In this document: positions 1 through 64,000 of the stretch, in pieces | How the letters are laid out: each line of letters begins with the position of its first letter | Numbering within the stretch: the stretch's first letter is position 1 | Assembly (NCBI GenBank): GCA_963762145.1 | Contig: CAVXJS010000011.1 | Span: forward strand, 480,001 to 544,000 | DNA length: 64,000 bases | Direction of reading: 5' to 3' | DNA from: an uncultured Candidatus Rokubacteria bacterium | Lineage (GTDB): Bacteria > Methylomirabilota > Methylomirabilia > Rokubacteriales > CSP1-6 | The notes under the pieces: model-generated | The model's database searches: none | The model's input: only the letters and a program-made list of their open reading frames with translations | Told to the model about the DNA's origin: nothing | Position numbers and translations under genes: made by a program

Positions 1-2
1 CG

Positions 3-524
3 CGCGCGTTGTCGCCCGCCAAGGTGTCGTCGGTCACGGTGTCCGAGCTCCCGGAGGGCATGCCCGAGGACGAGCTGCGCACCGTGCTCGTGGTCGTGCC
101 CGACAATCAGCTCTCCCTCGCGATCGGCAAGAAGGGGCAGAACGCGCGGCTGGCCGCGAAGCTCACCGGCTTCCGGGTGGATATCAAGAGCGAGGGCGAG
201 ATCGAGGAGGAGCGGCGCCGCGACGAGGAAGAGCGCGTGGAGGGCCGGCAGAAGCTCGGTGATCTGCCCGGGGTCGGCCCCCAGCTCGTGGAGCGCCTGG
301 TGGACGCGGGGCTGCATTCGCCGTCCCGCGTCGTCGAGGGTGGGCTGTCCGCCCTGCAGGAGCTGCCGGGTATCGGCGAGGCCAAGGCGAGCGCGATCCT
401 GGCCGCGGCCCAGGCATGGGTGGCCGAGCATCCGGAGCCGGCCGGGGGTGCCGAGCCGGAGCCGGAGGCGCCCGCGGTCGAGGACGGTGGATCGGAGATC
501 GAGCCGACCCACTTGAGAAGCTGA
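3..524 (+). CDS. nusA: Transcription termination/antitermination factor NusA, C-terminal part (5' truncated by window edge)
   Basis: KH motif '[28 protein letters not shown]' plus C-terminal HhH-like repeats; lies upstream of ylxR-infB. Confidence 0.95.
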
Positions 525-796
525 AGCGGGCGACGCGCCCGCCTCGGCGCACCTGCATCGGCTGTCGCTCCGTGCGGGCGAAGGCGGAGTTGATCCGACT
601 GGTGCGAGATGTCGGTGGGCTGGTGAGGGTTGATCGGGATGGGCGCGCGGCGGGGCGCGGCGCGTATGTGTGCGCCACGACCGAGTGCGTGGAGAAGGCG
701 CTGCAGGCGGGACGGCTGGCGCACGCGTTCAAGGGTGCGAGCCGCGCGCCGCAGGAGCCCGCGGTGGACATTCTGGCGAGTTGGCCAAGGAGGTAG
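521..796 (+). CDS. ylxR: YlxR/RnpM family RNA-binding protein (DUF448)
   Basis: 'PRRTCIGCR...ELIRLVR...GRGAYVC...C'; between nusA and infB; start uncertain (CTG overlapping nusA TGA). Confidence 0.9.
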
Positions 797-801
797 CGCG
801 C

Positions 802-3342
802 GTGGCGGCACGGGTCAAGGTCATCGATCTGGCGAAGGAGCTGGGCGTCACCAGCAAAGATTTGATCGTGGCGCTCGAAGGCATGGGCCACAAGGGCATG
901 CGGGCCATGAGCCCTCTCCTCGCCGCGACGGCCAATGAGCTGCGGGTCAAGCTGGGCCGGGGGCGGGAGCTGCCCCCCGAGACCAAGCCCAAGCGCGCAC
1001 CCAAGCCCAAGGCCGCCGAGGGCGACGCGCCCGCGGCCGCGCCGAAGAAGAAGGCGACGGGCACGAAGAAGCGCGCCGCCAAGTCGGCCGAGGAGACGCC
1101 CGAGGTTGTCGAGCTCGCCCCGGCAGCCACCCTCGATGCGGTGAAGCCGGCCGCGACCATCTTCAGGCCTGCGCCCTCCGCGGTTCCACCCGCGCCGCCG
1201 GCCGAGCCCGCTCCGGCTCCGCCGATCGCGCCCGCCGCCGCGTCGGTCGCGCCGCCGGCCGCACCACCCCGGCCCACGACCCCGCCGGCTCCCGTACCCG
1301 GCGTCCGTCCGGCCGCGTCGGCCCCGCCGGTCGACGTGAGGCAGGCGCCACCGGTCCGGCGCGCCCCGGTGCCGCCGCCGCTGAATCCGCCGCGCACCGT
1401 GATCTCGCCGCCGCGTCCGGCCGCGCCCCCGGCTCCGCCGCGTCCGGCGGTGCCTGCGCGCCCGGCGGCGGCCGTCGCTGCGCCAGCCGCTCCGGCCGCG
1501 CCCGCCCCGACCCCCGCGCCGCCGGTCGCACCGCCTCCGGCTCCCCGGATTCCGGGTGGAGCGCTGCCGCCTCCGCCCGAGCCGCCGCAGGAGATCAAGC
1601 GCGAGCTGGTCAGGCTGCCCGAATCCGTCACGGTGGGTGAGCTGGCCGCCGCGATGCGCCGCAAGACCACCGAGGTGATCCGGGCCCTGGTGGACCTGGG
1701 CGTGATGGCGACCGTCAACGAGGTGCTCGATCCCACCGCGGCCAAGCTGGTCGCCGACAAGTTCCACTTCGACGTGCAGGTCCGCTCGATCGAGGGCGAC
1801 GTGCTCGAGGAGGAGGAGTCCGATCCGGCCCAGATGCGCCCGCGGCCGCCGGTGGTCACCGTGATGGGCCACGTCGACCACGGCAAGACCTCGCTCCTCG
1901 ACGCGATCCGCACCACCAAGGTGGCGGAGCGCGAGTTCGGCGGGATCACCCAGCACATCGGCGCCTACCAGGTGGATACGAGCCACGGTAAGGTCACCTT
2001 CCTCGACACGCCGGGCCACGAGGCGTTCACCGCGATGCGCGCCCGCGGGGCCCAGGCGACGGACATGGTGGTCCTGGTCGTCGCGGCCGACGACGGGGTG
2101 ATGCCTCAGACGGTGGAGGCGATCAACCACGCCAAGGCGGCCAACGTGCCGATCCTGGTCGCGGTGAACAAGATCGACAAGCCGGGCTCCGATCCGGACC
2201 GGGTCAAGCGCGAGCTGGCCAATCACGGTCTCGTGCCGGAAGACTGGGGCGGGCAGACCATCTTCATCCACACCTCGGCCAAGCGGGGCGACGGGATCCC
2301 GCAGCTGCTCGAGATGACCGCGCTGCAGGCCGAGATCCTCGAGCTGCGCGCCAATCCGGCCCGGGCCGGGCGCGGCGTGATCGTGGAAGGCCGGCTCGAT
2401 CGGGGCCGCGGCCCGGTGGCCACCGCGCTGATCCAGTCGGGCACGCTCAAGGAAGGCGACGCGGTGGTGGTCGGCTCGCACTCCGGCCGCGTGCGCGCCC
2501 TCTTCAACGACCGCGGGAAGAAGGTGCAGACCGCGGGGCCGTCCGATCCGGTCGAGATCCTCGGCCTTTCCGGCGTACCGCAGGCGGGGGACACGATGCT
2601 GGTGGTCGCCGACGAGCGCAAGGCGCGGCAGATCGCCACCGTGCGCAGCGAGCGCGACCGGCTCAAGGGCAAGAGCGCGACGCGGATCACCCTCGAGGAC
2701 CTGCACAAGCAGATCGAGGCGGGCGAGGTCAAGGAGCTGCGGCTCGTGCTCAAGGCCGACGTGCAGGGCTCGGTGGAGGCCCTGACCGAGTCGCTCGAGC
2801 GGCTCTCCACCGACGAGGTCAAGCTCAAGGTCATCCACAGCTCGGTGGGTACGGTGACCGAGTCGGACGTGATGCTCGCGTCCGCGTCCAACGCCATCGT
2901 GCTGGGCTTCAACGTCAAGGCCGATCCCAAGGCGGCCACGCAGGCCCAGGCCAACGGCGTGGACATGCGCAGCTACAACGTCATCTACGACGCGATCAAC
3001 GACGTGCGGGCCGCGCTCTCGGGTATGCTGGCTCCCGAGATCCGCGAGATGGTGCTGGGCCGGGCCCAGGTGCGCCAGCTGTTCCCCATCACCAAGGTCG
3101 GCACCATCTACGGCTCGTCGGTCACCGAGGGCAAGATGGTGCGCGGCGCCCGCGCCCGCATCAAGCGCGGCGAGACCCTGCTGGGCGAGGGGGTCATCGG
3201 CTCGCTCAAGCGCTTCAAGGACGACGTCCGGGAAGTGCTGCAGGGGCTCGAGTGCGGGGTCGGCATCGAGGGGATCAAGGGTGTGCAGCCCAACGACGTC
3301 ATCGAGGCCTTCAGCACGGAGGAGGTCGCCCGGACGCTCTAG
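802..3342 (+). CDS. infB: Translation initiation factor IF-2
   Basis: [17 protein letters not shown] and NKID GTPase motifs; AAGGAGGT SD before GTG at 802; Pro/Ala-rich N-terminal linker. Confidence 0.98.
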
Positions 3343-3363
3343 CGTCGAAGGGAGTCTCGACCA

Positions 3364-3654
3364 GTGTCGGGAGCGCGGGTGGCGGTGGGGACGGTCGAGC
3401 TGCACCTGCCGGATATCGGGTCGCTGAAGGGCAAGCGGCACGCGTTGAAGGGCTTGAAGGACACCTTGCGGCGCCGCTTCGAGATCTCGGTCGCCGAGGT
3501 GGATCACCACGATGTATGGCAGCGCGCGACCCTGGCGCTGGCCTGCGTCTCGGGCGACTCCCGCCACGCCAACGAGGTCATCTCCAAGGCCATGGACTAC
3601 ATCGAGGACCACGTGGACGGCTGGGTCACCGACATCCAGGTTGAGGTCTTGTGA
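3364..3654 (+). CDS. ylxP: DUF503 (YlxP) family protein
   Basis: 'SLKGKR...F.ISVAEVDHHDVWQRA'; conserved infB-ylxP-rbfA order. Confidence 0.9.
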   Translation: MSGARVAVGTVELHLPDIGSLKGKRHALKGLKDTLRRRFEISVAEVDHHDVWQRATLALACVSGDSRHANEVISKAMDYIEDHVDGWVTDIQVEVL

Positions 3655-3665
3655 GGTGAGCCGAA

Positions 3666-3847
3666 GGCGAGACGAACGAATATGAGAATGGTGCCAGGGA
3701 ACTAAGGCCAAGCCGGGCGAGACGAACGAATATGAGAATGGTGCCAGGGAACTAAGGCCAAGCCGGGCGAGACGAACGAATACGAAGGCGGGGTCAGGGA
3801 ACAAAGCAGGCGAGACGAACGAACATGAGAGAGGTGTCGGGGAAGCA
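3666..3847 (+). repeat. Purine-rich tandem repeat, 4 units (50, 50, 43, ~39 bp), core GGCGAGACGAACGAA
   Basis: Units start at 3666, 3716, 3766 and 3809; the first two are identical; all align ungapped over 36 nt. Confidence 0.95.
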
Positions 3848-4219
3848 ATGCAAGGCAAGCGGCTCGTACGCGTGAACCAGCTCATCAAGGAAGAGATCTC
3901 CATGGTCCTGCAGCGGCAGCTCAAGGACCCGCGGCTCGGGTTCGTGACCGTGACCGAGGTGGACACGACGCCCGACCTCAAGCGCGCCAAGGTCTTCGTC
4001 TCGGTGCTGGGGCCGGAGGCCCAGTGGGCCACCTCGTTCAAGGCGCTCGAGAGCGCGCGCGGCTTCGTGTGGAGCTGGCTGCGCCGCCACCTGGACCTGC
4101 GGGTGACGCCCGAGATCATGTTCCGACCCGACCGGTCCATGGAGCACGCCGCGCATATCCAGGCGCTCCTCGCGGACCTCAAGACCCGGGCCGACGACTC
4201 GTCCGAGTCCGAGGAATGA
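3848..4219 (+). CDS. rbfA: Ribosome-binding factor A
   Basis: 'RVNQLIKEEIS...DPRLGFVTVTEVD.TPDL..AKVFVS...LRVTPEI.F..D.S'. Confidence 0.97.
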   Translation: MQGKRLVRVNQLIKEEISMVLQRQLKDPRLGFVTVTEVDTTPDLKRAKVFVSVLGPEAQWATSFKALESARGFVWSWLRRHLDLRVTPEIMFRPDRSMEHAAHIQALLADLKTRADDSSESEE

Positions 4220-5208
4220 GCGTCACCGTCGTCGGGGCGGAGCCGCCGTCCGAGCTCCTGGACCTGCTCGCGGGGCCGCGCGGCTCCGCGCTGATGCTGG
4301 GCCACGTCCATCCGGACGGCGACGTGCTCGGCACGCTGCTCGGCCTGGGCCTCGCGATGGAGAAGGCGGGCTGGACGGTGACCTACGGCGGTCCCGATCC
4401 GGTGCCCGACGTGCTCGACTTCATCCCGGGCGCGGACCGCTGGCAGGTGTGGCGGACCGCGCCGGGAACGTTCGACACCATCGTGCTGACCGACTGTCCG
4501 AACGACGGGCGCACCGAGGGGCTCCTCGCCGCCGTTCGCGGCCCGGCCAGCCGGGTGCTCAACATCGATCATCATCCGGACAATCGCCGCTACGGGACGC
4601 TGAACTGGATCGATCCCTCCGCCGCCGCGGTCGGGGAGATGATCCACGACCTGCTCGTCGCCCTCGGCTGGCCCATCGGGCGAGAGACCGCCCTCGGCCT
4701 GTACACCGCGATCCACACCGACACCGGCTCGTTCCGGTACTCGAACACGACACCGCGCACGTTCCGGATCGCGGGCGCGCTCACCGCGGAGGGCGCCGAG
4801 CCCGCTCTCGTGACCGACCGGCTCTATCAGCGGCGCCCTCCGGACGCGCTGCTCACCCTGGGTCGCCTGCTGAGCCGCGTCGAGATCAGCGAGGACGGGC
4901 GCATCGCGGCGCTCACGGTGCCCGAGGGCGCGGCCTCCGAGGCCTTCATGGCCGCCGAGGATCTGGTGACCTACCCGCGCTCGATCGCGGGAGTCAAGGT
5001 GGCGGTGCTCCTTCGCGCCGAGGCCGACGGTCGCGTGAAGGCCAGCCTCCGGGGCAAGGGCGACGTGCCGGTCAACCGCATCGCGCACCAGTTCGGCGGC
5101 GGCGGACACGAGAACGCGGCGGGCTGCACCCTGCCCGGGCCGCTCGCGTCCGCGAAGGCCACGCTGCTCGCGGCGGTGAGGCAGGCCCTCGACGGCCCGC
5201 CGTCGTGA
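4216..5208 (+). CDS. nrnA: DHH/DHHA1 family oligoribonuclease / PAP phosphatase
   Basis: HVHPDGD, NIDHH, TDTGSF and GGGHENAAG motifs; ATGA overlap with rbfA. Confidence 0.92.
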   Translation: MSVTVVGAEPPSELLDLLAGPRGSALMLGHVHPDGDVLGTLLGLGLAMEKAGWTVTYGGPDPVPDVLDFIPGADRWQVWRTAPGTFDTIVLTDCPNDGRTEGLLAAVRGPASRVLNIDHHPDNRRYGTLNWIDPSAAAVGEMIHDLLVALGWPIGRETALGLYTAIHTDTGSFRYSNTTPRTFRIAGALTAEGAEPALVTDRLYQRRPPDALLTLGRLLSRVEISEDGRIAALTVPEGAASEAFMAAEDLVTYPRSIAGVKVAVLLRAEADGRVKASLRGKGDVPVNRIAHQFGGGGHENAAGCTLPGPLASAKATLLAAVRQALDGPPS

Positions 5209-6122
5209 GCGATCGCCTCCGCTCCGGCATCCTGTCGGTCGAGAAGGGCCCGGGTGTCACCTCGTTCCAGGTGGTGGCCCACCTCCGCCGCGTGCTCCGC
5301 GCGCCGCGCATCGGGCACGGCGGCACGCTCGATCCCGCGGCCACCGGGGTCCTGCCCATCCTGATCGGGGAAGCGACCAAGCTGACGCCGTACCTGGTGG
5401 ATCTGGACAAGGAATACGTGGCCACCGTGCGCCTGGGCGTCACCACCGAGACGCAGGACCTTTCGGGCGCGGTGGTCGAGACGCGTCCGGTCCCCCCGCT
5501 CGACGCTCCCGCGATCGAGGCCGCGCTCGCGCCGTTCGTGGGCCGCATCCGGCAGGTGCCTCCCATGTACTCCGCGCTCCACCATGACGGCAAGCGCCTC
5601 TACGAGCTGGCCCGGCAGGGCGTCGAGGTGGCGCGTGAGCCGCGCGAGGTCGTCGTCCACTCGATCGGGCTCGAGTCGGTCGCGCTCCCGGACTTCGTCG
5701 TGCGCGTCCGCTGCGGCAAGGGCACCTACGTGCGCACGCTCGCCGCGGACGTGGGCGCCGCGCTGGGCTGCGGGGCAGCCCTGGCCGGGCTCGTGCGCAG
5801 CCGGGTGGGGCCGTACGCGCTCGAGGCCGCCGTCACGTGGGACGAGGTCCGCGAGGCGCGCTCCGGCGAGCGGCTGTGGGCGCGGCTTCTCCCCCCGGAC
5901 TCGGCGCTCGCCGGCCTGCCGGCGGTGCGGCTCGACGCGGAGGGGACCCGCGCCTTCGCTCATGGGCAGGCGGCGCCGGCGGGCGCGCGCGTCGGCGGCC
6001 TCCTCCGCGTGTACGGCCCCGACGGCGGCCTGCTCGGGGTGGGGCAGGGGCTCGGCGATCGAGTGAAGCCCGAACGGCTCCTCCATGCGGATCCTCCGCG
6101 ATCTTCCGTCCTTCCCGCCTGA
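5205..6122 (+). CDS. truB: tRNA pseudouridine(55) synthase
   Basis: GHGGTLDPAATGVL, QVPPMYSA and CGKGTYVRTL motifs. Confidence 0.96.
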   Translation: MSDRLRSGILSVEKGPGVTSFQVVAHLRRVLRAPRIGHGGTLDPAATGVLPILIGEATKLTPYLVDLDKEYVATVRLGVTTETQDLSGAVVETRPVPPLDAPAIEAALAPFVGRIRQVPPMYSALHHDGKRLYELARQGVEVAREPREVVVHSIGLESVALPDFVVRVRCGKGTYVRTLAADVGAALGCGAALAGLVRSRVGPYALEAAVTWDEVREARSGERLWARLLPPDSALAGLPAVRLDAEGTRAFAHGQAAPAGARVGGLLRVYGPDGGLLGVGQGLGDRVKPERLLHADPPRSSVLPA

Positions 6123-7020
6123 GCTGCGGCCGTCGGTGGCCGCCTTCGGCGCCTTCGACGGCATCCATCTCGCGCACGCCAAGATCCTCGACACCGCGGT
6201 GGAGCGGGCCCGCGCGCTCGGCGTCTCCGCGGTCGCGTGCACCTTCGACCCGCACCCGACCGCGGTGCTCCGGCCCGAGAAGGCACCCGCGCCCATCGCG
6301 ACGCTCGAGGAGAACCTGGCCCGCATCGCGGAGCACGGCCTCGACGCCGCCCTGGTCATTCCCTTCACGCTGGACTTCTCTCGGATGGAAGCCGAGAGCT
6401 TCGTGGACGAGGCGCTGGTTCGCACCCTCGGGGCCCGCGAGGTGGTGGTGGGCTTCAACCACACCTTCGGCCGGGGGGCGCGCGGGACCGCGGTCCTCCT
6501 GCGGGAGCTGGGCGGCTCCCGCGGCTTCGTCACCCACGTGCTCCCCCCGCTACAGGTCAACGGGCTCACCGTGTCCTCGAGCGCGATCCGCGAGGCCCTG
6601 CGTGATGGCGACGTGGAGCAGGCGCGGGCGTTTCTGGGCCGGCCCTACTCGCTGACCGGGACGGTGCAGCGCGGCGCCGGCCGGGGCCGCACGCTCGGCT
6701 TTCCCACCGCGAATCTGAAGCCGGATCGCCCCCTGGCCTTGGCCGCGGGCGTGTATGCGGCCCACGCCCGCTGGGAGGGCCGGCACGCGGAGGCGGTGGT
6801 CAACATCGGGTACCGGCCGACCTTCGAGGAGTCACAGTACTGGGTCGAGGCCTACCTGTTCGACTTCGCCGGGGACCTCTACGACCGCACGATCACGCTC
6901 GACTTCCTGGTCCGCATCCGGGCGGAAATGAAATTCCCGGGCGTCGAGGCGCTGACCGCGCAGGTCCGAGCCGACATGGCGGAGGCGCGGCGGCTACTTC
7001 GAGCGCAACCGGCGGGGTGA
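6085..7020 (+). CDS. ribF: Bifunctional riboflavin kinase / FAD synthetase
   Basis: GAFDGIHLAH, SSSAIREAL, GRTLGFPTAN and NIGYRPTF motifs. Confidence 0.96.
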   Translation: MRILRDLPSFPPELRPSVAAFGAFDGIHLAHAKILDTAVERARALGVSAVACTFDPHPTAVLRPEKAPAPIATLEENLARIAEHGLDAALVIPFTLDFSRMEAESFVDEALVRTLGAREVVVGFNHTFGRGARGTAVLLRELGGSRGFVTHVLPPLQVNGLTVSSSAIREALRDGDVEQARAFLGRPYSLTGTVQRGAGRGRTLGFPTANLKPDRPLALAAGVYAAHARWEGRHAEAVVNIGYRPTFEESQYWVEAYLFDFAGDLYDRTITLDFLVRIRAEMKFPGVEALTAQVRADMAEARRLLRAQPAG

Positions 7021-7024
7021 TCGC

Positions 7025-7053
7025 TTGAACCCCTTACCCCCGCGTGATACACT
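7025..7053 (+). promoter_or_regulatory. Sigma70-type promoter of rpsO-pnp
   Basis: TTGAAC (7025-7030), 17-bp spacer, extended TGn-TACACT (7048-7053). Confidence 0.7.
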
Positions 7054-7165
7054 CCGCACGTCTTGACGCGGGTTTGAGCGGTCCAACGAACCCGTCCCAA
7101 CGGAGCCGCGGTCGGGGCTCTGGGGGCGTGGCGATTGGGGGGGGAACCCCCGGGAGGATCCCGGT

Positions 7166-7435
7166 ATGCGACTGTCCCAGGACAAGAAGAAGGGTCTGAT
7201 CGAGCAGTTCAAGGTGCACGAGGGCGACACCGGCTCGCCCGAGGTCCAGATCGCGCTGCTGTCGGAGCGGATCAACGGGCTCACCGAGCACTTCAAGCTC
7301 CACAAGAAGGACCACCACTCCCGTCGCGGCCTGCTGATGCTGATCGGCAAGCGCCGCGGCCTCATCGAGTACCTTCGCAAGAAGGACTCGGAGCGCTACC
7401 GAGCCATCACGGAAAAGCTCGGGATTCGCAAGTGA
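7166..7435 (+). CDS. rpsO: 30S ribosomal protein S15
   Basis: [12 protein letters not shown] and [11 protein letters not shown] motifs; 89 aa. Confidence 0.99.
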
Positions 7436-7544
7436 TCGCGGACCCCGATTGGATCGATCTCACACTCGCCCGGCTCGACCGGGCCCCTCTCGAAGTCGCA
7501 ACTCATTCTCGCTTCCCATTTCCTAGCCGGAGGACGCTGACCGT

Positions 7545-9682
<2,138 letters not shown>

Positions 9683-9683
<1 letters not shown>

Positions 9684-10945
9684 TGGCGTATCGCAAGAGC
9701 GCGCTGCCCAACGGCATCCGTCTCGTCACCGAGACGATGCCGCATGTGCGCTCCGTCGCGGTGGGTATCTGGGTGGAGACGGGCTCGCGGCTCGAGCCCG
9801 AGCCACTCGGCGGCATCTCCCACCTGATCGAGCACCTCGTCTTCAAGGGCACCGCGACCCGCTCGGCCGAGGAGATCGCGCGCGCGATCGACTCGGTGGG
9901 CGGCCAGATGGACGCCTTCACCGCGAAGGAGCACACCTGCTTCTACGTGCAGGTGCTCGACGAGCACCTGCCGCTCGCGGTGAGCCTGCTCACCGACATC
10001 CTGCGCCAGCCGCTCTTCGCCGCCGCGGATATCGAGAAGGAGAAGGCGGTCGTCCTCCAGGAGATCAAGATGGTGGAGGACACCCCCGACGACCTGATCC
10101 ACGACCTGTTCGCGGAGCAGGTGTGGGCCGGCCACCCGCTGGGGCGGCCGATCCTGGGGCGCTGGGACGTGGTCAAGGCGCTTCGATCGGGACACCGTGC
10201 TCGGCTACTTCGAGCGCGAGTACGTGCCCGGCGCGGATCGTGGTGGCGGTGGCCGGCCACGCCGAGCACGAGCGGGTGGCCGATCTCTTCGCGGCGGGCT
10301 TCGAGGGCTGGGGCCGGCCGCGCGGTGCCGCACACCTTCGTGCCCCCCACGCTGCACGGCGGCATCCACACCGTGCAGAAGCCGCTCGAGCAGGTGCACC
10401 TGGTCCTCGGGCTGCCCGGCGTCTCCGACACCGCGGCCGACCGCTACCCGCTCTACCTGCTCAACGACATCATCGGCGGCAGCATGTCCTCGCGGCTCTT
10501 CCAGGAGATCCGGGAGCGTCAGGCCCTCGTCTACTCGGTCCACTCGGGCCAGCAGGCCTACCGCGACACCGGGCTCTTCTACGTGTACGCGGGGACGGAC
10601 CCGGCCAACTTCAGCAAGGTGCTCCACGCCCTGATGAAGGAGATCCGCGGCCTCAAGAAGGACGGGGTCACCGCCGACGAGCTGCGCCGGTCCAAGGAGC
10701 ATCTCAAGGGGAGCCTGATGCTCTCGCTCGAGTCCACGTCTTCTCGAATGAACCGTCTCGCATCCCACGAGATGCGCTTCGGCTCGTTCATGTCCATGGA
10801 CGAGATGCTCGCCGCGATCGATCGCGTGCAGATGGACGAGGTGGACGCGCTCATCCACCGCGTGCTCGACGAGGAGCAGCTCTCGCTCCTCACCCTGGGG
10901 GCGGTGGGACGGCGCCACCTCCCCCGCGGTCTGATGCGCGCCTGA
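9683..10945 (+). CDS. M16 family zinc peptidase; compensating frameshifts at about 10190-10320
   Basis: HLIEH inverted zinc motif, 'GGQMDAFTAKEHT', 'GGSMSSRLFQEIRE'; common pnp neighbour. Confidence 0.92.
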
Positions 10946-10955
10946 GGAGGCGTCG

Positions 10956-12255
<1,300 letters not shown>

Positions 12256-12268
12256 GGGCGCGGGCGGT

Positions 12269-12520
12269 ATGAAGGCGCGGGTTCTCGTGCGGCTCAAGCC
12301 GAGCATCCTGGACGCGCAGGGCGTCACGGTGAAGCGTGCCCTCGCCTCGCTGGGTTTCGCGGAGGTGCAGGACGTGCGCGTGGGAAAGGTCGTGGACGTC
12401 GAGCTGGACGGTCTCGGGCCTGAAGACGCGCGGCGTCGAGTGGACGAGATGTGCGCGCGCCTGCTCTGTAACCCCGTGATCGAGGACTTCAGCGTGGAGC
12501 TCCTGGGCGACACCCGCTAA
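12269..12520 (+). CDS. purS: FGAM synthase subunit PurS
   Basis: 'LKPSILDAQG', 'VRVGK', 'LLCNPVIEDF'. Confidence 0.95.
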   Translation: MKARVLVRLKPSILDAQGVTVKRALASLGFAEVQDVRVGKVVDVELDGLGPEDARRRVDEMCARLLCNPVIEDFSVELLGDTR

Positions 12521-12544
12521 TCTCCTCTCGCCCCTTCGAGCCCC

Positions 12545-12573
12545 TTGTCAGATCGGAGGTGGCGGAGTAGAGT
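12545..12573 (+). promoter_or_regulatory. Internal sigma70-type promoter upstream of purQ
   Basis: TTGTCA (12545-12550), 17 bp, TAGAGT (12568-12573); AAGGAGG SD downstream. Confidence 0.6.
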
Positions 12574-12609
12574 GACGAAGTAGCCACACAAGGAGGAACA
12601 CACGGTCCA

Positions 12610-13324
12610 ATGAACTTCGGCGTGGTGATCTTCCCGGGCACGTGGAGTGACTGCGACTTTCACTACGTCATCAGCGAAGTCCTGCATCAGCCGGTGCGCT
12701 ACGTCTGGCACCGGGACGCCAACCTCGGCGAGTTCGACTGCCTGATCCTCCCCGGCGGCTTCTCCTACGGGGACTATCTCCGGGCCGGCGCGGTGGCGGG
12801 ACGCTCGCCGGTGGTGGAGGCGCTCCCCGAGTTCACCGCTCGCGGTGGCCTCGTACTCGGCTCCTGCAACGGGTTCCAGATCCTCTGCGAGGCCGGCCTG
12901 CTGCCCGGTGCGCTGATGCGCAACGAGTGCCTGCAGTACCGCTGCCAGTCGACCCACCTCGATGGTGGAGAACGCGGACACCGCGTTCACCCGCGCGATG
13001 CGCCAGGGTCAGGTCCTCAAGATGCCCATCTCGCACGGCGAGGGGAAGTACCACGCCGACGCGGAGACCCTGCGAGCGCTCCGGGCGAAGAATCAGGTCG
13101 TCTTCCGCTACTGCACGGAAGAGGGGCGCGTCGCCAAGGAAGCCAACCCCAACGGGTCGATCGACAATATCGCCGGCGTGATCAACGAGGAAGGCACGGT
13201 GCTCGGGCTGATGCCGCACCCGGAGCGGGCCGCCGAGGCCACGGTGGGCGGGACCGACGGCACCCTGATCTTCAACTCGATCCTCGGCACCCTCGTCGAA
13301 GACGGCTCGTTCCTCAAGCGGTAG
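12610..13324 (+). CDS. purQ: FGAM synthase glutaminase subunit PurQ; frameshift near 12960
   Basis: PGGFSYGDYLRAG, CNGFQILCE, PISHGEG and GLMPHPERA motifs. Confidence 0.95.
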
Positions 13325-13353
13325 CTGCCACGTGACAACGGGGTGGGGGCGGG

Positions 13354-15594
13354 GTGACCGCGGGCGACCCTAAGGTCACGCTGGACCTGGCCCAGAGCCA
13401 CGGCCTCACGGCCGAAGAATACGATCGCATCATCCGGCGCCTCGGCCGGGAGCCCACCTTCACCGAGCTCGGCCTCTTCTCCGCCCTCTGGTCCGAGCAC
13501 TGCGCCTACAAGCACTCGCGCGTCTTCCTGCGCTCGCTGCCCACCCGCGCGGCCCACGTGCTGCAGGGGCCCGGTGAGAACGCGGGGATCGTGGACCTGG
13601 GGGGCGATCTCGCGCTCACCTTCAAGATCGAGAGCCACAACCACCCGTCGTTCATCGAGCCCTTCCAGGGCGCGGCGACCGGAGTGGGCGGCATTCTCCG
13701 CGACATCTTCACGATGGGCGCCCGGCCCATCGCCGTCCTCGACTCCCTGCGCTTCGGCGATCCCGCCGATCCACGCCAGCGGCGCCTCATCGAGGGGGTG
13801 GTCTCCGGAATCGGCTGGTACGGCAACTGCTTCGGGGTCCCGAACCTCGGCGGCGAGGTCGGCTTCGCGCCCGAGTACGCGGGCAACCCGCTGGTCAACG
13901 CGATGGCGGTGGGCCTGGTGAGCAAGCGCGGCATCTTTCGCGCGCGCGCCGAGGGGGTGGGCAATCCGGTGTTCTACGTGGGGGCCAAGACCGGCCGCGA
14001 CGGCATCCACGGTGCCACCATGGCCTCCTCCACGTTCGACGAGACCGCGGAGGAGCGGCGGCCCACCGTGCAGGTCGGCGACCCGTTCACCGAGAAGCTG
14101 CTGCTGGAGGCCTGTCTCGAGGCCATGGCCACCGGCGCCATCGTGGGCATCCAGGACATGGGGGCGGCGGGCCTCGCCTGCGCCTGCTCGGAGATGCCCG
14201 CGCGCTCGAGCATGGGCATGGAGATCGAGGCGTCGCGGGTGCCGCAGCGCGAGACGGGGATGACCCCGTACGAGGTCATGCTGTCGGAGTCGCAGGAGCG
14301 GATGCTCCTGGTGGCGGAGCGGGGCCGGGAGGACGAGGTCCGCCGCACCTTCGCCAAGTGGGACCTCGACGCGGTGGAGATCGGCACCGTGACCGGCGAC
14401 GGCCTGCTCCGGGTGCGCTTCCACGGGTCGGTCGTGGCCGAGGTGCCGGTGAAGGCCCTCGCTGACGAGGCCCCGGTGTACGAGAAGCCCACCGCGCGGC
14501 CCGAATGGCAGGACGCGCTCGAGCGCTTCGATCCGCTGGCCGCGCTCGCTTCGCCCGAGTCCTGTGACGAGGCCTCGCAGGCCCTCCTGACCCTCCTCGC
14601 CTCGCCGGGCATCGCGTCCAAGGAATGGGTGTACCGTCAGTACGATCAGCAGGTCGGGATCAACTCGCTCGTGCTCCCCGGCTCGGACGCGGGGGTGCTG
14701 CGCATCAAGGGGACTCGTATCGGGGTGGCGGTAACCACCGATTGCAACGCGCGGTTCGTGTACCTCGATCCGCGTGTCGGCGCGGCGATGGCGGTGGCGG
14801 AGGCCGCCCGCAACCTGTCGGTGAGCGGAGCGCGACCGCTCGGGCTGACGGACTGCCTGAACTTCGGCTCTCCGGAGCGGCCCGAGATCCTGTGGCAGTT
14901 CAAGGAGGCGGTGGCGGGCATCACCGAGGCGTGCGGGGCACTGGAAATCCCCGTGGTCGGCGGCAACGTCTCCTTCTACAATGAGACTCTCGGCCAGGCG
15001 GTCCTCCCCACGCCGGTGATCGGCATGGCGGGGATCCTGGACGACGCGGAGGCGCGCTGCACGCAGTGGTTTGCCGAGCCCGGGGATCGGGTGGCCCTGC
15101 TCGGGCCGGAGGCGGTGAGCCTGGGCGGGTCGGAGTGGCTGTGGCTGCGGCGGCAGACGGTGGCCGGCCGGCTGGCCCCGCTCGATCTGTCGGTGGAGCG
15201 GGCGGTGCAGGAAGCCTGTCGCGCGGCGATCGCGGCCCGCCTGCTGGGCTCGGCCCACGACTGCGCGGAGGGAGGCCTGGCGGTGGCGCTGGCCGAGGCG
15301 TGCGCGAGCGGGCCGCGGCCGATGGGCGCGGACATCGAGCTGGGAGCGGGCGGCGGTCGCGCCGATCTCACGCTCTTCGGGGAAGGGCCGTCGCGCGTGG
15401 TGGTCTCGGTCAAGGCGGACCGGACGCGCCACTTCGAGCAGCTGATGAGCGAGTTCCGGGTGCCGTGGCGCTTCATCGGACGGGTCGGAGGCGACCATCT
15501 CCGGATCCGGGCGGGGGAGGCGAGCCTCGTGGATCTGGATCTGAACCGCATCACGAGCGCGTGGAGGGGCGGCTTTGAGCGATATGTCAGCTGA
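13354..15594 (+). CDS. purL: FGAM synthase subunit PurL
   Basis: [23 protein letters not shown] and SESQERM motifs. Confidence 0.98.
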
Positions 15595-17011
15595 GGCGAC
15601 GGCCATCGAGCTGGACGACGACAAGTTCCACGACGAGTGCGGGCTGTTCGGCATCTGGAATCACGCCGAGGCCGCGAACGTCGTGTACCTCGGTCTGTAC
15701 GCGCTCCAGCATCGGGGCCAGGAATCCGCCGGCATCGCCTCGACCGATGGCGATCACTTCCAGGTCGAGAAGGCGATGGGCTGGGTCGCCGACGTCTTCA
15801 GCCGCGACCGCCTCAAGCGCCTGCCGGGTCATCGCGCCATCGGCCACGTGCGCTACTCCACCGCGGGCAGCTCCAACCTGCGCAATGCCCAGCCGATCAC
15901 CGGCACCACCGCGCACGGGCCGGTGGCCATCGCCCACAACGGCAACCTGGTGAACGCCGAGGCGCTGCGGGAAGAGCTCGAGAAGGACGGCGCGGTCTTC
16001 CAGTCCTCGTCCGACACCGAGGTCATCCTGCACCTGCTGGCCCGGTCCGAGGGCGCGACGCTCGTCGAGCAGCTCGCCCGCGCCCTGACCCGGGTGCGCG
16101 GCGCCTACACCCTGCTGCTCCTGACTCCGACGTCGATCATCGGCGTCCGGGACCCCTCCGGCTTCCGGCCGCTCACCCTGGGCCGCCTGGACGACGCGTG
16201 GGTGCTCGCCTCGGAGACCTGCGCGCTCGACCTGATGGAAGCCAAGGTGGAGCGCGACGTGGAGCCGGGCGAGATCCTGGTCATCGACGAGCGCGGCCTC
16301 ACGTCGGTCAAGCCTTTCCGCCCCGCCCAGCGGCTGCAGTGCGTGTTCGAGTACGTGTACTTCGCGCGGCCCGACTCGGTGCTGTGGGGCCGGAACGTCC
16401 ACGCGGTGCGCAAGGCCCTCGGCCACCAGCTGGCCCGCGAGTATCCGGTGGTCGCCGACCTGGTCATCGCGGTGCCCGACTCCGGGGTCGGAGCCGCGCT
16501 CGGGTACTCGGAGGAATCGGGCCTGCCCTTCGACGTGGGGCTCGTTCGCAACCACTACGTGGGCCGTACCTTCATCGAGCCCCAGCAGGGCATCCGCCAC
16601 TTCGGGGTCAAGGTGAAGCTCAACCCGAATCGCGAGGTGCTGGACGGCAAGCGGGTCGTGGTCATCGACGACTCCATCGTCCGCGGCACCACCAGCCGCA
16701 AGATCGTGAAGATGATCCGGGCCGCGGGCGCGCGGGAGGTGCACGTGCGGATCTCCTCGCCGCCGATCCAGTGGCCCTGCTACTACGGCATCGACACGCC
16801 CACCCGGCGCGAGCTGATCGGGTCGAGCCACAAGGTGGAGGAGATCCAGCGCTACCTCGGCGCGGACTCCCTCGGCTACCTGTCGCTCGACGGCATGCTC
16901 AAGGCCGCGGGGTCGGACCCGGATCATTTCTGCCACGCGTGCTTCACCGGCCAGTACCAGGTCGGTTTCGAGTCCGAGGAGCTGGCGCAGCTCAAGCTGT
17001 TCGACTCGTAA
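15584..17011 (+). CDS. purF: Amidophosphoribosyltransferase
   Basis: Propeptide followed by ECGLFG; [27 protein letters not shown]. Confidence 0.98.
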
Positions 17012-17017
17012 GGAGTT

Positions 17018-18046
17018 ATGGATCCCCTGACGTATCGGGCCGCCGGCGTGGACATCCGAGCCGGCGACGAGGTTGTACGCCGGATCGCGCCGCTGGCCGC
17101 GTCCACCCTGCGCCCCGAAGTGCTGGGCGGCATCGGAGCTTTCGCCGCCTTCTGCCGGGTCCCCTTCGGGCTGCAGGATCCCGTGCTCGTCTCCTCCACC
17201 GACGGGGTGGGGACCAAGCTCAAGATCGCGGTGATGGCGGACCGCCACGACACGATCGGGGTCGACCTGGTCGCCATGGGCGTCAACGACGTGATCGTGC
17301 ACGGCGCCGAGCCGCTCTTCTTTCTCGACTACCTGGCCGTCCACCGCGTGGAGCCCGAGAAGATCGAGGCGATCGTGGCCGGCGTCGCGGCGGGCTGTCG
17401 CCAGGCCGGGTGCGCCCTGGTGGGTGGCGAGACCGCCGAGATGGGTGGGCTCTACGCGCCGGGGGAGTACGACCTGGCCGGCTTCGCGGTGGGCGTGGCC
17501 GAGCGCTCGGCCCTGATCACCGGCGAGCACGTCACCGCGGGTGATCGCGTCCTGGGCCTCGCGTCCTCGGGCCTGCACAGCAACGGCTTCACCCTGGCCC
17601 GCGAGGCGATCTTCGGCCGCATGGGGCTCAAGCTCGGCGATCCGATCCCCGGGGTCGGCCGGAGCGTGGGCGACGAGCTGCTCGAGCCCACGCGCATCTA
17701 CGTCAAGCCGGTGCTCGAGCTGATCCGGGAGGTGCGAGTGCGGGCGATGGCCCACATCACGGGTGGCGGCATCACCGAGAACCTGCCGCGGGTGCTGCCC
17801 GCGCAGCGGCGCGCCCGGATCGACCCCCGCGCGTGGCCGTCGCCGCCGGTCTTCGCGGCCATCCAGCGCGCCGCCTCGGTGGACGACGCCGAGATGCGGC
17901 GCACCTTCAACATGGGGATCGGCTTCGTGATCGTGGTCGCGCCCGAGGACGCGGCCGCCGCCACGCGGCGTCTCGAGGCGCTGGGCGAGCGGGTGTACCC
18001 GATCGGCGACATCGTGCCCGGCGCGCCCGGCGTGGACTATGTCTGA
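17018..18046 (+). CDS. purM: Phosphoribosylformylglycinamidine cyclo-ligase
   Basis: STDGVGTKL, GGETAEM, SSGLHSNG, AHITGGG, TFNMGIG. Confidence 0.98.
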   Translation: MDPLTYRAAGVDIRAGDEVVRRIAPLAASTLRPEVLGGIGAFAAFCRVPFGLQDPVLVSSTDGVGTKLKIAVMADRHDTIGVDLVAMGVNDVIVHGAEPLFFLDYLAVHRVEPEKIEAIVAGVAAGCRQAGCALVGGETAEMGGLYAPGEYDLAGFAVGVAERSALITGEHVTAGDRVLGLASSGLHSNGFTLAREAIFGRMGLKLGDPIPGVGRSVGDELLEPTRIYVKPVLELIREVRVRAMAHITGGGITENLPRVLPAQRRARIDPRAWPSPPVFAAIQRAASVDDAEMRRTFNMGIGFVIVVAPEDAAAATRRLEALGERVYPIGDIVPGAPGVDYV

Positions 18047-18659
18047 GCCGCTGCGGGTGGCGGTGCTCGCCTCCGGGCGCGGTTCCAACTTCCGCGCGCT
18101 GGCCGAGGCCGCCGCGGACCGGCGCATCCCCGCCGCGGTGGTCGTGCTCGTGACGGACCGCCCGGGCGCGGGCGCGCTCGCGGTGGCGCGCGAGCTCGGG
18201 ATCGAGACGGTCGTGCTCGAGCCGCGGCAGCATCCCTCGCGCGAGGCGCACGAGAAGGCGGTGATCGCGGCGCTCGAGGAGCGGCGCGTCGGTCTCGTGT
18301 GCCTCGCCGGCTACATGCGGCTCGTGGGGCCGGGCTTCGTGGCCCACTGGGCCGGCCGGCTCCTCAACATCCACCCCTCGCTCCTCCCGGCGTTCCCGGG
18401 CCTGCACCCGCAGCGCCAGGCGCTCGAGCACGGGGCCCGGGTCTCCGGGGCCACCGTGCACTTCGTGGACGACGGCGTGGACACCGGCCCCATCGTGCTG
18501 CAGGCCGCGGTGCCGGTGATGGCGGACGACACCGAAGCCACCCTCGCGGAGCGGATCCTCGTCGAGGAGCACCGGCTGTACCCGGAGGCGGTCCGGCTCT
18601 TCGCGCTGGGACGGCTCGAGCTCCGCGGTCGCCGTGTGCAGATCAGGGAGACCCCATGA
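18039..18659 (+). CDS. purN: Phosphoribosylglycinamide formyltransferase
   Basis: [34 protein letters not shown]. Confidence 0.98.
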
Positions 18660-20268
18660 CTCGAGTGCGACGTGCCCTCCTGAGCGTGCACGACAAGACC
18701 GGCGTGGTGGAATTCGCCCGCGGCCTGGCCGCCCTCGGGGCCGAGATCCTGTCCACCGGCGGCACCGCGAAGCTCCTGCGCGAGTCCGGCGTGCCGGTGG
18801 TGGACGTGGCCGAGGTCACCGGGTTTCCCGAGATGCTCGACGGCCGCGTCAAGACGCTGCACCCCGGCGTGCACGGCGGCATCCTCGCCCGCCGCGAGCT
18901 GCCCGAGCACATGGCCGCGCTCGAGCGGCACGGCATCCGCCCCATCGACCTGGTCGTAGTGACCCTCTATCCCTTCGAGAAGACGGTGGCGCGGCCGGGT
19001 GTGTCGCTCGAGGAGGCGATCGAGAATATCGACATCGGCGGGCCCAGCATGATCCGGGGCGCGGCCAAGAACCACGCGCACGTCGCGGTGGTGACCGATC
19101 CCGGCCAGTACGGTCCCGTTCTGGAGGAGCTGCGGCGCGGCGACGGAGCGCTGTCCGACGCCACCCGGTTCCGGCTGGCCTTCGAGGCCTTCCGGCGCAC
19201 CGCCCAGTACGACGCGGCGATCGCGGCCTACCTGCGCGAGCCGGGCGCGACCGGCCGCCCCGCCACGGTGTCCGTGGCCGGCTTTCCCGAGCGGCTGTCC
19301 GTGGACGGCGCGCTCGCCCAGACTCTGCGCTACGGCGAGAACCCGCACCAGGCGGCCGCGTTCTACCGCCCGTCCGCGGGCGTATTGGTGTCCCGTCCGG
19401 AGACGCGCTCGGCCTGAGCGCGGCGACCCAGCTCCACGGCCCCGAGCTCTCGTACAACAACCTGCTCGACTGGTCGGCCGCGCTCGGCCTGCTGCTCGAG
19501 TTCGACGATCCGGCCGCGGTGGTGATCAAGCACACCAATCCCTGCGGGGTGGCGGTCGGGCAGAGCGTGGGCGAGGCGGCCCGCAAGGCCAAGGCCTGCG
19601 ATCCGGTCTCGATCTACGGCGGCATCGTGGGGGTGAACCGGACGGTGGACCTCGAGGTGGTGAAGGAGCTCTCCGGCATCCTGCTCGAGATCCTGTTCGC
19701 CCCCGCCTACGAGCCGGACGCGCTCGAGGAGATCCGCCGGACCAAGAAGAGGTGCCGGGTGTTCCAGCTCCCGTGCGCACGGGCCGACTATCCCACGCGC
19801 GTCCGGGAAGTCCGGAGCGTCTGGGGCGGGGTGCTCGCTCCAGGAAGCCGATCTCGCCGATCTCGATCCCGGCGACGCTCAAGGTCGTCTCGAAGCGCCC
19901 GCCCACCGAGGCGGAGCTGCCGCGGCCTGCGCTTCGGCTGGCGCGTGGCCAAGCACGCCAAGTCCAACGCGATCGTGCTCGCGACCGCCGATCAGGTGGT
20001 CGGGGTGGGCGCCGGGCAGATGAACCGGGTGGACTCGGCGCGCATCGCGGTCATGCGCGCGCGCGAGCTCGGGCTCGAGACCAAGGGCTCGGTCTGCGCC
20101 TCCGACGCGTTCTTCCCGTTCCGCGACGGGCTCGACGTGGTCGCCAAGGCGGGCGCCACCGCGGTGATCCATCCCGGCGGCTCGGTGCGCGACGAGGAGG
20201 TCGTGGCGGCCGCCGACGAGCACGGCATGGCCATGGTGGTGTGCGGGATTCGCCATTTCAAGCACTAG
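18656..20268 (+). CDS. purH: Bifunctional AICAR transformylase / IMP cyclohydrolase; several frameshifts at about 19390-19925
   Basis: [40 protein letters not shown] and RHFKH terminus across frames. Confidence 0.95.
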
Positions 20269-20284
20269 TCCTCCGCTCGAACGG

Positions 20285-21183
20285 GTGTTCACGCTGCGCG
20301 AGCTGATGCGGCTCCTGCGCCTGTCGCCCAAGCGCCGCTCGCAGCTCCGGCGCCTGGGCCTGCTGCGCGACGATCCGGGCGGCCTGCGCTTCCGCGAGCT
20401 GGTCTCGGTGCGCGCGGCCGCGAACCTGCTGGAGAGCGGAGCGAGCGTGCGCCAGGTGCGCGCCGCGCTCGACGGAGCGCGCCGGCTCGCCCCCGACGTG
20501 CGGACGCCCGCTGGCCGAGCTGCGCCTGGTGGTGCGCGATCGCCAGGTGGTGGTCGAGCAGGACCGGCTGCGGCTCGATCCGGGCACCGGCCAGGCCCTG
20601 CTCGCGTTCGAGCCCGTGGGCGAGCTCGAGCGCGAGACCCGCGAGACCCTGCTGACCGGGATGGTGCGTCCGCTCATCCCGCCCGCCGACGCGGCCGAGG
20701 TGTGGTTCCAGCGCGCGTCGGAGTGGGACGGCGATCCGGAGCGCTGGGAGTCCGCGGTGGACGCCTACGAGCGCGTGCTCGACATGGATCCGGGTTACGC
20801 GGCGGCCTGGAACAACCTCGGCCTCCTCCACCACCGGATGGGGCAGTACGAGCGGGCCGGGGAGTGCTACCGGGCCGCGCTCGAGGCCGACGAGAGCTGC
20901 TGCCAGGCCTCGTTCAACCTGGGCTCGCTCAACGAGGATCTGGGCGATTTCCCGGTGGCGGTGACGTGGTACCGGCGCGCGCTCGAGATGGACGCCGACT
21001 ACGCGGACGCCCACTTCAATCTCGCGGGCGTGCTCGCCAAGACGGGGCGGGCCGAGAGCGCGGCGGTGCACTGGCGCCGCTACCTCGAGCTCGACCTGGG
21101 CAGCCCGTGGGCCAAGATCGCGCGCGCGCACCTGGAGGAGGGCGCCGAGCCCTCCGGCGCCGACCCGGAGGGCCGACGAGTGA
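20285..21183 (+). CDS. Tetratricopeptide repeat protein with N-terminal MerR-like HTH region; frameshift near 20510, 3' end uncertain
   Basis: TPR motifs '[15 protein letters not shown]', 'ASFNLG', '[11 protein letters not shown]'; N-terminus '[23 protein letters not shown]'. Confidence 0.75.
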
Positions 21184-22466
21184 CCGACGTGCTCCTGGTG
21201 GGCGGCGGCGGCCGCGAGCACGCGCTGGCCTGGAAGCTCGCGCAGAGCCCGCGCCTGGGCCGCGATGATCGCCGCGCCCGGCAATCCCGGCATCGCGCGC
21301 GCACGCCCGGTGCGTTCCCGTGAAGGACACCGCGGTCGACGAGCTGGTGGACCTCGCGCGCCGGGAGCGCCCCGACCTGGTGGTGGTGGGACCCGAGGTG
21401 CCGCTGGCGATGGGGCTCGCCGACCGGCTGCGCGAGGCCGGCTTCGCGGTGTTCGGCCCGAGCGCGGCCGCCGCCCGCCTCGAGAGCTCCAAGGCCTTCG
21501 CCAAGGACCTGATGGCGCGCCACGGCGTTCCCACCGCGCGCTTCCGCACCTTCCAGGACGCGGCGGCGGCCGGGCGCTACTGCCGCGAGCTCGGCGCGCC
21601 CTTGGTCGTGAAGGCGGACGGGCTCGCGGCGGGCAAGGGGGTCATCGTGTGCCGGTCGCTGGACGAGGCGGATCGGGCGCTCGCGCTGTGCTTCGAGGAG
21701 CGCGCCTTCGGCGTCTCGGGCCTCACGGTGGTGGTGGAGGAGTTCCTCGAGGGCGAGGAGGCGTCGTTCTTCGCGATCGCGGACGGCGCCGCGGTCCTGC
21801 CGCTCGTGGCGGCGCAGGATCACAAGACGGTCTGGGACGACGACCAGGGGCCCAACACCGGCGGCATGGGCGCGTACTCGCCGGCGCCGGTCATGAGCGC
21901 CGCCATGCAGGACCGCGTCATGGCCGAGATCGTGCGGCCGGTGATCGCGGCGATGGGGAAGGAGGGCGCGCCGTACACCGGGCGTGCTCTTCGTCGGGCC
22001 TGATGATCACGCGTGAAGGGCCGAAGGTCGATCGAGTTCAACTGCCGCTTCGGCGACCCGGAGTGCCAGGCGATCATGCCGCGCCTCGAGGGCGACCTGC
22101 TCGCGCTGCTCGAGGCCGCCGCCACCGGGCAGGGGCTGCCCGCCGCGCTCGCGTGGAGCCCGGCGACCTCCGTCTGCGTGGTGATGGCCTCCGCCGGCTA
22201 TCCCGGCCGCGTACGAGACCGGTCTCCCGATCACGGGAGTCGCCGCGGTCGCCGCGCGGCCCGGCATCAACGTCTTCCACGCGGGTACTGCGATGGCGAG
22301 CGATGTCCTCGTCACCGCGGGAGGTCGCGTGCTGGGCGTGCAGGCCCTGGGCGGAGACCTGGCCTCCGCGATCCGGGCGGCCTACGACGGCGTCGAGCGC
22401 ATCCGCTTCGACGGCGCCCACTACCGGCGAGATATTGGTCATCACGCGCTCGGACGCGTCGGGTGA
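21180..22466 (+). CDS. purD: Phosphoribosylamine--glycine ligase; multiple frameshifts
   Basis: [46 protein letters not shown] and YRRDIG across frames. Confidence 0.95.
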
Positions 22467-23104
22467 GCGCGCTGGCGATCTCGACGCGTATCGTGGCGGT
22501 GGATCCGGTCAAGCCCGATGAATCCGTGATGCGCGCCGCGGGCGCGCGGATCCAGGCGGGCGGGCTCGTGGCCTTCCCCACCGAGAGCTTCTACGGCCTG
22601 GGCGCCGACGCGCTCGATCCCGCCGCGGTGGCCCGCGTCTTCGAGGTCAAGGGCCGCCCGGACGACAAGCCCCTGCTCGTGCTGGTAGACTCGATCGACA
22701 TGGCGGCGGAGCTGGCCGCCGCGATCCCCGATGGCGTCCGCGCGCTGATGGCGCGCCACTGGCCGGGCGCGCTCACGCTGGTGCTCCGGGCCTCCGCGCA
22801 CGTGCCCGCGGGCCTCACCGGCGGCACCGGCACCGTCGGGGTGCGGCTGCCCGGGCACGCGGTGGCCCGCGCCCTCGTCGCCGCGGTCGCGCGGCCGGTG
22901 ACCGCGCCCAGCGCGAACCCGAACGCGGCGCCGCCGCCGCGGACGGCGGGGGACGTCCGCGGGTACTTCGGCGGACGCGTGGAGCTGATCCTGGACGGCG
23001 GGGCCACGGCCGGCGGCGCGGCCTCGACCGTCGCGGACTGCACGGTCTGGCCGCCGCGCATCCTGCGCCAGGGCCCGGTGATCGTCGAGGCGGCATGCGG
23101 ATAA
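22463..23104 (+). CDS. tsaC: L-threonylcarbamoyladenylate synthase (TsaC/Sua5/YrdC)
   Basis: VAFPTESFYGLG, KGRPDDKPL, WPGALT and TAPSAN motifs. Confidence 0.93.
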   Translation: MSALAISTRIVAVDPVKPDESVMRAAGARIQAGGLVAFPTESFYGLGADALDPAAVARVFEVKGRPDDKPLLVLVDSIDMAAELAAAIPDGVRALMARHWPGALTLVLRASAHVPAGLTGGTGTVGVRLPGHAVARALVAAVARPVTAPSANPNAAPPPRTAGDVRGYFGGRVELILDGGATAGGAASTVADCTVWPPRILRQGPVIVEAACG

Positions 23105-23706
23105 CCGGAGTGATTCAGGCGGGCGGGCGGAGCACCCGCATGGGCGGCCGGCCGAAGGCCCTGCTGGAGCTGGGCGGCCGGCGCATCATCGACCGCGTCG
23201 CGCACGTCATGCGGCAGGTCGCCGACGATCTGCTCATCGTGACCAACACCCCCGAGCTCTACGCCGGGCTCGGCCTGCCGATGGTGCCGGACGCCTTCCC
23301 CGATCACGGCTCGCTGGGCGGCATCTACTCGGGCCTGCAGGCCGCCTCCGGCGATGCCGCCTTCACGGTGGCGTGCGACATGCCGTTCCTGATGCCGGAG
23401 GTGGCGCGCCTCGTCACGGAGCGGGCGGGTCTGGCCGACGTGGTCGCCCCGCGGGTCGGCGATCAGTGGGAGACGCTCCACGCCTGCTACGGGAAGGCCT
23501 GCCTGGCCCCGATCGAGACGCGGCTCCGCGCGGGGCGGCTCAAGATCATCGGCTTCTACGACGACGTGCGCGTGCTCGCGATCTCCGCGGGCGAGGTCGC
23601 CCGCTTCCGGGCCCCCGAGGTCGTGTTCATGAACGTCAACACCCCGGAAGAGCTCGAGGCCGCCCGCGTGCTCCTCCCCGCGCTCGAGCCGGCGGGAGGC
23701 CGCTAG
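23095..23706 (+). CDS. mobA: Molybdenum cofactor guanylyltransferase
   Basis: AGGRSTRMG..KALL, GSLGGIYSGL, VACDMPF and FMNVNTPEEL motifs. Confidence 0.92.
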   Translation: MRITGVIQAGGRSTRMGGRPKALLELGGRRIIDRVAHVMRQVADDLLIVTNTPELYAGLGLPMVPDAFPDHGSLGGIYSGLQAASGDAAFTVACDMPFLMPEVARLVTERAGLADVVAPRVGDQWETLHACYGKACLAPIETRLRAGRLKIIGFYDDVRVLAISAGEVARFRAPEVVFMNVNTPEELEAARVLLPALEPAGGR

Positions 23707-23716
23707 GAGCCGGGCC

Positions 23717-24541
23717 ATGGACGCGCGCGTCGAGGGACTCGGGCTCGGCTCGATCCAGGAGATCAACGCGCTGCCGCGCGAGGTCGCGGAGGCGCTCTAC
23801 ACGCGCCTGGTGCCGGAGGAGCTGCTCGACCGGTTCGCCATCGACCCGCACACCCTCTGCGACAAGGCGGGCGCGCGTCTGGTGCGGGTGACCGCCCCCG
23901 CGGACCAGCCGTGGGCCCGCGTGGAGGTGCGCTCGAGCCCGGAGGACCGCGATCCCGCGCTGCTGGTGGACGTGGAGATGTCCCCGCTCTCGGTGCCGGA
24001 GCTGGCCTTCGTGCAGATCACCGATCCCGCCGGCATCCGCTACGCGATCGACCGCGATCCGGACGGCCGCGACACGCTCTTCGGCACCACCTGTCGCAAC
24101 GTCGAGGAAGAGCGCCGCGCGATGCGGAGCGGTCTCGCGCCCGGGCAGGTCCGGCGCGGCCTGCGCCTGCTCTCCCGCGTGCTCGACGCCATGGAGGGCT
24201 TCTGCGCCCTCATCGGCAAGGAGATCTACCTCATCGAGCCCCTCTTCTATCACTCCGCGATCCTCTACGAGCGCCGCGGCTGCGGCTACCTGATGGGCCG
24301 CGACGTGATGGAGTCGATCCACGCCGGCTTCTCCGACGGCGGCCCGCTGCTGCGGGCCCTCGACGCATCCACCGAGTTCCGCGGTCCGGAGGCGGCCCGG
24401 ACGGTGCGCGGCCGGAGCTGGGCCATCCACGACGGGGTCGGTGACGGGCTCTGGGCCGGCGGGGCGGTGGGCGGGGTGAAGATGTACAAGGTCGCGGGTC
24501 GCCAGGCCGGGATCAACACCTTCCCGGGCGCGATCTACTGA
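23717..24541 (+). CDS. Uncharacterised protein, possibly GNAT-like fold
   Basis: 274-aa ORF with AGGAG SD and host-like codon use; 'EPLFYHSAILYERRGCGY' resembles GNAT motif B. Confidence 0.8.
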   Translation: MDARVEGLGLGSIQEINALPREVAEALYTRLVPEELLDRFAIDPHTLCDKAGARLVRVTAPADQPWARVEVRSSPEDRDPALLVDVEMSPLSVPELAFVQITDPAGIRYAIDRDPDGRDTLFGTTCRNVEEERRAMRSGLAPGQVRRGLRLLSRVLDAMEGFCALIGKEIYLIEPLFYHSAILYERRGCGYLMGRDVMESIHAGFSDGGPLLRALDASTEFRGPEAARTVRGRSWAIHDGVGDGLWAGGAVGGVKMYKVAGRQAGINTFPGAIY

Positions 24542-24568
24542 GGCCGACCCCCGGGATATACTGTTGCG

Positions 24569-24697
24569 GTGAAGCGCCCGAAGCCCATTCACCGCAAGAT
24601 CCGCAAGCCGATGCCCGCGAAGCCCCCGAAGGTGGAAATTCCCAAGACGGTGTACCGGCGTCGGCCCAAGCACCGGCGCACCGCGGGGAGCGAGTGA
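24569..24697 (+). CDS. Small basic protein (42 aa), MKRPKPIHRKIRKPMPAKPPKVEIPKTVYRRRPKHRRTAGSE; absent from ORF track
   Basis: Hand translation; TATACT -10 box ends 6 nt before GTG; TGA overlaps the thiI start. Confidence 0.7.
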   Translation: MKRPKPIHRKIRKPMPAKPPKVEIPKTVYRRRPKHRRTAGSE

Positions 24698-25938
24698 TGA
24701 CGGAGGCCGCGCCGGCCGCCATCGTCCACTACCACGAGATCAGCCTCAAGCGGGGCAACCGGCCGCTCTTCCTCCGCCAGCTCCACCAGAACCTGCTGCG
24801 CGCGATCGGCGACCTCGGACCGGTGGAGCTGGTCCAGCTGTCCGGCCGCGTGATGCTCGATCTCTCGCGGCACCCCGCGCCGCGGCTCCTGCCCGAGCGG
24901 CTGGCGCGGGTCGCGGGCGTGGCGAACTTCGCCCTCGCGATCCGGACCGGGGTATCGCGCGAGGCGCTGCGGGCCGCGGTGGAGGAGGCGATCGCGGGCC
25001 GCGTCTTCGGCTCCTTCCGGATCACCGCCCGCCGCGCGTTCAAGACCTTCCCGATGACATCGGTGGAGCTCAACCGCGACCTGGGTGCCCACGTGCTCGC
25101 GCTGCGGCCCGAGGTCCGGGTGAGCCTCGAGCATCCGGACCTGAACGTGCGCGTCGAGGTGCTGCCGGACGAGGCCTTCGTTTACTGCGACCCGCAGCCC
25201 GGCGCGGGCGGGCTGCCGGTGGGCACGGGCGGGACGGTGGCGGCCCTGCTCTCGGGCGGCATCGACTCGCCGGTGGCCGCGTGGCGCCTCATGCGGCGCG
25301 GCTGCCGCGTGGTCTTCGTGCACTTCCACAGCGCGCCGTACCTGCCGGATCTCTCGCGCGGCAAGGCCCGCGAGCTCGTGACGCGGCTGACCCAGTGGCA
25401 GTACCACTCGCGGCTGTTCATCGTGCCCTTCGGCGAGATCCAGCGCGAAGTCGTGCTGTCGGTGCCGCCGCCGTTCCGCGTCGTGGTGTACCGCCGGCTG
25501 ATGGTGCGCATCGCGGAGCGGCTGGCCCGTCACGCGGGCGCGCTCGCGCTCGTCACCGGGGAGAGCCTGGGGCAGGTGGCGTCGCAGACGCTGCACAACC
25601 TCATCCGCATCGACGAGGTGGCCGCGATGCCGATCCTGCGGCCCCTCATCGGCATGGACAAGCTCGAGATCACCGGGCAGGCCCAGGCGCTCGGCACCTA
25701 CGAGATCTCCATCGAGCCGGACGCCGACTGCTGCACCCTCTTCACGCCGCGCCATCCCGCCACCCGGATGGAAGCGGACGCGGTCGCGGCGCTGGAAGCG
25801 CGCCTGGACCTGGAGCGGCTCGTGACCCAGGGCGTGGAGGCCGCCGAGCAGGAGCTCTTCGAGTTCCCCGCCGGGGCCGGCCCGTACCCGCCGCGCGGTG
25901 CGGCCCGCCGGCCCTTGACGGAGCCCGTCTCCGAGTGA
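24697..25938 (+). CDS. thiI: tRNA 4-thiouridine synthase ThiI
   Basis: YHEISLKRGNR, THUMP domain, SGGIDSPVAA PP-loop, GESLGQVASQT, DCC. Confidence 0.96.
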   Translation: MTEAAPAAIVHYHEISLKRGNRPLFLRQLHQNLLRAIGDLGPVELVQLSGRVMLDLSRHPAPRLLPERLARVAGVANFALAIRTGVSREALRAAVEEAIAGRVFGSFRITARRAFKTFPMTSVELNRDLGAHVLALRPEVRVSLEHPDLNVRVEVLPDEAFVYCDPQPGAGGLPVGTGGTVAALLSGGIDSPVAAWRLMRRGCRVVFVHFHSAPYLPDLSRGKARELVTRLTQWQYHSRLFIVPFGEIQREVVLSVPPPFRVVVYRRLMVRIAERLARHAGALALVTGESLGQVASQTLHNLIRIDEVAAMPILRPLIGMDKLEITGQAQALGTYEISIEPDADCCTLFTPRHPATRMEADAVAALEARLDLERLVTQGVEAAEQELFEFPAGAGPYPPRGAARRPLTEPVSE

Positions 25939-25956
25939 TCCCCGCGTGATCTCGAC

Positions 25957-27344
25957 GTGAACCAGACGCTGACCTTTCTCGGAGGCGCGGGAGGCACGGT
26001 CACCGGGTCCAAGCACCTGCTCGAGAACGGAGCCGGCCGCGTCCTGCTCGACTGCGGCCTCTTCCAGGGCCTGAAGGCGCTGCGCCAGCGCAACTGGGCG
26101 GCGCCGCCGGTGGACCCGGGCACGCTCGGCGCGGTGATCCTGAGCCACGCCCACATCGATCACTCGGGCTACCTGCCGCGGCTCTGCCGCGACGGCTTCA
26201 CGGGGCCGGTCTACTGCACGCCGGGCACGTCCGATCTGCTTGAAGGTCATGCTGCCCGACGCGGCGCACCTCCAGGAGGAGGAAGCGGAGTTCGCCAACC
26301 GCCATCGCACCAGCAAGCACGACCCCGCGCTGCCGCTGTACACGATCGCGGACGCCGAGCGCGCGCTCGCCCAGGTGAAGCGGCGTGGACTTCGGCCGCC
26401 GGTTCACCGCCACGCGCGGAGTCGAGGCGCGCTTCACCCCGTCCGGGCACATCCTGGGCGCGGGTCTCGTCGACGTGCGAGACCGGCGGCCGCCGGCTCG
26501 TCTTCTCCGGCGATCTCGGCCGCTACGACGTGCCGATCATGGTGGATCCCGAGCCGGTCGCCGAGGCCGACGTGCTGCTGGTGGAGTCCACCTACGGCAA
26601 CCGCGTGCATCCGCCCGACGATCCGGGCGACCGGCTCGACCGCGGCGGTGCGCCGCGCCGCCGACCAGAAGGGCTGGCTGCTGATCCCGGCGTTCGCGGT
26701 CGGGCGCTCCCAGGAGATCCTCTACGACCTGCGCCGGCTCGAGGCGGGCGGCCGGATCCCGAGCCTGCCCGATCTACCTGGACAGCCCGATGGCGATCCA
26801 GGCGACGGTGATCTACGCGGCGCATCCCGAGGAGCACGATGCGGCGCTGCGGCAGGCCGGCAGCGGCGGCGCGCGGCCCTTCGCCCCGCGCCGCTTCCAT
26901 CTCTCGCAGACGGTGGACGAGTCGAAGCGCCTCAACGAGACCGCGGGCCCCGGCATCATCGTGGCGGGCAGCGGCATGGCGACCGGCGGCCGCATCCTCC
27001 ACCACCTCAAGCGTCTGCTGCCGGATCCGAAGACCACGGTGCTCTTCGTCGGCTACCAGGCGGCGGGCACGCGGGGCCGGCTGCTCAGGGACGGCGCGGC
27101 CGAGATCCGGATGCTCGGCACGGTGGTCCCGGTCCGCGCCGCGATCATGGTGAGCGACGCCTACTCCGCCCACGCCGATCGCGAGGAGATCCTGCGCTGG
27201 CTCGGCGGGTTCGAGCGCCCCCCCGGCATGACCTATGTCGTGCACGGCGAGGCGGGCGCGGCGGAGGCGCTGCGGGACGCGATCGTGCGCCGTCTCGGCT
27301 GGAACACGGCCGTCGCCCGGGATGGCCAGCGCGTGGCGCTCTGA
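25957..27344 (+). CDS. MBL-fold beta-CASP RNA-processing hydrolase; several frameshifts
   Basis: [40 protein letters not shown] and VVHGE motifs. Confidence 0.92.
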
Positions 27345-28724
27345 GCGAGCACCGGCCGTCCTGGGCGTACCGCGCGGTCCGGGCGCTGGCCCGGCTCCTG
27401 GCCGCCATCTTCTATCACCGGGTGGACGTGATCGGCGCCGAGCGCATCCCGCGCTCGGGTCCGCTCATCGTGGCCGCCAACCACCACAACGCCCTCGTGG
27501 ACGGCGTGCTGCTGCTGGCCATGGTGCCCCGTCGCCTGGTGTCGGTGGCCAAGGCGCCGCTCTTCTCCAATCCGCTGATCGGGCCGTTCCTCCGGCTGAT
27601 CGGCGCGCTGCCGGTTCATCGCCGGCAGGACGGCGGCAGGCGACCCGGGGCGGAACGACCGGCTCTTCGCGGCCTCCACCGCCACGCTCGGTCGCGGCGA
27701 CGCGATCCTGATCTTTCCCGAGGGCGTGAGCCAGCCCGAGCCGACACTGATGCCGCTGCGCACCGGCGCGGCCCGCATGCTGCTGGCTGCCGAGGCGGAT
27801 GCGGTCGGGCCGGTGACGCTCCTGCCGGTGGGGCTCATGTTCCACGAGCCGGGCACGTTCCGCGCGGGCTGGGCCCTGATCGCGGTGGGCGAGCCGGTGG
27901 AGACCGCGGACCTCGTGGCGCTCGCGCGGACCGAGCCCGAGGAAGCGGCGCGCCGGCTCACCGCCCGCCTCGGCGAGGCGCTGCGCGGTCTCCTCGCGGA
28001 GGTGGACGATCGCGAGACGCTCCGCCTGGTCGAGCACGCGGAGCGGCTCTGGCGCCAGGAGCGGGGCGGGGGCGCGCCGCGCGACGCGGCCGCGAGCGCC
28101 GACTGGCGCCGCCGCGCCACGCGCGCCTATCGCTATCTCATCCAGCGCGACCCGGCCGGGCTCGAGATCCTCCGGGGGCTGGTGGAGCGCTACGTCAAGG
28201 ACGTGGAGGCCGCCTCGCTCGGCACCGCGGTCGGATTGAGGGCGCCCGGCGCGCGGGTGGTGCTGCCCTATGCGATGCGCCAGTTCGCGATCCTGCTGGG
28301 CGGCCTGCCGCTCGCGCTCTGGGGCCTGGCCACCCACGCGGTGCCGTACTGGCTCACGTGGGCGGCCGCGAAGCTGGTCCGGCCCGAGCCGGACGTGGAG
28401 GCCACCTACAAGCTCGCGGCGGGCGTCGTCATCTTTCCGCTCGCGTGGATCGTGGAAGGGTGGCTGCTCTGGCGCTGGGTCGGGGGCTGGCTGCTCGTGC
28501 TCTTCGCGGTCCTGGTCATCCCTGGCGGCTTCTTCGCGCTCGCGTGGGGCGAGCGGCTGCGCCGCCTCTATCGCGAGGGCCGCGCGCTGCTCCGCCTCCT
28601 GGTGGACGGGGATCTCGGGCGCCACCTGGGCGAGCGCCGGCGGGCCATCCTGGACGAGATGGACCGGGCGGTGGCGCGCGTGCCCGAGTCGGTGCTGGCC
28701 GGCCGCGAGGAGCCGCGCGGATGA
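27341..28724 (+). CDS. PlsC-like phospholipid/glycerol acyltransferase with C-terminal membrane domain; frameshift near 27640
   Basis: NHHNALVD (HX4D), VAKAPLF, IFPEG and GAARM motifs. Confidence 0.88.
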
Positions 28725-29953
28725 ACGTGCGCGCGATCGTGGCCTGGACGCTCTACGACTTCGCGAACTCCGCGTTCGCGGCGGTGATCTTCGCCACGAT
28801 CTATGCCGCGTACTACGCCATCGGGGTGGTCGGCAACGAGGGCGGGGCGGGAGATCTCTGGTGGGGACGCGTGGTCTCCGTCTCCATGGGGCTGGTGGCG
28901 CTGACGTCGCCCTTCCTGGGGGGCGTGGCCGATCGCGCGGGCATCCGTCGGCCGCTCTTCATCGGCTTCACGACCGCCGGGGTGATCGCCACCGCGCTCA
29001 TGACCACGGTGGAGCCCGGCATGGTGGTCTGGGGCTTCGTGCTCGGCGTGATCGGCAACTTCGCCTACGAGAGCGCGCTCGTCTACTACAACGCCTATCT
29101 CCCCGATCTGGCCCCGCCCAGCCATCAGGGCCGCGTGTCGGGGTGGGGCTTCGCGGTGGGCTACGCGGGCTCGATCGCGGCCCTGCTGGCCGCGCTGCCC
29201 TTCGTGAGCGCCCGCAACTACCAGGGCGCGTTCCTCGCCACCGCGGCGCTCTACGCGATCTTCTCGCTCCCGGCCTTCTTCATGCTCCCGGCCGCGCCGA
29301 GCGGGCGGGTGCCGGTGCTCCGGGCCGCCCGCGAGGGCGCCGCGCAGGTGGTGGCCACCGCGCGCCGGATCCTGGCCCTGCCCGACCTACGGCGCTTCCT
29401 GGGCGCCTACTTCATCTACGAGGACGGGGTGAACACCGTCATCGCCTTTTCCGGCATTTTCGCGGCCCAGACGCTCGGCTTCCCGATGGAGCGGCTGATC
29501 GCGCTCTACATCGTGGTGCAGATCTCGGCCCTCATCGGCGCGCTGGCCTGGGCGCGGCCGACCGACATCATGGGCCCGCGCCGGGTGGTGATGATCACCC
29601 TCTGCCAGTGGTCGGCCGTCGTGGTCGCCGCCTACTTCGTCGAGACCCAGACCCAGTTCTGGGTGCTGGCGGTGGTGGCGGGCACCGGGCTCGGGGCGGT
29701 GCAGGCGGCCAGCCGCGCGTTCCTGGCCCGCCTGGCGCCCCCCGGCATGCAGGCCGAGCTGTTCGGCTTCTACTCGCTCTGCGGCAAGAGCGCCGCGGTC
29801 ATGGGCCCGCTCGTCTTCGGCGGCATCTCCCACGCGGCGGGCGGCAACCAGCGGGCCGGCATCCTCGCCATCGGGTCCTTCTTCGTGGTCGGGCTGGCGC
29901 TCCTGTCACGGGTGAAGGCAGGCGGGAAAGCCCCACCGGTAGCGTCGTCTTGA
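28721..29953 (+). CDS. MFS transporter (UMF1/Atg22-like)
   Basis: '[11 protein letters not shown]', '[11 protein letters not shown]', 'GRVSGWG'; about 12 hydrophobic segments. Confidence 0.9.
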
Positions 29954-29979
29954 CACTCAACCCCGACGGAGCGTAAGGT
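29950..29979 (+). promoter_or_regulatory. Sigma70-type promoter for rpiB-glyA-nrdR, probably leaderless
   Basis: TTGACA (29950-29955), 18 bp, TAAGGT (29974-29979); GTG 6 nt downstream. Confidence 0.65.
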
Positions 29980-29985
29980 TGGCCC

Positions 29986-30450
29986 GTGGTTTCCACCATA
30001 GCGCTCGGGGCCGACCATGCCGGGTATGAGCTAAAGGAAGCCCTCAAGGGCTGGCTCATAAACCACGGCTTCCAGGTGCTCGACCTCGGTACCCACTCGA
30101 CGGAGTCGGTGGACTACCCCGATTACGCGGCCCTGGTGGGCGAGTCCGTGGTCGATCACAAGGTCGAGCGCGGCCTCCTGGTCTGTGGCACCGGGATCGG
30201 CATGAGCGTGGCCGCCAATAAGGTGCCGGGTGTCCGCGCCGCCCTCTGCGGGGATCTCTACACCGCGCGGATGAGCCGCGAGCACAACGATGCCAACGTG
30301 CTCGTGCTGGGCGGCCGCTTGATGGGCGCGGACATGGCCGCGGACATCCTCCAGGCGTGGCTCGAGACGGACTTCGCGGCTGGCCGCCACGCGCGCCGGG
30401 TCGAGAAGATCGCCGACATCGAGCGGCGCCACCCGGAGGGACGCCCGTGA
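29986..30450 (+). CDS. rpiB: Ribose 5-phosphate isomerase B
   Basis: [39 protein letters not shown]. Confidence 0.97.
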
Positions 30451-31694
30451 GCCATCTCGAGCAGGTGGACCCGGAGATCGCCAAGGCCATCCGGGCCGAG
30501 ACCGAGCGGCAGTCGCGGAACCTGGAGCTGATCGCGTCCGAGAACTTCGTCTCCGAGGCGGTGCTGGAGGCGGTGGGCTCGGTGATGACGAACAAGTACG
30601 CCGAGGGCTACCCGGGCAAGCGCTACTACGGCGGGTGCGAGGTCGTGGACATCGCCGAGAACCTGGCGATCGCCCGCGCCAAGGAGCTCTTCGGGGCGGA
30701 GCACGTGAACGTGCAGCCGCACTCGGGATCCCAGGCCAACATGGCGGTCTACTTCGCCCTGCTCAAGCCGGGTGACACGGTGCTGGGCCCGAACCTGGCG
30801 CACGGCGGGCATCTGACCGCCGGGAGCCCTATGAACTTCTCCGGGCGCCTTTACAACATCGTGCCCTACGGGGTCACCAAGGACACCGAGCGCATCGACA
30901 TGGACCAGGTGCGTGACCTGGCCCGCCAGCACCGGCCGAAGCTCATCATCGCGGGGGGCTCCGCGTTTCCGCGCGCCATCGAGTTCAAGCCCTTCCGCGA
31001 GATCGCCGACGAGGTCGACGCCCGGCTGATGGCCGACATCGCGCATCCGGCGGGTCTGGTCGCGGCGGGGCTGCACCCCTCGCCGGTGCCGTTCGCCGAC
31101 TTCGTCACGACCACCACCCACAAGACCCTGCGAGGTCCCCGGGGCGGCATGGTGATGTGCCGGGCTCAGTACGCGAAGGACCTCGACCGCACCGTGCTGC
31201 CCGGCATCCAGGGCGGGCCGCTGATGCACGTGATCGCGGCGAAGGCGGTGGCCTTCCGCGAGGCCCAGACCCAGGAGTGGCGGGCGTACCAGGCGCAGAT
31301 CGTGAAGAACGCCCGCGCGTTCGCCGAGGCGATGCTGGCGCGCGGCTTCCGGCTGGTCTCGGGCGGCACCGACACGCACCTGCTCCTGGTGGACCTCACG
31401 TCCCGCAACGTCACCGGCAAGGACGCGCAGGAGATGCTCGATCGCGCGTGGATCACGGTCAACAAGAACGGGATTCCCTTCGACACCAAGGGGCCCATGA
31501 TCACGAGCGGTATCCGGATCGGCACGCCTGCGGTGACCACCCGCGGCATGAAGGAGCCCGAGATGGCCCGGATCGCGGAGCTGATCGACCGCGTGCTCTC
31601 GCGTCCCGGCGACGGCGGGACCGAAGCCGCGGTGCGGAGCCAGGTGCAGGAGCTGACCGCGCAGTTCCCGCTCTACCCGGAGCGGCTCAGGTGA
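30447..31694 (+). CDS. glyA: Serine hydroxymethyltransferase
   Basis: [34 protein letters not shown]. Confidence 0.99.
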
Positions 31695-32224
31695 AGTGCC
31701 CGTTCTGCGGCCACACCGAGGACCGCGTGGTGGACTCGCGCGTCGGCCGCGACGGGGAGTTCATCCGGCGGCGGCGCGCGTGCCTGAAGTGCAACCGCCG
31801 CTACACGACCTACGAGTACATCGAGGACGTCCTGCCCCACGTGGTCAAGCGCGACGGCCGCCGCGAGCCCTTCGACCGCCAGAAGCTGCGCGGCTCGATC
31901 CTCAAGTCCTGCGAGAAGCGCTCGGTGGGCGTCCAGGCGGTGGACGACGTGGTGGCGGACATCGAGGCCAAGCTGCACGACCGGGCCGAGAAGGAGATCA
32001 CGAGCCTCGAGCTGGGCGAGATCGTGATGGAGCATCTCCAGAAGCTGGACCAGGTGGCCTACGTGCGGTTCGCCTCGGTGTACCGCCAGTTCAAGGACAT
32101 CTCCCAGTTCATGGACGAGGTGAAGCACCTGATCAAGGACGACAAGCCGGCGAAGGTCGCTCCCAGCAAGCCGAAGGCCTCGCGCCAAGCGGTAGACCAC
32201 CCCTCACCCTGCCCTCTCCCCTGA
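31691..32224 (+). CDS. nrdR: Transcriptional repressor NrdR
   Basis: KCPFC...IRRRRAC..C..RYTTYE zinc ribbon, ATP-cone, [10 protein letters not shown]. Confidence 0.97.
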
Positions 32225-32235
32225 GGGGAGAGGGG
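32200..32235. repeat. REP-like palindromic element (CCCTCACCC...CCCTCTCCC-loop-GGGAGAGGG)
   Basis: Inverted repeat; a related copy in opposite orientation lies at 38710-38744. Confidence 0.75.
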
Positions 32236-33124
32236 GATGAGGAGGGACGGCTCTTGTAGTTGTCAGCGCCACGCCCGCGATCACGCCGCAGGCGCCGATC
32301 CAGTGGTACCAGCGGATCGGCTCGCCCACCATCAGCCAGGACAGCCCCAGCACCAGGAACGGGATCAGGTTCGTGAACACCGCGGCGCGGCCCGGTCCGA
32401 CCGTGCGCACCGCCTGGTAGAACGCGATGTGCGCGGGCGTCCCCAGCAGGGAGCTGTAGAGCACGACCACCACCGCCACCCACGAGGCCCCGGCGAAGCT
32501 CTGCCAGGGCCGTTCCAGGAGGGCCAGCGGGAGCAGCAGGCCCGCCGCCACCACGTGGGCGCCCGCCAGCATCTGCAGCGGCGAGAAGGTGGACCGGTTG
32601 GCACGGGTGTAGAGCGTGTAGGTCACCCAGAGCATCTGGGAGATCAGGATGATCACGTCGCCCCGGTTCGCCGACAGCGTCCGGAGCACATCGAGTGACC
32701 CCCGTGCGATCGTGAGCACCACCGCCACCATCGTGAGCGCGATCCCGGTCAGGTTCAGGGCGGACAGGCGCTCGCGCAGCATCGCCGAAGCCGCGAGCGC
32801 CACCACCACCGGCGCCGCCGCCCCGAGGATCCCCGCGTTGGCGGGGGTGGTGAACATCATGCCGGTGTACCAGAGTGTGGAGTTGCCCACGAATCCGGTG
32901 ACCCCGAGCACGATCACCGCGGTCAGGTCGCGACGGGCGAGCGGCGGCAGCGGGCCCTCGAGGATGCGGGACGCGAGCATGAGCAGCGGCGCGGCGATGA
33001 GCGCGCGCAGGGCCGCGAGCGTGAGCGGTCCGAGCTCGGAGAGGCCGAGCTTGGCGAGCGGGAAGTTACCGGCCCAGATGAGGGCCACGACGAACAGGAG
33101 GAGGTAGGCGTCGCGGTGAGTCAC
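32204..33124 (-). CDS. DMT/EamA family transporter
   Basis: 'ALIWAGNF', 'LRERLS', '[14 protein letters not shown]', 'GEPI'; two EamA repeats. Confidence 0.93.
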
Positions 33125-33135
33125 GGGAGATGGAA

Positions 33136-33166
33136 CGGCCCTGCCGGGATGGGGCCGACAGGGCCG
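33136..33166 (-). terminator. GC-rich hairpin downstream of the poly-Lys peptide gene (terminator/attenuator candidate; no strong U tract)
   Basis: 12-bp stem CGGCCCUGUCGG/CCGGCAGGGCCG with a 7-nt loop; fully paired (one G-U) only on the minus strand. Confidence 0.5.
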
Positions 33167-33184
33167 AGCGCCACGAGGGGCGCC

Positions 33185-33226
33185 TTACTTCTTCTTTTTC
33201 TTCTTCGCGGCCTTCTTCTTCGCCAT
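33185..33226 (-). CDS. 13-aa lysine-rich peptide MAKKKAAKKKKKK; absent from ORF track
   Basis: ATG...TAA by hand translation; [14 protein letters not shown]-like tract 4 nt upstream; dedicated promoter. Confidence 0.7.
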   Translation of the reverse strand: MAKKKAAKKKKKK

Positions 33227-33276
33227 CGTGTCACCCCCCTCCCGATCCCCGCGCGTCCGGCGGTCGATCTGTCCGG

Positions 33277-33305
33277 ACTCTAGGGGAGGGCCCAAAACGT
33301 GTCAA
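33277..33305 (-). promoter_or_regulatory. Near-consensus sigma70 promoter for the poly-Lys peptide
   Basis: TTGACA (33305-33300), 17 bp, TAGAGT (33282-33277). Confidence 0.75.
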
Positions 33306-33369
33306 GAGGAAAATACCCGATAGAGGGGTCGTAACGCACTGCAGCCCCCACATCTTGGGGGCGGGACGG

Positions 33370-34059
33370 CTAGGTCTTCTCGAGCTTCTCGTGGGCGGAG
33401 GACGGCTTGCGATGCTCGCGGCGCTTCACGTACTCCTGGTTGAGCGGCACGCCCTTCTTGCAGAGCGGGCAGGTGTCGACGCTGTAGGTGGGGAAGTCGC
33501 GGCTCACGAGGCTGAAGATCTCCTTGCCGTCGATCACCGCCTTCTTGGTGCGTCGCCACAGCGCGCCGATGCCGATCACCTGGCCGCCCAGCTCCTCCAC
33601 GAGCTGCGAGAGCAGCCGCACGGTGGTGCCCGAGCTCACCAGGTCTTCCACGATGAGCACCTTCGTCCCGGTGCGGATGAACCGCTGGAACTCGACGGGC
33701 AGACTCACGCGGCGCTTGCCCGCGCTGACGCCCTTGGTGCCGTAGGCCAGCGTCGGCCGGGAGGGATGCGCGCGGGCCACGCAGTGCGACAGGATCAGGG
33801 CGCCCGGCCCGGTGGAGAGCACGACGTCGATGGGCCACTGCGCGAAGTGCTTGGCGATGACCGCCCCGAGGCCCTCGGTGAAGGAGGCCTCGGTGGTGAC
33901 CAGGGTCTTCTCGATGTACTCGCTGGTGTGGTGGCCCGACGGCAGCAGCACGTGGTCGTTGGCGTGGTAGGCGCCGGTGCGCTTGAGGATCTCGAGATGG
34001 ATCTTCTCGCGTACCTCGGCGTCCATCTGGCTGTCGGATTGTCGCGGCGGCGGGGCCAT
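33370..34059 (-). CDS. Type I phosphoribosyltransferase, orotate PRTase (PyrE)-like
   Basis: 'HVLLPSGHHTSEY', PRPP motif VLIVEDLVSSGTT, C-terminal CPLCKKG; TTGACA-17-CATCCT upstream. Confidence 0.85.
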   Translation of the reverse strand: MAPPPRQSDSQMDAEVREKIHLEILKRTGAYHANDHVLLPSGHHTSEYIEKTLVTTEASFTEGLGAVIAKHFAQWPIDVVLSTGPGALILSHCVARAHPSRPTLAYGTKGVSAGKRRVSLPVEFQRFIRTGTKVLIVEDLVSSGTTVRLLSQLVEELGGQVIGIGALWRRTKKAVIDGKEIFSLVSRDFPTYSVDTCPLCKKGVPLNQEYVKRREHRKPSSAHEKLEKT

Positions 34060-34128
34060 CAGTCGCTCAAGGATGACGGCCGGGCCGCGGCGTGTCAACT
34101 CGAAAGTGGGCGTGCTAGACTGCCGCGC

Positions 34129-34812
34129 ATGAGGCTCCTGGCGCTCGAAACCGCCACGCTCGCGGGCGGGGCCGCGCTGATCGAGGAGGGGCGCCTCGTC
34201 GGCGAGAGCCGGCTCAACATCGCCCTCACGCACTCCGAGCGGCTCATGGCCGTCGTGGACCGCCTGCTCCAGGACTGCGGATGGGACGTGGCGAGCCTGG
34301 ACGCCCTCGCGGTGTCCATCGGCCCGGGCTCGTTCACCGGCCTCCGGGTCGGCGTGGCCACCGCCAAGGGGCTGGCCCTGGCGCTGGAGATCCCGGTGGC
34401 GCCGGTACCCACGCTCGACGCGCTCGCCGCCACGCTGCCCTTCGCGGACGCGGCGGTGTGCCCGCTGCTCGCGGCGCGGCGCGACGAGGTCTACGGCGCG
34501 CTCTACCGATGGAGCGGCTCGGCGATGGAGCGGCAGTGGGAGTACCTGGCGCTGCCGCCCGAGGCGGTGGCCGCCCGCCTCGAGGCGCCCGTGATCGTGC
34601 TGGGCGACGGGGTCGCGGCGTGTCGGCCGTTTCTCGCCCGGCTCGGTCCCGGGGTCCGCGAGGCCGATCCCGTGCATTCGCTGCCGTCGCCGGCGGCGGT
34701 GGGCGCGCTGGGCCACGCGATCCTCGTCGCGGGCGGCGGCATCCCGGCGGAGCAGCTGGCGCCGCTCTACCTGCGCCCCTCCGAGGCCGAGCTGAGGGCG
34801 CGTCATGCGTGA
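34129..34812 (+). CDS. tsaB: tRNA threonylcarbamoyladenosine biosynthesis protein TsaB
   Basis: LLALETAT, HSERLM, GPGSFTGLRVG and PLYLR motifs. Confidence 0.96.
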   Translation: MRLLALETATLAGGAALIEEGRLVGESRLNIALTHSERLMAVVDRLLQDCGWDVASLDALAVSIGPGSFTGLRVGVATAKGLALALEIPVAPVPTLDALAATLPFADAAVCPLLAARRDEVYGALYRWSGSAMERQWEYLALPPEAVAARLEAPVIVLGDGVAACRPFLARLGPGVREADPVHSLPSPAAVGALGHAILVAGGGIPAEQLAPLYLRPSEAELRARHA

Positions 34813-35281
34813 GGCGCCGCCCGCGGACGTGACGCTCGAGCCGATGACGCTCGAGGACCTGGACGACGTCCTGGTGATCGAGCGCGCGTCGTTCCAGACT
34901 CCGTGGTCCCGCGGCGCGTTCCGCTACGAGCTGACCCAGAATCGCGTCGCGCGGTGCTCGGTGGCCCGCTGGCAGGGCCGGCTCGTCGGCTATCTCTGCC
35001 TCTGGGAGATCGGCCACGAGATCCACGTCACCAACCTGGCCACGCACCCCGACGTGCGCCGCCACGGCGTGGCGCGCGCGCTGCTGGGCGCGGTGCTCGA
35101 CGACGCGCGGGAGCGCGCGGTGACCCTGGCCTTCCTCGAGGTGCGCCCCACCAACTCGGAGGCCCTCGGGCTCTACGAGCGCTTCGGCTTCCGGGTGATC
35201 GGCCGCCGCAAGGGCTACTACTTCGACACCGGCGAGGACGCCCTGGTGATGGAGGCCCGCCTGAGCGGGGAGGTGCTCTGA
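34805..35281 (+). CDS. rimI: Ribosomal protein S18 alanine N-acetyltransferase
   Basis: IERASF.TPWS, LEVRPTN..A.GLYE.FGF...GRRKGYY..EDALVM. Confidence 0.94.
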   Translation: MREAPPADVTLEPMTLEDLDDVLVIERASFQTPWSRGAFRYELTQNRVARCSVARWQGRLVGYLCLWEIGHEIHVTNLATHPDVRRHGVARALLGAVLDDARERAVTLAFLEVRPTNSEALGLYERFGFRVIGRRKGYYFDTGEDALVMEARLSGEVL

Positions 35282-36249
35282 CCGACCTCGTCCGCCGGAT
35301 GCTCGACGGCGACCGCCTGGCGCTGGCGCGCCTGATCACCCGGGTCGAGAATCGGCTGCCCGACGTGCCGGAGATCATGCGCGCCGTCCACGCCGCGCAC
35401 CGGGCGCGCCTACGTGCTCGGCAGTCACGGGACCGCCCGGTGCCGGGCAAGTCGACCCTGGTCGACCGGCTGATGCGCCTGCCTGCGCGCCGAGCAGCTC
35501 CCGGTCGGCGTGATCGCGGTGGATCCCTCGAGCCCGTTCACGGGCGGCGCGGTGCTCGGCGACCGCATCCGCATGCAGGCCCACACGCTCGACCCGGGCG
35601 TGTTCATCCGCAGCATGGCGACGCGCGGCAGCCTGGGCGGGCTGGCCCGCGCCACCGGCGACGTGATCAAGCTGATGGACGCCTTCGGCTTCCCGTGGAT
35701 CATCATCGAGACCGTCGGGGTCGGGCAGACCGAGCTCGACATCATCCGCCAGGCCGACACCACGGTGGTCGCGCTGGTGCCGGAGTCGGGCGACTCGATC
35801 CAGGCCATGAAGGCGGGGCTGATGGAGGTCGCCGACATCTTCGTGGTCAACAAGGCCGATCGCGACGGCGCCCACGCCCTGATGGCCGACATGCGCTTCA
35901 GCGTGCACCTGCACTACACGAGCGGGGCCGGCGCCAAGGACGTGGACTGGGAGGTGCCGGTGCTGGCCGCCCAGGCCGCCAACGACGTGGGCATCGACGC
36001 CCTGCTCGCCGACGTGCGGAAGCACCGCGCCGCCCTCGAGCAGGCCGGCGCGCTCGAGAAGCGGCGCCAGGCGCGCCGCCGCGCGGAGCTGGAAGCGCTG
36101 CTGGTCGAGGAGTTCACCGCGCAGGTCACGGCGCGCGTGCAGACCGATCCCGGCTCGCGCGCACGCTCGCCGCGGTGTCCACCGGCGCGCTCGATCCCTA
36201 CTCGCGCGGTGGCCGCAGATCCTGTCGCCAGACCCTCACGCGGCCTTGA
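35278..36249 (+). CDS. meaB: MeaB/ArgK family GTPase; frameshifts near both ends
   Basis: AVDPSSPFTGGAVLGDRIRM, FIRSMATRG, ETVGVGQ and VVNKAD motifs. Confidence 0.9.
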   Translation: MTDLVRRMLDGDRLALARLITRVENRLPDVPEIMRAVHAAHRARLRARQSRDRPVPGKSTLVDRLMRLPARRAAPGRRDRGGSLEPVHGRRGARRPHPHAGPHARPGRVHPQHGDARQPGRAGPRHRRRDQADGRLRLPVDHHRDRRGRADRARHHPPGRHHGGRAGAGVGRLDPGHEGGADGGRRHLRGQQGRSRRRPRPDGRHALQRAPALHERGRRQGRGLGGAGAGRPGRQRRGHRRPARRRAEAPRRPRAGRRAREAAPGAPPRGAGSAAGRGVHRAGHGARADRSRLARTLAAVSTGALDPYSRGGRRSCRQTLTRP

Positions 36250-36310
36250 CACCGCCTTCGAGCCGACTCACGCGTATCAGCCCGATCGTCGCCCTGAACG
36301 GAGGAGCCTG

Positions 36311-38340
36311 ATGTTGCCTTCGCAACACTGGTACGGGATCGTTCCCGGCTGGCTGATCTTCTACGCGATGATCGCGGTGGCGCGGCGCGCTGTTCGCGCG
36401 GCGGGCCTGGTCTTCCTCGTGCGCCTCCTGCTCAAGGGCAAGCCGATGCCGCGCTGGGACCACGTGCCCGACGCGCGTCGGCCGCGTGCTCGTCTACGTG
36501 TTCGCCCAGGCCCGGCTCATCGCCGGCGACTTCTGGCCGGGGCTCATGCACGCGACCATCTTCTGGGGCTTCATGGTCCTCACCCTCGGCACCATCGAGT
36601 TCTTCGGCCGCGGGCGTCACGGAGTCGTTCTTCCTGCCGCTCCTGTCCGACACGGCGCGCTACCTGGTCCTCCAGGACCTCTTCAGCGTCGCTCGTGATC
36701 GCGGCGGTCGGGCTACGCGCGTCTTCCGGCGGCTCGTCACGCGGCCGCGCGCCTCACCCTGTCGCACCGAGGGCCTGGTCATCCTGCTGCCTGATCTTCG
36801 GCCTCATGGTGACGGACCTGCGTGGCCGACGCCGGGCCGCATCGTGCTCGCCCCGGCGCCGCACGACCACTGGCCGTTCGCGGGCAGCGCCATCGCCGGC
36901 CGCTCGCCGGGCTCTCCCGCGGGCGCGGTCACGGTGGTCTTCCACGCGGCGTGGTGGCTGCACGCCGCGGCCTGCTCCTGGGCTTCCTGGTGCTGGCTGC
37001 CGTACTCGAAGCATCTGCACGTCCTGGCCGCGCCGCTCAACGTGTTCTTCGCCCCGCTCGAGCCGAAGGGGCAGTTCCGCACGCATGGACCTCGAGAACG
37101 CCGAGACCTTCGGGGTCGGGCGCGCTCACCGACCTCACCTGGAAGGATCTCTTCGACACCTACAACTGCACCGAGTGCGGCCGCTGCACCTCGCGCTGCC
37201 CGGCCAACATGAGCGGCAAGGAGCTCGACCCGAAGCTGCTGATCCTGCACCTGCAGGAGCGCCTGCTCGAGGAGGCTCCGGCGCTCGCTGGCGCCAGCCG
37301 GGCGCCAACGGGCGCCGGCGCACGCCGAGGCGCTGGTGCGGCGACGTCATCCACGACAACGTGCTCTGGGCCTGCACCACGTGCCGCTGGTGCGTGGACG
37401 CCTGCCCGGTCTTCATCGAGCACGTGCCGAAGATCGTCGGACATGCGGCGCTGGCTGGTGCTCACCGAGTCGCGCTTCCCCGCCGAGCTGCAGCCGGCGT
37501 TCCGCAACCTCGAGACCAACGGCAACCCGTGGCAGATGTCCTGGCAGACGCGCGCGGACTGGGCCGCGGACCTCGGGCGTGCGCACGATGACGCGACGTC
37601 CAGCGAGGCCGAGTACCTCTACTGGGTCGGCTGCTACGGCTCCTTCGACGAGCGCAACAAGAAGGTGGCGCGCGCGCTTCGTCAAGCTCCTCCAGGCGGC
37701 GGGCGTGGACTTCGCGATCCTCGGCAACGAGGAGAAGTGCACCGGCGAGCCGGCGCGGCGGCTGGGCCACGAGTACCTCTACCAGACGCTGGCCCAGGGC
37801 AACGTCGAGACGCTCAAGCAGTACAAGTTCCAGAACATCGTCACCGCGTGCCCGCACTGCTTCAACACGATCAAGAACGAGTACCCGGACTTCGACGGCC
37901 ACTTCCGGGTGATCCACCACACCCAGCTCCTCGACGACCTCGTCGCGCTCGGGGCGGCTCCAGCCGCGCGCGAGAGCGACGGCGAGCGCATCACCTACCA
38001 CGACGCGTGCAACCTCGGCCGCTACAACGACATCTACGACGAGCCGCGGCGCGTGCTCGCCTCGTCGACGCGCGGCCGAGCTGGTCGAGATGGAGCTGTC
38101 ACCGCTCGACGCGGCTTCTGCTGCGGCGGCGGCGGCGGGCGCGCGTGGATGGAGGAGCACGAGGGCCGGCGCGTGAACCAGCTGCGGGTGGAGCAGGCGA
38201 TGGAGGTGAAGCCCGACATCCTGGCCTCCGCCTGCCCGTTCTGCCTGACCATGTTCGAGGACGGGGTGAAGGCGAAGGAGGTCGGCGACAAGATCAAGAC
38301 CCGCGACATCGCCGAGCTGCTCGCCGAACGCCTGGAGTAG
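36311..38340 (+). CDS. FadF / heterodisulfide-reductase-like membrane Fe-S oxidoreductase; heavily frameshifted
   Basis: TM N-terminus with SKHLH; CTECGRCTSRCP and CTTCRWCVDACP ferredoxin motifs; CCG domains (TACPHC, HDACNLGR, CCGGGGG, ACPFC). Confidence 0.88.
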
Positions 38341-38356
38341 CCCGGAGCCGGCGGCC

Positions 38357-38762
38357 GTGAAGGAACTGCTCTTCGCCCTGCCGCGGCTCGGCCGCATGCT
38401 GATCTCGCTGGCCGGCGACCGCGACGTCCCGACCGCGGCGAAGGTGGTGCTCGCCGCGCTGGCCGTCTACCTGGTGAGCCCGATCGACCTGATCCCGGAC
38501 TTCATCCCGTTGCTGGGCTATGCTCGACGACCTGCTGCTGGCCGCGGTGGTGGTGGACGGCGTGCTGAACTTCGTCGACCGGCCGATGCTGCTGCGCTAC
38601 TGGCCGGGCTCGGCCGACTCACTCGAGCGCATCGCCGTCGTCGCGCGCCGCCTGGCCCGCTGGGTTCCCAACCGCATCAAGGCGCGCATCTTCGGCGGGG
38701 CGCAGAAATCCCTCTCCCCACCAGGGAGTGGGCCGGGTGAGGGGGCGAGCGAGTCCCGATGA
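38357..38762 (+). CDS. YkvA/DUF1232 family membrane protein; frameshift near 38521
   Basis: YLVSPIDLIPDFIP.LGY.DD motif. Confidence 0.9.
38710..38744. repeat. Second REP-like palindromic element
   Basis: CCCTCTCCC-cacca-GGGAGTGGG-ccGGGTGAGGGG; reverse-orientation relative of 32200-32235. Confidence 0.65.
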
Positions 38763-38796
38763 TCCCCGGCCGCCCGGGCGATTGACGGGAGCGCCC

Positions 38797-40276
38797 ATGG
38801 GGGCACGATCGGGCGAGCAGTTCCTGCAAGGGCTGCGCAGCACCAAGCGTCAGCTATGGCTCGAAGGGGAGCGCGTGGACGACGTGACCACGCATCCGGC
38901 GCTCGCGGGCGCGGCGCAGACGCTGGCCGGGGTGTTCGATCGGGTCCGCGCGTTCTCCGACGAGTGCCTGGTCCCGGACCCGGAGACGGGCGAGCCGCTC
39001 AACGTCGGGCACATGATCCCGCGCTCGGTCTCGGATCTGAAGCGTCGGAACCGGGGCCTCGCGCGCATCGCGGAGGCCACCGTCGGCCTCATGGGGCGCA
39101 CCCCCGACTACATGAACGTGAAGTTCGCGAGCTTCGCGGGGCGCTGGAAGGACTGGCTGGGCGCGGACGGCCGGAACGAGGAAGGGGCCCACAACCTCGT
39201 CGCGTTCCAGAAGCGGCTCGCGCGCGAGGACGTCTCGCTCACCCACACGATCATCCACCCGACCATCGACAAGGCGACGGATTCCCAGATCGTGGGGAAT
39301 CCGGTGCCCGTGCACAAGGTCGGGGAGTCCCGGGCGGGGGTCGTGGTGCGCGGCGCCCGCATCCTGGCGACCCTCGCGCCGTTCGCCGACGAGATCGCGG
39401 TCTACCCGGCGCACCCGCTGCCGCCGGGGGCCGAGGCCTACGCGCTGGCCTTCTCGATCCCGGTGGACACGCCCGGGGCTGCTCTTCCTGTGTCGCGACA
39501 GCGCGGCCGCACCCGGCGCGGACGTGTTCGATCGGCCGCTGGCGAGCCGCTTCGACGAGCAGGACGCCTTCGTGATCTTCGACGACGTCGAGATCCCGCG
39601 CGAGCGACTGTTCCTCGACGGGCCGCATCGACCTCTACAACACCGTGACCACGACCGGCCTGCGCGACAACATGACGAACCAGACCACGCATCCGCGCGC
39701 TCACCAAGCTCGAGTTCGCCTACGGCCTCGCCTGCCGCATGGCCGAGGCGATCGGCGACGCGAGCCCGACGACGCAGGAGATGCTGGGCGAGCTGCTCGA
39801 CTACGTCGAGGTGACCCGCAGCGCGGTCCTCCTCTCGGCCGAGCACGGGCGGGACGTGGGCGAGGGGGTGTGGTTTCCCGACGGCCGGCCCCTCGCCCCC
39901 ATGCGGTCGCTCCTGGCGACGTGGTTCCCGCGGGTGAACGAGATCATCATGCTCATCGGCAGCCACAATCTCCTGGCCGCGCCGAGCCGGCGGCTGTTCG
40001 ACGACGCGGATGCTCCGCCCGCTGATCGACGAGTTCCTGCACGGCGCGAAGGACGTCGGCGCCGAGGAGCGGGCCGCCCTGTTCCGCCTCGCGTGGGATT
40101 TCGTCGGGTCGACCCTCGCGGGCCGGAACGTGCTCTACGAGCGGTTCTACCTCACCTCGGCGGCACGCAACCGCATCACCCACCACCTGCGAAACGCGGA
40201 CCGGACCCGCGCCTACGGGCTGGTCGACGGCATCCTGGCGGCCGGACGCCGGGCGGGGAGGCTCGGCGGGGCGTAG
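38797..40276 (+). CDS. 4-hydroxyphenylacetate 3-hydroxylase (HpaB) family flavin-dependent monooxygenase; frameshifted
   Basis: [51 protein letters not shown] and LYERFY motifs. Confidence 0.9.
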
Positions 40277-40476
40277 GAGCACCCGGCCGCTGCGCCGGGT
40301 AGGCAGCCGCGCGCTTATGGCGTGCCCTCGGATCTTGTGCTACGTTCCCTGGCCCGTGAACAGTCTCGAGGAGGCCCGCATCATGGACGCCGAGCATCGT
40401 CGCCTGGAAGAGAGCCGCAGCAAGGCCGCCGCGAACACGGACGTGGCGCCGGCGCGTCCCACCCGCAGGCGCTGAC

Positions 40477-41934
40477 ATGCTCTATCAGATCAACACGCGC
40501 GTCTGGCTGACGGAGCTGTCACGGACGCTGGCGCGGCCGGCCACCCTCGATGATCTGTCGGAGGCCGAGCTGGACCGCATCGCCGGGATGGGGTTCGACT
40601 GGATCTGGTTCCTGAGCGTGTGGCGCACCGGGCCGGCCGGGCAGCGGGTGTCACGCGCTCTTCCCGAGTGGCGGCGGGAGTTCGAGGAGACGCTGCCGGA
40701 CCTGCGCGACGATGACATCGCCGGATCCGGGTTCGCGATCACCGGCTACACCGTGCATCCGGACCTCGGCGGTGACGCGGCCCTGGCGCGCCTGCGCGAG
40801 CGCCTCCGGAAGCGCGGCCTCCGGCTGATGCTCGACTTCGTCCCGAACCACACCGGCCTGGATCACCCGTGGGTGGAGGACCACCCCCAGTACTACATTG
40901 CGGGGACCGACGTCGATCTGGCGCGGGCGCCCCAGAACTACACGTGGGTGAAGCGGCGACGGGGCGACCTCCTGCTCGCCCATGGTCGGGACCCGTACTT
41001 CGCGGGCTGGCCGGACACGCTGCAGCTCGACTACAGCAATCCGGCCACCCAGGAGGCGATGATCGGCGAGCTGCTCAAGATCGCCGGCCAGTGTGACGGG
41101 GTGCGCTGCGACATGGCAATGCTCGTCCTGCCGGACGTTTTCGAGCGGACCTGGGGGCAGCGGGCCCCGCTGTTCTGGCCGGAGGCCACGCGGCGGGTGC
41201 GGGAGCGGGTGCCGGGGTTCCGCTTCATGGCCGAGGTCTACTGGGACCTCGAGTGGGCGATGCTCGAGCAGGGGTTCGACTACGCCTACGACAAGCGGCT
41301 GTACGACCGCCTGCGCGAGGGGCACGCGCGGCCGGTGCGAGAGCACCTGCTGGCCGGGCTCGACTTCCAGAACAAGCTCGCCCGGTTCCTGGAGAACCAC
41401 GACGAGCCCCGGGCGGCGGCGACCTTCGCGCCAGCCATGCACGAGGCCGCCGCCGTCATCACGTTCCTGTCGCCGGGCCTGCGGTTCTTCCATGAGGGGC
41501 AGCTCGAGGGCCGCCGGAAGCGCATCTCGCCCCACCTGGTCCGCGCGCCCCTGGAGCCGGTCGACGCCGCGCTGCGCCAGTTCTACGACGGCCTCCTGGC
41601 GGTGCTCCGGCAACCGGTCGTTCGCGACGGCCAGTGGCGCCTGCTCGACTGCGCGCCGGCGTGGGAGGGCAACTGGACGTCGGACGGCTTCATCGTCTGG
41701 TCCTGGCAGGCCCAGAACGGCCAGCAACGGCTGGTCGCCGTGAACTACGCGCCCAACCAGGGCCAGTGCTACGTGCGGCTGCCGTTTGCCGAGCTGAGCG
41801 GCCGGACGGTGCAGCTCAACGATCTGACGGGGCCCGCCAGCTACGATCGCGATGGCGGCGATCTGGCGTCGCGGGGCCTCTATCTAGACCTGCCGCCCTG
41901 GGGGTACCACGTCTTCGAGATGACCGCCGCGTGA
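40477..41934 (+). CDS. GH13 alpha-amylase family glycoside hydrolase
   Basis: LMLDFVPNH, DGVRCDMA, MAEVYW and FLENHDE conserved regions. Confidence 0.93.
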   Translation: MLYQINTRVWLTELSRTLARPATLDDLSEAELDRIAGMGFDWIWFLSVWRTGPAGQRVSRALPEWRREFEETLPDLRDDDIAGSGFAITGYTVHPDLGGDAALARLRERLRKRGLRLMLDFVPNHTGLDHPWVEDHPQYYIAGTDVDLARAPQNYTWVKRRRGDLLLAHGRDPYFAGWPDTLQLDYSNPATQEAMIGELLKIAGQCDGVRCDMAMLVLPDVFERTWGQRAPLFWPEATRRVRERVPGFRFMAEVYWDLEWAMLEQGFDYAYDKRLYDRLREGHARPVREHLLAGLDFQNKLARFLENHDEPRAAATFAPAMHEAAAVITFLSPGLRFFHEGQLEGRRKRISPHLVRAPLEPVDAALRQFYDGLLAVLRQPVVRDGQWRLLDCAPAWEGNWTSDGFIVWSWQAQNGQQRLVAVNYAPNQGQCYVRLPFAELSGRTVQLNDLTGPASYDRDGGDLASRGLYLDLPPWGYHVFEMTAA

Positions 41935-41968
41935 CGAAGCGGTGATGCAGCCCGGGTGGCGGCCCCGC

Positions 41969-42391
41969 CTAGACCGCCGCCTGTGCGAGCAGGCCGGCGA
42001 ACGCGGAGAGCAGCTCGCGGTCCCGCGGATACGTGAGCAGTTTGGTGGCGGCCCGGAGGCCGAGCCAGCGGATGGCGCCGACCTCGTTGCGCGGCTCCGC
42101 CTCGCCCCGGACCACCGTCATGGTCCAGTAGCGGACGACCTTCGCCCGGCCCTTGCGGTCGTGGTAGGAGGTGGACGGCAGCTCGAGGTCGAGCTGACAG
42201 CGGAGCCCGGTCTCCTCCTCCACCTCGCGGAGGGCGCACTCCCTGTGGGTCTCGCCCGGCTCGAGCTTGCCCTTCGGGAAGGACCAGTCTCGCCGCTGGG
42301 CACGATAGATGAGCAGCACCTCGGCCTCGCCGCGCTCGTTCCGCCGCGAGATCACGCCGCCCGCCGCCCGGACCACGCCGTTGAACGCCAT
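41969..42391 (-). CDS. NUDIX hydrolase
   Basis: Nudix box GKLEPGETHRECALREVEEETG; N-terminal VRAAGGV. Confidence 0.93.
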   Translation of the reverse strand: MAFNGVVRAAGGVISRRNERGEAEVLLIYRAQRRDWSFPKGKLEPGETHRECALREVEEETGLRCQLDLELPSTSYHDRKGRAKVVRYWTMTVVRGEAEPRNEVGAIRWLGLRAATKLLTYPRDRELLSAFAGLLAQAAV

Positions 42392-42506
42392 TCGTTGAGG
42401 CCTCCCTTTTTGAGTTTGCGTCAGGGCCTCGGAAAATGTCCAAGAAATTTCTGGGCGGACGCACGATTTGACGCTCCCGTAACCGTCGTGCAACAAACGC
42501 GGGAGG

Positions 42507-43013
42507 CTACGAGGCGGAAACGGCAGGCCGGTACTGCTCTACCGCGGGCGGTGGGAACGCGCCGGCGCGGCGCTCGCGATCGATGGCCGCTACCGTCTCC
42601 GTCACCTCTCGCTGCCAGGCGGACGGGATGGTGCCGGCCTCCACCTCGCGTCGATACTCGTCCCGGTCCAGCCACACGGCCCCGCCGTCAGCCCGGATCA
42701 GCAGGTCGAGCTTCAGGTCGACGAAGGAGAGCATCCCCTCGTACTCCTCCGGGGGCGCGCAAAGGTCGACATGGTGCCCGACCAGGCTCCCGAGCCCGTC
42801 GTGCACCGTGGTGATCGTGTACCAGCGGCCCGGGAAGAAGAACAGGGACCAGGTGAAGCCCGGACCCGCCAGGACCACGCCGCCCTTCGTCTTGGGGCGG
42901 CCCGCGGGACCGATGGCCACCACGGCCTGAGGGAGCGCCGCCACCTCGTATCGGAGGAGCCGCGGGTCCAGATCGGGCGCGTGCCGGAGATCGGCGAACT
43001 TCCGGTTCAGCAC
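42507..43013 (-). CDS. DUF402 domain protein (Ntdp/FomD-like phosphatase)
   Basis: 'WYTI', 'VDLCAP', 'FVDLKLDLLI..DG...WLDRDEY'; GTG overlaps upstream TAG. Confidence 0.8.
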   Translation of the reverse strand: MLNRKFADLRHAPDLDPRLLRYEVAALPQAVVAIGPAGRPKTKGGVVLAGPGFTWSLFFFPGRWYTITTVHDGLGSLVGHHVDLCAPPEEYEGMLSFVDLKLDLLIRADGGAVWLDRDEYRREVEAGTIPSAWQREVTETVAAIDRERRAGAFPPPAVEQYRPAVSAS

Positions 43014-44587
43014 TACAGTTTCGCAACCGCCCGGGAGAGGGCGGTCCGAAGCCGCTGGCCGGCCACGCGCTTCCACGGCCGCTTCAACGTGCGCTGCAAG
43101 GTGCGCAGCTCCGCCTGCTTGAGCTTGAGGTACCGGCCCACGGAGTCGGCCACCGCGGGTTCCGTCGAGACGTCCGAGCTGCGCATCAGGAAATCACGGA
43201 GCAGGCCGATCGTCACGTCGGCATCATGCAGCTCCCCGATGTGGTCCTGGAGATCGACGAGCGCCTCGAGGACGTCCGAGAGACCCGGCCCCAGCGGCTC
43301 GGCGAAGAATTCGAGCAGATACCGCAGGCGCTTGTCCTCGATCCGCAACGAGTGAATCGTCTCGATGGGCGCCCACTCCATGACCGTTTCATAGGCCCGC
43401 AACCGGGCGTAGTGGTCCCAGATCTCCGTGGGCAGGACGTGACGGACCAGGCGGGGCCGGGGCAAGTCATCCGAGGTGTCCTTCACTCCGGCGCCCTTCG
43501 ATGAGAGGAATTCGGCGAAACGCTGCGTGAAATCACGATAGGCTTCGTCATCGAGATGGCTCAGCAGCTTATGCCGTGCTTCGTCTCGCCGTGCGCGCCA
43601 TTCGTCGAGGAGGGGATCGAGCGCGGCGGCCTCGCCTTTCCGCGACGCGCCATAGGCCTCGGCCGCTTCGATCACGACGTCGAGGTCGCGCACCTCGCCC
43701 AGGTGGCCGGCCAGAGCTCGCAACTCGTCGCGGAAGGCTCCAACCGCCTTACGCTTGAAGTAGGGCAAGGCGATGCGGAAGGCGGCTCGCTGGCGGCGGG
43801 TCGCGACGCGCATGCGGTGGAGGGCTTCGGCGTCCTCGCCCTTGCGGGTGCCGGCCTCGTTGGCCAGCATGCGCTCGAAGTGAAAACGCAGGATCGTCCG
43901 TCCGGCCTCGGCCATCGACTCGTCGGCACGGACATCCGGCGCCCGCTTCTTCTTGGGCGTCGGCGCTCCGGACGTGTCGTCCAACAGGGCGAGCGCCCGT
44001 TCGAACTTGGAAGTCGATTGAGCTTTCAGGCCATACGGCCGAAGCGCCGCGGCGATGGCGTGAAGATCGTCTACCCGGCCCGAGGCTCCCAGCTCGATTT
44101 CGATCTCGCGGGCGAGCGATCTGCGTCCGGCTATGTTGGCTTCGACGGTATCGAGCGAGAGCTCGCCCACGACCCGATCCCCGCGTTCCACCGCGCGGCT
44201 GATCCGGAGCTGGCGGAGGGAGAACAGCTCGCCGAGAGGCCGACCTTCGCTCAGGCGGGTGACGGTGTCGTGAGCCGGACTCGCCGGCCAGTCCGCCGGG
44301 GTCGACTTCGGGGGCACTTCGCCTTCGTGCTCTTCACGCTGATGCACGGCGCCGTCCGCCCCGCCCAATCCCTTCACGGTCAGCAGCCAATGACGACCCG
44401 CTTCGCCCTCACGCAGCCGGCAGGCGTAGCCGCCGCGCAGGAGGTCGCGGTGCGCCGTGTCGAGGTAGTGATCGAGCACCTGCCGCTCTCCCATGGGGCG
44501 GAGGGCGTAGTCGCCCAGTGCTCGGAGCTCGAGCAGGGTGTCGAACTGGGCGGGCTCGGATACGGCATATTTGGCTTCGATTTCCAT
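43013..44587 (-). CDS. CYTH + CHAD domain protein
   Basis: N-terminal EIEAK (EXEXK), D.YLDT, EIEIEL, SKFERAL; CHAD motifs HRMRVATRR.R, LGEVRDLDV, HSLRI..KRLRY, LQDHIGELHD; TATAAT at 44612-44607. Confidence 0.93.
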   Translation of the reverse strand: MEIEAKYAVSEPAQFDTLLELRALGDYALRPMGERQVLDHYLDTAHRDLLRGGYACRLREGEAGRHWLLTVKGLGGADGAVHQREEHEGEVPPKSTPADWPASPAHDTVTRLSEGRPLGELFSLRQLRISRAVERGDRVVGELSLDTVEANIAGRRSLAREIEIELGASGRVDDLHAIAAALRPYGLKAQSTSKFERALALLDDTSGAPTPKKKRAPDVRADESMAEAGRTILRFHFERMLANEAGTRKGEDAEALHRMRVATRRQRAAFRIALPYFKRKAVGAFRDELRALAGHLGEVRDLDVVIEAAEAYGASRKGEAAALDPLLDEWRARRDEARHKLLSHLDDEAYRDFTQRFAEFLSSKGAGVKDTSDDLPRPRLVRHVLPTEIWDHYARLRAYETVMEWAPIETIHSLRIEDKRLRYLLEFFAEPLGPGLSDVLEALVDLQDHIGELHDADVTIGLLRDFLMRSSDVSTEPAVADSVGRYLKLKQAELRTLQRTLKRPWKRVAGQRLRTALSRAVAKL

Positions 44588-44708
44588 CGGGGCTGGCCTC
44601 GCGGTGATTATAGTCGTAAACGCGGGGAGACGGGCCCTCGGCCGAGGGTTTCTTCCGTCAGCACGAGCTCCACTATCGTGGCCGACGAGCCGACCGGAAG
44701 CTCAGCGG

Positions 44709-44726
44709 CTAGGCCTAAGGTCCTAT
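44709..44726. promoter_or_regulatory. Palindromic regulator box, copy 1 (CTAGGCCTAAGGTCCTAT)
   Basis: Matches a motif found six times in intergenic gaps. Confidence 0.6.
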
Positions 44727-44907
44727 ATACTGCCAGCCGGTCGCCGGCTTGAAATGCGTCCCACGGCTCGCGAGCGGGAGCGTCCGTCAGACGCGGTCTT
44801 CTCGATCTGGCAGGGGGTTCGAAGCCGTGCTCGGCTGACGGTTCGGCTGCGTGGCGGAGAAGTGCTCAGCCGTAGTGCCCGGAGGCGCTGCAAGCGAGAG
44901 GCAGTGT

Positions 44908-46326
44908 ATGAAGACCAAGGTCAAGCAATTGTCACCAATGGATAGCACGAATGGTCACGGCACCGCGCTCAGCGACGCGCCGTATCGCTCTCAGGCCGAG
45001 CGCCGGGCCGAGGGAAAGCGGCTGCGCGACGCCGTGCCTCGCACTGAGCATAGCGGATGGAAGCCGCCCATGGAGCGTCCTGATCCGGTCGAGCTGGTGC
45101 TGGCGCAGAACGAGGGCAGGGTGCTGGACCTCGTGCCGATTCGCCACGGTCGCATGTCACAGTCGGCCTTCGCCTTCTATCGCGGGACCGCCGCGATCAT
45201 GGCCGCCGACCTGGCCCACACCCCGAGCACCGGCCTCAGGGTGCAGGCCTGTGGCGACGCCCATCTTTCGAACTTCGGGGCCTTTGCCACGCCCGAGCGC
45301 GGCCTGATCTTCGACGTCAATGACCTGGATGAAACGCTTCCCGCCCCATGGGAATGGGACGTCAAGCGCTTGGCCGCCAGCGTGGTCCTGGCCGGGCGGC
45401 ATATCCAGCTCAAACAGAAAGAGACGGCGCGCGCCGCACGCGCCGCGGTGCGCTCATACCGGGAACACATGGCGGAGTACGCCTTCATGAAAGCGCTGGA
45501 CATCTGGTACGACCGGATCGACCTGCAACGCCTGCTCGATGCGACGCCGGACGAAGAGACGCGCGCGCAGACGATCAAAGCTGTCGAGAAGGCGCGCGGC
45601 CGCACTGTGGCCGAGCACGATTTCCCAAAGCTCGCCGAGCACGTTCGCTCGACGCCGCGCATCAAGGATAATCCACCGCTCATCTTCCATGCCGCCGACA
45701 TGGCGGGCGACGAGGACATCAAGGCAGCATGGGCGCTCTACCACGACGCACTGCCCGAGCACATGCGCGTCCTCTTCGACCGCTTTCATCTGTGCGACAT
45801 GGCGGTGAAGGTCGTTGGCGTGGGCAGCGTCGGTACGATGTGCTTGATCGCCCTCTTCATGGCCGCGGACGACGACCCGCTGTTCCTGCAGATCAAGCAG
45901 GCAAGGCAGTCGGTGCTTGAGCCCTTTGCCGGGAAGAGTCTGCACGGCAACCACGGTCAGCGCGTCATCGTCGGCCAGCGCCTGATACAGTCGGCGAGCG
46001 ACAGCTTCCTGGGGTGGACGCAGTCACAGCGAGGGAACCACTTCTACATACGCCAGCTCCGCGACATGAAGATTTCGGCGGACATTGACAGCTGGCACGA
46101 TCAGGTACTGCGGCGATACGCGGGACTGTGCGGGTGGGCGCTGGCGCGAGCGCACGCTCGCTCGGGCGACGCGGCCATGATCGCGGGCTACATGGGATCG
46201 GGCGGCACCTTGGACGAGGCGATCTGCGACTTTGCCGGCGACTATGCCGATCAGGCCGAGCGTGATCACAAGGCGTTCGTCAAGGCGATCAGAGAGGGAC
46301 GGGTCAAAGCGGTCATTGAGTCCTAG
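44908..46326 (+). CDS. DUF2252 domain protein (kinase-like fold)
   Basis: LVPIRHGRM..S.FAFYRG, CGDAHLSNFG, FDVNDLDE, KVVGVGSVG, RQLRDMK, LARAHARSGD. Confidence 0.92.
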   Translation: MKTKVKQLSPMDSTNGHGTALSDAPYRSQAERRAEGKRLRDAVPRTEHSGWKPPMERPDPVELVLAQNEGRVLDLVPIRHGRMSQSAFAFYRGTAAIMAADLAHTPSTGLRVQACGDAHLSNFGAFATPERGLIFDVNDLDETLPAPWEWDVKRLAASVVLAGRHIQLKQKETARAARAAVRSYREHMAEYAFMKALDIWYDRIDLQRLLDATPDEETRAQTIKAVEKARGRTVAEHDFPKLAEHVRSTPRIKDNPPLIFHAADMAGDEDIKAAWALYHDALPEHMRVLFDRFHLCDMAVKVVGVGSVGTMCLIALFMAADDDPLFLQIKQARQSVLEPFAGKSLHGNHGQRVIVGQRLIQSASDSFLGWTQSQRGNHFYIRQLRDMKISADIDSWHDQVLRRYAGLCGWALARAHARSGDAAMIAGYMGSGGTLDEAICDFAGDYADQAERDHKAFVKAIREGRVKAVIES

Positions 46327-46335
46327 GCTGGCGGC

Positions 46336-47547
46336 ATGAGCAATACCGGAGTGGAGGGGTCGAAGCCGCTACCGGACCCGTACGACTTCTCGCTGGTCCT
46401 GGGCGGCCCCCTGTTCCAGCTCGTCGCGCGCGCCCGTCTGTCCGGCAACGCGCTGGAGCTGCTGGTCCGCCGGGTCATCGTGATCTCGCTCTTCGCATGG
46501 CTCCCGCTGTTGATCCTGTCGATGCTGGGTGGGCGCGCGTGGGGTGACGGGGTGACGGTGCCGTTCCTGGTGGACCTCGAGGTGCATGCCCGGTTCCTGC
46601 TGGCGCTGCCCCTGCTCATCGTGGCGGAGCTGGTGGTGCACCAGCGGATGCGCCCGGTGGCTCGGCAGTTCCTGGAGCGCGGCCTGATTCCCGAGAGGTC
46701 CCGGGCGCGGTTCGACCTCGCCATGGCCTCCGCCGTGCGCCTCCGAAACTCGATAGCGGCGGAAGTGTTGCTGATTGCATTGGTGTACCTCGTCGGCGCG
46801 CTCTATGTCTGGCCTCGGTTCAACATCGGCCTGGCGGTGTCGACGTGGTATGCGGTGCCGACCGGCGGCGGCCAGCACCTGTCTCCGGCCGGGTGGTGGC
46901 TCGTCTATGTGAGCCTTCCGCTGTTCCAGTTCATCCTCTTCCGCTGGTATTTCCGGTTGTTCGTGTGGGTGCGTTTCCTCTGGCAGGTGGCGCGGTGCGA
47001 GCTCAGCCTGGTACCCACGCACCCGGATCGTGCCGGCGGCCTCGGCTTCCTGTCTCTTACCGTGGTCGCGTTCGCGCCCGTGCTGCTGGCCCACGGAGTG
47101 CTGCTCTCCGGGCTGATCGCCGATCGGATCTTCTTTCACGCCGCGAGCCTGCTGGACTTCAAGGCGCAGGTGGCCGTGGTCGTCGTCTTCCTGCTGGCGA
47201 TCGTGTTGGGGCCGCTCCTGCTCTTCATGCCGCACCTCGGATCGGCGAGGCGCGTCGGTCTGCGCGAGTACGGGACCCTGGCCCAGCGCTACGTACGGGA
47301 GTTCGACGACAAGTGGCTCCGCGGGCGCGCGCCGGCCGACGAGCCGCTGGTGGGGAGCGCAGACGTCCAGTCCCTCGCGGACCTGGGCAATAGCTTCGAG
47401 CTCGTCCGGAGTATGCGCGTCGTGCCGTTCACGAGGGACACCTTGGTCCAGCTCGCGGTGATCACGCTTCTGCCGCTGGTCCCGCTCCTCCTCACGATGG
47501 TGTCGCTGGAGGAGCTGTTGAAGGGCCTGCTCAAGGTCGTGTTCTGA
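46336..47547 (+). CDS. Uncharacterised integral membrane protein
   Basis: 403 aa with several TM segments; motifs FSLVLGGPLFQ, HPDRAGGLGFL, DVQSLADL. Confidence 0.85.
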   Translation: MSNTGVEGSKPLPDPYDFSLVLGGPLFQLVARARLSGNALELLVRRVIVISLFAWLPLLILSMLGGRAWGDGVTVPFLVDLEVHARFLLALPLLIVAELVVHQRMRPVARQFLERGLIPERSRARFDLAMASAVRLRNSIAAEVLLIALVYLVGALYVWPRFNIGLAVSTWYAVPTGGGQHLSPAGWWLVYVSLPLFQFILFRWYFRLFVWVRFLWQVARCELSLVPTHPDRAGGLGFLSLTVVAFAPVLLAHGVLLSGLIADRIFFHAASLLDFKAQVAVVVVFLLAIVLGPLLLFMPHLGSARRVGLREYGTLAQRYVREFDDKWLRGRAPADEPLVGSADVQSLADLGNSFELVRSMRVVPFTRDTLVQLAVITLLPLVPLLLTMVSLEELLKGLLKVVF

Positions 47548-47554
47548 GTCGGGC

Positions 47555-47572
47555 GTAGCCCTAAGGTCCCAT
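47555..47572. promoter_or_regulatory. Palindromic regulator box, copy 2 (GTAGCCCTAAGGTCCCAT), TAGAGT 21 nt downstream
   Basis: Motif match and spacing to a -10 hexamer at 47594-47599. Confidence 0.55.
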
Positions 47573-47768
47573 AGCGGTGCGTCCGGACTGAGCTAGAGTC
47601 GGCAGATCGGCAAGTTCTTTTCGTAGGGACGGCAAACAGACAGCCTCCGCCCCCTCCCTGACCTCGCGCCGGGGGCGCAACCCGGCGGCACTTGCGCGCC
47701 GCGCGGATCGGCCCCCGCCTAGACTGCTTCTCCTCAGGGCTGGATGAGGTTCGCGCCTTGGCAATCCC

Positions 47769-50503
47769 TCAATCCCCGCCCTTCTTTTCTCCGCCCACCT
47801 GCTCCCTCACGAGCCGGGCGGACACTTGCCCGAGCTCCAGCTCCAGGTCCTTGGTGTCGATACGCCCGAACAGGTCGAGCAGGCGCGCGACCAACCCGGT
47901 CCACCCCGTCTGGTGGCTGGCGCCGAGCCCCGCGCCGTTGTCACCCTGGAAGTATTCGATAGAAGAGGATCAGATCGCGCCAGTGCGGATCGTCCTGGAA
48001 CTTGGCGGTCCCGCCGTACACCGGCCGCCGTCCGTTGGCGTCGCGCAGGAACGTACTGGCCAGCCGGCGGGAGAGCTCTCGGGCCACTTCGAAGAGCGTC
48101 ATGTACTGCCCCGAACCCGTCGGACATTGAACCTTGAAGTCATCGCCGTAGAAGCTATACAGGTTCAAGAGCGCGCGGACCAGCAGGGCATTGACGGGCA
48201 TCCAGACGGGGCCCCGCCAGTTGGAGTTGCCGCCGAACATCCCGGTATTCGATTCGCCCGGCAGGTACTGGACCTTGTATTCCTGACCCCCGACGTGAAA
48301 CACGAACGGATGATCCAGGTGATACCGCGAGACCGAGCGAATCCCGTGGGGCCCGAGAAACTCGTTCTCGTCGAGCATGTAGGCGAGCACGCGCTCCAGC
48401 TTCTGCTTGTTGAGGATCGACAAGAGACGCCGTCCTTTGTAGCCGACGAACCCCTCGTCGGTCGGGGCCACATGGGACACGACCTTGGGATGGCGTTTCT
48501 TGAACAGGGCGATCATCTCCATCAGCTTCGGATAAGCGACTGGCCGCATCCCCCTCGAACACCGTCGACGCACACAGCGGCAGGAGCCCCACCAGCGACC
48601 GCACCTTCAAGCGCATCGCCTGGCCGTCGGGCAGCCGCAGCAGATCGTAGAAGAATCCGTCCTGTTCGTCCCACATCTCGTCGTGATGCTCGCCGATGCG
48701 GTCCATCGCGTAGGCGATCCACACGAAATGCTCGACGAACTTGTAGGCGATCTCTTCGTACATCGGGTCGTATTCGGTGAGAATGAGGGCGATCTCCAGC
48801 ATGTTCTGGCAGTAAAACGCCATCCAGGCCGTCCCGTCCGCCTGCTCCAGCGAGCCGCCCGTGGGGAGCTGGGCGCTCCGGTCGAAGACGCCGATGTTGT
48901 CGAGGCCGAGAAATCCCCCGGCGAACACGTTGCGCCCGGCGGGGTCCTTGCGGTTGACCCACCAGCTGAAGTTCAGCATCAACCCCTGAAACGACCGCTC
49001 CAGGAACCGCAGATCCGCCCGGCCGAGGGTCCGCTCCGTCTTGTAGAGGAAGAGGGTGGCCCAGGCGTGCACCGGGGGATTCACATCGCCGAAGTTCCAC
49101 TCGTAGGCGGGAATTTGCCCATTGGGGTGGGCATAGAGACCGCGCAGCATCAGCAGCAGCTGCTCCTTGGCGAAATCAAAGTCCACCAGCGACAGGGAGA
49201 TCGTGTGGAACGCCAGGTCCCAGGCCGCATACCAGGGGTACTCCCACTTGTCCGGCATCGAGATCACATCGGCGTTCAGCATGTGAAACCATTCCGTGTT
49301 CCGCACGCCGCGGCCAGCGGATTCCATGAGCGGATGACTCCGGTGCTCCTGAAGCCATCGATCCAGATCGAAGTAGTAGTACTGCTTGCTCCACAGCATG
49401 CCCGCCAGCGCCTGGCGGTGCACCCGCCGTTCATCTTCGTTCAGCGAGGTCGGCGAGATCCGATCGTAGAACTCGTCCGCGTCGGCGAGTCGGCTCTTGA
49501 ATATCCCCTCGAAGTCGCCAAAGGCCTTGTCCACCCGGGCGGCCGCCAGACGGAGGCGGACGGTCTGGCTTCCGCCTCCGGGCACGTCGAGGACATAGTG
49601 GGCCGCCGCCTTGGTCCCGACCTTGGCGGGGTTCACCGCCTCGCCGCGGCCCGAGATGACGTACTCGTGGAAGGCGTCCTTGACATACGGGGTCGCATTG
49701 GGCTGGCTCCAGAGCCGGGACGCGTTGCTCTCATTCTCGGTGAAGAGCAACTCCGGGGCGCCATCGCAATGCAGCCAGTACTCGCCCAGCTCAGGGTGGG
49801 TGGTCTGAATGGTGCCGGGTCCCACCTCGCGAAGCGACGGCTTCGGCTGATCGTCGCCCCACGACCAGGTGTTGCGGAACCAGAGGGTCGGCAAGAGACG
49901 AAGCCGGGCCGCTTCGGGTCCCCGATTATGCACGGTGATGCGAACGAGGACGTCTTCCGGGCCCTTCTTCGCGTACTCGACGAACACGTCGAAATAGCGG
50001 TCGTCGCCGAAGACGCCGGTATCGAGCAGCTCGTACTCGAACTCTTCCCGCGACCTGTTTCGATTCGTGTCGATCAGGTCCCGGTAGGGATACTCCCGCT
50101 GCGGGTACTTGTAGAGATACTTCATGTACGAGTGGGTCGGGGTGCTGTCGAGGTAGAAGTAGTACTCCTTCACGTCCTCGCCATGGTTCGCCTCGCTGTT
50201 GGTGAGCCCGAACAGGCGCTCCTTCAGGATAGGGTCCTGCCCGTTCCACAACGCCAGCGCGAAGCACAGCTGTTGCTTGTCATCGGAGAGGCCCGCAAGC
50301 CCGTCCTCGCCCCACCGGTAGGCTCGGGAGCGGGCCTGATCATGGGTGAAGTAGTCCCAGGCGTTGCCGTCCTCGCTGTAGTCCTCGCGGACCGTCCCCC
50401 ACTGGCGCTCGCTGAGATAGGGGCCCCATTTTTTCCACGGGATGTGTGTCTCGCGGGCCTCGTTCAAGCGTTTCTGCTCTGTGACATCCTTCAGAATAGC
50501 CAT
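47769..50503 (-). CDS. GH63 / MGH1-like glucosidase; frameshifts near 48550 and 47960
   Basis: [46 protein letters not shown] and C-terminal [11 protein letters not shown] across frames. Confidence 0.93.
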
Positions 50504-50607
50504 GTCGCGCCTCCTACCCTCCCCAGGACAGGAGTTTCCCGAACAACATCGTCACCGCCACGGTCACCGTGAACGCCCACCATTCGCTCATCGCGAGATC
50601 CTCCTGA

Positions 50608-51042
50608 TCAGCTGCCCTTGACCCAGGTCTGGGTCTTGTAGAAGACGCCGAGGTAGCCGCGGACCTTGAGCTTGCCTTCCTCGGTCCAGACCTCCGCCTT
50701 GTAGACCTTGCCGTCCTCCGGGTCCAGGATCGTGCCGCCCTTGAAGCGATCTCCGTCGGGCTTGAGGTCCTTCATGATGACGAGGCCGATGATCGGCTTG
50801 TCCTTGTCGTCGCCCTTGCAGGCGGTGCAGGTCTTCGGCTTGCCCGCCTTGTCAGTGGGCTCGGTCAGGCCCGTGATCGTGCCGGTCAGCTTGCCGCCCT
50901 GCTCGGTGATCTGCACCTCGGATACCGGCTTGCCGGTCTTCTCGTCGATCGTCTGCCACTTGCCGATCGGTGCCTCGGCCGCCGCGGCCAAGCCGACACC
51001 GGCCACCATACCCAGAACCACCAATCCCCACGTTCGCCTCAT
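50608..51042 (-). CDS. DUF2147 domain secreted protein
   Basis: Signal peptide; G.W.TID, CTAC, GGTILDPEDGKVYK, LKVRGYLG, TQTW. Confidence 0.9.
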   Translation of the reverse strand: MRRTWGLVVLGMVAGVGLAAAAEAPIGKWQTIDEKTGKPVSEVQITEQGGKLTGTITGLTEPTDKAGKPKTCTACKGDDKDKPIIGLVIMKDLKPDGDRFKGGTILDPEDGKVYKAEVWTEEGKLKVRGYLGVFYKTQTWVKGS

Positions 51043-51064
51043 GGACAGCCTCCTCTCCGGTTGG

Positions 51065-51325
51065 TCAGTTCTGGAAGACCTTGGTCGACTCCACGGTGAC
51101 GGCCTTGCCCCACCAGCTCTGGGTCTGGGCCGCGGCCACATCGGACCGAGTGACCCTCGGATTGGCTTCCTGCGCGTCATTGCGGATCGAGAAGCCCATG
51201 TGCTGGTCGGACGCGAAGTGCGAGGTGTGGCCCCGCCACTCGGCCCACTCCTCGGCCGTCGCGCAGCCACCGGCCGCCAAGATGCTGCCACCCACCAGAA
51301 GTGCCTTCATTGCCCGTGTGCTCAT
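51065..51325 (-). CDS. Small putative lipoprotein
   Basis: 86 aa; basic N-terminus, hydrophobic core, lipobox-like AGGC; GGGAG SD. Confidence 0.75.
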   Translation of the reverse strand: MSTRAMKALLVGGSILAAGGCATAEEWAEWRGHTSHFASDQHMGFSIRNDAQEANPRVTRSDVAAAQTQSWWGKAVTVESTKVFQN

Positions 51326-51407
51326 CGCGCTCCCCCAAGGGTGAAGATTGAAATACGGCCACGGCTCAGGATGCCGCTGAGACTAGTCCCGAAGGCGCAG
51401 CCCGCCT

Positions 51408-51425
51408 ATAGGACCAAGTGCCTAT
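51408..51425. promoter_or_regulatory. Palindromic regulator box, copy 3 (ATAGGACCAAGTGCCTAT), minus-strand TAGTCT 22 nt away
   Basis: Motif match; -10 at 51385-51380 points toward the lipoprotein gene. Confidence 0.6.
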
Positions 51426-51442
51426 GTCCACCCTCGTCTCGG

Positions 51443-52459
51443 TCAGCGGCCGGCGGCGCCGGGCAGCCCGGCGCGGATGCGGCGCGAGAAGTCCGGCGCC
51501 TGATCGGCAGCCTGGGCGGCGGCGTTGACGCGGGAGCGTCGCTGGAGCTCCTCGAAGGGTAGGCTCCGGTCCATGCGGCCCGACTCGTAGACGTAGGCCG
51601 GCGCGTAGCCGCTCACGAGTACCTTCCAGGACAAGGGGAGGGAGTCCTGGTTCACGCGGGTGTTCATGAGGATCGCGGTGGTGCAGTTGGTGGTGAGCGT
51701 GTTGTAGAACTCCGGGCGCTCGCGCAGCGTGTTCATCTGGCGCACGTATTCGAGGAAGATGCTCCGGATGTTCTCGGGGGGCACGCGCAGGGGGTAGACG
51801 TAGAAGTCCTCCGGCGGGTCCTTGCGATAGTTGGTCCTGAGCCGGACCACGTCGCGCTCGTCGGCCACGACGTAGTAGAGCTCGTACTGCCGGAAGAAGC
51901 CCTTGACCGAGGAGTAGCCCTCGCCCTTCTCCTTGCGGGCCTCGATGGAAATGGCGAGGTGGTCGTCGCCGAAGCCGAACGAGACGAAGAGGTGGGCGAT
52001 GGCCGGCCCCATCCAGTACACGGCCATGAGGTCCCCCGAGTCCAGCTTCTTCAGGTCGTAGGTGCGATCGGAATAGGCGGGGGTGAAGTCGGTCTCGGTG
52101 CGGTAGTCGAAGTTCCTGACGTTGTGCACCGTGACCTGGTCGCCGTCGATCGTCGCGTAGGCGAGCCGGGCGACCTCGGGCTGCCAGTCGCGCTCGTTCG
52201 ACGGCTGGATGCCGCTCCATCAGCCCGCGATTGCGACAAGCGCGACCGCGAAGGCGGGCAGGGCAAACCGGAGGCCCCGATGAAGCACGAGCGCGACGAC
52301 GGCGGTGAGCCCGGCCACGCCGTACGCGGCGGCCAGGACGAGCCGCCCCTTGTCGCCGCCGGGCCCCACGACCGTCAGAGCCAGCGCGCCCCAGCCCGTG
52401 AGCGCCAGCACCGCGAGAGCTGCGAGCCAGCGAACCGAGCCGGTCAGGAAGCGGCGCAC
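51443..52459 (-). CDS. DUF4105 (Lnb N-terminal periplasmic domain-like) membrane protein; frameshift near 52220
   Basis: N-terminal TM helices; HNVRNFDYR, AIAHLFVSFGF, SIEARKE, FYNTLTTNCTT. Confidence 0.85.
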
Positions 52460-52514
52460 GAGCCTTCACCCTCGAGCATCGGGGGGAGTGTGTCCGTCCA
52501 GGTCTGCTCGGTCA

Positions 52515-52532
52515 ATAGGCCGAAGGTGTTAT
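52515..52532. promoter_or_regulatory. Palindromic regulator box, copy 4 (ATAGGCCGAAGGTGTTAT), TATGCT 22 nt downstream
   Basis: Motif match; -10 at 52555-52560. Confidence 0.55.
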
Positions 52533-52600
52533 TGTCGGGGCGCTCGCGTCCTCATATGCTGCCGGTCGTGCCCGACCCAACCCTGAGGAGGAGGATGTCC

Positions 52601-53845
52601 ATGGTGAAGTGCTGGAGACATGTGTCCACGGCGTGCATGTTCGTGCTGACGGTCGCCGGCGGTGCCGCCGCGGCGGAGTACGAGACGCCGAAGAACCGCT
52701 CGGCCAAGGACGTCCTCCCGACGGCGGTGGCCGCGGGCGCCGACTACACGGTCAGCGACCTGGTGGTGGCCGACGGCTACATGTACCACTTCAAGGTCAA
52801 GTCGCCGTATGCCACCTTCGACGCGACCGGGACGGGCGCCCTCCGCAAGCTGGAGCATGAGATCTGGGCCATCGGCCAGCTCAAGCAGGTGACGAAGAGC
52901 GAGGCCTTCCTCAAGTCGCTCAAGGACCAGGCGGGCAAGCCGCTGGTCTTCGCCAAGGACGTCATCACGAAGCCGGGCGAGACGCTGAGTGGCATTCCGA
53001 AGGGGGTCGGCCGTCTCTTCAGCAATGCCTCGACCGCGATCACCAACACGAGGGACCCGAGCCAGGAAAGCGCCGCCAAGGAGCTTCTGCTCGTCGGGTC
53101 CTTCAAGCGCGACTATGCGGCCCGCTTCGAGGTGGATCCCTACTCGAGCAACCCGGTGCTGCAGGCCGAGCTGGACAAGATCGGCACGGCGGCGGCGTAC
53201 GGCTCCTGGACGGCCTCGGCGGCGATGATCCCGATCTCGGGCCCCGCCAGCAGCGTGATCACCGCGACGAGCCTGTCCAAGTCCTTCAACAATATCCTCT
53301 CGACCGAGCCCCCGTCTCGCATTCGCGTCATCAACGAGGAGAAGCTGGGGCAGATGGGGATCGCGCCCGATCTCGCCAAGCACTACCTCGACCACCCGGT
53401 CTTCACGCCCCGCCAGGACCTGCTCCTGGTGGACTCGCTGCATCGCCTCGGGGCGGCCACGGGGCGGAATGCGTACGTGACCGCGGCCATGGCGGCCGCG
53501 GACGAGGTCGAGGCCAACTTCTTCGTCAACATGGCCCAGATCCTCCGCGGGTACCACGAGAAGCAGGGTCCGATCAGGGGCATCACCATGGTCGGGCCTT
53601 TGACCGTGGCGCAGACCAAGTCCGGGGCGGCGCTGATTCCGTTCGCGCTGGACCACGGCGTGTGGACCGAGAGTGCCGACAAGCTCAGCCAGCAGTTGAA
53701 GGCCAGCTACCGCGCTCCCGGCTTCAACGGCAACTTCGAGTTCTGGGTCACCGGGACCTTGTCGCCCAACGCGAAGCAGCAGCTCCAGGCTCGCGGCTTC
53801 ACCGTCGTCGAGCAGGTCGGCGGGCGCATCGACATCGTCGACTGA
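52601..53845 (+). CDS. Uncharacterised exported protein
   Basis: GAGGAGG SD, signal peptide ending AAA-AE; motif 'VDPYSSNPVLQAEL'. Confidence 0.8.
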   Translation: MVKCWRHVSTACMFVLTVAGGAAAAEYETPKNRSAKDVLPTAVAAGADYTVSDLVVADGYMYHFKVKSPYATFDATGTGALRKLEHEIWAIGQLKQVTKSEAFLKSLKDQAGKPLVFAKDVITKPGETLSGIPKGVGRLFSNASTAITNTRDPSQESAAKELLLVGSFKRDYAARFEVDPYSSNPVLQAELDKIGTAAAYGSWTASAAMIPISGPASSVITATSLSKSFNNILSTEPPSRIRVINEEKLGQMGIAPDLAKHYLDHPVFTPRQDLLLVDSLHRLGAATGRNAYVTAAMAAADEVEANFFVNMAQILRGYHEKQGPIRGITMVGPLTVAQTKSGAALIPFALDHGVWTESADKLSQQLKASYRAPGFNGNFEFWVTGTLSPNAKQQLQARGFTVVEQVGGRIDIVD

Positions 53846-53873
53846 GGACCCTTCTCCTGCTAGAGTTCCCTCG

Positions 53874-55724
53874 ATGCGAGTGCTTGGAGTCGTCCTGGCG
53901 GCCCTCGTCTGGCCGCTCCTGGCATGGGCCGGAACCGCCACCGCGGCGGATTCCGACCGGCCGCGGCACGTGCTACTCCTGTACGCCGAGTCCCGGCTCC
54001 TGCCCGGGATCGTGGACGGCGATACGGCTTTCCGCTCGACGGTGGCGTCGGGACCGGGCGCGCCGGTGGTCTTCCATACCGAGTTCCTCGATTTGCCGCC
54101 CACGCCCAGCGCGGCCTACGAGCAAGGCCTGCGGGATCTGCTCCGGATCAAATACCAGGATGTTCACCTCGACCTGATCATGGCGTTTGGCCCCCGGGCG
54201 CTGGGCACCGCGCTCGACCACCGTGGCGAGCTGGGTCCCCGCGTACCGATCGTGTTCGCGGCGGTGGACTCGCCCGACGGCCTCGTGCTTCCGAGCGACG
54301 TCACCGGTGTTCAGATGACCATCTCCGCGAGGGACACTCTCGAGGCCGCGCTGCGGCTGCAGCCCGAAACCCGACGCGTCGTCGTGGTCGGGGGCACGGG
54401 CGGGCTCGACCGACGCTGGGTGGCTGCGGTCCGGGTGGTGCTTGCCGACGCGCCGGCGCATCTTGAGTTCACGTATCTGACGGACCTGGCGCTGGAAACG
54501 GTTGCGGCGAGGCTGGCTGACCTACCCGATAGGACCATCGTGTTGCTGGTCGCATTCCTTCGCGACACCGACGGCCGAAACCTCTCGACGCCAGAGGCTC
54601 TGCATAGATTGGCCAAGTCATCGCGGGTGCCGATCTATGGGCTGGGGGCCACCCTCATCGGGGAGGGAGTAGTCGGTGGCCGTCTGATCGACTTCGAGAG
54701 CCATGGCACCCAGGCGGGAAAGCTCGCGGCGCGGCTGCTCCGAGGTGACAAGCTCGGGCCTTCCGATATCGTCATGCAGGATACGAACGCCTACATGTTC
54801 GACTGGCGCCAGCTCCAGCGCTGGGGGCTCAAGGAGAGTCGCCTGCCTCCGGGTAGCGTGATCCGGTTCCGGGAGCCGTCGGCCTGGGAGCGGTACCGGT
54901 GGCCGATCATCGGGACGCTGGTGGTCGTCCTCCTCGAGTCGCTGCTGATCGCGGGCCTGGTGCTGCAGCGGGCGCGCCGGAGGCGAGCGGAGGCGGAGGC
55001 GAGCGTGCAGCGGAGCCAGCTCGCCCATTTCCAGCGGGTGACTGCGGTGGGGGAGCTGACCGCCACGCTGGCGCACGAGATCAACCAGCCGCTCGGCGCG
55101 ATCGTGAGCAACGCGGAGGCGGCGCGCCGACTCGTGGACCCGGCGGAGCCGAAGGGAGCCGAGCTGCGGGAAACGCTCGGCGATATCATCGACGACGGGC
55201 AGCGCGCGTCGGAGGTGATCCGGCGCGTGCGCGTGATGCTTCGGACGGGGCCGGCAGAGCACAAGCCGTGCGACGTCAACAGGCTCATCGTCGAGGTGCT
55301 CGGGTTTCTGGCCGCGGACCTGACGCGCGCCGGGGTCTCGACGGAGCTGCGCCTGCAAGAGGGGCTGCCCCTGGTGCCCGGAGACGGCGTCCAGCTCCAG
55401 CAGGTGATCCTGAACCTCGTGCTCAACGGGGAGGACGCGATGGCCGACGCCCCCGAGGGGGCCCGGTGGCTGACCGTCGAGACGGCGGCACGGGCGCCGG
55501 GCACCGTGGAGGTGAAGGTCCGGGACACCGGGGTCGGGATCAAGGAAGGCGATGTCGAGCACATCTTCGAGCCGTTCGTCACCACCAAGGTATCGGGGCT
55601 CGGCATGGGGCTGTCGATCAGCCGGTCGATCGTCGTGGCCCACCGCGGCACGATCCGGGCCGAGCGCAACCCGGACCGGGGCTTGAGCATCCACGTCGAG
55701 CTGCCGTGCGGCGTGGGCTCGTGA
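53874..55724 (+). CDS. Sensor histidine kinase with periplasmic substrate-binding-like domain (FixL-type core)
   Basis: H-box GELTATLAHEINQPL, N-box QLQQVILNL..N, DTGVG, FEPFVTTK, GLGMGL. Confidence 0.95.
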   Translation: MRVLGVVLAALVWPLLAWAGTATAADSDRPRHVLLLYAESRLLPGIVDGDTAFRSTVASGPGAPVVFHTEFLDLPPTPSAAYEQGLRDLLRIKYQDVHLDLIMAFGPRALGTALDHRGELGPRVPIVFAAVDSPDGLVLPSDVTGVQMTISARDTLEAALRLQPETRRVVVVGGTGGLDRRWVAAVRVVLADAPAHLEFTYLTDLALETVAARLADLPDRTIVLLVAFLRDTDGRNLSTPEALHRLAKSSRVPIYGLGATLIGEGVVGGRLIDFESHGTQAGKLAARLLRGDKLGPSDIVMQDTNAYMFDWRQLQRWGLKESRLPPGSVIRFREPSAWERYRWPIIGTLVVVLLESLLIAGLVLQRARRRRAEAEASVQRSQLAHFQRVTAVGELTATLAHEINQPLGAIVSNAEAARRLVDPAEPKGAELRETLGDIIDDGQRASEVIRRVRVMLRTGPAEHKPCDVNRLIVEVLGFLAADLTRAGVSTELRLQEGLPLVPGDGVQLQQVILNLVLNGEDAMADAPEGARWLTVETAARAPGTVEVKVRDTGVGIKEGDVEHIFEPFVTTKVSGLGMGLSISRSIVVAHRGTIRAERNPDRGLSIHVELPCGVGS

Positions 55725-56347
55725 GCACCGAGCCGGTCGTCTACGTCATCGACGATGACCCGTCCTTTCGCAAGGCGGTCTCGCGCCTCCTGCGGTCGGC
55801 CGGCCTCGCGGTGGAGACCCTGGGATCGGCCCGGGAATTCCTGGAGCGTCCCGCGGAGGATCGCCCGTCGTGCCTCGTCCTCGACATCCGCATGCCGGGT
55901 CCGAGCGGCATGGATCTCCAGGCGGCCCTCCAGGAGGCGCAGCGGGACATCCCGATCGTCTTCGTGACCGGCCACGGGGACGTGTCCACGGGGGTCCGCG
56001 CCATGAAGGGCGGGGCGGTGGATTTTCTGGAGAAGCCCTTCCGCGGCCAGGATCTCCTGGCCTGCGTCCAGCGCGGCCTCACCCGCAGCCAGCAGAGCCG
56101 GGGGGAGCGCGCCGAGCGTGCCGAGGTCGAGCGGCGCTTCGCCACCCTGACCGCCCGCGAGCGGGACGTGCTGCGGCTCGTGGTCACCGGGATGCTCAAC
56201 AAGCAGATTGCCGGGGAGCTCGGCATCGCGGAGCAGACGGTGAAGATACACCGGGGCCACGTGACGCAGAAGATGCAGGCGGGGTCCGTCGCCGAGCTGA
56301 TCCAGATGGTCGGGAAGCTCGGTCCTCTCGCTTTCCAGCGCGCCTGA
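55721..56347 (+). CDS. FixJ/NarL family DNA-binding response regulator
   Basis: VIDDD, CLVLDIRMP, TGHG, AMKGGAVDFLEKP; HTH LTARERDVL...NKQIA.ELGI.E.TVKIHR. Confidence 0.95.
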   Translation: MSTEPVVYVIDDDPSFRKAVSRLLRSAGLAVETLGSAREFLERPAEDRPSCLVLDIRMPGPSGMDLQAALQEAQRDIPIVFVTGHGDVSTGVRAMKGGAVDFLEKPFRGQDLLACVQRGLTRSQQSRGERAERAEVERRFATLTARERDVLRLVVTGMLNKQIAGELGIAEQTVKIHRGHVTQKMQAGSVAELIQMVGKLGPLAFQRA

Positions 56348-56360
56348 GGGCGGGATGGTT

Positions 56361-56378
56361 CTAGACCGAAGGCTCTAT
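56361..56378. promoter_or_regulatory. Palindromic regulator box, copy 5 (CTAGACCGAAGGCTCTAT), CAGACT 23 nt downstream
   Basis: Immediately after the response regulator gene and before the receiver gene. Confidence 0.55.
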
Positions 56379-56476
56379 GGCGGGTCACCGCCCGGGGGGT
56401 CCAGACTGTGAGCACGTGGTGAGCAGCGTGACGACGACGACTCGCCCGCAACCGTTCCGAGCGAAGCGAGGTACCC

Positions 56477-56848
56477 GTGTCCGATCCGTTGAGCATCACG
56501 GTAGTGGAAGACGATTCCTCGTTCCGGCGCGCGCTCCGTCGCCTGCTGAGCGGCGCGGGATACACCGTCGCCACGTTTGCCTCCGCCGAGGAGTTCCTGG
56601 CCTCGAACTCCTCGAGGGTGACGGACTGCCTCGTGCTGGACATCCACCTCGGCGGCATGAGCGGGTTCGACCTTCAGGAGCGCCTGGCGGCCGCTGGGGC
56701 CCCGATTCCAACGGTCTTCATCACGGCACTCGACGATCCGGCGACGCGCGCGCGCGCGCGGGCGGGCGCGGCCTACCTCCGGAAGCCATTCCGTGAGGGC
56801 GCCCTCGTCGGCGCCATTCAGCAGGCGCTCGAGAGCCGGGGCGCCTAG
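56477..56848 (+). CDS. Single-domain response regulator receiver
   Basis: VVEDD, CLVLDIHL, FITA, YLRKPF. Confidence 0.93.
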   Translation: MSDPLSITVVEDDSSFRRALRRLLSGAGYTVATFASAEEFLASNSSRVTDCLVLDIHLGGMSGFDLQERLAAAGAPIPTVFITALDDPATRARARAGAAYLRKPFREGALVGAIQQALESRGA

Positions 56849-56860
56849 AACAGGGAAGGC

Positions 56861-58795
56861 ATGAAAGACTACGCAAGGAGGATGTGGCTGGTTGGCGTGG
56901 TGCTGCTGACCTGCGCCTGCGCGACGCCCGTCGGCGTCACCCACGTCAACACCCAGTCGATGTACCGCTCGGTGACCTCGAGCGTGCTCTCGGCCGAGCA
57001 GCCCGAGCCCGTACTCCGAGCAGCTCCTGACGCGCCTCGGGCTCGTGGAGCGCTTCGACAAGGACCCGGAGCTGGTCCTGGCCGCGCTCCGGGGGCCCGG
57101 GGAGGGCCTGAGCCGCGAGTACCTCTTCGTCCTCTCCGAGCTGTCCTTCTACCACGCGATGAAGAGCCAGAAGCCCGAGTACTTCCTCGCCTCCGCGGTG
57201 TACGCGTGGGCCTTCGTGGTGGGCAAGACGGACGAGGCGCGCGTCGATCCGCTCGATCCGCGGTTCCGGCTGGCCGCCAACCTCTACAACCTCGGGCTGG
57301 CCCAGGGGCTTGCCGGTGCCGAGGAGGCGACGGTCGTGCTCGAGCCGGGCACGCGGCGACTGCCGTTCGGCCAGATCGAGATCAGCGTGGACGAGAAGAT
57401 GCTGCTCTGGTCCGGCTATCGCATGACGCGGTTCATCTCGCTCGGCGAGTACAAGGTCCGCGGCTTCCTCAATCGCTACCGCCAGGCTGGCGTCGGTGCG
57501 CCGCTCGCCGCGGAGCTGGCCGCCAGCCGGCCAAGGCCTCGAGGCCGAGGAGGCGCGCAAGCGGATCCCCCCGCGGCTCAAGGTGCCGGTGACGGCGGTG
57601 CTGCGCATCGAGGACGTGTCGGCGGGCATCGCCACGGGAAATCTCGCGCGGCCGGATCGAGGTGTATGCGGCCGACGCGGCGACGACGGTGGAGAGCAAC
57701 GGGCGCAGCGTGCCGCTCGAGCTCGAGCCCACCGCGGCGCTGGCCTACCAGCTCGAGGGCGCCCCGGTCTGGGACACCGAGCTCGGCGCGTTCCTCTCGG
57801 CGCTGCGGCCGCTGTCGGCCGAGGGGCTGTTCATGATGCATCCCTATCGGCCCGGGCGCGTCCCGGTCGTGCTGGTCCACGGCACGGCCTCGAGCCCGGC
57901 GCGGTGGGCCGACATCGTCAACGAGATCCAGAACGATCCGAAGCTCCGCGGGCGCACCCAGTTCTGGATGTTCACCTACAACACGAGCAACCCGATCCTG
58001 CTCTCCGCCAGCGATCTGCGGCTCGGGCTCCAGCGCATCCGCAAGGAGGTCGATCCCGACGGGCGCGATCCGGCCCTCGACCAGATCGTGGTGATCGGCC
58101 ACAGCCAGGGCGGGCTGCTGACGCGCCTCATGGTCACCGACAGCGGTACCCGTTTCTGGGACGCCGTCACCGACGTGCCCTTCGAGAAGGTCGACGTGAG
58201 CCCCGAGACGCGGGCCCTGATCCAGCGGTCCATGTTCTTCGACCACCAGCCGTACATCAAGCGGGTGATCTTCGTCGCCACCCCGCACCGGGGCAGCTTC
58301 CGGGTCTCCTCGTTCGTGCTGGGCGCGGTCCGGAAGCTCGTGACCCTGCCGCTCACGGTGGTGGGCGGCATCGCTGAGCTGGCGACCAAGAACACGGGTT
58401 TGCCGAAGGAAGCGGCGCCGACCGCAGTGGACAACATGCGACCGGGGAACCGGTTCGTGCGAACCCTCTCGGAGAGCCCGATCGCGCCCGGAGTCACCGC
58501 GCACTCGATCATCCCGGTCACGGGCCTGGGGCTGCCGGCGGGACAGGACGACGGCGTCGTGACGTACGAGAGCGCCCACATCGAGGGCGTCGCCTCGGAG
58601 AAGATCGTCCGCTCCACCCACTCGACCCAGAGCACGCCGGCGACCATCCTCGAGGTGCGGCGGATCCTCTACGAGCATCTGGGGATCGCGTGCGGCCTCG
58701 AATGCGACGTGCCGGACCGGGTCGACGCGGCGGTGGCAGGCGTGCCCAAGCCGGAGCCGGCCGCCGTGAACCCGGAAGAAATACAGGACCCCTGA
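56861..58795 (+). CDS. Alpha/beta-hydrolase (esterase/lipase) lipoprotein; several frameshifts
   Basis: Lipobox-like LTCAC; PVVLVHG, GHSQGG nucleophile elbow, ATPHRGS, DGVV, H near C-terminus. Confidence 0.88.
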
Positions 58796-58839
58796 GCAGT
58801 TAAGATGAGACCCAGCCGCCGAGCGAGCAAAGGAGAAAT

Positions 58840-59727
58840 ATGACTTTTCCGCGTGGAGCGAGAGCAATGCTTTGTCGATCTGGGCTCGCGATCTTCGCCG
58901 TGCTCCTGGCCCTGGTTGGCCCGGCCCTCGGCCAGGAGATCCGGCCGACGCTCGACAAGATCAAGGAGACCGGTGTCTTCCAGCTGGGCTACCGGGAGAC
59001 GTCCCGTCCATTTTCCTTCCGCGGCACCGACGGTCAGCCCGCCGGATTCTCGGTCGAGCTCTGCCAGCGGGTGGCCGGCGGGGTCCGGCAGTCGCTGAAG
59101 CTGCCCGAGCTCAAGGTCGCCTGGGTGACGGTGACGCCGGCCGACCGTATTCCGCAGCTCGTCAAGGGCGCGATCGATCTCGAGTGTGGGTCGACCACGA
59201 TCACATTCGGGCGCATGGAGCAGGTCGCGTTCAGCCACATGATCTCGGTCGACGGCGGGAGCCTGCTCGCCACCGCCGCCTCCGGCATCGGCAGCGTGAA
59301 GGACCTCGCCGGCAAGCGTGTCGGCGTGATCCTCAACACGACCACCGAGAAGGCCCTCACCGCGGCGCTGGCCGGTGCGAGTGTTCAGGCGACGGTGATC
59401 CCGGTGACCGAGGTCGGTGCGGGCCTGCAGGGGCTGGAGGAGGGGCGGCTCGACGCCTACGCCTCGGATCGCATCCTGCTTGCGAGCCTGCTGACGACCG
59501 CCAAGGACCCGGCGAAGCTCCGGCTGAGCGACGAGTTCTTCTCGTACGAGCCATACGGGCTCATGCTGCGTCGGGGGGACAATGCCTTTCAGGCGCAGGT
59601 GAACCGCACGCTCTCCGGGCTGTATCGCTCGGGGCTCGTCCAGATCTACGAGCGGTGGTTCGGGCCCTTCGCGAAGGCCAGCCCGCTGGTGAAGGCTCTC
59701 TACCTGCTTCATAGCTGGCCGGACTGA
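58840..59727 (+). CDS. Amino acid ABC transporter substrate-binding protein (GltI-like)
   Basis: TLDKIKETG...GYRETSRPFSF, IDLECGSTT, NTTTE, ASDRILL, SYEPYGLM. Confidence 0.92.
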   Translation: MTFPRGARAMLCRSGLAIFAVLLALVGPALGQEIRPTLDKIKETGVFQLGYRETSRPFSFRGTDGQPAGFSVELCQRVAGGVRQSLKLPELKVAWVTVTPADRIPQLVKGAIDLECGSTTITFGRMEQVAFSHMISVDGGSLLATAASGIGSVKDLAGKRVGVILNTTTEKALTAALAGASVQATVIPVTEVGAGLQGLEEGRLDAYASDRILLASLLTTAKDPAKLRLSDEFFSYEPYGLMLRRGDNAFQAQVNRTLSGLYRSGLVQIYERWFGPFAKASPLVKALYLLHSWPD

Positions 59728-59758
59728 TCGTGAAGAACCTCATGCTGGAGGTGCCGTG

Positions 59759-60793
59759 ATGAGCGGAAATAGCTGGCGGTGGGCGGCCCTGGCGCTCGCG
59801 CTCCTGTTCGCAGCGCCCTCTCTCGGAGAGGGCGAGACGCTCAACGAAGCCTACCGCCGCGTCCTCACGTCGGTGGCTGTGATCCGCGCCCGCGGCTCGG
59901 AGGTGACGGCCGAGGGCACGGTCACCTTCAAGGAGACCGGCTCGGGTGTGCTGATCTCGGCGGACGGGAAGGTGGCGACGGCCGCGCACGTGGTCCAGAC
60001 GATGGAGGACATCACCGTGGAGTTCCTCGGCGAGGAGCCGGTGGCCGCGCGCGTCATCTCCTCCGAGCCATGGGCCGACATCTCGATCATCCAGCTCTCG
60101 GTGGTGCCGCGCGACGCCACGGTGGCGAAGCTCGCCGACTCCGACCCCGTCGTCGTCGGCGATCCGGTCTTCATCGTCGGCGCGCCCTACGGTCTGAGCT
60201 ATTCGCTGAGCCAGGGAGTCATCAGCGCGCGATGGGCCCCCAACACGATCACCAAGGACTTCCCGCTGGCCGAGTTCTTCCAGACCGATGCGGTGATCAA
60301 TACCGGCAACTCCGGCGGGCCGATGTTCTCCCGGACGGGTGAGCTGATCGGGATCATCAGCCACAACATCACGAAGTCGGGTGGGAGCGAAGGGCTCGGG
60401 TTCGTCGTCACCACGAATACCGTGAGAAAGCTGCTGGTGGAGCGGCGGCGCGGGTGGTTCGGGGTCGAGCTCGTGCTGGTGTCGGGGGCGGCGGCCCAGG
60501 CCCTCAAGATCCCGCAGGCGGGCGGGTTTCTCGTGAAGCAGGTGGTCAAGGACTCGATGGGCGGTCGGATCGGGCTCAGGAGAGGGGACCGCATCGGCAT
60601 CGTGGACGGTCAGCAGCTCCCCATCGGGGGGGATATCATCCTCTCGATCATGGGCATCCCCGCGACCAGCAACGAGCAGCGCCCCGCAGTCCTCAAGGCA
60701 CTCGAGTCCCTCAAGATAGGCGATGACCTGCGAGTCACCGTCCTCCGCGACGGCAAGGTCGTGGAGCTCACGACGAAGTTCACCGGCTTCTAG
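59759..60793 (+). CDS. HtrA/DegP-like S1C serine protease with PDZ domain
   Basis: GSGVLI, TAAHVV, QTDAVINTGNSGGP; signal peptide. Confidence 0.94.
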   Translation: MSGNSWRWAALALALLFAAPSLGEGETLNEAYRRVLTSVAVIRARGSEVTAEGTVTFKETGSGVLISADGKVATAAHVVQTMEDITVEFLGEEPVAARVISSEPWADISIIQLSVVPRDATVAKLADSDPVVVGDPVFIVGAPYGLSYSLSQGVISARWAPNTITKDFPLAEFFQTDAVINTGNSGGPMFSRTGELIGIISHNITKSGGSEGLGFVVTTNTVRKLLVERRRGWFGVELVLVSGAAAQALKIPQAGGFLVKQVVKDSMGGRIGLRRGDRIGIVDGQQLPIGGDIILSIMGIPATSNEQRPAVLKALESLKIGDDLRVTVLRDGKVVELTTKFTGF

Positions 60794-61958
60794 GCCGCAG
60801 CTGCGCCAGGTACGCCGCCGCACCGAGTAGCGGCACCATACCGGCGGTGACGAGCGCGCCGCCGAAGCCCCACGCGCCCGCTGCGAGGCCCAGTCCCCAG
60901 GGGCCCAGGAGCTGGGCCATGTCCGCCCCGAGGCCAAAGGTGTTCATGGCGGCGCTGCGGCCCTCGGGAGGGGCCGCCTCGCCGACGAGGGCGGGAAGGA
61001 CCACGAAGGCCACGCCGAAGAGCGCGCCGTAGGCCATCGCCAGGATCACGAACACGGGCAGCCCCCCGGCGAGACTCATGCCGATCAACGTGACCGCGAC
61101 CCCGACCATGGCCGGGAGGAGCACGATGCGCTGGCCGTAGCGGTCGGCCAGACGTCCGGCGAGCAGCCGGCTGGCTGCGGCGCCCACCTGCGACCCGAGG
61201 AAGAGGATCCCGGGATTTCCGACGCCGCGCCCGAGTGCCCACAAGGGCAGGAACGCCGAGAAGCCGGTGTTCGGCACCTGGGCGCAGAAGTTCAGGAACG
61301 CGGGCAGCAGACCTTCCCGGCGGAAGTTTGCTCGCAGCGCATAGGGGTGCGCGCGGCCCAGAGGCCGAAACGCGCTGAGGGTCGCGGAGAAGCAGGCTCC
61401 GCTCAAGAGGGCCGCCGAGACGGCCCCGATGGCGACGGCGACGAGACGCTCGGAGGGGAGGGCGCCTTCCGACCGGAACCCCTGGTAGAGCCCGACCAGT
61501 ACCGGCGGGCCAATGCCCACCCCGAGCGTGATCCCCAGCGCGACGTAGCCCTGCACCTCGCTGCCGCGTCCGGCCGGGGCCACCTCGACCGCGAGCGTGT
61601 AGAACGCGGTGGTGCCGATGCTGAACGCCACGCCGGTGAGCACCCGGTTCGCCAGCACCGCCCACCCGGTGGGGGCCAGCAGCAGCGCCGCCGCGCCCGC
61701 GAGCAGGCCGAGGGCGAGCACCAGGGGCGCGCGCCGCCCGAACGCGTCCAGGATCCAGCCGCCGAAGGGACGCACGCAGAGCTGGGCGACGCCGGTGGCC
61801 CCGAGCATGAAACCGATGCTGCGGGCGTCGTAGCCGTGGTCGTGCAGGAACAGCGGCAGCACCGCGATGACGCCGAAATGGCCGGCCGTCCACAGGAGCA
61901 GACCGCTCATGAGGGCGAGCACGTTCCGCTTGAGCGTCACCGCCGCGATCTCTTTCAC
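60780..61958 (-). CDS. MFS transporter
   Basis: Motif A 'GWILDAFGRR' and 'GRLADRYGQR'; about 12 TM segments. Confidence 0.92.
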   Translation of the reverse strand: MKEIAAVTLKRNVLALMSGLLLWTAGHFGVIAVLPLFLHDHGYDARSIGFMLGATGVAQLCVRPFGGWILDAFGRRAPLVLALGLLAGAAALLLAPTGWAVLANRVLTGVAFSIGTTAFYTLAVEVAPAGRGSEVQGYVALGITLGVGIGPPVLVGLYQGFRSEGALPSERLVAVAIGAVSAALLSGACFSATLSAFRPLGRAHPYALRANFRREGLLPAFLNFCAQVPNTGFSAFLPLWALGRGVGNPGILFLGSQVGAAASRLLAGRLADRYGQRIVLLPAMVGVAVTLIGMSLAGGLPVFVILAMAYGALFGVAFVVLPALVGEAAPPEGRSAAMNTFGLGADMAQLLGPWGLGLAAGAWGFGGALVTAGMVPLLGAAAYLAQLRPRSR

Positions 61959-62004
61959 ATCTCTCCTCCGCGGACAGGCTACGACCCCGCGCTCGACCAG
62001 ATCG

Positions 62005-62019
62005 GTACGAAATCCGTAC
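62005..62019. promoter_or_regulatory. Inverted repeat GTACG-N5-CGTAC, candidate HxlR operator
   Basis: Perfect 5-5-5 palindrome in the divergent MFS/HxlR gap. Confidence 0.5.
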
Positions 62020-62053
62020 TGCGGGGCCGCTAGGGCCGGCGTATCGTCGGAGC

Positions 62054-62761
62054 ATGAAGAGCTACGGTCAGTTCTGCTCGATGGCGCGCGCGCTCGATCT
62101 GCTCGGGGAACGGTGGACGCTGCTCATCGTGCGCGAGCTCCTGTGCGGGAGCCGTCGCTTCGGGGAGATCCAGCGCGGGATCCCGCGCATCTCCCGCACC
62201 ATGCTCGCGGCGCGCATCCGCGAGCTGGCCGACGCCCTCGTGATCGAGCGCCTCGACGGCGACGGCGGGCCGGAGTACCGGCTGACCACCGCGGGACTCG
62301 AGCTCGCGGCGGTTGTCCGCGAGCTGGGCACGTGGGGCCAGCGGTGGCTCCCGCGCGCGCTCGCGACGAAGGAGCTGGATCCGCACGTCCTCATGTGGGA
62401 TATCCACCGCCGGGTGCGCCGAGATGCCCTGCCGGAGAAGCCTCTCGTCGTCCGCATCGAGCTCACCGACGTGCGCGGCGCCGCGGCTCGCCACTATCTC
62501 CTGCTCCGGCGCAGCGAGGTGTCGCTCTGCACCGTCAATCCCGGCTTTCCGGAAGAGCTGTGCCTCCAGGCCACCCGCCGAGTCCTGGTCGGCTGGTGGC
62601 GGGGAGACCTGACCTTCCGCCAGGCGCTCGAGGCAGGCCTGGTGCTCGAGGGCCGGCGCGACTGGGTGCGCGCGTTTCCGGGCTGGTTCGAGCGCTACCT
62701 GTTCGCGGCGGTGGAGCCCGCCTCCCACGGGCCCGCAGCTGCGACGGGAGGTCACCACTAA
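62054..62761 (+). CDS. HxlR family winged-helix transcriptional regulator with C-terminal SCP2-like domain
   Basis: YGQFCSMARALDLLGERWTLLIVREL, RRF.EI.RG.PRIS, EYRLT.AG. Confidence 0.93.
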   Translation: MKSYGQFCSMARALDLLGERWTLLIVRELLCGSRRFGEIQRGIPRISRTMLAARIRELADALVIERLDGDGGPEYRLTTAGLELAAVVRELGTWGQRWLPRALATKELDPHVLMWDIHRRVRRDALPEKPLVVRIELTDVRGAAARHYLLLRRSEVSLCTVNPGFPEELCLQATRRVLVGWWRGDLTFRQALEAGLVLEGRRDWVRAFPGWFERYLFAAVEPASHGPAAATGGHH

Positions 62762-62775
62762 GACCAAGGTCCTAT
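62758..62775. promoter_or_regulatory. Palindromic regulator box, copy 6 (CTAAGACCAAGGTCCTAT), CACAAT 21 nt downstream
   Basis: Motif match; -10 at 62797-62802 upstream of the MlaC-like gene. Confidence 0.6.
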
Positions 62776-62896
62776 TTCTCTGTGCCCGGCGAGGGCCACA
62801 ATGGTTGTTGGCCCGGGAGCCGTAGGTTGAGGATGGAGGCGCCAGGCACCGGGGGAATTCAGCGCGCGGCCGATGCGCGTGCTGAGAGGATCGCCT

Positions 62897-63574
62897 ATGG
62901 GCTTGCCGGTGCGGTGGCATGGGGTTGTCCTCGGTGCGCTGGTCCTGCTGTGGGTGTCTCCGGCGCGTGTGAGCGAGGCAGAACCTCCAAGCGACGTGCT
63001 CCGGGCCGCCTTCGGAGACGCCAACGCGATTCTCACCGACCCGGGAACGGCAGAGCATCCCGCCGACCGCCTCGTCGCCATCCGGACCCTCTTCGGCAGG
63101 GTGTTCGACTTCCGGGGCGCGGCCGAGCGCTCGCTCGGAGGCCAATGGCAGGCGAGTAGCCTGGCGGAGCAGAACGAGTTCACGCGGCTCTTCACCGAGT
63201 TCATGCAGCGCGGCTTCGTCTACTGGCTGGCCTCGGTGGCGGACGTCGACCCGAGCGGTGCGGGGGTCACGGTCCACTTCCTGCGGGAGTCCGTCGATCA
63301 CGAGACCGCGACCGTGCAGGTCGCGGTCCTCGGCCGGGGCGGGAGACTGATTCCCCTGAGCCACGACCTGGTCTACCGCGACCGACGCTGGATGGTGCGC
63401 GACGTCACGATCGAGGGCGTCAGCCTGGTGGCGAACTATCGGGCCCAGTTCGAGCGCGTGATCCGGGCCTCGTCCTATCCCGAGCTCATCAAGCGGATGA
63501 GGATCCGGATCGCCACCGGGCTGATGCTGCTGGAGCCGGTGGGGAGGGGCGCCGCCGGCGACACGCAAAAGTGA
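62897..63574 (+). CDS. MlaC/Ttg2D family phospholipid-binding protein
   Basis: FDF...RSLG..W, F..LF, W.V.DV.IEGVSLVANYRAQF. Confidence 0.9.
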   Translation: MGLPVRWHGVVLGALVLLWVSPARVSEAEPPSDVLRAAFGDANAILTDPGTAEHPADRLVAIRTLFGRVFDFRGAAERSLGGQWQASSLAEQNEFTRLFTEFMQRGFVYWLASVADVDPSGAGVTVHFLRESVDHETATVQVAVLGRGGRLIPLSHDLVYRDRRWMVRDVTIEGVSLVANYRAQFERVIRASSYPELIKRMRIRIATGLMLLEPVGRGAAGDTQK

Positions 63575-63584
63575 GCCGGACGTT

Positions 63585-64000
63585 CTATCCGAGGACGTCC
63601 TGCTTGAAGCGCTCGAGCGTTCTCGCGTGCTCCTCGGGGCCCGGAAGGCCGAGCCCCATCGTGTTGACGCACAGGTGCGTGATGCCGCGCATCGCACGCC
63701 ACGCGGCCATCTCCTTGGCACGCTCCTCCGGAGGCACCCGCGCCAGGGCCACCCGCCCCTCGATCCCGAACGTGGTCGGGTCGCGGCCCGCCTCCCGGAC
63801 GAGGCCGAGGAGACGGTCCACGGTGTCCTGCGCGGCGGGGCCGGGACGGAAGGTCTGCAGCGTGATCCAGCCGTCCGCGAGGCGGGCCGCGCGGCGGAGG
63901 ACCGCCTCGGCTTCGCCCCCCATCCAGACGGGAATCGGCCGCTGGACGGGCAGCGGATTGATCCCGGCGTCGGGCACGCGGTGCCACCGGCCGGCGTAGG
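63585..64000 (-). CDS. LLM class (F420/flavin-dependent) oxidoreductase, C-terminal part
   Basis: GINPLPVQRPIPVWMGG..EAVLRRAARLADGW; truncated by window edge. Confidence 0.88.
   Translation of the reverse strand, partial: YAGRWHRVPDAGINPLPVQRPIPVWMGGEAEAVLRRAARLADGWITLQTFRPGPAAQDTVDRLLGLVREAGRDPTTFGIEGRVALARVPPEERAKEMAAWRAMRGITHLCVNTMGLGLPGPEEHARTLERFKQDVLG

What the first reader, a model, noticed from the sequence alone, without database searches (positions are those of the whole stretch)
33124..33305. A complete mini transcription unit for a 13-aa poly-lysine peptide directly upstream of an EamA exporter
Seen (minus strand, not in the ORF track): TTGACA-17-TAGAGT promoter, a short leader ending GGGAGGGGGTGA-cacg-ATG, ORF MAKKKAAKKKKKK* (9 of 13 codons Lys: 8 AAG, 1 AAA), then a 12-bp hairpin that pairs fully only on this strand. 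The GTG of an EamA/DMT transporter, which has no obvious SD, starts 11 nt past the hairpin. Inference, two models: (a) a Lys-codon leader peptide coupling lysyl-tRNA supply or ribosome stalling to exporter expression, as in amino-acid attenuators; (b) a stand-alone, highly expressed micro-protein that binds nucleic acid, polyphosphate or the ribosome, analogous to tiny basic proteins such as eL41 or Thx. Gene callers would miss it either way.
Basis: partly seen in the sequence, partly recalled or inferred. Interest (0 to 1): 0.72.

Follow-up and report, generated by a model that had tools for sequence, protein, structure and literature searches.

The report
Conserved tiny poly-lysine peptide gene family
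The 13-codon poly-lysine reading frame is a real, conserved miniature gene with its own promoter, ribosome-binding site and terminator hairpins, one of two or three copies kept in nearly every genome of a group of uncultured soil bacteria, and it is not there mainly to control the transporter gene next to it.

Summary
On the minus strand lie TTGACA-17-TAGAGT, a strong Shine-Dalgarno, ATG 33226, MAKKKAAKKKKKK, TAA, two hairpins, then the EamA GTG 11 nt later.

It is not a one-off. The organism is a Rokubacteria/Methylomirabilota MAG. SD + MAKKKA[A/T]KKKK(K)(K) micro-ORFs occur in 88 of 97 near-complete genomes of its order by pattern. Five of five pattern-negative genomes tested carry them by synteny.

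- **Type A:** tandem copies at an operon end, followed by a terminator and a convergent rpmB. The window's genome has one on contig C15.
- **Type B:** a solo copy with a conserved sigma-70 promoter, as in the window.
- **Other lineages:** Eisenbacteria-labelled MAGs carry a 21-22-aa version behind a sigma-54 promoter next to a two-component system.

Every Lys tract examined sits in an SD-start-stop frame. Stops are TAA or TAG, never TGA (0 of 197, against 59% genome-wide).

EamA follows 34 of 55 type-B units. Six genera have lost it or never had it there and still keep the micro-gene, promoter and hairpins.

Best reading: a stand-alone, strongly expressed oligolysine micro-protein that binds a polyanion (target inferred). 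An EamA attenuator is unlikely. I obtained no expression data.

The parts
33308..33316 (-). T-rich stretch (GTATTTTCC) just upstream of the -35 hexamer, possibly an UP-like element
   Evidence: Read. A ..(g)tatttt.. or ..gatttt.. stretch sits in the same place in the type-B units printed. Any function is inferred.
33277..33305 (-). Sigma-70-type promoter TTGACA-17-TAGAGT
   Evidence: 10 of 12 matches to consensus, the only hit in 1.5 kb (0.1 expected). TTGACA-N16-18-TAnnnT was the criterion that defined the 55 unique type-B units. Among them the -10 is TAGCAT (24) or TAGAGT (19), and the spacer is 17 nt in 43 and 18 nt in 12.
33227..33270 (-). Inferred 5' untranslated leader (start near 33270 assumed from the -10) with a small hairpin, ending in the [15 protein letters not shown] (33243-33231)
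   Evidence: Sequence, fold. SD GGAGGTGA/GGGGGTGA is conserved in all units. The SD-to-ATG spacer varies in sequence and length (4-7 nt) within the genus. The transcription start was not measured.
33185..33226 (-). Micro-ORF ATG..TAA encoding MAKKKAAKKKKKK (13 aa)
   Evidence: Intact in 20 of 20 same-genus loci, with synonymous Ala2 changes and TAA/TAG exchange. It belongs to a family of 197 unique units.
33167..33184 (-). Hairpin 1 (6 bp, GGCGCC..GGCGCU), directly after the stop codon
   Evidence: MFE and centroid structures. Present in type-B units of other genera, including those without EamA.
33136..33166 (-). Hairpin 2 (12 bp with one G.U, loop CCCCAUC), a terminator-like 3' stem without a clear U-tract
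   Evidence: of the 10 predicted pairs, 8 are invariant in 21 sequences and one varies as U.G (15), U-A (5) or C-G (1). It occurs once in the genome. The other family (f4) has a different stem sequence at the same place, with compensatory changes visible.
33125..33135 (-). Tail UUCCAUCUCCC between hairpin 2 and the EamA GTG
   Evidence..CCATCTC.. is kept after hairpin 2 in loci without EamA. The predicted pairing with the SD is not supported by covariation.
32204..33124 (-). EamA/DMT transporter gene (306 aa): a downstream neighbour, not part of the conserved unit
   Evidence: Pfam EamA E = 7e-43. Below every NCBIfam equivalog cut-off, so the substrate is unknown. Its ortholog is absent beside the micro-ORF in 6 genera.

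Best explanation
Positions 33305-33130 (minus strand) form an independent small transcription unit. It has a strong sigma-70 promoter, a short leader with a near-perfect Shine-Dalgarno, and a translated 13-codon gene. Two hairpins end or stabilise the roughly 140-nt mRNA.

The product is an oligolysine peptide, probably AKKKAAKKKKKK after Met removal, with a charge of about +9. It belongs to a conserved family of 11-13-aa Lys/Ala peptides kept in 2-3 copies per genome across the order Rokubacteriales. Related forms of 21-47 aa occur elsewhere.

What the data show:
- The gene is conserved.
- It is independent of EamA.
- It has the build of a translated, strongly expressed gene.

What is inferred: the peptide acts as a free polycation that binds a cellular polyanion (DNA/nucleoid, rRNA/ribosome or polyphosphate). 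This would resemble the Lys/Ala-rich H1-like tails of DNA-binding proteins in GC-rich bacteria, or the tiny basic ribosomal proteins. EamA is a passenger gene, expressed at most by read-through of the hairpins.
For: **Conservation**
- 20 of 20 same-genus loci keep the ORF. Ala2 varies synonymously (GCG/GCA/GCC), the stop is TAA (16) or TAG (4), the SD-ATG spacer varies, and one locus has a one-codon deletion.
- Strict pattern: 104 of 251 genomes of the phylum, all in families f1 and f4 of one order; reversed control 0.
- Relaxed pattern in genomes at least 90% complete: f1 74/83 and f4 14/14; reversed control 2.
- 5 of 5 pattern-negative genomes carry K-rich micro-ORFs beside rpmB when located by synteny alone.

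**Independence of EamA**
- Type-A tandem copies lie at an operon end, followed by a canonical terminator and a convergent L28 gene.
- 21 of 55 type-B units lack EamA.
- Four of the five such genomes tested have no close EamA match anywhere. The fifth, G201, has only a broken remnant beside the micro-gene.

**Signs of translation**
- In an ORF-independent scan, 170 of 205 Lys tracts are followed at once by TAA or TAG.
- The other 35 are internal parts of longer forms, or end 1-4 codons later.
- All 186 tracts with an in-frame start within 3 codons have an SD.
- Stops are TAA 111, TAG 86, TGA 0 of 197. The genome's long ORFs use TGA 1181, TAG 683, TAA 131.

**Expression build**
- The promoter is conserved.
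- The 75 nt after the stop fold better than shuffles: mean z -3.0, -1.6 and -4.0 in the three classes.
- Eisenbacteria-type relatives have a conserved sigma-54 -24/-12 motif in 10 of 14 units. That accounts for 10 of the 13 matches in all 2.19 Mb of strand-bases held. They sit next to a PAS histidine kinase and a sigma-54 response regulator.

**Composition**
- Apart from Met1 the peptides use only K, A, T, G, R, V and P, with K:R = 1665:18. The genome's own proteins have K 2.5% and R 9.5%.
- Lys/Ala/Thr repeats are DNA-binding elements typical of GC-rich bacteria (PMC5714199, passages read).
- Unannotated tiny basic ribosomal proteins have precedent (PMC10618245, passages read).
Against: - I obtained no transcript, ribosome-footprint or peptide evidence.
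- An AAG repeat slips in 3-nt steps, so in-frame length variation does not prove coding.
- My ORF detection required at least 50% Lys, so the composition figures are partly circular.
- Related genomes are not independent samples.
- A purely charge-based role would be expected to tolerate Arg (AAG to AGG) in a 70% GC genome, yet Arg is almost absent. This hints at a Lys-specific or codon-specific role that the polycation idea does not explain.
- EamA adjacency is conserved in two families, which could reflect a functional tie.
- Peptides this short are usually degraded quickly.
- bS21 is present in 78 of 78 genomes, so the peptide is not a Thx-like substitute for it.
- No sequence tool can test homology to known basic proteins at this length and complexity.
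Confidence: 0.5

Rival explanations
1. Act-of-translation sensor. The Lys-only frame matters because ribosomes must read 8-10 Lys codons in a row. Translation speed reports lysyl-tRNA supply or ribosome capacity. The outcome would be stalling, a change in mRNA fate, or a stringent-response or rescue signal. The released peptide itself would be irrelevant.
For: - Lys is kept almost exclusively although Arg would be mutationally favoured (K:R 1665:18; genome K 2.5%, R 9.5%).
- The exact peptide sequence is loose in the synteny-anchored cases (12-17 aa with P, G, T or R).
- The type-A locus follows relA/spoT in Rokubacteriales.
- Very strong SDs ensure constant ribosome loading.
Against: - No cis target exists in type-A loci, where a terminator and a convergent gene follow.
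- There is no special codon choice: AAG is 96.3% in the family and 96.5% in the genome.
- relA adjacency is absent in other orders and in Eisenbacteria.
- Fused 21-47-aa forms suggest that the repeat is kept at the protein level.
Confidence: 0.17
2. Lys-codon leader peptide that attenuates the EamA exporter. Ribosome position on the Lys run would decide whether the hairpins form, and so whether transcription or translation reaches EamA.
For: - The architecture fits: promoter, short Lys-rich ORF, hairpins, then EamA 11 nt later with no SD.
- EamA follows the type-B micro-ORF in 34 of 55 unique units, in two families.
- From memory, not checked here: Lys-codon attenuation has been described for a Thermus lysine biosynthesis cluster.
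Against: - The micro-ORF, promoter and both hairpins persist where no EamA follows. This holds for genera g2, g4, g20, g26, g32 and g49. The next gene there is a convergent nrdR or an unrelated gene.
- Four of five such genomes lack a close EamA match altogether, and one holds a broken remnant.
- Paralogous copies sit at operon ends.
- No antiterminator alternative is supported (covariation term -0.63).
- Hairpin 2 lacks a U-tract in this genus.
- An exporter induced by Lys starvation makes little sense.
- The EamA substrate is unknown.
Confidence: 0.07
3. RNA- or DNA-level element with an incidental reading frame. It could be a small regulatory RNA with a purine-rich tract and a super-strong SD. 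It could also be a bidirectional terminator whose opposite-strand U-rich tail (the complement of the AAG run) stops convergent transcripts.
For: - flags hairpin 1 plus the T-rich complement of the Lys run as terminator-like on the + strand (33168-33183, tail CTTACTTCTT).
- Many copies face a convergent gene: nrdR or rpmB.
- The hairpin sequences are more conserved than a plain terminator needs.
- AAG repeats vary in 3-nt steps whether or not they are coding.
Against: - Start codons change among ATG, GTG and TTG, but one is always present at SD distance. All 186 tracts with an in-frame start nearby have an SD.
- The stop is always TAA or TAG and never TGA, 0 of 197.
- Wobble positions of the Ala/Thr codons vary freely.
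- A dedicated strong promoter drives transcription into the element.
- Copies followed by co-directional genes (f4 EamA, Eisenbacteria uvrA), and the first copy of each tandem, are not next to convergent genes.
- No Rfam family matches.
Confidence: 0.08
4. Precursor or substrate peptide. The oligolysine would be modified or consumed by an enzyme, as in a RiPP-like product or an acyl acceptor, or would serve as a nitrogen-rich store. It would not act as a plain polycation.
For: - Tandem multi-copy tiny genes are typical of precursor peptides.
- A B12-binding radical SAM gene lies divergently beside type-B units in f4 and in several f1 genera.
- The strict requirement for Lys would fit chemistry on the epsilon-amino group.
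- Sigma-54 control in the Eisenbacteria relatives is compatible with nitrogen-linked regulation.
Against: - The radical SAM gene is absent beside the window copy and beside all type-A, other-order and Eisenbacteria loci examined.
- There is no leader/core organisation.
- No transporter or maturation gene is consistently linked.
Confidence: 0.05

Closest known systems
Lys/Ala/Thr 'lysine repeats' and histone-H1-like tails of DNA-binding proteins in GC-rich bacteria (Streptomyces/Mycobacterium TopA C-terminal domain, HupS/HupB, AlgP)
   Same: The restricted K/A/T composition is the same, and Lys is likewise maintained against a high-GC background. In those proteins DNA binding depends on the repeats (PMC5714199, abstract and passages read). 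AlgP is described as H1-like and linked to polyphosphate granules (PMC9239181, abstract in the search listing).
   Different: Those repeats are K1-2(A/T/N)3-5 units appended to folded proteins of hundreds of residues. Here the runs are K3-6 separated by 1-2 small residues. The peptide is free-standing, 11-13 aa long, with its own promoter and SD, in several copies. DNA binding was not tested.
Tiny, often unannotated basic ribosomal proteins (bL37, bS22, bL38, bTHX, eL41)
   Same: They are very short, very basic, lineage-restricted and missed by annotation. bS22 and bL38 were found only by cryo-EM and mass spectrometry (PMC10618245, passages read). One copy of the micro-gene lies beside rpmB.
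   Different: - Known examples are 24 aa or longer, mix Arg and Lys with specific residues, and are single-copy.
- No family or PDB match exists for the 21-23-aa relatives.
- bS21 is present in 78 of 78 genomes, so there is no Thx-like replacement.
- The rpmB neighbour is convergent, not co-transcribed.
- The lengths and sequences of bL37, eL41 and Thx are recalled, not checked here.
Amino-acid attenuator leader peptides (trp, his and thr leaders; a Lys-codon leader of a Thermus lysine cluster, recalled)
   Same: A short ORF dominated by one amino acid's codons, followed by hairpins, upstream of a gene on the same strand in this window.
   Different: The ORF is conserved without any downstream gene. 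No alternative structure is supported. The same peptide recurs at unrelated loci. The downstream gene is an exporter of unknown substrate, not a Lys biosynthesis or uptake gene.
Seven-codon mccA gene of microcin C (recalled, not checked here)
   Same: It shows that a bacterial gene of about 10 codons can be a real, selected, stand-alone coding gene.
   Different: MccA is a precursor processed by a dedicated linked enzyme set and is plasmid- or island-borne. The oligolysine genes have no constant enzyme partner and are core chromosomal genes of a whole order.

Membership tests
Amino-acid attenuator leader peptide | Short ORF enriched in codons of the sensed amino acid | tested here: met
   9 of 13 codons are Lys.
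Amino-acid attenuator leader peptide | Always lies upstream of, and on the same strand as, the operon it regulates | tested here: not met
   21 of 55 unique type-B units have no EamA within 400 nt; one of them, L008, ends at a contig end. Type-A copies end in a terminator and face a convergent rpmB.
Amino-acid attenuator leader peptide | Mutually exclusive terminator and antiterminator structures coupled to ribosome position | tested here: inconclusive
   Two hairpins follow the stop. No alternative pairing is supported: covariation term -0.63, and only the hairpin-2 stem is well supported. There is no U-tract in this genus.
Amino-acid attenuator leader peptide | Regulated genes make or transport the sensed amino acid | not testable with these tools
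   EamA scores below all NCBIfam equivalog cut-offs. The best is YddG at 62.8 bits against a 300-bit cut-off.
Small basic ribosomal proteins (bL37/bS22/bTHX/eL41 type) | Sequence membership in a described family | tested here: not met
   The 21-23-aa relatives match no Pfam family, NCBIfam family or PDB chain at E up to 10. The 13-aa peptide is below every tool's length limit.
Small basic ribosomal proteins (bL37/bS22/bTHX/eL41 type) | Physical presence in the ribosome | not testable with these tools
   Needs purified ribosomes or cryo-EM. The organism is uncultured.
Small basic ribosomal proteins (bL37/bS22/bTHX/eL41 type) | Fills the place of a missing ribosomal protein, as Thx does where bS21 is absent (recalled) | tested here: not met
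   PF01165 (bS21) is found over its cut-off in 78 of 78 genomes of the phylum at least 95% complete. Other ribosomal proteins were not surveyed.
H1-like lysine repeats of DNA-binding proteins | Lys alternating with Ala/Thr and few other residues | tested here: met
   Of 2355 residues: K 1665, A 576, T 64, G 26, R 18, V 4, P 2. Detection required at least 50% K, so this is partly circular.
H1-like lysine repeats of DNA-binding proteins | K1-2(A/T/N)3-5 unit repeated at least 3-5 times as a tail of a folded protein (PMC5714199) | tested here: not met
   Here K3-6 runs are separated by 1-2 residues. The peptide is free-standing at 11-13 aa, with related forms of 21-47 aa.
H1-like lysine repeats of DNA-binding proteins | Binds DNA | not testable with these tools
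   Needs a binding assay with the synthetic peptide.
Known RNA families (Rfam 15) | Match to a curated covariance model | tested here: not met
   No relevant match in window 32000-34500 at E up to 10. None at gathering score in 5 representative loci. None relevant in the Eisenbacteria leader.

The most novel reading that the evidence does not exclude
Bacteria of at least two uncultured soil and groundwater lineages (Rokubacteriales, and MAGs labelled Eisenbacteria) encode free oligolysine as a dedicated gene product. It would act as a ribosomally made 'peptide polyamine' from multi-copy 11-13-codon genes with their own strong or signal-controlled promoters. Its role would be as a tunable polycation for the nucleoid, ribosome or polyphosphate. 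This would be a previously unrecognised class of core bacterial gene, and among the shortest conserved stand-alone coding genes known.
Probability: 0.35. Interest if true: 0.85.

Novelty: new variant of a known kind. Interest (0 to 1): 0.74.

Why it matters
If the peptide is made, this is a core gene family of a whole bacterial order that every gene caller discards. It is conserved about as well as a ribosomal protein gene and present in 2-3 copies per genome. It would extend the lower size limit of conserved stand-alone bacterial genes to about 11 codons.

It would also give a concrete, easily synthesised molecule to test for nucleoid, ribosome or polyphosphate binding. The strict use of Lys in a 70% GC genome and the complete avoidance of TGA stops raise specific questions about translation that can be tested.

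The sigma-54 and two-component control seen in the Eisenbacteria relatives suggests that the peptide can be the output of a signalling pathway.

In practice the work supplies a search rule for finding such genes in other GC-rich lineages: SD, then M-A-K3-x1-3-K3-6, then TAA or TAG, then a hairpin. It also cautions against reading every short homo-codon ORF upstream of a gene as an attenuator.

Tried and rejected
**Expression data.** The look-up of sequencing runs listed 14 DNA runs from soil or rhizosphere that hold 0.43-1.00 of the sampled words.

**Sequence homology for the peptide.**
- Pfam and NCBIfam on four 21-23-aa relatives gave nothing.
- PDB gave nothing with the 23-aa and 21-aa forms.
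- The 47-aa form against the 5.8-billion-protein collection gave nothing at E <= 1e-3, although 8000 candidates shared words with it. Low complexity defeats these tools, so this is not evidence of novelty by itself.

**Substitute for ribosomal protein bS21 (Thx-like).** Rejected: bS21 is present in 78 of 78 genomes. Other ribosomal proteins were not surveyed.

**Upstream genes.** I asked whether the 349-aa gene upstream of type-A loci is a fusion of the HTH and HEPN genes found upstream in other orders. BLASTP gave no support (E = 0.35 and 11). Its Pfam matches (HTH_IclR, AbiEi_2) sit at the cut-off, and NCBIfam gives none.

**Long-range pairing of the SD with the tail after hairpin 2.** It appears in the MFE structure but has no covariation support. 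The whole 163-nt region does not fold better than shuffles (z = -0.31).

**Repeat-element origin of the hairpins.** Rejected: each occurs once in the genome.

**Sigma-54 promoter upstream of Rokubacterial copies.** Found upstream of 0 of 127 type-A and 0 of 51 type-B units.

**Literature.**
- Searches found no description of encoded oligolysine micro-genes.
- 'KKKAAKKK' occurs in 0 papers of the library.
- The Thermus Lys-leader paper that I recall was not among the 10 of 33 papers listed, and I did not read it.
- Structure prediction, complex prediction and the protein atlas were not used, because the peptide is below their length limits.

**Unpublished genomes.** The tallies include genomes flagged unpublished (G074, G116, G232, G233). 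One of the two f8 hits is G074; the other, G076, is the one I inspected. I fetched no DNA from the flagged genomes, and no conclusion rests on them alone.
Full report
**Observation.**
- TTGACA (33305-33300), a 17-nt spacer and TAGAGT (33282-33277). This is the only sigma-70-like site in 32500-34000 (1 found, 0.1 expected from shuffles).
- A leader ending in GGGAGGGGGGTGA (33243-33231).
- ATG at 33226 and the frame MAKKKAAKKKKKK with 8 AAG and 1 AAA.
- TAA at 33187-33185.
- The 12-bp hairpin (33166-33136), with one G.U pair.
- Eleven bases later, the GTG of a 306-aa EamA protein (Pfam EamA E = 7e-43).

The stop of the micro-ORF and the EamA GTG are in the same frame, with 20 sense codons between them. 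A K3-xx-K4 codon pattern occurs once in the 64-kb window and in none of 100 shuffles.

**Organism.** Public records that carry the same element are titled Candidatus Rokubacteria, Rokuibacteriota or Methylomirabilota. The genome has 70.1% G+C.

**Conservation in the genus.** A 301-nt query around the element matched all 20 other genomes of the genus.
- All 20 loci read (the window's own plus 19 relatives) carry the ORF. Nineteen encode MAKKKAAKKKKKK; one has lost one Lys codon.
- The changes seen are the kind expected of a translated gene. The Ala2 codon is GCG, GCA or GCC. The stop is TAA (16) or TAG (4). The 4-7 nt between SD and ATG vary freely, while the SD, start, frame and stop are kept.

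**A gene family with two locus types.** Outside the genus, only the SD-plus-ORF part of the query still matched, at 80-95% identity and often twice about 110 nt apart. Fetching those places showed two kinds of locus.
- **Type A** is a tandem pair, sometimes a triple, of SD + MAKKKAAKKKK(K) frames. It starts about 25-30 nt after the stop of a roughly 349-aa gene with weak HTH/AbiEi_2 matches at the Pfam cut-off. That gene follows a Zincin_1 gene and relA/spoT.
- **The window's genome has such a locus on contig C15.** A 23-aa frame (MPKRKKAVKKGGKKKATKKGKRK) is followed by a 13-aa frame (MAKKKKAAKKKKK). Then come a hairpin and a canonical terminator with an 11-bp stem and a T-run. After that lies a convergent L28 gene (TIGR00009, 80 bits against a 48.3-bit cut-off), then recG.
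- **Nothing is left for these type-A copies to lead into.**
- **Type B** is a solo copy with its own promoter, as in the window.

**Distribution.**
- A strict pattern for the frame hit 104 of 251 genomes of the phylum. All hits fall in two families of one order (f1 85/158, f4 18/21). There were none in the 68 genomes of the other orders, and none with the pattern read backwards.
- A relaxed pattern, among genomes at least 90% complete, hit f1 74/83 and f4 14/14. It also hit a few genomes of other orders (f7 1/13, f8 2/10, f10 1/2; f6, f11, f12 and f13 none). The reversed control gave 2 hits.
- Family f13 was also negative with a third pattern, 0 of 20.
- I located the L28 gene in five of the nine pattern-negative f1 genomes and looked beside it. 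All five carry K-rich micro-ORFs with strong SDs and the same hairpin. Examples are MKKKATKKKKKK, and MAKKKKAAAKKPAKKKK paired with MAKKKKAAAKKKKKR. The other four (G111, G132, G142, G176) were not examined.
- The family is therefore probably universal in the order, and the exact sequence is looser than the patterns suggest.
- Loci from three other orders also hold tandem pairs, for example MAKKKKAGKKKR with MAKKKKAGKKKK. There they follow ArsR-like HTH and HEPN genes, without rpmB or recG.

**Scan of 185,579 species.** A scan for SD + start + the first nine codons found 107 stretches.
- By record title (my hand count) 77 are Rokubacteria or Methylomirabilota, 10 are Candidatus Eisenbacteria, 8 are 'uncultured bacterium' and 12 carry other labels.
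- Eight of those 12 hold typical Rokubacterial loci in MAGs labelled Binatia, Verrucomicrobiia, Acidoferrum, Hyphomicrobiaceae or Nitrosocosmicus. These are probably binning errors.
- Two more (Udaeobacter- and Verrucomicrobiia-labelled, L158 and L164) hold the Eisenbacteria-type unit.
- The Eisenbacteria-type unit encodes a 21-22-aa peptide (MAKKKAAKKK[G/A]TKKKAAKKKK). It reads like two Rokubacterial units fused.
- Two records hold 36-aa and 47-aa frames made only of K-runs with A/T spacers, each followed by a T-run terminator. They are labelled Lentisphaerae and Planctomycetota.

**Is it translated?** There are no expression data, so the case rests on sequence.
- In a scan that ignored reading frames, the loci hold 205 unique Lys-codon tracts. 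TAA (97) or TAG (73) follows 170 of them at once.
- The other 35 are internal parts of the longer forms, or are followed by 1-4 more codons and then a stop.
- All 186 tracts with an in-frame ATG, GTG or TTG within three codons upstream also have an SD within 18 nt.
- Among 197 unique units the stops are TAA 111, TAG 86 and TGA 0. The genome's 1995 long ORFs use TGA 1181, TAG 683 and TAA 131. Avoiding the commonest and leakiest stop codon is hard to explain unless the stop is read.
- Lys codon choice equals the genome's: AAG 1604 to AAA 61, against 23074 to 831.
- Wobble positions of the Ala and Thr codons vary: GCG 363, GCC 160, GCT 34, GCA 19.

Three caveats apply. AAG repeats slip by three bases, so in-frame length changes prove nothing. 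My ORF finder required at least 50% Lys. Related genomes are not independent.

**Build of the unit.**
- Type-B units were defined by TTGACA-N16-18-TAnnnT. The 55 unique ones mostly have TAGCAT (24) or TAGAGT (19) as the -10, a 17-nt spacer in 43, and a T-rich stretch upstream.
- The 75 nt after the stop fold better than shuffled versions in all classes. Mean z is -3.0 for 54 type-B units, -1.6 for 126 type-A units and -4.0 for 15 Eisenbacteria-type units.
- In 21 type-B sequences from f1, the hairpin-2 stem is nearly invariant. Its one variable pair changes as U.G, U-A or C-G.
- Family f4 has a different stem at the same place, with compensatory changes visible: CGGAGG../..CCTCCG against CGAAGG../..CCTTCG.
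- Both hairpins of the window's genome are single-copy.
- No Rfam family matches.

**Eisenbacteria-type loci.** The micro-gene follows a PAS histidine kinase and a sigma-54-dependent response regulator (Sigma54_activat 221 bits).
- It is preceded by a -24/-12 motif, TGGCAC-N5-CTGCT. The motif occurs once in the 8-kb locus against 0.01 expected.
- TGGCA is invariant in the 12 aligned sequences.
- The motif lies upstream of 10 of 14 unique units. Those 10 are 10 of only 13 matches in all the loci held.
- A structured leader of about 135 nt follows, in which 5 predicted pairs show two-sided changes.
- uvrA lies downstream.

A dedicated, signal-controlled promoter in a second lineage is good evidence that the peptide gene is a unit in its own right.

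**The EamA question.**
- An EamA ortholog (218-243 bits to the window's protein in f4, 294-348 bits in other f1 genera) follows 34 of 55 unique type-B units on the same strand.
- Among the loci taken from genome handles, this covers genus g1 (19 of 20; the other ends at a contig end), g48, and the two f4 genera examined (8 of 8 loci).
- It is absent in g2, g4, g20, g26, g32 and g49. There the micro-gene is followed by a convergent nrdR or by an unrelated gene.
- In those loci the promoter, SD, frame, both hairpins and even the ..CCATCTC.. tail are kept.
- I searched five such genomes with the window's EamA. Two have no match at E <= 1e-20. The best full-length matches elsewhere in G023, G021 and G201 are 37-38% identical (126-140 bits).
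- In G201, a broken remnant (residues 219-301, one TAG) lies about 2 kb downstream of the micro-gene. A 583-aa gene sits between them.
- The synteny glyA-nrdR-(EamA)-micro-gene therefore looks ancestral, with EamA lost repeatedly and the micro-gene never lost.
- The in-frame arrangement seen in this genus is not kept in f4 or in G227.
- The EamA substrate is unknown.

**Mechanism.** The data show a conserved, multi-copy, independently transcribed micro-gene with every sequence mark of efficient translation.

I infer that the peptide is the functional product and acts through its charge.
- Apart from Met1 the family uses only K, A, T, G, R, V and P. The K:R ratio is 1665:18, while the genome's proteins have K 2.5% and R 9.5%.
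- This composition matches the Lys/Ala/Thr repeats that bind DNA in TopA, HupS/HupB and other proteins of GC-rich bacteria (PMC5714199, passages read). It also matches H1-like AlgP (PMC9239181, abstract in the search listing).
- Tiny unannotated basic ribosomal proteins are the other precedent (PMC10618245, passages read).
- Neighbours such as recG, uvrA and rpmB fit either target and prove neither.

The near-absence of Arg is the main unexplained point. It keeps alive a reading in which decoding a run of Lys codons, not the peptide, is what matters.

**Limits.**
- There is no RNA, footprint or peptide evidence.
- Homology tools cannot handle a 13-residue low-complexity peptide.
- Counts across related genomes overstate independence.
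- MAG labels are unreliable.
- Four genomes flagged unpublished are included in the tallies, but no conclusion depends on them.

Noticed in passing
window 33125-33187 (minus strand): The micro-ORF stop codon and the EamA GTG are in the same frame, with 20 sense codons between them. Stop read-through would give EamA a poly-Lys N-terminal extension. The arrangement is kept in most of the genus but not in family f4 or in G227, so it is probably chance.
   Followed up: partly
window 33168-33183 (+ strand): On the opposite strand, hairpin 1 followed by the T-rich complement of the Lys run scores as an intrinsic terminator. It could stop antisense or convergent transcripts.
   Followed up: partly
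G000 contig C21:997250-997309 (minus strand; outside the window): A different 19-codon frame, MAKGRSMKKEKKKPKKEKK, sits behind a strong SD (GGGAAGGGAGGTGA). It may be a second kind of Lys-rich micro-gene.
   Followed up: no
G000 contig C9:876612-876749 (outside the window): A run of about 70 A/T bases, mostly A, lies inside a 70% GC genome. It looks like an assembly or chimera artefact.
   Followed up: no
L063:3356-3506 and the 11 other loci aligned: Eisenbacteria-type micro-genes have a conserved sigma-54 -24/-12 motif. It is followed by a structured leader of about 135 nt, in which 5 predicted pairs show two-sided changes. No Rfam match.
   Followed up: partly
L084, L120, L126, L138, L140, L150, L151, L152: Contigs with typical Rokubacterial micro-gene loci sit in MAGs labelled Acidoferrum, Hyphomicrobiaceae, Verrucomicrobiia, Binatia and Nitrosocosmicus (an archaeon). 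These are probably mis-binned contigs.
   Followed up: no
L053 / L172 (G201:C6, about 1277926-1280321): A 583-aa gene lies between the micro-gene and a broken EamA remnant (residues 219-301, one TAG). This appears to catch a loss of EamA in progress.
   Followed up: partly
genomes of the phylum: Most genomes give 2-3 separate matches to ribosomal protein bS21 over the Pfam cut-off, which suggests bS21 paralogs are common in this phylum.
   Followed up: no
L042:237-2429, L055:2791-4605 and similar loci: A B12-binding radical SAM gene (with DUF4070 in f4) lies divergently beside type-B micro-genes in f4 and in several f1 genera. It is not beside the window copy.
   Followed up: partly
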